From an uncultured virus (IMG/VR IMGVR_UViG_3300004369_000007) (Duplodnaviria > Heunggongvirae > Uroviricota > Caudoviricetes): a stretch of 20,000 nucleotides of DNA. The position numbers and the translations under genes were made by a program. The notes under the pieces were generated by a model. The model was not told the DNA's origin and did not search any database. It saw nothing but the letters and a program-made list of their open reading frames with translations. Numbering within the stretch: the stretch's first letter is position 1; each line of letters starts with the position of its first letter. The stretch lies in the IMG/VR virus record IMGVR_UViG_3300004369_000007; one strand, 5' to 3'. Of the stretch, positions 1 to 20,000 are shown one piece after another.

Positions 1-508
1 TGTGTTGGGTCTGCGTCTTACAAAGAGTAAGGATAGCAGGAATAGATTGAATTGCGATATTCTCTTCACGGTCAGAATTAAAGTTGATATTGTATTCGTC
101 AATCAAACCGAGAATTGCATTTCTGTCAGTTGGTGAAATTAAACTACCCTTGACAAGCGAAACCAATTGCTTAAGTGGTGGGATATGGTAATCAGCACCG
201 AGTAATTCCTTGATAATGTTGTTAAGTTTGAAATTATTCACACGGGTTGTAACTCCCGCAGCACGAATAGCAGCAAAGCCGAAAGCGTGGAAAGTTTTTG
301 CTTCAACATCTGCTGGAAGTCGTTCAGCCAATTCAGTAGCAATAGACTTGTTGAAAGCCAAGAAAGCGGCTTTCTGCCCATTAATACGATTTGCTGCTTC
401 AACAATAGTCGTAGTTTTCCCTGTTCCTGCACCTGCATTGATAATTAGGTGGTTCTCCGTATTTTCTATGCAATCAAAGATTGCTGTTTGTTCTTCTGTA
501 TGTTTCAT
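1..508 (-). CDS. UvrD/Rep/PcrA-like superfamily 1 DNA helicase, N-terminal part (runs off window start)
   Basis: Manual translation from ATG at 508: MKHTEEQTAIFDCIENTENHLIINAGAGTGKTTTIVEAANRINGQKAAFLAFNKSIATELAERLPADVEAKTFHAFGF... It shows a Q-motif (TEEQ), Walker A (AGAGTGKT), motif Ia (LAFNKSIATEL) and TFHAFG, all typical of UvrD-family helicases. RBS GAGGT upstream. Not in the ORF track because it is truncated. Confidence 0.9.
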   Translation of the reverse strand, partial: MKHTEEQTAIFDCIENTENHLIINAGAGTGKTTTIVEAANRINGQKAAFLAFNKSIATELAERLPADVEAKTFHAFGFAAIRAAGVTTRVNNFKLNNIIKELLGADYHIPPLKQLVSLVKGSLISPTDRNAILGLIDEYNINFNSDREENIAIQSIPAILTLCKTQTQH

Positions 509-518
509 TTTTATTACC

Positions 519-707
519 TCAGTTATTCACGAAAAAATCAATAAAATCCCCTTGCTTAAACAGTTCAGGTATTTCAATTTCTTGAGAAATCATCCAATCG
601 TGATACACTTTACGCATCATTATTAGCGATTCTATTTGTTTATTTCGTTCTTGTTGCTTGGTGTGTTCAATTAGTGAATCCACCATTTCTTTTTCTTCTT
701 TGTTCAT
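519..707 (-). CDS. hypothetical protein (62 aa)
   Basis: ORF with GGAGGTAATAAAATG start context, nearly identical to that of the helicase. Its stop overlaps the helicase RBS. Confidence 0.75.
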   Translation of the reverse strand: MNKEEKEMVDSLIEHTKQQERNKQIESLIMMRKVYHDWMISQEIEIPELFKQGDFIDFFVNN

Positions 708-820
708 TTTATTACCTCCTTAAAATTAGTGAATAGGTGGGGAAGGGAACAATACCGATTACTCGGCATTTTACTTCTTAGTAGCCCCTTTGTTCAACCT
801 TCCCCATGTAAAATTGAAAG

Positions 821-904
821 TGCTGAGAGCAGGATTTGAACCTGCGAACCGTTTAGGACAGGAGTTTAAGCCCTGCGCTTTTAACCAAACTCAGCCATCT
901 CAGC
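821..904 (-). tRNA. tRNA-Leu (anticodon TAA), CCA not encoded
   Basis: The reverse complement folds as a cloverleaf: acceptor GCTGAGA/TCTCAGC plus discriminator A, D-loop with GG, anticodon arm CAGGG-CTTAAAC-TCCTG, long variable arm, T arm GCAGG-TTCAAAT-CCTGC. Confidence 0.93.
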
Positions 905-1042
905 ATTTGTATTTGTTCAATCAAAGCCACACCAATTTCAATTTACAAAAGTGAAACTGGGTCGTTTGCGACTGTTGAAAGACAACCCCACCCTCGGAGG
1001 GCGTATAAGGTTCGGCGCAGGGGGTTGCTCAAGCGAATAGAC

Positions 1043-1300
1043 CTAAAACCCTGCGTTTTGATAAAAAAAGTATAAAAGCCACAGGCTAACGCCTATAACA
1101 ACAGTTCCCCAAAATAACTTCAAACGAACATTATTCGGAGGATTGCACTTTGGGTTTAAACAATAATGACTAGTTGAAATAACTCCGTGATGCACATAAG
1201 ACTCAAGAAGATGATTACTGTCTTTTGGAATATCAGTTCCGCAAGATTGACAGATTAAATCCTCTTTGGCCTTAACATACACTTCTTCTACTAAACGCAT
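1043..1300 (-). CDS. small Zn-finger-like protein with C-terminal transmembrane helix
   Basis: CQSC ... HYCLNPKC, then hydrophobic LFWGTVVIGVSLWLLYFFY. GGTGA RBS upstream. Confidence 0.75.
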   Translation of the reverse strand: MRLVEEVYVKAKEDLICQSCGTDIPKDSNHLLESYVHHGVISTSHYCLNPKCNPPNNVRLKLFWGTVVIGVSLWLLYFFYQNAGF

Positions 1301-1316
1301 TTAATCACCCAAAGGC

Positions 1317-1352
1317 GGGGGAGAGCCTTGAGGTATCATAAGGCTCTCCCCC
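1317..1352. terminator. perfect 13-bp inverted repeat hairpin (followed by a second hairpin at about 1362-1395)
   Basis: GGGGGAGAGCCTT (1317-1329) / AAGGCTCTCCCCC (1340-1352), located between two minus-strand genes. Confidence 0.5.
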
Positions 1353-1444
1353 ATTGGAAAAGGGGAGAATAGGAGGCCTTAGCCCCCTATTCCCCGTTGT
1401 TCAGGTCAATGACCTGTAATGGTGCTGGATTGAAGTTTAAAACT

Positions 1445-1918
1445 TCAAAGTTCGTCCGATTCGCCTAAAAGGGAATCAACCGAACCATCCCAAGAACCGT
1501 CCTTGAACATATTGCTCAAGTTTGTTCGGGTTCTCTTGACAACAGCAGAAGCGTAATCTTCTGCGCCATCAAAGGCTCCACCGCCAGATTTGATGTGCTT
1601 CATCGTAATTGCACCGATAATAGCGTCGTGGTTGTAGTAAGCAATAGATGCTTCTTCAACAACGCCACAAATTCGGTCAATAGCGACACGAACAGATGCA
1701 GGAACTGCGCTCTTTTGGCCACGGCGGAACGGGGTTCCATCACGGCCACGCAAAAGGGCTTTCAAAGCACCTTCGGCGGCAGTTCGCTCATCAGGGTTGT
1801 TCGTCCCGATTTGCAGGTTCAATTCAACAACTTGGCGCAATCCTGCGTCAAGCGTCTGGTCGGCTTCAAGGTATTCGTTCACTTCAATGACAAGTGAATC
1901 CCATGTGGTGTTATCCAT
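1445..1918 (-). CDS. hypothetical protein, distant member of the 4097/5198 paralog family
   Basis: 157 aa ORF with GAGGA RBS. Shares the N-terminal W, L-x-L-x-x-G, RRG, H-x-x-x-GG and terminal WDG pattern with the two paralogs. Confidence 0.85.
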   Translation of the reverse strand: MDNTTWDSLVIEVNEYLEADQTLDAGLRQVVELNLQIGTNNPDERTAAEGALKALLRGRDGTPFRRGQKSAVPASVRVAIDRICGVVEEASIAYYNHDAIIGAITMKHIKSGGGAFDGAEDYASAVVKRTRTNLSNMFKDGSWDGSVDSLLGESDEL

Positions 1919-2170
1919 ATTATCTACTTCCTCCCCTTTGCGGGGTTGTTTTCAATAGTTGTCTTGAGGTATATAAAGGAGTCCAGAAATGCCTCCGAAT
2001 GCCCTCCCTTGAGGGAATTACTAACCTTTTCTTAAGACCTGCGGTGTTCCATAGCACCTTTTTTCACTTCTGTTTTTTAACTGAAATGATAAGTAATTCG
2101 TTTTGTTGAATCAAATAGATTTTATTTACAACAATAGTTTGCCCATTGAAATAACTTTGATGGCCTTGTG

Positions 2171-2476
2171 CATGAGACTGTCTCGCTTGTTGTCTCAATG
2201 TGAGACGGTGAGGTTATGCAACACAACCCCTTAGAACCTTGCGGAAACCCGTAAAAATAAGTTGTCTCATCTCGTCTCATCAAAAAAGGGATATATTTCT
2301 CTCTCTTTACCCCATAGAATATAAGGGGTTATGTAAGAGAAGAAGAAGAAGATAGATAGATAGATGAGATAGATGAGATAATGAGAAATATATAATAAAT
2401 CTATACTTATGTTGCATAACCTTGATGATTCTTTCATGTCTTGTCTCGTCTCATACCCTCCCGACCATGAGACAAC
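2171..2476. repeat. cluster of GAGAC/GTCTC motifs around a purine-rich low-complexity tract; candidate origin or terminal element
   Basis: Nine GAGAC/GTCTC copies (2174, 2180, 2192, 2202, 2264, 2274, 2443, 2448, 2469). GTTGTCTCA occurs at 2189 and 2261 and inverted at 2468. An AGA/GATA tract spans about 2336-2386, followed by AT-rich 2480-2540. Confidence 0.55.
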
Positions 2477-2683
2477 CACTTTAGTTTAGTATAATACTAA
2501 TATTGAATATTAGAATATGAATATGAATTAATATAACTACAATTGAGGAACACCCTGTCAAATCTGACGGATTTTTGGGGGCTGAAAATTATCCCTATTT
2601 CAGTTGCATTGACTATGGCTAAATAAGGAGATTCTTCTTTCTTTGATGTTTTCAAAACCATATGGTCATGCTTTGTTTTTTGA

Positions 2684-2693
2684 CCCCGAAGGG
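2684..2693 (-). terminator. short UUCG tetraloop hairpin after gene 2697-2939
   Basis: The minus strand reads CCC-TTCG-GGG immediately after the stop codon. Confidence 0.45.
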
Positions 2694-2696
2694 CGG

Positions 2697-2939
2697 CTAA
2701 GCCATATCATCTTGGATTTTGGATAATATCGTGTTCATCATATCCATCATCGCTTGATGAGTCATAATCTCAGCAAATCCAGCCCATGACTGTTCAAAGG
2801 TGATAATAGCAATCATAGCATGAGGTTCGTCAAAATAATGCATATCGGTGTTAATGGCTTCGTAAAATTGGTCTGCAATAAAAGGCTTAAGGACTTTAGG
2901 AAAGGTTTCGCATAGTAGGTTCACAATCTCTCTTGACAT
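2697..2939 (-). CDS. hypothetical protein (80 aa, MSREIVNLLC...)
   Basis: The ORF track starts at 2990, inside the palindrome. ATG at 2939 is preferred because it lies about 26 nt below a TATA-like box (ATACCCTAAAC on minus, 2964-2974). Confidence 0.7.
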   Translation of the reverse strand: MSREIVNLLCETFPKVLKPFIADQFYEAINTDMHYFDEPHAMIAIITFEQSWAGFAEIMTHQAMMDMMNTILSKIQDDMA

Positions 2940-3010
2940 GGTTCTAACATAGAATATCTTATTGTTTAGGGTATTACAAAGCATTACCATATGGTCGTAA
3001 CTTTGAGTAA

Positions 3011-3024
3011 CGGCCCGAAGGCCG
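3011..3024 (-). terminator. UUCG tetraloop hairpin after gene 3028-3153
   Basis: The minus strand reads CGGCC-TTCG-GGCCG. Confidence 0.6.
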
Positions 3025-3027
3025 CCA

Positions 3028-3153
3028 TTAACGGCAATCGGGGCAAATCCAAACTATTCGCAATTCCTTAACCCAAGTATCATTTCCATATTGGTCGTAA
3101 AAACAAACCGTTCCGTCAGCATTACATTCTTCACAATACATTGTTTCTTCCAT
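3028..3153 (-). CDS. 41-aa zinc-ribbon microprotein
   Basis: Manual translation: MEETMYCEECNADGTVCFYDQYGNDTWVKELRIVWICPDCR*. It has two CxxC pairs, fills the interval between sites 2986 and 3201, and is followed by a UUCG hairpin. Confidence 0.75.
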   Translation of the reverse strand: MEETMYCEECNADGTVCFYDQYGNDTWVKELRIVWICPDCR

Positions 3154-3261
3154 GCTTAACCTAAAAATGTGCATATTCATTGAGGTATTACCAAAGCACT
3201 ACCATATGGTTGATGATTGCTTTGCATATTAACAACCTTATCTGTTATTCAATGGGTTTTA

Positions 3262-3590
3262 TTGCTTCGGGGGTCTTGCCCTCGGAGGGGATTCATATTC
3301 CCTTGGTTGATTGGCCATATACACCAATCGGAAACAAAGCCGAAACACAGAGCAGTAAAGCGAGAAAGTAACAAGTAATCATTTATTGGCGCGCCAATTC
3401 TTGATGAAGGAACAAAGTATCGGTGTGAGTCTCATATGCATGGAGTAGGCGGCGTTTCTCATATTCACATTAAACCCCCCGTTTGAGAGCAACTGATGTA
3501 GGTAACGGCTAAGGTTTAGAGAGCCATAAACGGACATATAGCATACGAAAAAGATTTACTGCTTTCCCTGTCCGTTTATGGCTCGCCCAT
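3262..3590 (+). ncRNA. putative structured non-coding RNA (boundaries approximate)
   Basis: Unit between sites 3201 and 3629, with the AACCTTAT promoter motif (3234) but no convincing ORF. It has several stems, including a perfect 16-bp inverted repeat (3521-3536/3569-3584). Confidence 0.4.
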
Positions 3591-3656
3591 TTAGATAAGG
3601 TAATGATTAAGTGCAAAGCATAATCATTACCATATGGTCATGCTTTGTCTTTAATT

Positions 3657-3668
3657 GGCCCGAAGGCC
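3657..3668 (-). terminator. UUCG tetraloop hairpin after gene 3672-3920
   Basis: The minus strand reads GGCC-TTCG-GGCC three nt after the stop. Confidence 0.55.
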
Positions 3669-3671
3669 GTT

Positions 3672-3920
3672 TTACCGCTTAACGCGGCCATTTGTGATGT
3701 CGTCAATGAATTGCATGATTTTCGGGATGACAGCCTCCAATTCCGAGCCACCCTTAATGGAGAAATTGACTCGGTAGAAATCCGTATTCATTCGGCAATA
3801 AAGCCCCGTGTCCCTAATAAAGCCGTAAATCTCACCCATGTAGTTAATAGCCTCCGAACAGGTTTTAATGTTGATGCTGGCGATTCCAGTAATCAAATTG
3901 CGCGTATAACTTGCTTTCAT
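3672..3920 (-). CDS. hypothetical protein (82 aa)
   Basis: Fills the interval between sites 3629 and 3980. AACCCTATAG box (minus, 3942-3951) lies about 23 nt upstream of the ATG, and a hairpin follows the stop. Confidence 0.75.
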   Translation of the reverse strand: MKASYTRNLITGIASINIKTCSEAINYMGEIYGFIRDTGLYCRMNTDFYRVNFSIKGGSELEAVIPKIMQFIDDITNGRVKR

Positions 3921-4012
3921 GCCTTATACATGGATAAGAGGCTATAGGGTTGCATCTCCATTGAGAAACAAAGTATGCAACCATATGGTTGATTATCGCT
4001 TTGCGTGGAATC

Positions 4013-4022
4013 AACCTTATAC
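4013..4022 (+). promoter_or_regulatory. AACC(T/C)TATA TATA-like promoter motif (representative copy)
   Basis: Copies on plus at 3234, 4013, 4705 and 5117, and on minus at 3942-3951 and 1002-1012. Each is oriented toward the downstream gene or RNA. Confidence 0.6.
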
Positions 4023-4096
4023 GCTATTGCGTGGGTTAGGTTGCTTCAAGGGGGGAAAAACACTTGAAGACACTTTTACAAACGAGGTGAAAAAAC

Positions 4097-4621
4097 ATGA
4101 AGATGAAAAATTGGACATTGAACACGAACAAGGTTCGGGCGTGGGCTGAAAATCAACCCAAATCCGACAATTTGAACGCTGTGTTGCTATCGCTCACTTT
4201 GGGCGACAATGCGGCTTCGGACGAACTTAGAAGCACCTATTGGACGGCTATTCGTTCAATTGGCTCCACTATGGAGGGTTTTCCTGCGGCACGACGAGGG
4301 CGGGAATCAACGCTTTCGGAGGAACAAGAACTTGTTTTGGCGACTGTGGAGGAAAGCGTGGCTCATGCTATTGCTCAAATCCCTACTGACTATCAAAGCA
4401 TGATTCTTTCCGTTATCGTGCCTCATGGACGAACTGGTGGCGTTTATGAGACTTTTGGCGATTTGGTGGATTCTTTCCGTTCAAAGGCTCATTCCTACAT
4501 GGTTAAGGCCATTAAGGAAGACCGTTGGGATGGACTATCCGTTGATGACAACGGAGTTCCCCAAATCACGCCACCACCCGTTAATTCGGGTGATTCGGAA
4601 GGAGGTTCCGAGGAAGAGTAA
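4097..4621 (+). CDS. hypothetical protein, paralog 1 (174 aa, acidic tail)
   Basis: GAGGTGA RBS. Shares LRSTYWTAIRSIGS, ARRGRES, PHGRTGG and RWDG with 5198-5701. Confidence 0.9.
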   Translation: MKMKNWTLNTNKVRAWAENQPKSDNLNAVLLSLTLGDNAASDELRSTYWTAIRSIGSTMEGFPAARRGRESTLSEEQELVLATVEESVAHAIAQIPTDYQSMILSVIVPHGRTGGVYETFGDLVDSFRSKAHSYMVKAIKEDRWDGLSVDDNGVPQITPPPVNSGDSEGGSEEE

Positions 4622-4645
4622 GTCTGCAAGGTTTTCCCCCCTTGT

Positions 4646-4663
4646 GGCCCCTTTCGGGGGGTT
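4646..4663 (+). terminator. UUCG tetraloop hairpin after gene 4097-4621
   Basis: GGCCCCT-TTCG-GGGGGTT. Confidence 0.55.
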
Positions 4664-4735
4664 AATGCAAAGCCTAACCATATGGTTGCATACTTTGGTA
4701 ATAAAACCCTATATTTGCCTATTAAGGGGTTAATC

Positions 4736-4957
4736 ATGTTCCAAAGAAGGCACTACCAAAAGATGGCTGAAACCCTTGCAACCGTTCATAACATTGACAA
4801 TATGCCCATAGAGGCGGTTAGTGTTATGTTTTCTCGTGATAATCCCAATTTTAGCGAGGAACGGTTCTTTGAGGCTTTTCGCAAGGAATATGAATGGGTA
4901 TGGGGAGAAACCTATCCATTTGCCCTTAGAGGCCGCTATGAGCGTTTAAACGCTTGA
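4736..4957 (+). CDS. small hypothetical viral protein (73 aa, MFQRRHYQKMA...DNPNFSEERF)
   Basis: ATG lies about 23 nt below AACCCTATAT (4705). The R..Y...A / F..DNP.F...RF pattern resembles a small phage protein family as I recall it (not verified). Confidence 0.75.
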   Translation: MFQRRHYQKMAETLATVHNIDNMPIEAVSVMFSRDNPNFSEERFFEAFRKEYEWVWGETYPFALRGRYERLNA

Positions 4958-5197
4958 ATAAACAACTGGCGAGTGGGTTTTGATTGTTTCCCACAGGTAA
5001 TGGAGCGTCGGACAGGGTTAAAGTCCAAATAGCCGAAAAATAAAACAATCCCCGTTGGGTATTAACAAAGCATTACCATATGGTTGTTTTTCGCTTTGCG
5101 AGTGTAACATAAAAACAACCTTATAGGTTATTGTGAGGTTGAGGTTGCTTCGGGGGGAAAACGGAGCATCAAAACCTTTATTGGAGGATTGATTACC

Positions 5198-5701
5198 ATG
5201 AATGCAACAAATTGGATAAAGAACACAAACGCCGTTCAAGCGTGGCTTGAGCGTGAAGATAGGGGAGATGTCGGTAATGCGATTTCTCTTTCTATTACCC
5301 TTGGAAATGCGACGGATAGCGATGATTTGCGCTCCACCTATTGGACAGCAATTCGCTCAATTGGAAGTCCTTATGACGATTTCCCAGTCGCCCGCCGAGG
5401 CCGAGAATCATCTTTGCCCGAAGAAGTAGAGTTGTCTGCGACTTCTGTGAAGAATGCGGTCATTACTGCCTTTGCGGGTATTTCTAACGCTGACTTGATT
5501 ACTACCGTTATTCTCCCTCACGGGCGAACAGGCGGAGCATTTGAGAACATTGAGGCACTTGCCGAGGCTATGGGCAAAAAGGCCTATGATGCTCTCGTTA
5601 AGGGCTATAAGGAAGGTCGTTGGGATGGAACCATGAACGGTGAAATCCCAGCATTGACCCCACCTGCGGCTAAAGACGAAGGAGGTCAAGAAGAGGAATG
5701 A
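5198..5701 (+). CDS. hypothetical protein, paralog 2 (167 aa, acidic tail)
   Basis: GGAGGA RBS before ATG 5198. Clear paralog of 4097-4621. Confidence 0.9.
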   Translation: MNATNWIKNTNAVQAWLEREDRGDVGNAISLSITLGNATDSDDLRSTYWTAIRSIGSPYDDFPVARRGRESSLPEEVELSATSVKNAVITAFAGISNADLITTVILPHGRTGGAFENIEALAEAMGKKAYDALVKGYKEGRWDGTMNGEIPALTPPAAKDEGGQEEE

Positions 5702-5720
5702 TGTTCCCAATTCCCCCCGT

Positions 5721-5740
5721 AGCCCCACTTCGGTGGGGTT
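5721..5740 (+). terminator. UUCG tetraloop hairpin after gene 5198-5701
   Basis: AGCCCCAC-TTCG-GTGGGGTT. Confidence 0.6.
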
Positions 5741-6109
5741 CCGTTAAATAACTGGCAAAGCCAACCATATGGTGTTGAAGTTTTTAATAACTACTATTTA
5801 GAGATAATAGAGTTATGATTATATTCGTCATAAAAGAGCGTAAACAAACATTTTGTAGTTACCAATAGCGTTCTATAGAGAACTGTTAAGGAAGATGAGA
5901 ATAAAACAATAGATGAAAATGGTAGTTATTAACAACTTTTCACGCATTCATAATCTACAACCATATGGCTTTGTTTCAAAATTTTTTATTTATGTAGAGT
6001 TAAATGAAATCGCTCTAAAGGGCCTATTTTAAAGCATTAACTTTAAATAAAGCAAGGTTAAAGCCGCCAGTATTATAGGCTATGGCTTCCTCCCATAACA
6101 TGATACTGT

Positions 6110-6352
6110 ATGTCTGCTGAACAAGAGGCTATTTCTCATTTAAATGAGATATTCACCATTATCAAAGAAACCCTTGAAGAAGCAAAGGAAAACAGAAAAT
6201 TTGCACGAGAATTGTCAAATAATGAGGAAAGAGCACTTACTGAAATAACAAATAAATTAAAACAAGTTCGCTCAAATTTAGACAAATACTTAAAATCATT
6301 CCGTGTGCAAACTACATTAACTCAATTTGGCGTTGGAAATACTGAACAATAA
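6110..6352 (+). CDS. small helical protein with C-terminal PIP-box-like motif
   Basis: 80 aa, coiled-coil-like. Ends ...RVQTTLTQFGVGNTEQ (QxxLxxF). Confidence 0.75.
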   Translation: MSAEQEAISHLNEIFTIIKETLEEAKENRKFARELSNNEERALTEITNKLKQVRSNLDKYLKSFRVQTTLTQFGVGNTEQ

Positions 6353-6435
6353 ACAATATTATTAACATAATTAATTTAATTATTATTATTCGCATTTTTA
6401 TAACAACATCTTTACACGGCGGCCAAATTGATTAT

Positions 6436-6491
6436 CTTTAAACGAACAACTTTAAATGAATAACTTTAAATGAACAAATTTAAATGAATAA
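6436..6491. repeat. 4 x 14-bp tandem repeat (C/A)TTTAAA(C/T)GAA(C/T)AA
   Basis: CTTTAAACGAACAA, CTTTAAATGAATAA, CTTTAAATGAACAA, ATTTAAATGAATAA in an AT-rich intergenic region. Confidence 0.85.
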
Positions 6492-6587
6492 ATTTTTATC
6501 CTGTTTATACAATTCATAAAATTTAAATGAGAACGCAAGTGCCGAAAAAATTCCGAGTCATTTTTTGAGAAAATTAAGGTGATTAAC

Positions 6588-6839
6588 ATGAGTTGGGAAG
6601 ATATTGTTAAAAAAGAATACAATAATGCGTATGATAGATTAAGAGACGAATTACAAGCCAACGGTAATTCTCCCGAAGGTAAAACTGAGATTTTATTAGG
6701 TTTGTTTGAACAAATGGGCATTTTACATGGAAATATGAATCCTTTTGAGGCAGCGAGAACAGTTTTAAATCAAATTAGTTTTTTAATAAAAGAGGAACAA
6801 ATTGGTCTTATGATTGATGAAGATGAGAGGGGTTTTTAA
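6588..6839 (+). CDS. W-tag hypothetical protein (MSWEDIVKK...)
   Basis: AGGTGA RBS, ATG 6588. Confidence 0.8.
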   Translation: MSWEDIVKKEYNNAYDRLRDELQANGNSPEGKTEILLGLFEQMGILHGNMNPFEAARTVLNQISFLIKEEQIGLMIDEDERGF

Positions 6840-6887
6840 ACCGCCAAAAAAATTCCGAGCCATTTTTTGAGAAAAAAAGAGTTGATT

Positions 6888-7097
6888 ATGATGAATTGGG
6901 CAAGTATTATTAAAAGAGACCCTCCCACTTGTTTTAACTGTAATGTTTTTATGACTCCTCAAGAAACACGCTTATATGCAGATAGATGTTCTCTTTGTAA
7001 TAGTGCAATTGAATATTCTAAAAGAACAGGAAAAGAAATGCCGAATACTTATCAGCCTTCAAGACAATATGGCGAAGAAGGTTATACGGGGAAATAA
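6888..7097 (+). CDS. W-tag protein with Zn finger (MMNWASIIKR; CFNC...CSLC)
   Basis: Start placed after the repeat module. Two CxxC pairs. Confidence 0.75.
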   Translation: MMNWASIIKRDPPTCFNCNVFMTPQETRLYADRCSLCNSAIEYSKRTGKEMPNTYQPSRQYGEEGYTGK

Positions 7098-7135
7098 ATT
7101 CCGAGTCAAATTTTGAGAAAAAAGAGTTGATTAAG

Positions 7136-7507
7136 ATGAAATGGGAAGATATACTTAAAGATGAAGGATTTAGAGAAGAACACAAAGAACGATTAGGTTC
7201 AATGCGTTCTTCTAAACAACCAATGTTTGATGAGCGAGATAATCCAGCAGATATGGTGTCTGAGATGGTGTTTAAAATTATTGATTTTGACAAACTAGAA
7301 CGGTTTCTTCAAATGTCTAAAGCCCACTACATGAGGGCTATGGATGTTAAAAACTTCACTCCTCCGAGTTTATCCCAAAATGATGAAAATAAATTAATAA
7401 ATGGTCTTGAATTAATTTTGAATAAAGAAATTGCTTCCTATGTTGAAGAAGCCAGAAAAAATCAAGGTGAAAACCCCTTACCTAAATACGACCCAAAGGG
7501 TATTTGA
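7136..7507 (+). CDS. W-tag hypothetical protein (MKWEDILKD...)
   Basis: ORF track, with the start moved to the ATG after the repeat module. Confidence 0.8.
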   Translation: MKWEDILKDEGFREEHKERLGSMRSSKQPMFDERDNPADMVSEMVFKIIDFDKLERFLQMSKAHYMRAMDVKNFTPPSLSQNDENKLINGLELILNKEIASYVEEARKNQGENPLPKYDPKGI

Positions 7508-7517
7508 GGTGATTAAC

Positions 7518-7745
7518 ATGAATTGGACACATATTATTAAAAATGAAGATATGGGCAATTGGGAAGACGAAACGGGCGAACTAACTGATGAACAGTTTGA
7601 TAAATTACTTAAGTTGTGGAGAATGATTAAAGAATCATGGGATTTTTTTCAAGATAATTCGGAACTTCACTCAATTAGAGAACTAGATGATGTTGATACT
7701 TATTTACAAAAAGCGGCGAGTATTGTTTTTGATTTAACAGGGTGA
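7518..7745 (+). CDS. W-tag hypothetical protein (MNWTHIIKNED...)
   Basis: GAGGTGA RBS, ATG 7518. Confidence 0.8.
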   Translation: MNWTHIIKNEDMGNWEDETGELTDEQFDKLLKLWRMIKESWDFFQDNSELHSIRELDDVDTYLQKAASIVFDLTG

Positions 7746-7779
7746 AAAAATTCCGCCAAAAATTTTTGGAGAAATTAAC

Positions 7780-7887
7780 ATGACAAGATGCATTTATTTA
7801 GATTCATGGTTTGACTCTCAATCAAAGCGTTTAGACGAAGAAGAACAAAAACAAAAGAAAGACTTAATTACAGGTGAGAGAAAATGA
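7780..7887 (+). CDS. 35-aa hypothetical microprotein
   Basis: MTRCIYLDSWFDSQSKRLDEEEQKQKKDLITGERK*. It follows the repeat module and has an ATGA overlap with the next gene. Confidence 0.6.
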   Translation: MTRCIYLDSWFDSQSKRLDEEEQKQKKDLITGERK

Positions 7888-8180
7888 GTTGGAAAGATAT
7901 TATTAAAAACGAAGATTTCGGCTATTGGCTAAATGAAGAAACGGGCGAACCCATTCGTAATTTTGACTATGGCGGAAGTTTGAACAAAAAGTTTAAACCA
8001 AAGTGTCAAAACGGCCCTTGTTTAAGAATTGCTAATGGGACTGATGGAATTGGTTTTTGTATGCCTTGTGAAGATGATGCAAGCGATAATCGTTTAACTG
8101 ACCCTAAAAGCCCATATACAAGGGAGAACCAAATGAAAAACCCTACCCTCCCTAACATTTTTGTAGGTGATGAAAAATGA
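7884..8180 (+). CDS. W-tag protein with Cys cluster (MSWKDIIKNED...; CQNGPC...CMPC)
   Basis: AGGTGA RBS. ATGA overlaps at both ends. Confidence 0.8.
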   Translation: MSWKDIIKNEDFGYWLNEETGEPIRNFDYGGSLNKKFKPKCQNGPCLRIANGTDGIGFCMPCEDDASDNRLTDPKSPYTRENQMKNPTLPNIFVGDEK

Positions 8181-8530
8181 GTTGGAGAGATATTGTTAGA
8201 AAAAGCAATTGCACCGCAAAAATGGGACATTGCAGTTGCGAGGAATGTTTGAATAAGGGCGGTTGTCCTCATTGTGATGGAAATGCACCACGAAGCGAAT
8301 GTATTTGTGGACAAACAAATAAGGCCTCTAAGCCTGATTTTCTTGACCTTGACGGTGATGGAAACAAAACCGAATCTATGAAAGAAGCGGCAAAGTCCAA
8401 GAAATACAATGATACAGAAAAGAAAGCAAAAATGAAGTGTCCTAAATGTAAAGGAAAAGGATGCGCCCATTGTAAAGGGACTGGTTATCACGAAATTAAA
8501 TCAAAAAATCCATTTACTCGGAATGATTGA
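8177..8530 (+). CDS. W-tag Cys-rich protein with DxDxDG (EF-hand-like) and CxxCxGxG motifs
   Basis: MSWRDIVRK; multiple CxxC/CxC; PDFLDLDGDGNKTE; CPKCKGKGCAHCKGTG. Confidence 0.8.
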   Translation: MSWRDIVRKSNCTAKMGHCSCEECLNKGGCPHCDGNAPRSECICGQTNKASKPDFLDLDGDGNKTESMKEAAKSKKYNDTEKKAKMKCPKCKGKGCAHCKGTGYHEIKSKNPFTRND

Positions 8531-9545
8531 GATGTGGAAAGAAATCGTCAAGTTTGACGAAAGAGATGTGGAAAGCCGTGTTCAAAGAACAGGCTATTGT
8601 CGCCGTTGTCAGCAAATGGTTACTAAATATCAAAAATGCCCATTAAGACTTCCAGCACCACCTGTTAGTCCAAGTTGCCCGATGAGAGAAGAAGAAGGAA
8701 GAAGAATGCTAATTAAATGGTTAGATATTCTAAAAGTAGATGATATTGACTTTGATAAAGACCTTCAAGCATTTGGGGCATATTCCCATGAAAATAAACA
8801 TAGCACTCCACAAGAAGTAATGGATGTTATGATTACTTCTATGCTGAGGGGTAAAGCCCCCGAACTTAAGGATTTAGTTGAAGAAAAAATCAGAATTAAT
8901 CATCAAGGTATTTATAGATATTTAAAGCATAAATTAGAAAGGGAACCCACAGAAAAAGAAATAATGGAATTTGTAATTAGAACAATTATGCACGAAGGCA
9001 CTCATGCTGGAATGGGAACAGAACAATTCCCCATGTCCGATAGTGCATCAGAATATGGAGCAATTGTTGGACAATTTCCAGAAAATACTTATTATAGATT
9101 AAAAACATATCTTAAACACCCAGATTCTCAAACAAGAATACTTCCTCGTATATTTGACGACTTAGGTGTTAAAACAGCAGTTAGTAAAGAGCCAGTAGAA
9201 GAAGTTAAGGTTTTGATTGGGTTTATTGATGGTTTGACTGATGATATTAAAAATAAAACGCATCAGGAAAAAGCAAGAGAAAAACTAGCAAGGATGGAAA
9301 TAACTGCTAGGACACACAAAAAGAATCAAAAACTTACAGATATTGACCCAAGTAATCTAGATGAATTAGTTGGAAGATATGGAGAAAAACATAGAAATTT
9401 CCTTTCAAAACTATTAAATGATGTTGAATTTGATGATAGCGAACTTAAAATGGCGGCAACCGTTACTACTTCATCTGCCCCCGCTATGTTTAATAAAGTG
9501 GTGAGGGGTAGGGAGAAGCGGAGGGATAAGGATGCCCGAAGATAA
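8523..9545 (+). CDS. putative zinc metallopeptidase-like protein (HExxH) with two W-tags
   Basis: RTIMHEGTHAGM followed by a downstream E (SEYGA). MWKEIVK at the start (alternative start 8532) and internal KWLDILK. Confidence 0.7.
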   Translation: MIEMWKEIVKFDERDVESRVQRTGYCRRCQQMVTKYQKCPLRLPAPPVSPSCPMREEEGRRMLIKWLDILKVDDIDFDKDLQAFGAYSHENKHSTPQEVMDVMITSMLRGKAPELKDLVEEKIRINHQGIYRYLKHKLEREPTEKEIMEFVIRTIMHEGTHAGMGTEQFPMSDSASEYGAIVGQFPENTYYRLKTYLKHPDSQTRILPRIFDDLGVKTAVSKEPVEEVKVLIGFIDGLTDDIKNKTHQEKAREKLARMEITARTHKKNQKLTDIDPSNLDELVGRYGEKHRNFLSKLLNDVEFDDSELKMAATVTTSSAPAMFNKVVRGREKRRDKDARR

Positions 9546-10659
9546 GAAAAAGAATGTTAAAGACTTCAAAGGCAACAAAGTTTCTCAAGGAAACGGTTTT
9601 CCTTTTATTGAGAAGTTTAAGACTTGGAGAAGCACCTGTCAGAGTATTTCGGGAGAAGCCCTTCAAACAAAAAGTGTTCCTAATTTGTATATGTTTCTCA
9701 AAACACACATGATGGGAAATATTCGTGCAGGTAGCAGAAACAAGGGTCTTGACGGTCAAGGGGCTATTCAATTCCTTGAAGTTATTGAAACCTTTATTGA
9801 TAACGATTTATTTACTGAAGCACAGGCTTCTCTCATTGAACAGTTGGCCTCTACTTTAGAGGCTATGGAAAATACTGGAGAAGTCGCAGGAGAAAAATCT
9901 CCTGCATTTGACCCTGCTTTTATTCTCTTTACTGAACAAGACAAGACCAAAACTGGTCAAAAGAAAGCACCGCGATATGTTCAAGGACATTATGCAACAG
10001 AATGGTATGCCGCAAGAAATGAAGGAGTAAGTGCTGTTCCTGCCGAATGGCTTGCTGGTAATAATCCTCCACACCAAGCATTGTTTTCGGAAACCAAAAC
10101 TAAATATGCTAATCCTAAAGGACTTCTTTATATTATGAAAGAAGCAAGTGAAACTTTAGATGATGTAGAGATTGAAGTTGAGGTTGGTGGTGTTTCTCCA
10201 AAACTGGAAACTGAAATTGATGGAATTAAATCCGTTGAAGAATTTTTTAACAAGGTTGTTCGTGATGCTAGTTACTGGAATGCTGGTGGAAGATTGCTTA
10301 CAAGTAAAATTAAGTCTGAATTACAAGCAACAGAATTTCCCATTAAATCTGGCCCACAAGAACAAGCATTAGCAAGAAAAATTACTAATATCGGCCCAAA
10401 GGGAGAAAGGGATTCTTTGACGGGTAGAGTAACTGGAATTAGACTTACTGCTTTACCTATCATTAATTTAGTTGATAGAGCCTTAAAGCGTAGAAATACT
10501 AACAAAGCACCGAATGGTTTTAGAGCCTGGCAAAATGAAAGAAAATCTGGTTTTGATTATAGAAAAACACGAAGAGAAAAATTCGGTGATGATGCTCAAG
10601 GTAATTTAGATAGTAAGGTTATTTCTAAAATGTGGCAACAACTTTTATGGAGGGAATAA
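9532..10659 (+). CDS. hypothetical protein (375 aa)
   Basis: Long ORF overlapping the upstream gene. Ends SKMWQQLLWRE. Confidence 0.85.
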   Translation: MPEDKKKNVKDFKGNKVSQGNGFPFIEKFKTWRSTCQSISGEALQTKSVPNLYMFLKTHMMGNIRAGSRNKGLDGQGAIQFLEVIETFIDNDLFTEAQASLIEQLASTLEAMENTGEVAGEKSPAFDPAFILFTEQDKTKTGQKKAPRYVQGHYATEWYAARNEGVSAVPAEWLAGNNPPHQALFSETKTKYANPKGLLYIMKEASETLDDVEIEVEVGGVSPKLETEIDGIKSVEEFFNKVVRDASYWNAGGRLLTSKIKSELQATEFPIKSGPQEQALARKITNIGPKGERDSLTGRVTGIRLTALPIINLVDRALKRRNTNKAPNGFRAWQNERKSGFDYRKTRREKFGDDAQGNLDSKVISKMWQQLLWRE

Positions 10660-10660
10660 A

Positions 10661-10978
10661 ATGTGGAAAGATATTCTTAAAATTGATATGGACGAAGCCC
10701 GAAGATTGGGTCGTAAATATGCACCCGATGACTATAAAGATTTTGATAATGAAAGAAGAATAAATCAAAGAGAATCTATGATTGAAAGACATAAGAAAAT
10801 TATTGCTTCTGCTAAAGAACAAATGAAAGATTTAGATTTCTCAGATGATAAGGTGCGAGGACTTATGGAACAATATATTCAAATGATGGAAAACGAAATA
10901 GGTTCTAAAGCATTTGATACCCCTCATACTGCATTCAAAAGTTTTGCTAGAGCAGAAAAATATGGACACGATATGTAG
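10661..10978 (+). CDS. W-tag hypothetical protein (MWKDILK...)
   Basis: GGAGG RBS, 1 nt after the previous stop. Confidence 0.8.
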   Translation: MWKDILKIDMDEARRLGRKYAPDDYKDFDNERRINQRESMIERHKKIIASAKEQMKDLDFSDDKVRGLMEQYIQMMENEIGSKAFDTPHTAFKSFARAEKYGHDM

Positions 10979-10989
10979 GGGTTGATAAT

Positions 10990-11655
10990 ATGACAGTTAA
11001 TCGCAAGCGTTGTAGTCTTTGTCAAGCACCGAATAGAGAAGAACTTGAATCTTCTCTTGAAACAGGACAGGCGACTTGCGACGAATTAGACACTATCCAT
11101 AATTGGAGAAGTGGAACTGCGGCACAACATCAAAGAAACCACATGGGCGAATACAAAATGTCGTCTAATCCTCAATGTGTTCTATGCACAGACCCAATGA
11201 GGAAACACTACGAACAAGCACTAAAAGAAGGTAATATCTCAAGTGAGGCTGTTTCTTCTGCGCTGGACACCACAAAAACGCAGGTGCAACGCCACATGAA
11301 ACACCACTTGGCCCCAATCGTCCAAGAATCTGCGGCCATGATGATAGCGAAAAAGGAAGTAAATGAAGTTGATTTGCTTTCAAACAATGTGCAGAAGTTA
11401 GATATGCGTTTAGAGCAAGTGTTCAATGATTTGGGGAATGACCTTGACCCTAAGATGATTGATGCTCTTACCAAGTTAGCAAGAGAGATTCGTGAATCTT
11501 TGAAGTATCTTATGGAGTTCAAGGGTAAATTGATTCACAAGAGACAAGATACTATTGTTATTGCACAGATGCAAATTGTCCAAGAAGTGTTAGCACAGAA
11601 CAATCCTGAGATTTGGCTGGACATTAAACAGAAAATGCAGGAGAGATTACAATGA
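10990..11655 (+). CDS. putative terminase small subunit / Zn-HTH DNA-binding protein
   Basis: Two tandem CxxC-(helix-turn-helix-like)-HxxxH modules (CSLC...HQRNH; CVLC...HMKHH) followed by a helical region. Upstream of TerL on the same strand. The TerS assignment is inference. Confidence 0.55.
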   Translation: MTVNRKRCSLCQAPNREELESSLETGQATCDELDTIHNWRSGTAAQHQRNHMGEYKMSSNPQCVLCTDPMRKHYEQALKEGNISSEAVSSALDTTKTQVQRHMKHHLAPIVQESAAMMIAKKEVNEVDLLSNNVQKLDMRLEQVFNDLGNDLDPKMIDALTKLAREIRESLKYLMEFKGKLIHKRQDTIVIAQMQIVQEVLAQNNPEIWLDIKQKMQERLQ

Positions 11656-12044
11656 GTTGGAAAGATATTTTAAAATCCCTTCCAGATTTTAGTAAATTCA
11701 TTAGAGAAGAATTTACTTATTCAAATATGGTTTTTGATGAGAAAAACTATGCGCCGTATATTAAGTTTGATGATGTTAGGAGAAGAAAGGTTAAAGAAGC
11801 AGAGCAAAGGGTTTTGAATTACTTTGATAACTTAACAGAAGAAGAACAAGAAGATATATCAATTGCTATAAATTTCGGAGATGGTTCTGGTTCTTCTGTT
11901 GATGAGAGCCTTTTGTATTCTATTATGATAGGTTTAATGGCTAAGGCCATGAAACTAAATATAGAAGAAGTTGTTGAAGGATATACATTCCAAATGCTTT
12001 ATGAATATAACACAAGAATAATTGTGGAAGAAGCAAATGTTTAG
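11652..12044 (+). CDS. W-tag hypothetical protein (MSWKDILKS...)
   Basis: ATGA overlap with the upstream gene; GGAG RBS. Confidence 0.8.
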   Translation: MSWKDILKSLPDFSKFIREEFTYSNMVFDEKNYAPYIKFDDVRRRKVKEAEQRVLNYFDNLTEEEQEDISIAINFGDGSGSSVDESLLYSIMIGLMAKAMKLNIEEVVEGYTFQMLYEYNTRIIVEEANV

Positions 12045-12064
12045 AAAATGCAGGAAAGATTACA

Positions 12065-12304
12065 ATGAGTTGGAAAGATATTTTTAAATCGGATTCTTTT
12101 AAAGAAATGATTTTAGATTTTGTAGATAAAGCCAAACCAAAAGATGAGTTTGAAAAAGGTGTCTTACAATTAATAAAACATATGGTAAAAAACAGAATAG
12201 GGATGGAAGATGATTATATTAAACATGAAGTCATAAGATTGCTAGATTTTGTAAGTGATGAAAATTTTAAATTATCAGATGAGATGCAGGAGAGATTAGC
12301 ATGA
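12065..12304 (+). CDS. W-tag hypothetical protein (MSWKDIFKS...MQERLA)
   Basis: ORF track. Its C-terminus duplicates that of 10990-11655 (MQERLQ). Confidence 0.8.
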   Translation: MSWKDIFKSDSFKEMILDFVDKAKPKDEFEKGVLQLIKHMVKNRIGMEDDYIKHEVIRLLDFVSDENFKLSDEMQERLA

Positions 12305-12639
12305 GTTGGAAAAAAGAAATTAAAAAAAGAGAAACTTATTCGGACGATGACAAGATGGACTTGATACATATTGCAGAAAGATACGGATATTTAGAAGGAG
12401 CAGAAACCGCAGAAATTATGAAAATTTTTAATAAGCCTGACAATTTATTTGATGCTTGGGTTGATGACATGATAGATTTATACGCACATTGGTATAATGA
12501 AGCAAGAAGAACAAGAAACCCAACAGAAGAACAAACTAGACTTTTTGGTTGGACAAAAGAACAAAATGAAGAAACTATCAGGGATATGACTCAGGCTTTT
12601 GCAGAATTAAAAAGGCTTGTTCCTAGTAAATTAAGATAA
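12301..12639 (+). CDS. W-tag hypothetical protein (MSWKKEIKK...)
   Basis: ATGA overlap; GGAG RBS. Confidence 0.8.
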   Translation: MSWKKEIKKRETYSDDDKMDLIHIAERYGYLEGAETAEIMKIFNKPDNLFDAWVDDMIDLYAHWYNEARRTRNPTEEQTRLFGWTKEQNEETIRDMTQAFAELKRLVPSKLR

Positions 12640-12656
12640 AAACAGGAGAGATTACA

Positions 12657-12761
12657 ATGAGTAAAAAACATTGTAATAATTGTGGTCGTGGATTAGCAGG
12701 AACTAAAAAAAGTGAAAGATGCACCCATTGTAAAAGGCAAAAAGAAGCGATGAGGGATTAA
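12657..12761 (+). CDS. 34-aa zinc-finger microprotein
   Basis: MSKKHCNNCGRGLAGTKKSERCTHCKRQKEAMRD*. It starts in the junction repeat and ends 1 nt before the next gene. Confidence 0.7.
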   Translation: MSKKHCNNCGRGLAGTKKSERCTHCKRQKEAMRD

Positions 12762-12762
12762 A

Positions 12763-15042
12763 ATGGGTTGGTTTGAGCAGTTAAAGATGATTCCATCGGA
12801 CAAAAATACTTTGGCCTTTGTAATCGTTAATGCTGCTCAAACAGAAAAAGCAGTTGAAGAGATTAAAAATCTTAAAACTGAACCACAAACTTTGAAAAAT
12901 ATTCTTCGTCAAGTGGACGCAGGAACAATTGACCTGCAAAAACTAAAAGATTTATACGGAAAACCGCCATATGGCGACCAAACTCTTGAACAAATGCAAG
13001 AAAATATTCAAAAATTGAAAGAAGCCGCTAGTTTTATGACAATTGATGATGTAAGAAGCCTAATCAATGAGGCTATGGAGGCCAAAAGTCAATCAAATCA
13101 ACAAAAAGTTGATGAAATTTTGGAAGAAATTGAGCAAAATGCTAATTTAGGTAAAAGAACCCTCCAATCCAACCGAGATATTAGAGATGCTTTGGACATT
13201 TTGCGTGAAAAATCAGGAAAATCTGTAATTATGTTTGAAAATCCACCATCAAATAAGCAACTTTTGGCTGATTTTGCCGAAGCAATCGGCGGAGAACTAA
13301 AAGAAGGCTCAATTTTGACAGATTTAAAAAATAATGGTGAATTAGTTGCTCTAATGGTTCCAAAAAGAAGCAAAAACACGAAGGAAATCATTGACGATGA
13401 TGCGACTATTCAGCAAAAAGACAGAGTTAAGGAAACTTACAACAAAATTATGAGAAATCCCGATGGAAGCAGGACAAATACTAACATGTTGTTCGTTTCA
13501 GGCAACGAAAGTGTTGAAGTTGATGATTTAGTTCGTCAAAAGAAGATTTTTGTAACCACAGGGACAAAAATGGAAATAGTTGAGCCTTTTACTGGTGCTT
13601 CTGTTATGAAATACATTAGGGCGGTTGATAATATCGCTGGAAGTGTAAGGGCATTTAGGCCTAAAAAATTTCCAAATGGTTCTGACTTTGCTTCTGTTAT
13701 TTTCTTGGATAAATCTAGTCCTAATTCTTTAAATGTTAATCCTTTTGTTAAAATTATTCTTACAAACGACTTTCCTAATAATTGGGCTAAACCTTTCTTT
13801 AATTCTATAAGAGTTCAGCAATTACTTACAGAAGAACAGGCAACTGAAACAATTATTGAAGAGATTTATCAAGCGTTAATTGCTGGTGAAACATCTACTG
13901 ATAGAAAGTTTAATATTCGTGCTTTTACTGGTATTGAGGGCCTTGGCTCAAAATCTAGAAAACAAATCACTTCTGAAATTAGGAAAATTATTTCTGATAG
14001 TGAGCGAATACAGAACATGATTTCCACAGAAGCACTAAATAGACAAAAAGAACAATTGACATTCCTTGAAGGAAATTTCACTATTAAAGAGGCTACTGCT
14101 TATATTAAATCTTTAGAAGATGAACTATTTTATGAAGAAGGTGAAGATTTTACTGTTGAGTATTTCAGAGATGGATATGACACAAAGTTTCTTGGGCCTG
14201 ACCTTGATGAAAATGGAAACGAACAATATGATGAATCTGGACAAAAAATAATGAGAGAGTATTCGGGCAAAGAAAAAGCAAATTATGCAGTAATTAAGGT
14301 TATTGATGATAAAACAGGAGAACTAAAACAAGTTTCTCCTAAAACTGCATATGATGAAGGAATTAGAGGTAAAACTGCTGAGTTATCCGAAAGTGCAAAA
14401 ACAAAGACTGAGGAAACACTTTCTAATCTTAAGCAAAAATTAGAAACAGCCATGCGAAGAAAAGCAAAATTACCGAAAGATAAACTTGAATCTATTTCAA
14501 GACAAGAAGAAAAAATTAATAATCTCAAAAGAGATATTGCTCAAACTGAGAAAAGATTAAAAGGTAAAAAAGAAATAGATATTTCTGCTCAAACTGAAAC
14601 CCTTCGTCAAGAAGTTTTAAACATGGAAGATTTTGAAGCATATCTTATTATGATGGGTAAAAAATTAAAGGATAGTGGAGGTCTAATGGAACTTGCTGAT
14701 ACTTTAGAAAATAAAGCATCTGCTTTAGAGACAATTACTCCCGAAAGAAGTTTAAGTTTCTTTGCTCAAGTTGATGAGTTGGTTGGCGACGAGGAAGTAA
14801 GGGAATCCTTTAAGACCATAGACGCTAACCCCGATTCAGCAGAAGCGCAAGAGGCGGCTAAGAAATTAAATGACAATATGCCTAACATTATAGAAAATAT
14901 TAAAAAACAGATTATTGAAGGGTTTAAATTACATCTTGAGAAATTTGTTAAAAATCCAGCCTCATTCCCAGACAATCAAGTTATTCTTGCTAATAAAAGG
15001 TTCCTTGAGGTAAACATAATTAGAGAACAAGTGAGGAATTAA
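12763..15042 (+). CDS. large helical/coiled-coil hypothetical protein (759 aa), possibly virion-associated
   Basis: Long ORF beginning MGWFEQLK (W-tag variant). Confidence 0.85.
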   Translation: MGWFEQLKMIPSDKNTLAFVIVNAAQTEKAVEEIKNLKTEPQTLKNILRQVDAGTIDLQKLKDLYGKPPYGDQTLEQMQENIQKLKEAASFMTIDDVRSLINEAMEAKSQSNQQKVDEILEEIEQNANLGKRTLQSNRDIRDALDILREKSGKSVIMFENPPSNKQLLADFAEAIGGELKEGSILTDLKNNGELVALMVPKRSKNTKEIIDDDATIQQKDRVKETYNKIMRNPDGSRTNTNMLFVSGNESVEVDDLVRQKKIFVTTGTKMEIVEPFTGASVMKYIRAVDNIAGSVRAFRPKKFPNGSDFASVIFLDKSSPNSLNVNPFVKIILTNDFPNNWAKPFFNSIRVQQLLTEEQATETIIEEIYQALIAGETSTDRKFNIRAFTGIEGLGSKSRKQITSEIRKIISDSERIQNMISTEALNRQKEQLTFLEGNFTIKEATAYIKSLEDELFYEEGEDFTVEYFRDGYDTKFLGPDLDENGNEQYDESGQKIMREYSGKEKANYAVIKVIDDKTGELKQVSPKTAYDEGIRGKTAELSESAKTKTEETLSNLKQKLETAMRRKAKLPKDKLESISRQEEKINNLKRDIAQTEKRLKGKKEIDISAQTETLRQEVLNMEDFEAYLIMMGKKLKDSGGLMELADTLENKASALETITPERSLSFFAQVDELVGDEEVRESFKTIDANPDSAEAQEAAKKLNDNMPNIIENIKKQIIEGFKLHLEKFVKNPASFPDNQVILANKRFLEVNIIREQVRN

Positions 15043-15043
15043 G

Positions 15044-17494
15044 ATGGTTGAATTAACAACTGAAGAAAAGGAAATGCTAGACCTTAGCCGTGAAAGACTT
15101 GAAGGATTAGCGAGAGCAGAAAACGCCGAGAAAAGAACGGAGATGCGTTCTATTTTAACTCGCTTTACCGATTCCCTTAGAGATAATGCTCGGCTAATTG
15201 AAGATGCTTCTGAAAGAGAAAAAGCCCTATCGGATATTGCTGAGAAAGGAAAAGCAGCAAGAAAATATATTACAGAACAATTGAAAACCAAGCCTATGAA
15301 ACAGGAACGGGCGGCTCAACAACAGACTTCGGGAATAGTTTCAGATATTATGTCTTTAAATCTATATAATCAAGGGGCAAGGGTTACTACTAATCAATTA
15401 CTAAATCAAAAAATTAGAGGAAGCATTGATGTTAGGAGTCCTAAAGCAGAACCGATGGAAATGATAAATACTATGCTTAGTCCTGATTCAAAAATTAATG
15501 AAGAATTAAGATATAATCTTGAAAAGATAAAAGAAGTTCTTGAAGATAGATTAGAAACTGCTCAATATAAGTCTTTTACTATTGATATTAATAATGTTCT
15601 AGGAGCGATTGATGTTTCTAAGAAAAGTAATCGTATTGAATTATATAATTACTGGGCAAAAATTGGTGGCTTATATGAACAGTTTGAAGAAGATATGGCT
15701 AACTTCTTTATTGAAATTAGAGAAATTGAATGGGATGAGGCTACTCAATCTAAGTTTGATGATTTGTCTCGTCGGTTTAATGATTTAAATTTAGAATATA
15801 TTGTTAAGTTTGATAATGTTAAACATGGCTTTGAGTCTGGTTATAATCGTTTCTTTAATGCTATTTCTTATAAACTGGCTATGGATAGAATGCTTACTAA
15901 AGAAACTGATATAGGAAATTACGAAGACGATGAATTTGATGCCGCAGATGTGAACCAAGACTTATTACAGGATATGAGCAGTTCTCTTTCTAGAGGTAGT
16001 GATGAAGGCGAAACTGTTGATTTATCTGAATTGGGAGAAGAATACACTTGGGAAGAGGAAATAGAAAGAATTAAAGAAGCAACTGACCCTTTATTGATGT
16101 ATGAATATAACCGAGGAGAAAAGTTAATTGCTATTACTGAAGATATGGAAAGAGAAATTCTTGAAGTTCTTGATGATATTTTAGATAGTTTGGATGAAGG
16201 AGAAGGAGTTACTTTAGAAACTACTAGAGATGTTGAAGAATGGTTAGAGCAAGTTGAAGATACCCTGATTCTTGATGAAGGCGAAGTTGATGTTATGGCT
16301 TTGCCTATTTCTGTTCTTAATAATGCTAAGTTTAATCAAATGTATAAAGACGATGTATTCCCTTCTTTTGTTGATGGAGAAAAAATTGGTGTTGAAAATA
16401 TTGATAACATTAAAGACTTCTTTAATGACTTATATGATATTTTAAGTGATGAAGATTTCCGAATGGAGGTTGAAGCCCGAAGTTCCAAAGGAAGAGGAAG
16501 AGGTAGTGATTTTGAAGCAAGAGAAGCACAAGGTTCAACCGTTGGTTTAATCGGTGGGGCAAAGGTTCCCTTGTCTTTAAATCAAAAAGGTTCTCTAAGA
16601 GGAGAATTAGAAGGTTTTAAAAGTGACTTGCAGAAGATGATGGATTCTGCTATTGCTTATTACTTTGACCCGATTTATAGTGGTATGCTACCTATTGAAA
16701 TGCCTAATTTTGCTTCTAGTATTGGTGCAAAGGTTATGCAAACCTTAAGTCTTGATTTGGGCTTAGATACTGTTATGTCTGGTGCGTATGATACTCTTTT
16801 TGAAGGTTCAAGGGAAGAAATTGATGTTGGGGATATGAATGCAATTGCTGATTTCCTCAATGTTATCTTTATGCCCGAAGTTATAATTGATTCTGGTTTG
16901 ATTACTGATGGTGAAGAGTTTGCTGACGCATTAACTGAAATTTTTGGTCAAAACACTCAAGAGAAAAACAATAATTATGCTGCCGCACTATTGCATCATT
17001 ATATGCGAGAAACTGGAAACATGGAAAAAGAAAATAAAGACTTTGATGGTAAGTCTATTAAGGAAAGAGCCGAGAAATTTTACGAAGACTTCAAAGCACG
17101 AAAACCTTTCCCTGTTTTCGCTTTGCCTCATTGGTTAGACATGAATCAAGGTATTCTTACGAAAAAATCTCCTGCTTCTAAGAAAGCATATAATAATTTG
17201 AAGGCTATCTTTGAGTCGGCTCAAGTGGACTTACCTGTTCTTCTTCACAAGTTATTAAAGGCTCACGATGCAATTAGAGAACAATTAGGAAAGCCAGTTA
17301 TCTACGGACAAATTCCTCTTAATGACTACGGTATCAATAAGATGATTACTAAACTTCAAGTTGATGATAATATTGACTTGACTTCATTTGAGGTAGAACA
17401 AATTATTAAGGCTGTGGATTCTCACCAAAATATTTCAAGAGAATATGGTATTAGTAGTGAACAGGTTTATCTAATTAAAGCATCTTTTAGGTGA
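15044..17494 (+). CDS. large acidic hypothetical protein (816 aa) with possible C-terminal HTH
   Basis: Long ORF, GAGG RBS, D/E-rich centre. The C-terminal SHQNISREYGISSEQVYLIK resembles a helix-turn-helix. Confidence 0.85.
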   Translation: MVELTTEEKEMLDLSRERLEGLARAENAEKRTEMRSILTRFTDSLRDNARLIEDASEREKALSDIAEKGKAARKYITEQLKTKPMKQERAAQQQTSGIVSDIMSLNLYNQGARVTTNQLLNQKIRGSIDVRSPKAEPMEMINTMLSPDSKINEELRYNLEKIKEVLEDRLETAQYKSFTIDINNVLGAIDVSKKSNRIELYNYWAKIGGLYEQFEEDMANFFIEIREIEWDEATQSKFDDLSRRFNDLNLEYIVKFDNVKHGFESGYNRFFNAISYKLAMDRMLTKETDIGNYEDDEFDAADVNQDLLQDMSSSLSRGSDEGETVDLSELGEEYTWEEEIERIKEATDPLLMYEYNRGEKLIAITEDMEREILEVLDDILDSLDEGEGVTLETTRDVEEWLEQVEDTLILDEGEVDVMALPISVLNNAKFNQMYKDDVFPSFVDGEKIGVENIDNIKDFFNDLYDILSDEDFRMEVEARSSKGRGRGSDFEAREAQGSTVGLIGGAKVPLSLNQKGSLRGELEGFKSDLQKMMDSAIAYYFDPIYSGMLPIEMPNFASSIGAKVMQTLSLDLGLDTVMSGAYDTLFEGSREEIDVGDMNAIADFLNVIFMPEVIIDSGLITDGEEFADALTEIFGQNTQEKNNNYAAALLHHYMRETGNMEKENKDFDGKSIKERAEKFYEDFKARKPFPVFALPHWLDMNQGILTKKSPASKKAYNNLKAIFESAQVDLPVLLHKLLKAHDAIREQLGKPVIYGQIPLNDYGINKMITKLQVDDNIDLTSFEVEQIIKAVDSHQNISREYGISSEQVYLIKASFR

Positions 17495-17500
17495 TGCTAT

Positions 17501-19624
17501 ATGCCCAAGGTTCTCCCTGCGATTTTTTCATATGAAGATATGAAAAGAAAGTTTGCTCAGGATAATCCTGACGACCCCTATACTCGCAGAAAGGATTTAG
17601 AAACTGGTCTTTATGCTTTAGATAACTGGCTCATTCGTGTTGATGATGATAATAAAGCAATATCAACAGTTGGCTTCAAAGAACACCCATCACATACTGT
17701 TGTTGGTGGAATGTATGCTAGTGCTAAAGGAAGAGAAATAGGTGGAAATAATCGTGCATTACAGGATGCGAGAGAGCCACAGTTAAATCAATCTAAACCT
17801 TTAGTTGCTGCTTTTGGACATAGAGATGGTGATAATGCTCGTTGGATTTCTACTGCAAAGCAGAATGGATGGATTTTTCCAGATAGCGAGAATTGGGAAC
17901 AGGCAAAACAAATGCTTCCCGAATCGGTAGTTAATGAATGGGATAGTGCATATCCTAATGGTAATTGGGCTATTCGCTCTATTCGTGGTGAAGGTGAGTT
18001 TGCTAAGTGTGTTTATCTTGACGACCCTACTCCATCATGGTTTAATCTTCTCAAATACTTACCCGATAACACTTGGGATGATTTTGAGTTGGGAGAACCT
18101 GCACCTGACTTGGGAACAAGAGACAGATTCAAAGACAAAAATATCAAGTCAAAAGGTAAAGCAGAATATAAGGCATTTGTCTCTCAGCAATATTTAAGGC
18201 AGGTCAGCGACAGAATACCAAATGCGGGAACTTCTTTAATGAAAGGTTGGTTAGAAAAATTAACTGAGATGAATTTAAAGAAAGGTAAATACTGGTTTTT
18301 TGGAACAAATGTGAAACAAGACAACACATATGTTATGATTGATGTTATTGAAAAAGGGGAGCCTTATACCGCCAATGCAGATAAAAAACTCAATTTGGAA
18401 GGATTTGAAACTGCTATTATTTTTACAGGCGTTAGCAAAGAAATGGTTGGTAAAGTCAAAAGAGGACAAGGTATTCCAGAAGGAAGAAAATTTCTTGACA
18501 TTCATGGAAAATATGGGGTGAGAGGATTGGGAAGAAAAGAAAGAAGATTTTCAAAAGAACCAAATAATATTTTCCCTACTTTTGAGAAGTCTTGGGAAGA
18601 AATTTTAAAACTTCGTCTTGATAATACATTTGAAGATGGTGAGGATGATGAGGGAAATGAATTAATTAGTCCTGATAGAGTTGATGAAGACCAACCAATT
18701 TATTGGAGTTCTAATTACAATTTGCTTATTAGACCACATTATGAAGACATGGTAGAAGTAAGATTTTCTGACCACCCCGATAACAATAATGAAAAATTAG
18801 CAGAAATATCTGCTAAACTTCAAGAAAATCCAGCATATAGGCCTGGGTGGTTTTATGTCAATGATGACCTATCAGACCATTCTTATATTACATTCAGAGT
18901 ATATAGGCCAAATGAGGTATATGAGGGAAAAACAGTAGATAAGAAAAGAAGCCTATTTAGAAATAAAAAACCAAATAATGTGTATTTCTTAGACAGTATT
19001 AGGAGTCATGGAATGGGCTATCCTGTTAGACAACAATACAAACATTTTCACGACCTTTGGGGAACGGGCGTAAAAGAAGGCCACCTTGAAGGAGATTCTG
19101 AAATGGACACTTATTTAAGAGCAGAAGAAAAAAGAAAAGAAAGGCAAAGGAAAGAACGCTCAAAAATAAGTTTAGAAGAAGACGAAAAAAGAAGGGAAGA
19201 TAGGAAAAGAGAAAGAGAATATTTAGAATCTAAACCTGTAAAAAAACTTGCTAAAGAAAGAAAAGAACTCATTAATAGAATGCAATCAGAGCATGACCAA
19301 GTTGAAATAAATATAGTTAATACTTCTCAAGGAAAAAAGACACGAGAATTTAATGTAAATAGCGCAAAAAAGAAACTTAAAGAGTTAGAAAATATTGAAC
19401 CTATGGTAAATCAATATGCTGATAACTATACAGGAAAAGAAAAAAATAAAGAAAAAGAAGTTAATAAATATAGAACTATGTTAAATGAAGAAAAAAAATA
19501 TCTTGAAGTATTTATTGAAGAAAAACTTAAAAGGCTTAAGAATTATAAAGAAAAGTTAGATGAACTTAATCAAAGGATTAAAGAAGAAAAACAAAAGTTA
19601 TGGAAGCAGTTTTTAAAGAGATGA
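17501..19624 (+). CDS. multidomain hypothetical protein (707 aa), possible N-terminal GNAT-like domain, charged coiled-coil C-terminus
   Basis: AGGTGA RBS. Internal SWFNLLK and SWEEILK, and terminal LWKQFLKR. Confidence 0.8.
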   Translation: MPKVLPAIFSYEDMKRKFAQDNPDDPYTRRKDLETGLYALDNWLIRVDDDNKAISTVGFKEHPSHTVVGGMYASAKGREIGGNNRALQDAREPQLNQSKPLVAAFGHRDGDNARWISTAKQNGWIFPDSENWEQAKQMLPESVVNEWDSAYPNGNWAIRSIRGEGEFAKCVYLDDPTPSWFNLLKYLPDNTWDDFELGEPAPDLGTRDRFKDKNIKSKGKAEYKAFVSQQYLRQVSDRIPNAGTSLMKGWLEKLTEMNLKKGKYWFFGTNVKQDNTYVMIDVIEKGEPYTANADKKLNLEGFETAIIFTGVSKEMVGKVKRGQGIPEGRKFLDIHGKYGVRGLGRKERRFSKEPNNIFPTFEKSWEEILKLRLDNTFEDGEDDEGNELISPDRVDEDQPIYWSSNYNLLIRPHYEDMVEVRFSDHPDNNNEKLAEISAKLQENPAYRPGWFYVNDDLSDHSYITFRVYRPNEVYEGKTVDKKRSLFRNKKPNNVYFLDSIRSHGMGYPVRQQYKHFHDLWGTGVKEGHLEGDSEMDTYLRAEEKRKERQRKERSKISLEEDEKRREDRKREREYLESKPVKKLAKERKELINRMQSEHDQVEINIVNTSQGKKTREFNVNSAKKKLKELENIEPMVNQYADNYTGKEKNKEKEVNKYRTMLNEEKKYLEVFIEEKLKRLKNYKEKLDELNQRIKEEKQKLWKQFLKR

Positions 19625-19628
19625 TTTT

Positions 19629-20000
19629 ATGGAACTAGAAGCCTTTAATTTTGAACATGAAATGGATATGCGATTATCCCGCAATTCATTTCCATATTTC
19701 TTTCAAAATGTATTGGGTTTTGACTTTCCTTCTTACATTCAAGAATGGTATGATTTAATGAATCAAACTCAAAGAACAGTTATTATTTGTAGTCGTGACC
19801 ACGGAAAATCTGTATTTATGCACAGTTGGGTTGTATGGAAATTAATTTTTGAAGAGCCACCATATCAAATGCTTTACATTTCTTCTAACCAAAAGCAGAC
19901 CCTCGTTCACATGAGAGACATTGATAAGATGTTCACACACCCAATGCTCAAAAAGTTTAAACCCGCAAGAGGTTGGGCTATCGGAAACATTACCTTAACC
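19629..20000 (+). CDS. terL: terminase large subunit, N-terminal ATPase part (runs off window end)
   Basis: Manual translation: MELEAFNFEHEMDMRLSRNSFPYFFQNVLGFDFPSYIQEWYDLMNQTQRTVIICSRDHGKSVFMHSWVVWKLIFEEPPYQMLYISSNQKQT... It has a terminase-type Walker A (SRDHGKS) and a downstream YISSNQKQT strand. Confidence 0.88.
   Translation, partial: MELEAFNFEHEMDMRLSRNSFPYFFQNVLGFDFPSYIQEWYDLMNQTQRTVIICSRDHGKSVFMHSWVVWKLIFEEPPYQMLYISSNQKQTLVHMRDIDKMFTHPMLKKFKPARGWAIGNITLT

Follow-up and report, generated by a model that had tools for sequence, protein, structure and literature searches.

The locus analysed here carries a short palindrome repeatedly between small genes, which raises the question of whether these palindromes delimit cassettes that can be gained, lost or inverted, as an initial annotation had proposed, and how such exchange might proceed. 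The window (the whole stretch of 20,000 nucleotides) belongs to the genome of a magrovirus, probably one of group B; magroviruses are tailed dsDNA viruses that infect marine group II (Poseidoniales) archaea and are abundant in the ocean. A Pfam scan of the 121 ORFs of a complete 96-kb relative (G004) identified a split family-B polymerase, a clamp-loader ATPase, two ATP-dependent ligases, ERCC4, chaperonin, ribonucleotide reductase, portal, terminase and SU10-type capsid proteins, as well as a Cas4-like nuclease and an AAA_24 ATPase. These matches agree with the group B gene set, tRNA-Leu included, as given in part of its published description (PMC5434244), and a tRNA-Leu was found in the window. 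Since the virus infects archaea, the TATA-like boxes of the initial annotation are archaeal promoters.

The nine sites annotated within about 3.3 kb were recovered as eight exact copies of the 10-letter palindrome ACCATATGGT and one terminal variant, ACCATATGGC. In dinucleotide shuffles, with up to one mismatch allowed, the chance expectation was 0.43 matches and the largest number 3, and 0 of 200 shuffles reached 10. An additional one-mismatch match at 12177, within an ORF, is probably due to chance. Site 1 (2657-2666) is the array's left edge; its left half-site belongs to the conserved backbone, and its left flank is conserved in the related loci L177, L179 and L180. Homology with L177 (92% identical) stops exactly at site 2 (2986-2995) and restarts 12 nt before site 5 (3980-3989). 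Promoters diverge on both sides of site 3 (3201-3210), and at site 4 (3629-3638), one end of a 351-bp skip in a related contig, two gene ends meet with a promoter box on neither side. Sites 6 (4677-4686) and 8 (5764-5773) are also exact. Contigs of run X5 begin or end at site 7 (5075-5084), for which a different left neighbour was seen in that run as a loose end. The terminal variant (5960-5969), located by motif search, forms the right backbone edge of the array; its arm directly adjoins the core and is followed by a T-rich box. It was present in all seven arrays compared, always with a canonical array-side half. The CAAAG/CTTTG arms lie at variable distances from the core, as originally described, and the 22-mer reported as identical was confirmed at 3980 (reverse) and 4677 (forward).

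The first seven intervals each hold one ORF or non-coding RNA, in the annotated orientations (-,-,+,-,+,+,+), and five cassettes end in a GC hairpin with a UUCG-type loop, near 2676-2690, 3014-3027, 3657-3668, 4647-4665 and 5716-5735 (cassettes 1, 2, 4, 5 and 7, respectively). Cassette 1 (2667-2985, minus strand; family F2, C3) contains a gene at 2697-2939(-) and a promoter box at about 2941-2985, and in relatives its family is found in either orientation and at varying positions. Cassette 2 (2996-3200, minus strand) encodes a 50-aa ORF, 3028-3180(-), with a weak, sub-cutoff zinc-ribbon match. Cassette 3 (3211-3628, plus strand) specifies a structured non-coding RNA, as indicated by alignment A2 and covariation; the window copy is about 240 nt shorter than its relatives of about 600 nt, and an Rfam search matched no family. 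Cassette 4 (3639-3979, minus strand; gene 3672-3920(-)) belongs to family C6, which is also the insert in L318. Cassettes 5 (3990-4676) and 7 (5085-5763), both on the plus strand, carry the F1 paralogs a and b (genes 4097-4621(+) and 5198-5701(+)), the former with a promoter box near 4009-4018 and a leader of about 70-80 nt. Cassette 6 (4687-5074, plus strand; family F3, C4; gene 4736-4957(+)) has a leaderless-type promoter at 4706-4716. Next comes an AT-rich interval with no ORF (5774-5959) that is conserved in L179 and L180; copies of an inverted repeat (about 16 bp, near 5784-5797 and 5921-5934) bound it. The longest ORFs of two cassettes (2697-2990 and 4682-4957) start at the palindrome's internal ATG; the in-frame ATGs at 2937-2939 and 4736-4738, 25-30 nt past the promoter box, are the likelier starts of cassettes 1 and 6.

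Each site consists of two abutting inverted half-sites (ATGGT, 3-10 nt, CTTTG), which together make up ACCATATGGT. CTTTG lay 3-10 nt outward of the core in 94 of 110 half-sites, compared with 5% of random 25-nt windows. A BRE/TATA-like promoter box (ACC-N-TA), one per cassette and each its own, was present on 31 of 39 gene-start sides and on none of 39 gene-end sides, and GC hairpins, which most cassettes have and which lack a T-run behind them, were found on gene-end sides. The core-to-promoter distance ranged from 13 to 35 nt, and the box-to-start-codon distance was 25-30 nt in small genes and about 70-80 nt in F1 genes. The half-sites behave as independent units, since spacers were of equal length in only 26 of 199 two-armed sites and a perfect palindrome extended through the arms in none. 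Spacers on the two sides were not complementary either (outward identity 0.28, compared with 0.41 for random partners). Arrays contained 285 unique exact sites and 41 one-mismatch sites, 19 of them the terminal variant; among the armed non-terminal one-mismatch sites listed, changes fell only at the outer positions 1, 2, 9 or 10. Half-site variants travel with their own cassette. A single 11-nt spacer-plus-arm string was found on four unrelated cassettes, which may point to convergence or to exchange away from the centre.

In five related records, with 14, 10, 7, 7 and 9 exact sites, the motif was confined to one equivalent cluster of 3-4 kb per record, or two in the record of 184.7 kb, with no copies elsewhere, and a reversed-pattern control gave 0 matches. 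The motif is not genome-wide: there is one array per genome, and sites lie at gene ends as well as at gene starts. When cellular genomes were searched with the armed pattern, all 120 fetched matches were lone sites, none encoding a cassette protein. Cores were present at every one of 26 loci retrieved by way of the F1 protein alone. The F1 proteins of L178 are only 16-30% identical to those of the window. The 293 intervals hold 86 cassette families, mostly of unknown genes.

We also compared cassette arrangement among relatives, the test, proposed in the initial annotation, of whether content, order and orientation change exactly at the core, and its outcome was positive. All these comparisons rest on metagenome assemblies. 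Core pairs from different genomes were considered where flank homology reached at least 80 nt; in 60 of 61 such pairs, only one side was homologous, and homology ran 0-29 nt beyond the core, exactly 0 in 16 cases. Among 29 distinct right-anchored arrays, the families occurred in both orientations (F1, 45+/9-; F2, 3+/9-; C6, 3+/3-). L316, L317 and L315, whose flanks are 93-98% identical, showed the cassette orders A-B, B-A-C and A-C-B, and spacers and arms stayed with their cassette at 11 of 11 junctions. One core in L318 holds a one-gene insert of 314 bp relative to L319 (97-98% identical), bordered by the hybrid sites ACCATATGCT and AGCATATGGT, which place the exchange point within the central CATATG; the same cassette, with the same variant halves, has another neighbour in L331. 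An RNA-library contig omits exactly 3629-3979 and with it cassette 4, and the two sides of its joint (3628 to 3980) share the 10-letter core. In run X5, contigs reach from one core to another, and other neighbours appear as loose ends. The order of an array as a whole could be a chimera of co-occurring strains, but any given adjacency must be present in at least one genome. The assemblies compared revealed neither an excised circle nor a rearrangement within a clone. Gene order and orientation are thus not conserved and breakpoints lie at the sites, in line with the initial proposal of cassette recombination: comparison of the assemblies shows, for the evolutionary or population scale only, that relatives have gained and lost cassettes and have also permuted and inverted them, the junctions lying at the palindrome.

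As the initial annotation had stated for the window, no recombinase family was detected among its 27 ORFs with Pfam and PHROGs. Likewise, G004 yielded no integrase, resolvase, transposase or invertase family, either with Pfam (121 ORFs, E<=1e-3) or with PHROGs (E<=1e-5, on the 88 ORFs that Pfam left unannotated). As these searches identified no recombinase, a dedicated machine of the integron or shufflon kind is not established. One candidate enzyme would be a conserved single-domain LAGLIDADG-like protein of 131 aa, acting with both ATP-dependent ligases of the virus; other candidates would be an enzyme of the host or the F1 family. The LAGLIDADG-like protein occurs in four of five records, including all three complete ones, and its best PDB match is a meganuclease half-domain (E 2.9e-4). 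Its Pfam score (12.8-13.2 bits) is under the cutoff of 22.5, its motif, judged by eye, has no acidic residue at the usual catalytic position, and nothing ties it to the palindrome site.

The closest known analogues, neither of which the initial annotation named, are the PeSL (promoter-early stem-loop) cassettes of T4-type phages and an intergenic motif of the haloarchaeal myovirus HGTV-1. According to passages of Arbiol et al. (2010; PMC2839356), PeSLs combine a promoter and a stem-loop in ORFan-rich hyperplastic regions, are conserved over about 100 bp and bound indels between close relatives, and excision as circles followed by reinsertion was proposed. Set beside those passages, the magrovirus array likewise has small ORFan genes in a hyperplastic region, each with its own promoter and stem-loop, and insertions, deletions and replacements between relatives end at a repeated intergenic element. 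However, the conserved part of PeSLs, as presented there, is the promoter and stem-loop, whereas promoter and hairpin sequences vary from one magrovirus cassette to another, and what the cassettes share is a distinct element, a perfect palindrome of 10 bp with arms of 5 bp; magrovirus cassettes additionally invert and permute, and their promoters are of the archaeal TATA type. The HGTV-1 motif is likened to PeSLs in a passage of a review (PMC3950731). On inspection, the HGTV-1 genome (KC292026) contained the 68-nt motif in at least 21 intergenic copies that combine TATA boxes with an inverted repeat; the element is 60-85% conserved over about 68 nt, its two TATA-like boxes enclose a true hairpin (stem, loop, stem), and all genes of the inspected region run in the same direction. 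Both are archaeal tailed viruses in which repeated elements combining TATA box and inverted repeat precede many small ORFs, and in both the elements occupy one genome arm, but the HGTV-1 motif has no sequence likeness to ACCATATGGT.

Integrons share with the magrovirus the arrays of single-gene cassettes bounded by recombination-associated inverted repeats, the variable content and order, and a large, mostly unknown gene pool. Unlike the attC/IntI system, the array has sites that are not attC-like folded hairpins, a promoter in every cassette, both orientations, insertion not limited to one attI end and an archaeal virus as carrier, and no tyrosine recombinase was found in the searches described above. 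Shufflons and DNA invertase switches (Rci/sfx, Hin, Gin, Cin) act by inversion only and rearrange segments of a single gene, with asymmetric or 26-bp sites and an adjacent recombinase gene. Short inverted sites that let segments invert and reorder within one locus are common to them and the array, which in contrast gains and loses whole expression units and in which no invertase was found. Membership in the integrons and in the shufflons was considered and rejected in both cases. The stoperators of L5-type mycobacteriophages, thought to block transcription, are asymmetric, orientation-dependent and genome-wide, and are tied to a known repressor. They resemble the present sites as many near-identical copies of a short site in short viral intergenic regions, whereas the magrovirus site is a palindrome limited to one array and its binding protein is hypothetical.

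That cassette exchange is targeted, by a dimeric protein on the palindrome with breakage-rejoining or strand exchange at the dyad, is in our judgement evenly balanced between right and wrong. The dimer would recognise the palindrome, and, as its centre is symmetric, ends could join in either orientation, which would permit excision, insertion, permutation and inversion. Short-homology recombination, too, would give exchange at the core, because the 10-bp core is the sole sequence that unrelated cassettes share, and the variable arm-core distance contrasts with known recombinase sites, whose geometry is fixed. A serious competitor, although with somewhat less than an even chance, is a PeSL-like boundary in which the palindrome is primarily a protein-binding regulatory element (operator, upstream activating site, or roadblock/insulator) and shuffling is a by-product. 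The element would co-regulate or isolate cassettes between a hairpin and the next promoter, and the virus's own replication and recombination proteins would carry out short-homology recombination or template switching at the shared core. The junction order of hairpin, site and promoter fits such a role. Archaeal intrinsic terminators normally require a T-run, so GC hairpins lacking one make an additional stop signal, such as a bound protein, plausible. Strict conservation of the core in very divergent arrays fits first-order selection on binding, PeSLs and the HGTV-1 motif provide precedents, and G004 combines the lack of a recombinase in Pfam and PHROGs searches with a Cas4-like nuclease, an AAA_24 ATPase, ERCC4 and ligases. 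Against it, the conserved identity is merely 10 bp, and 6 bp in the L318 event, compared with about 100 bp in PeSLs, and rearrangement is frequent among genomes 92-98% identical. The core-promoter spread is a poor activator geometry, the site is clear of the TATA box and start, making simple occlusion unlikely, the intact site at 3629 joins two gene ends without a promoter, and the regulator protein is only hypothetical.

A transposon-like reading is improbable: the cassettes would be non-autonomous units whose terminal inverted repeats are ATGGT..CTTTG, and an unrecognised transposase would mobilise them in trans into the central TA of an existing junction. Inverted-repeat ends do move with the cassette, fixed backbone half-sites bound the arrays, and the L318 insert fits central-TA insertion, with one resident half kept per new junction; these data are nevertheless compatible with site-specific exchange too, the repeat spacing varies, no copies occur outside the array, and the Pfam and PHROGs searches of G004 found no DDE, HUH or other transposase family. 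Still less credible is a function through nucleic-acid structure or processing, as RNA hairpins (intercistronic processing), cruciforms, origin repeats or packaging signals. The element is palindromic and intergenic, and an RNA-library contig crosses one site; yet the non-complementary spacer sides argue against a hairpin role, as do their rarely equal lengths and the lack of any perfect palindrome through the arms, the 10-mer by itself gives a stem of 3 bp at most, the Rfam search matched no family, and a distribution over 3-4 kb, in which a gene separates one site from the next, is unlike origin iterons or packaging sites.

Under targeted exchange, the protein on the palindrome may have a second role in insulating or co-regulating cassettes, and the dimeric regulator or insulator site that the initial annotation had offered as an alternative may coexist with recombination. 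For the magrovirus, the array is a hyperplastic region of autonomous one-gene cassettes, set between leftward replication genes and rightward structural genes.

Judged from gene content, the virus of the window is a magrovirus, probably of group B. The window spans only 20 kb and its ORFs were poorly informative, a helicase fragment and a terminase fragment being recognised; gene content was read in G004 (121 ORFs), one of two related records, G003 and G004, of 96.8 and 96.1 kb that are rated 100% complete. G004 encodes the structural genes for portal, terminase, prohead protease and an SU10-type capsid protein, together with replication and repair genes for a clamp-loader ATPase, a primase-like protein, nucleases, a Cas4-like nuclease and ERCC4 with helix-hairpin-helix domains. 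Its family-B DNA polymerase (PolB) is split over two ORFs, and it also encodes two ATP-dependent ligases (DNA_ligase_A_M), a ribonucleotide reductase, a chaperonin (Cpn60_TCP1) and a histone-fold protein. The published description of group B magroviruses (PMC5434244) reports genomes of ~100 kb in which the structural genes of a tailed virus are combined with a nearly complete replication module of archaeal type, and names a split polymerase, two ATP-dependent ligases, ribonucleotide reductase, chaperonin and tRNA-Leu as features of the group. Both sets of features were found in the genes of G004 taken with the tRNA-Leu(TAA) at 820-904 of the window. This gene set identifies the host as an archaeon, and the TATA-like boxes of the array are therefore archaeal promoters. 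Sigma-70 -35/-10 boxes and the Bacteroidetes -7/-33 pattern, compared by eye, did not fit the spacings and were dropped after G004 had indicated an archaeal virus. The cultured-phage collection contained neither a DNA match to 2400-6300 nor a protein match to the 375-aa ORF.

All nine palindromic sites claimed by the initial annotation were recovered, with the exact 10-bp core ACCATATGGT at 2657, 2986, 3201, 3629, 3980, 4677, 5075 and 5764, and ACCATATGGC at 5960. Re-examination also bore out its description of arms, spacings and orientations, of the five UUCG-type hairpins and of the shared 22-mer. With up to one mismatch to the core, 10 matches were obtained in the window against 0.43 expected (the largest shuffle gave 3, and none of 200 reached 10); the tenth, at 12177 within an ORF, looks like a chance match. 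Five whole related records carried 14, 10, 7, 7 and 9 exact cores, all of them confined to one 3-4 kb cluster per genome, or to two clusters 94 kb apart in the 184.7-kb record; no exact core lay outside the clusters, and the reversed-pattern control gave 0. The two arrays of the 184.7-kb record (G001), at 5306-9029 and 99604-103195, differ in cassette content, and its sub-genomes are ~92% and ~70% identical to the window; this record is probably two related genomes fused in assembly.

A scan of viral contigs for the armed pattern returned at least 176 stretches, many of them clustered. Among the matches listed for cellular genomes, the pattern was a single site in 120 of 120 cases, without cassette-family proteins. 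A search with the protein of the cassette gene family F1 alone yielded 26 loci, all with cores and each with 6-10 of them, except one locus at a contig end; F1 was encoded in 55 of the 58 long motif-found loci with at least four cores, versus 2 of 26 single-core loci. The arrays held 285 unique exact sites and 41 sites with one mismatch, 19 of which were the terminal variant, and in the armed non-terminal one-mismatch sites listed the changes were confined to positions 1, 2, 9 or 10. The core is tightly constrained, and the array is a real, strongly non-random, clade-wide feature. Among the literature matches listed, the core string occurred in cloning primers only; neither the main texts of the magrovirus papers searched by keyword nor broader literature searches described the array, its palindromes or its promoters.

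The anatomy of the cassettes was compared in seven arrays comprising 55 exact cores and 110 half-sites. CTTTG began 3-10 nt outward of the core in 94 half-sites, most commonly at 4 nt (n=41), and is present in only 5% of random 25-nt windows. A box ACC[ACT]TA was present at a distance of up to 60 nt in 31 of 39 gene-start sides and in none of 39 gene-end sides. From the TA of the box to the start codon, 11 of 19 non-F1 cassettes had the leaderless-like distance of 25-30 nt, whereas 10 of 12 F1 cassettes had 68-80 nt. A site follows a hairpin and precedes the next promoter, at 13-35 nt from the promoter box. Gene-end sides carry GC hairpins with UUCG-type loops, in the window for example at 2676-2690, 3014-3027, 3657-3668, 4647-4665 and 5716-5735, and no T-run follows them. 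Usual archaeal intrinsic terminators are followed by a T-run, so these hairpins are unlike them; they may be RNA-stabilising ends, or may act jointly with a palindrome-bound protein. Promoter boxes and hairpins vary between cassettes, and the sequence in common is the 10-bp core plus the 5-bp arms at variable spacing. Complementarity between the two halves ends with the core (outward identity of the spacers 0.28 vs 0.41 for random partners), and among 199 sites with both arms the spacers were of equal length in 26 and formed a perfect palindrome in none. Since the halves are non-complementary and their spacers unequal, the palindrome consists of two cassette ends, independent of each other, that meet back to back, and is not a hairpin-forming unit. 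The cassettes are autonomous units.

The proposal that these are recombination sites bounding expression cassettes implied that gene content, order and orientation should change at the core among relatives, which is what was observed in assembled metagenome contigs, where each adjacency must exist in some genome and whole array orders may be chimeric between strains; we infer that a 10-bp repeat is too short to produce misjoins alone. Cassette families varied between arrays in presence, position and orientation, with counts over 29 distinct right-anchored arrays of 45+/9- for F1, 3+/9- for F2, 3+/3- for C6 and 12+/2- for C2. Comparison of cores between genomes gave 61 pairs with a homologous flank of 80 nt or more; in 60 of them the homology was one-sided, and it stopped 0-29 nt past the core, at 0 in 16 pairs and within 4 nt in 24. 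The window and the 92% identical locus L177 shared the homology blocks 1-2995, 3968-4703 and 5072-6603. Three loci with flanks 93-98% identical (L316, L317 and L315) carried their cassettes in the orders A-B, B-A-C and A-C-B, respectively, and spacers and arms travelled with their own cassette at 11 of 11 junctions. Rearrangement was absent between L326 and L327 (97%) and between L323 and L332 (99.9%).

The position of exchange could be narrowed in the pair L318 and L319 (97-98% identical), where L318 has a 314-bp one-gene insert located exactly at one core. The insert junctions are ACCATATGCT on the left and AGCATATGGT on the right, and the insert's own ends have the arm directly against CATATG. 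Two other variant halves, ATGGG and the backbone edge ATGGC-TTTG, each keep their own flank, the opposite half being canonical. A further locus, L331, carries the insert cassette of L318, again with its variant halves, beside a different left neighbour, and together with the hybrid junctions of L318 this places the exchange between positions 2 and 9. These comparisons show that cassettes without homology to each other are exchanged at the palindrome, and that in at least one case the exchange lay inside its central 6 bp. In an RNA-library contig, 3628 was joined to 3980 with 351 bp skipped and 10 letters common at the joint, and DNA contigs of run X5 extended from core to core (3980-5077 and 5075-5766), their loose ends being other cassettes.

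Over all loci, 293 unique core-to-core intervals were collected (median 455 bp), 246 of which contain an ORF of at least 35 aa; these were sorted into 86 families. When 56 representatives were compared with Pfam, only one passed the cutoff, with a match to the cyanophage family Kyano_Gp96. This cassette family has 18 members, including genes at L183:10459-10743 in G004 and at L015:4103-4510, and matched cyanomyovirus proteins with E-values of 2e-19 and 5e-18; cyanophages and an archaeal virus from one habitat thus have a small accessory gene in common. F1, represented in the window by genes 4097-4621(+) and 5198-5701(+), encodes proteins of ~170 aa that are all-alpha with an acidic C-terminal tail, and occurs in 2-4 copies in each of the seven arrays compared. 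Its 232 homologs are all unnamed or hypothetical, and it matched no Pfam or PHROG family. The F1 structure model (pLDDT 78.7, pTM 0.45) gave nothing at E<=0.001 against PDB with Foldseek and only generic three-helix bundles with Z below 8 in a wide VIA-align search, and the ESM Atlas returned no usable match. By eye, the backbone gene 1445-1918(-) resembles a distant F1 paralog.

One cassette, at 3211-3628(+) of the window, encodes a large structured non-coding RNA. It measures ~540-670 nt in relatives, with full-length copies e.g. at L322:2731-3394 and L329:2380-2991, and the window copy is without ~240 nt internally; the region is covered by an RNA-library contig. In an alignment of eight sequences, compensatory changes were found in 27 of 116 predicted pairs versus 14.1+-1.8 in shuffles (none of 500 reached 27), and slid controls gave 0-7 pairs. 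The RNA belongs to no Rfam family, the only match being a sub-threshold one to manA (20.5 bits); at the gathering level the tRNA was the sole Rfam match, and nothing relevant was found at E<=1 for 2400-6300. The interval 5774-5959, which separates the last two sites, is AT-rich and without ORF, has a ~16-bp inverted repeat at its edges and is conserved in two related loci (L179 and L180); a role as origin or regulatory region is conceivable. Outside the array, ~740 bp at 1919-2656 hold no convincing ORF, those listed there giving low-complexity peptides, and AT-rich short repeats occur near 2500-2560. Identity to L179 is still 84% across the wider block 817-2666.

Among known systems, the array resembles the promoter-early stem-loop (PeSL) cassettes of T4-type phages in having an intergenic repeat, located in a hyperplastic region rich in ORFans, that delimits the differences between closely related genomes. 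Excised mini-circles have been proposed for PeSLs as well. According to the passages of PMC2839356 that deal with it, the PeSL element is the promoter plus stem-loop itself, ~100 bp conserved, which provides the homology for recombination, whereas the magrovirus array has a 10-bp core with 5-bp arms at variable spacing; the logic is common to both, the architecture is not. The haloarchaeal myovirus HGTV-1 (KC292026), whose motif was linked to PeSLs in the pertinent section of a review (PMC3950731), was inspected as well. Small leftward ORFs of this virus are preceded by a 68-nt intergenic element, present in at least 21 copies (L336:34000-49856, corresponding to 128-144 kb of KC292026), in which two TATA-like boxes enclose an inverted repeat able to form a hairpin. 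All genes of the inspected region run in the same direction, in contrast to the magrovirus cassettes, which face both ways. The array differs from integrons in that no IntI-type tyrosine recombinase was found beside it among the window ORFs or in the complete relative G004, and in that attC is an imperfect inverted repeat folding into a hairpin whereas the magrovirus halves lack complementary spacers. Moreover, integron cassettes are promoterless and rely on a common promoter, but here the box accompanies the gene starts in both orientations. Shufflons and serine invertase switches have an adjacent invertase gene, and no resolvase/invertase family was found in the window or G004; they also produce inversion only, whereas insertions, deletions and permutations occur here as well. 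An operator or stoperator array of a viral repressor would come with a cognate DNA-binding regulator and with sites placed so as to block initiation or elongation; no such regulator was found for the present sites, which precede the promoter box.

Our estimate gives targeted exchange at the dyad by a putative site-recognising dimer about one chance in two. Targeting is favoured because exchange happens within 6-10 bp of identity, because the event rate per site is by rough estimate close to that of PeSLs, which have ~100 bp of homology, and because a symmetric site matches orientation-free joining. It is disfavoured by the varying distance between arm and core, and an 11-nt spacer-plus-arm string common to four unrelated cassettes also counts against it, as does the lack of integrase, resolvase and transposase families in G004 (Pfam at E<=1e-3 for 121 ORFs, PHROGs at E<=1e-5 for the remaining 88 ORFs). 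Among the window ORFs, neither Phage_integrase nor another recombinase family was found with Pfam or PHROGs. The PeSL-like alternative, to which we assign somewhat less than an even chance, holds that a putative regulatory or insulating protein site is the only microhomology that the cassettes have in common. Transposon-like cassettes or structural roles take the small remainder.

In its fullest form, the targeting reading would give magroviruses a cassette exchange system of their own that works in either orientation, in effect an archaeal virus's counterpart of an integron or shufflon, with a predicted dimeric enzyme cutting the centre of ACCATATGGT; this form we regard as rather unlikely. 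Each accessory gene would be a self-expressing cassette with half-site ends, the enzyme would cut at the centre of the core and the ends would then be rejoined, with frequent excision, capture, permutation and inversion of cassettes during infection or co-infection as the outcome. Candidates for the enzyme would be a LAGLIDADG-like protein, acting in concert with the pair of ATP-dependent ligases of the virus, or a recombinase that has escaped recognition, for example the F1 family. Single-domain LAGLIDADG enzymes are homodimers that act on palindromic sites. The protein in question, of 131 aa and a single domain, is kept in four of five related records, including all three complete ones (L338:154-549 in G003, L187:392-787(-) in G004, and L339, L340 and L341). 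It bears a weak likeness to meganuclease half-domains (best PDB match, E 2.9e-4), and the LAGLIDADG Pfam model matched below the cutoff only, in two of five records; an acidic residue is not evident at the usual motif position, and the motif looks degenerate. It is a candidate recombination enzyme, with a putative role at the site. In G003, the gene lies in the terminal redundancy and adjoins an AAA ATPase gene.

At the level of evolutionary comparison, the contigs support the recombination reading, and a natural marked crossover narrows the exchange to the 6-bp centre. An enzyme-directed exchange would represent a site-specific system of a new kind, acting on a symmetric site of very small size; if no enzyme directs it, the PeSL principle would extend beyond T4-type phages to a virus of archaea, where the repeat is far shorter. 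Magroviruses also gain a cis-regulatory annotation in the form of a BRE/TATA-like box, leaderless starts and cassette boundaries. They count among the most abundant viruses of archaea in the surface ocean, both viruses and hosts being uncultured, and the array provides them with a sequence-defined route to rapid turnover of accessory genes, whose 86 families in 293 intervals are almost all of unknown kind, with one common to cyanophages.
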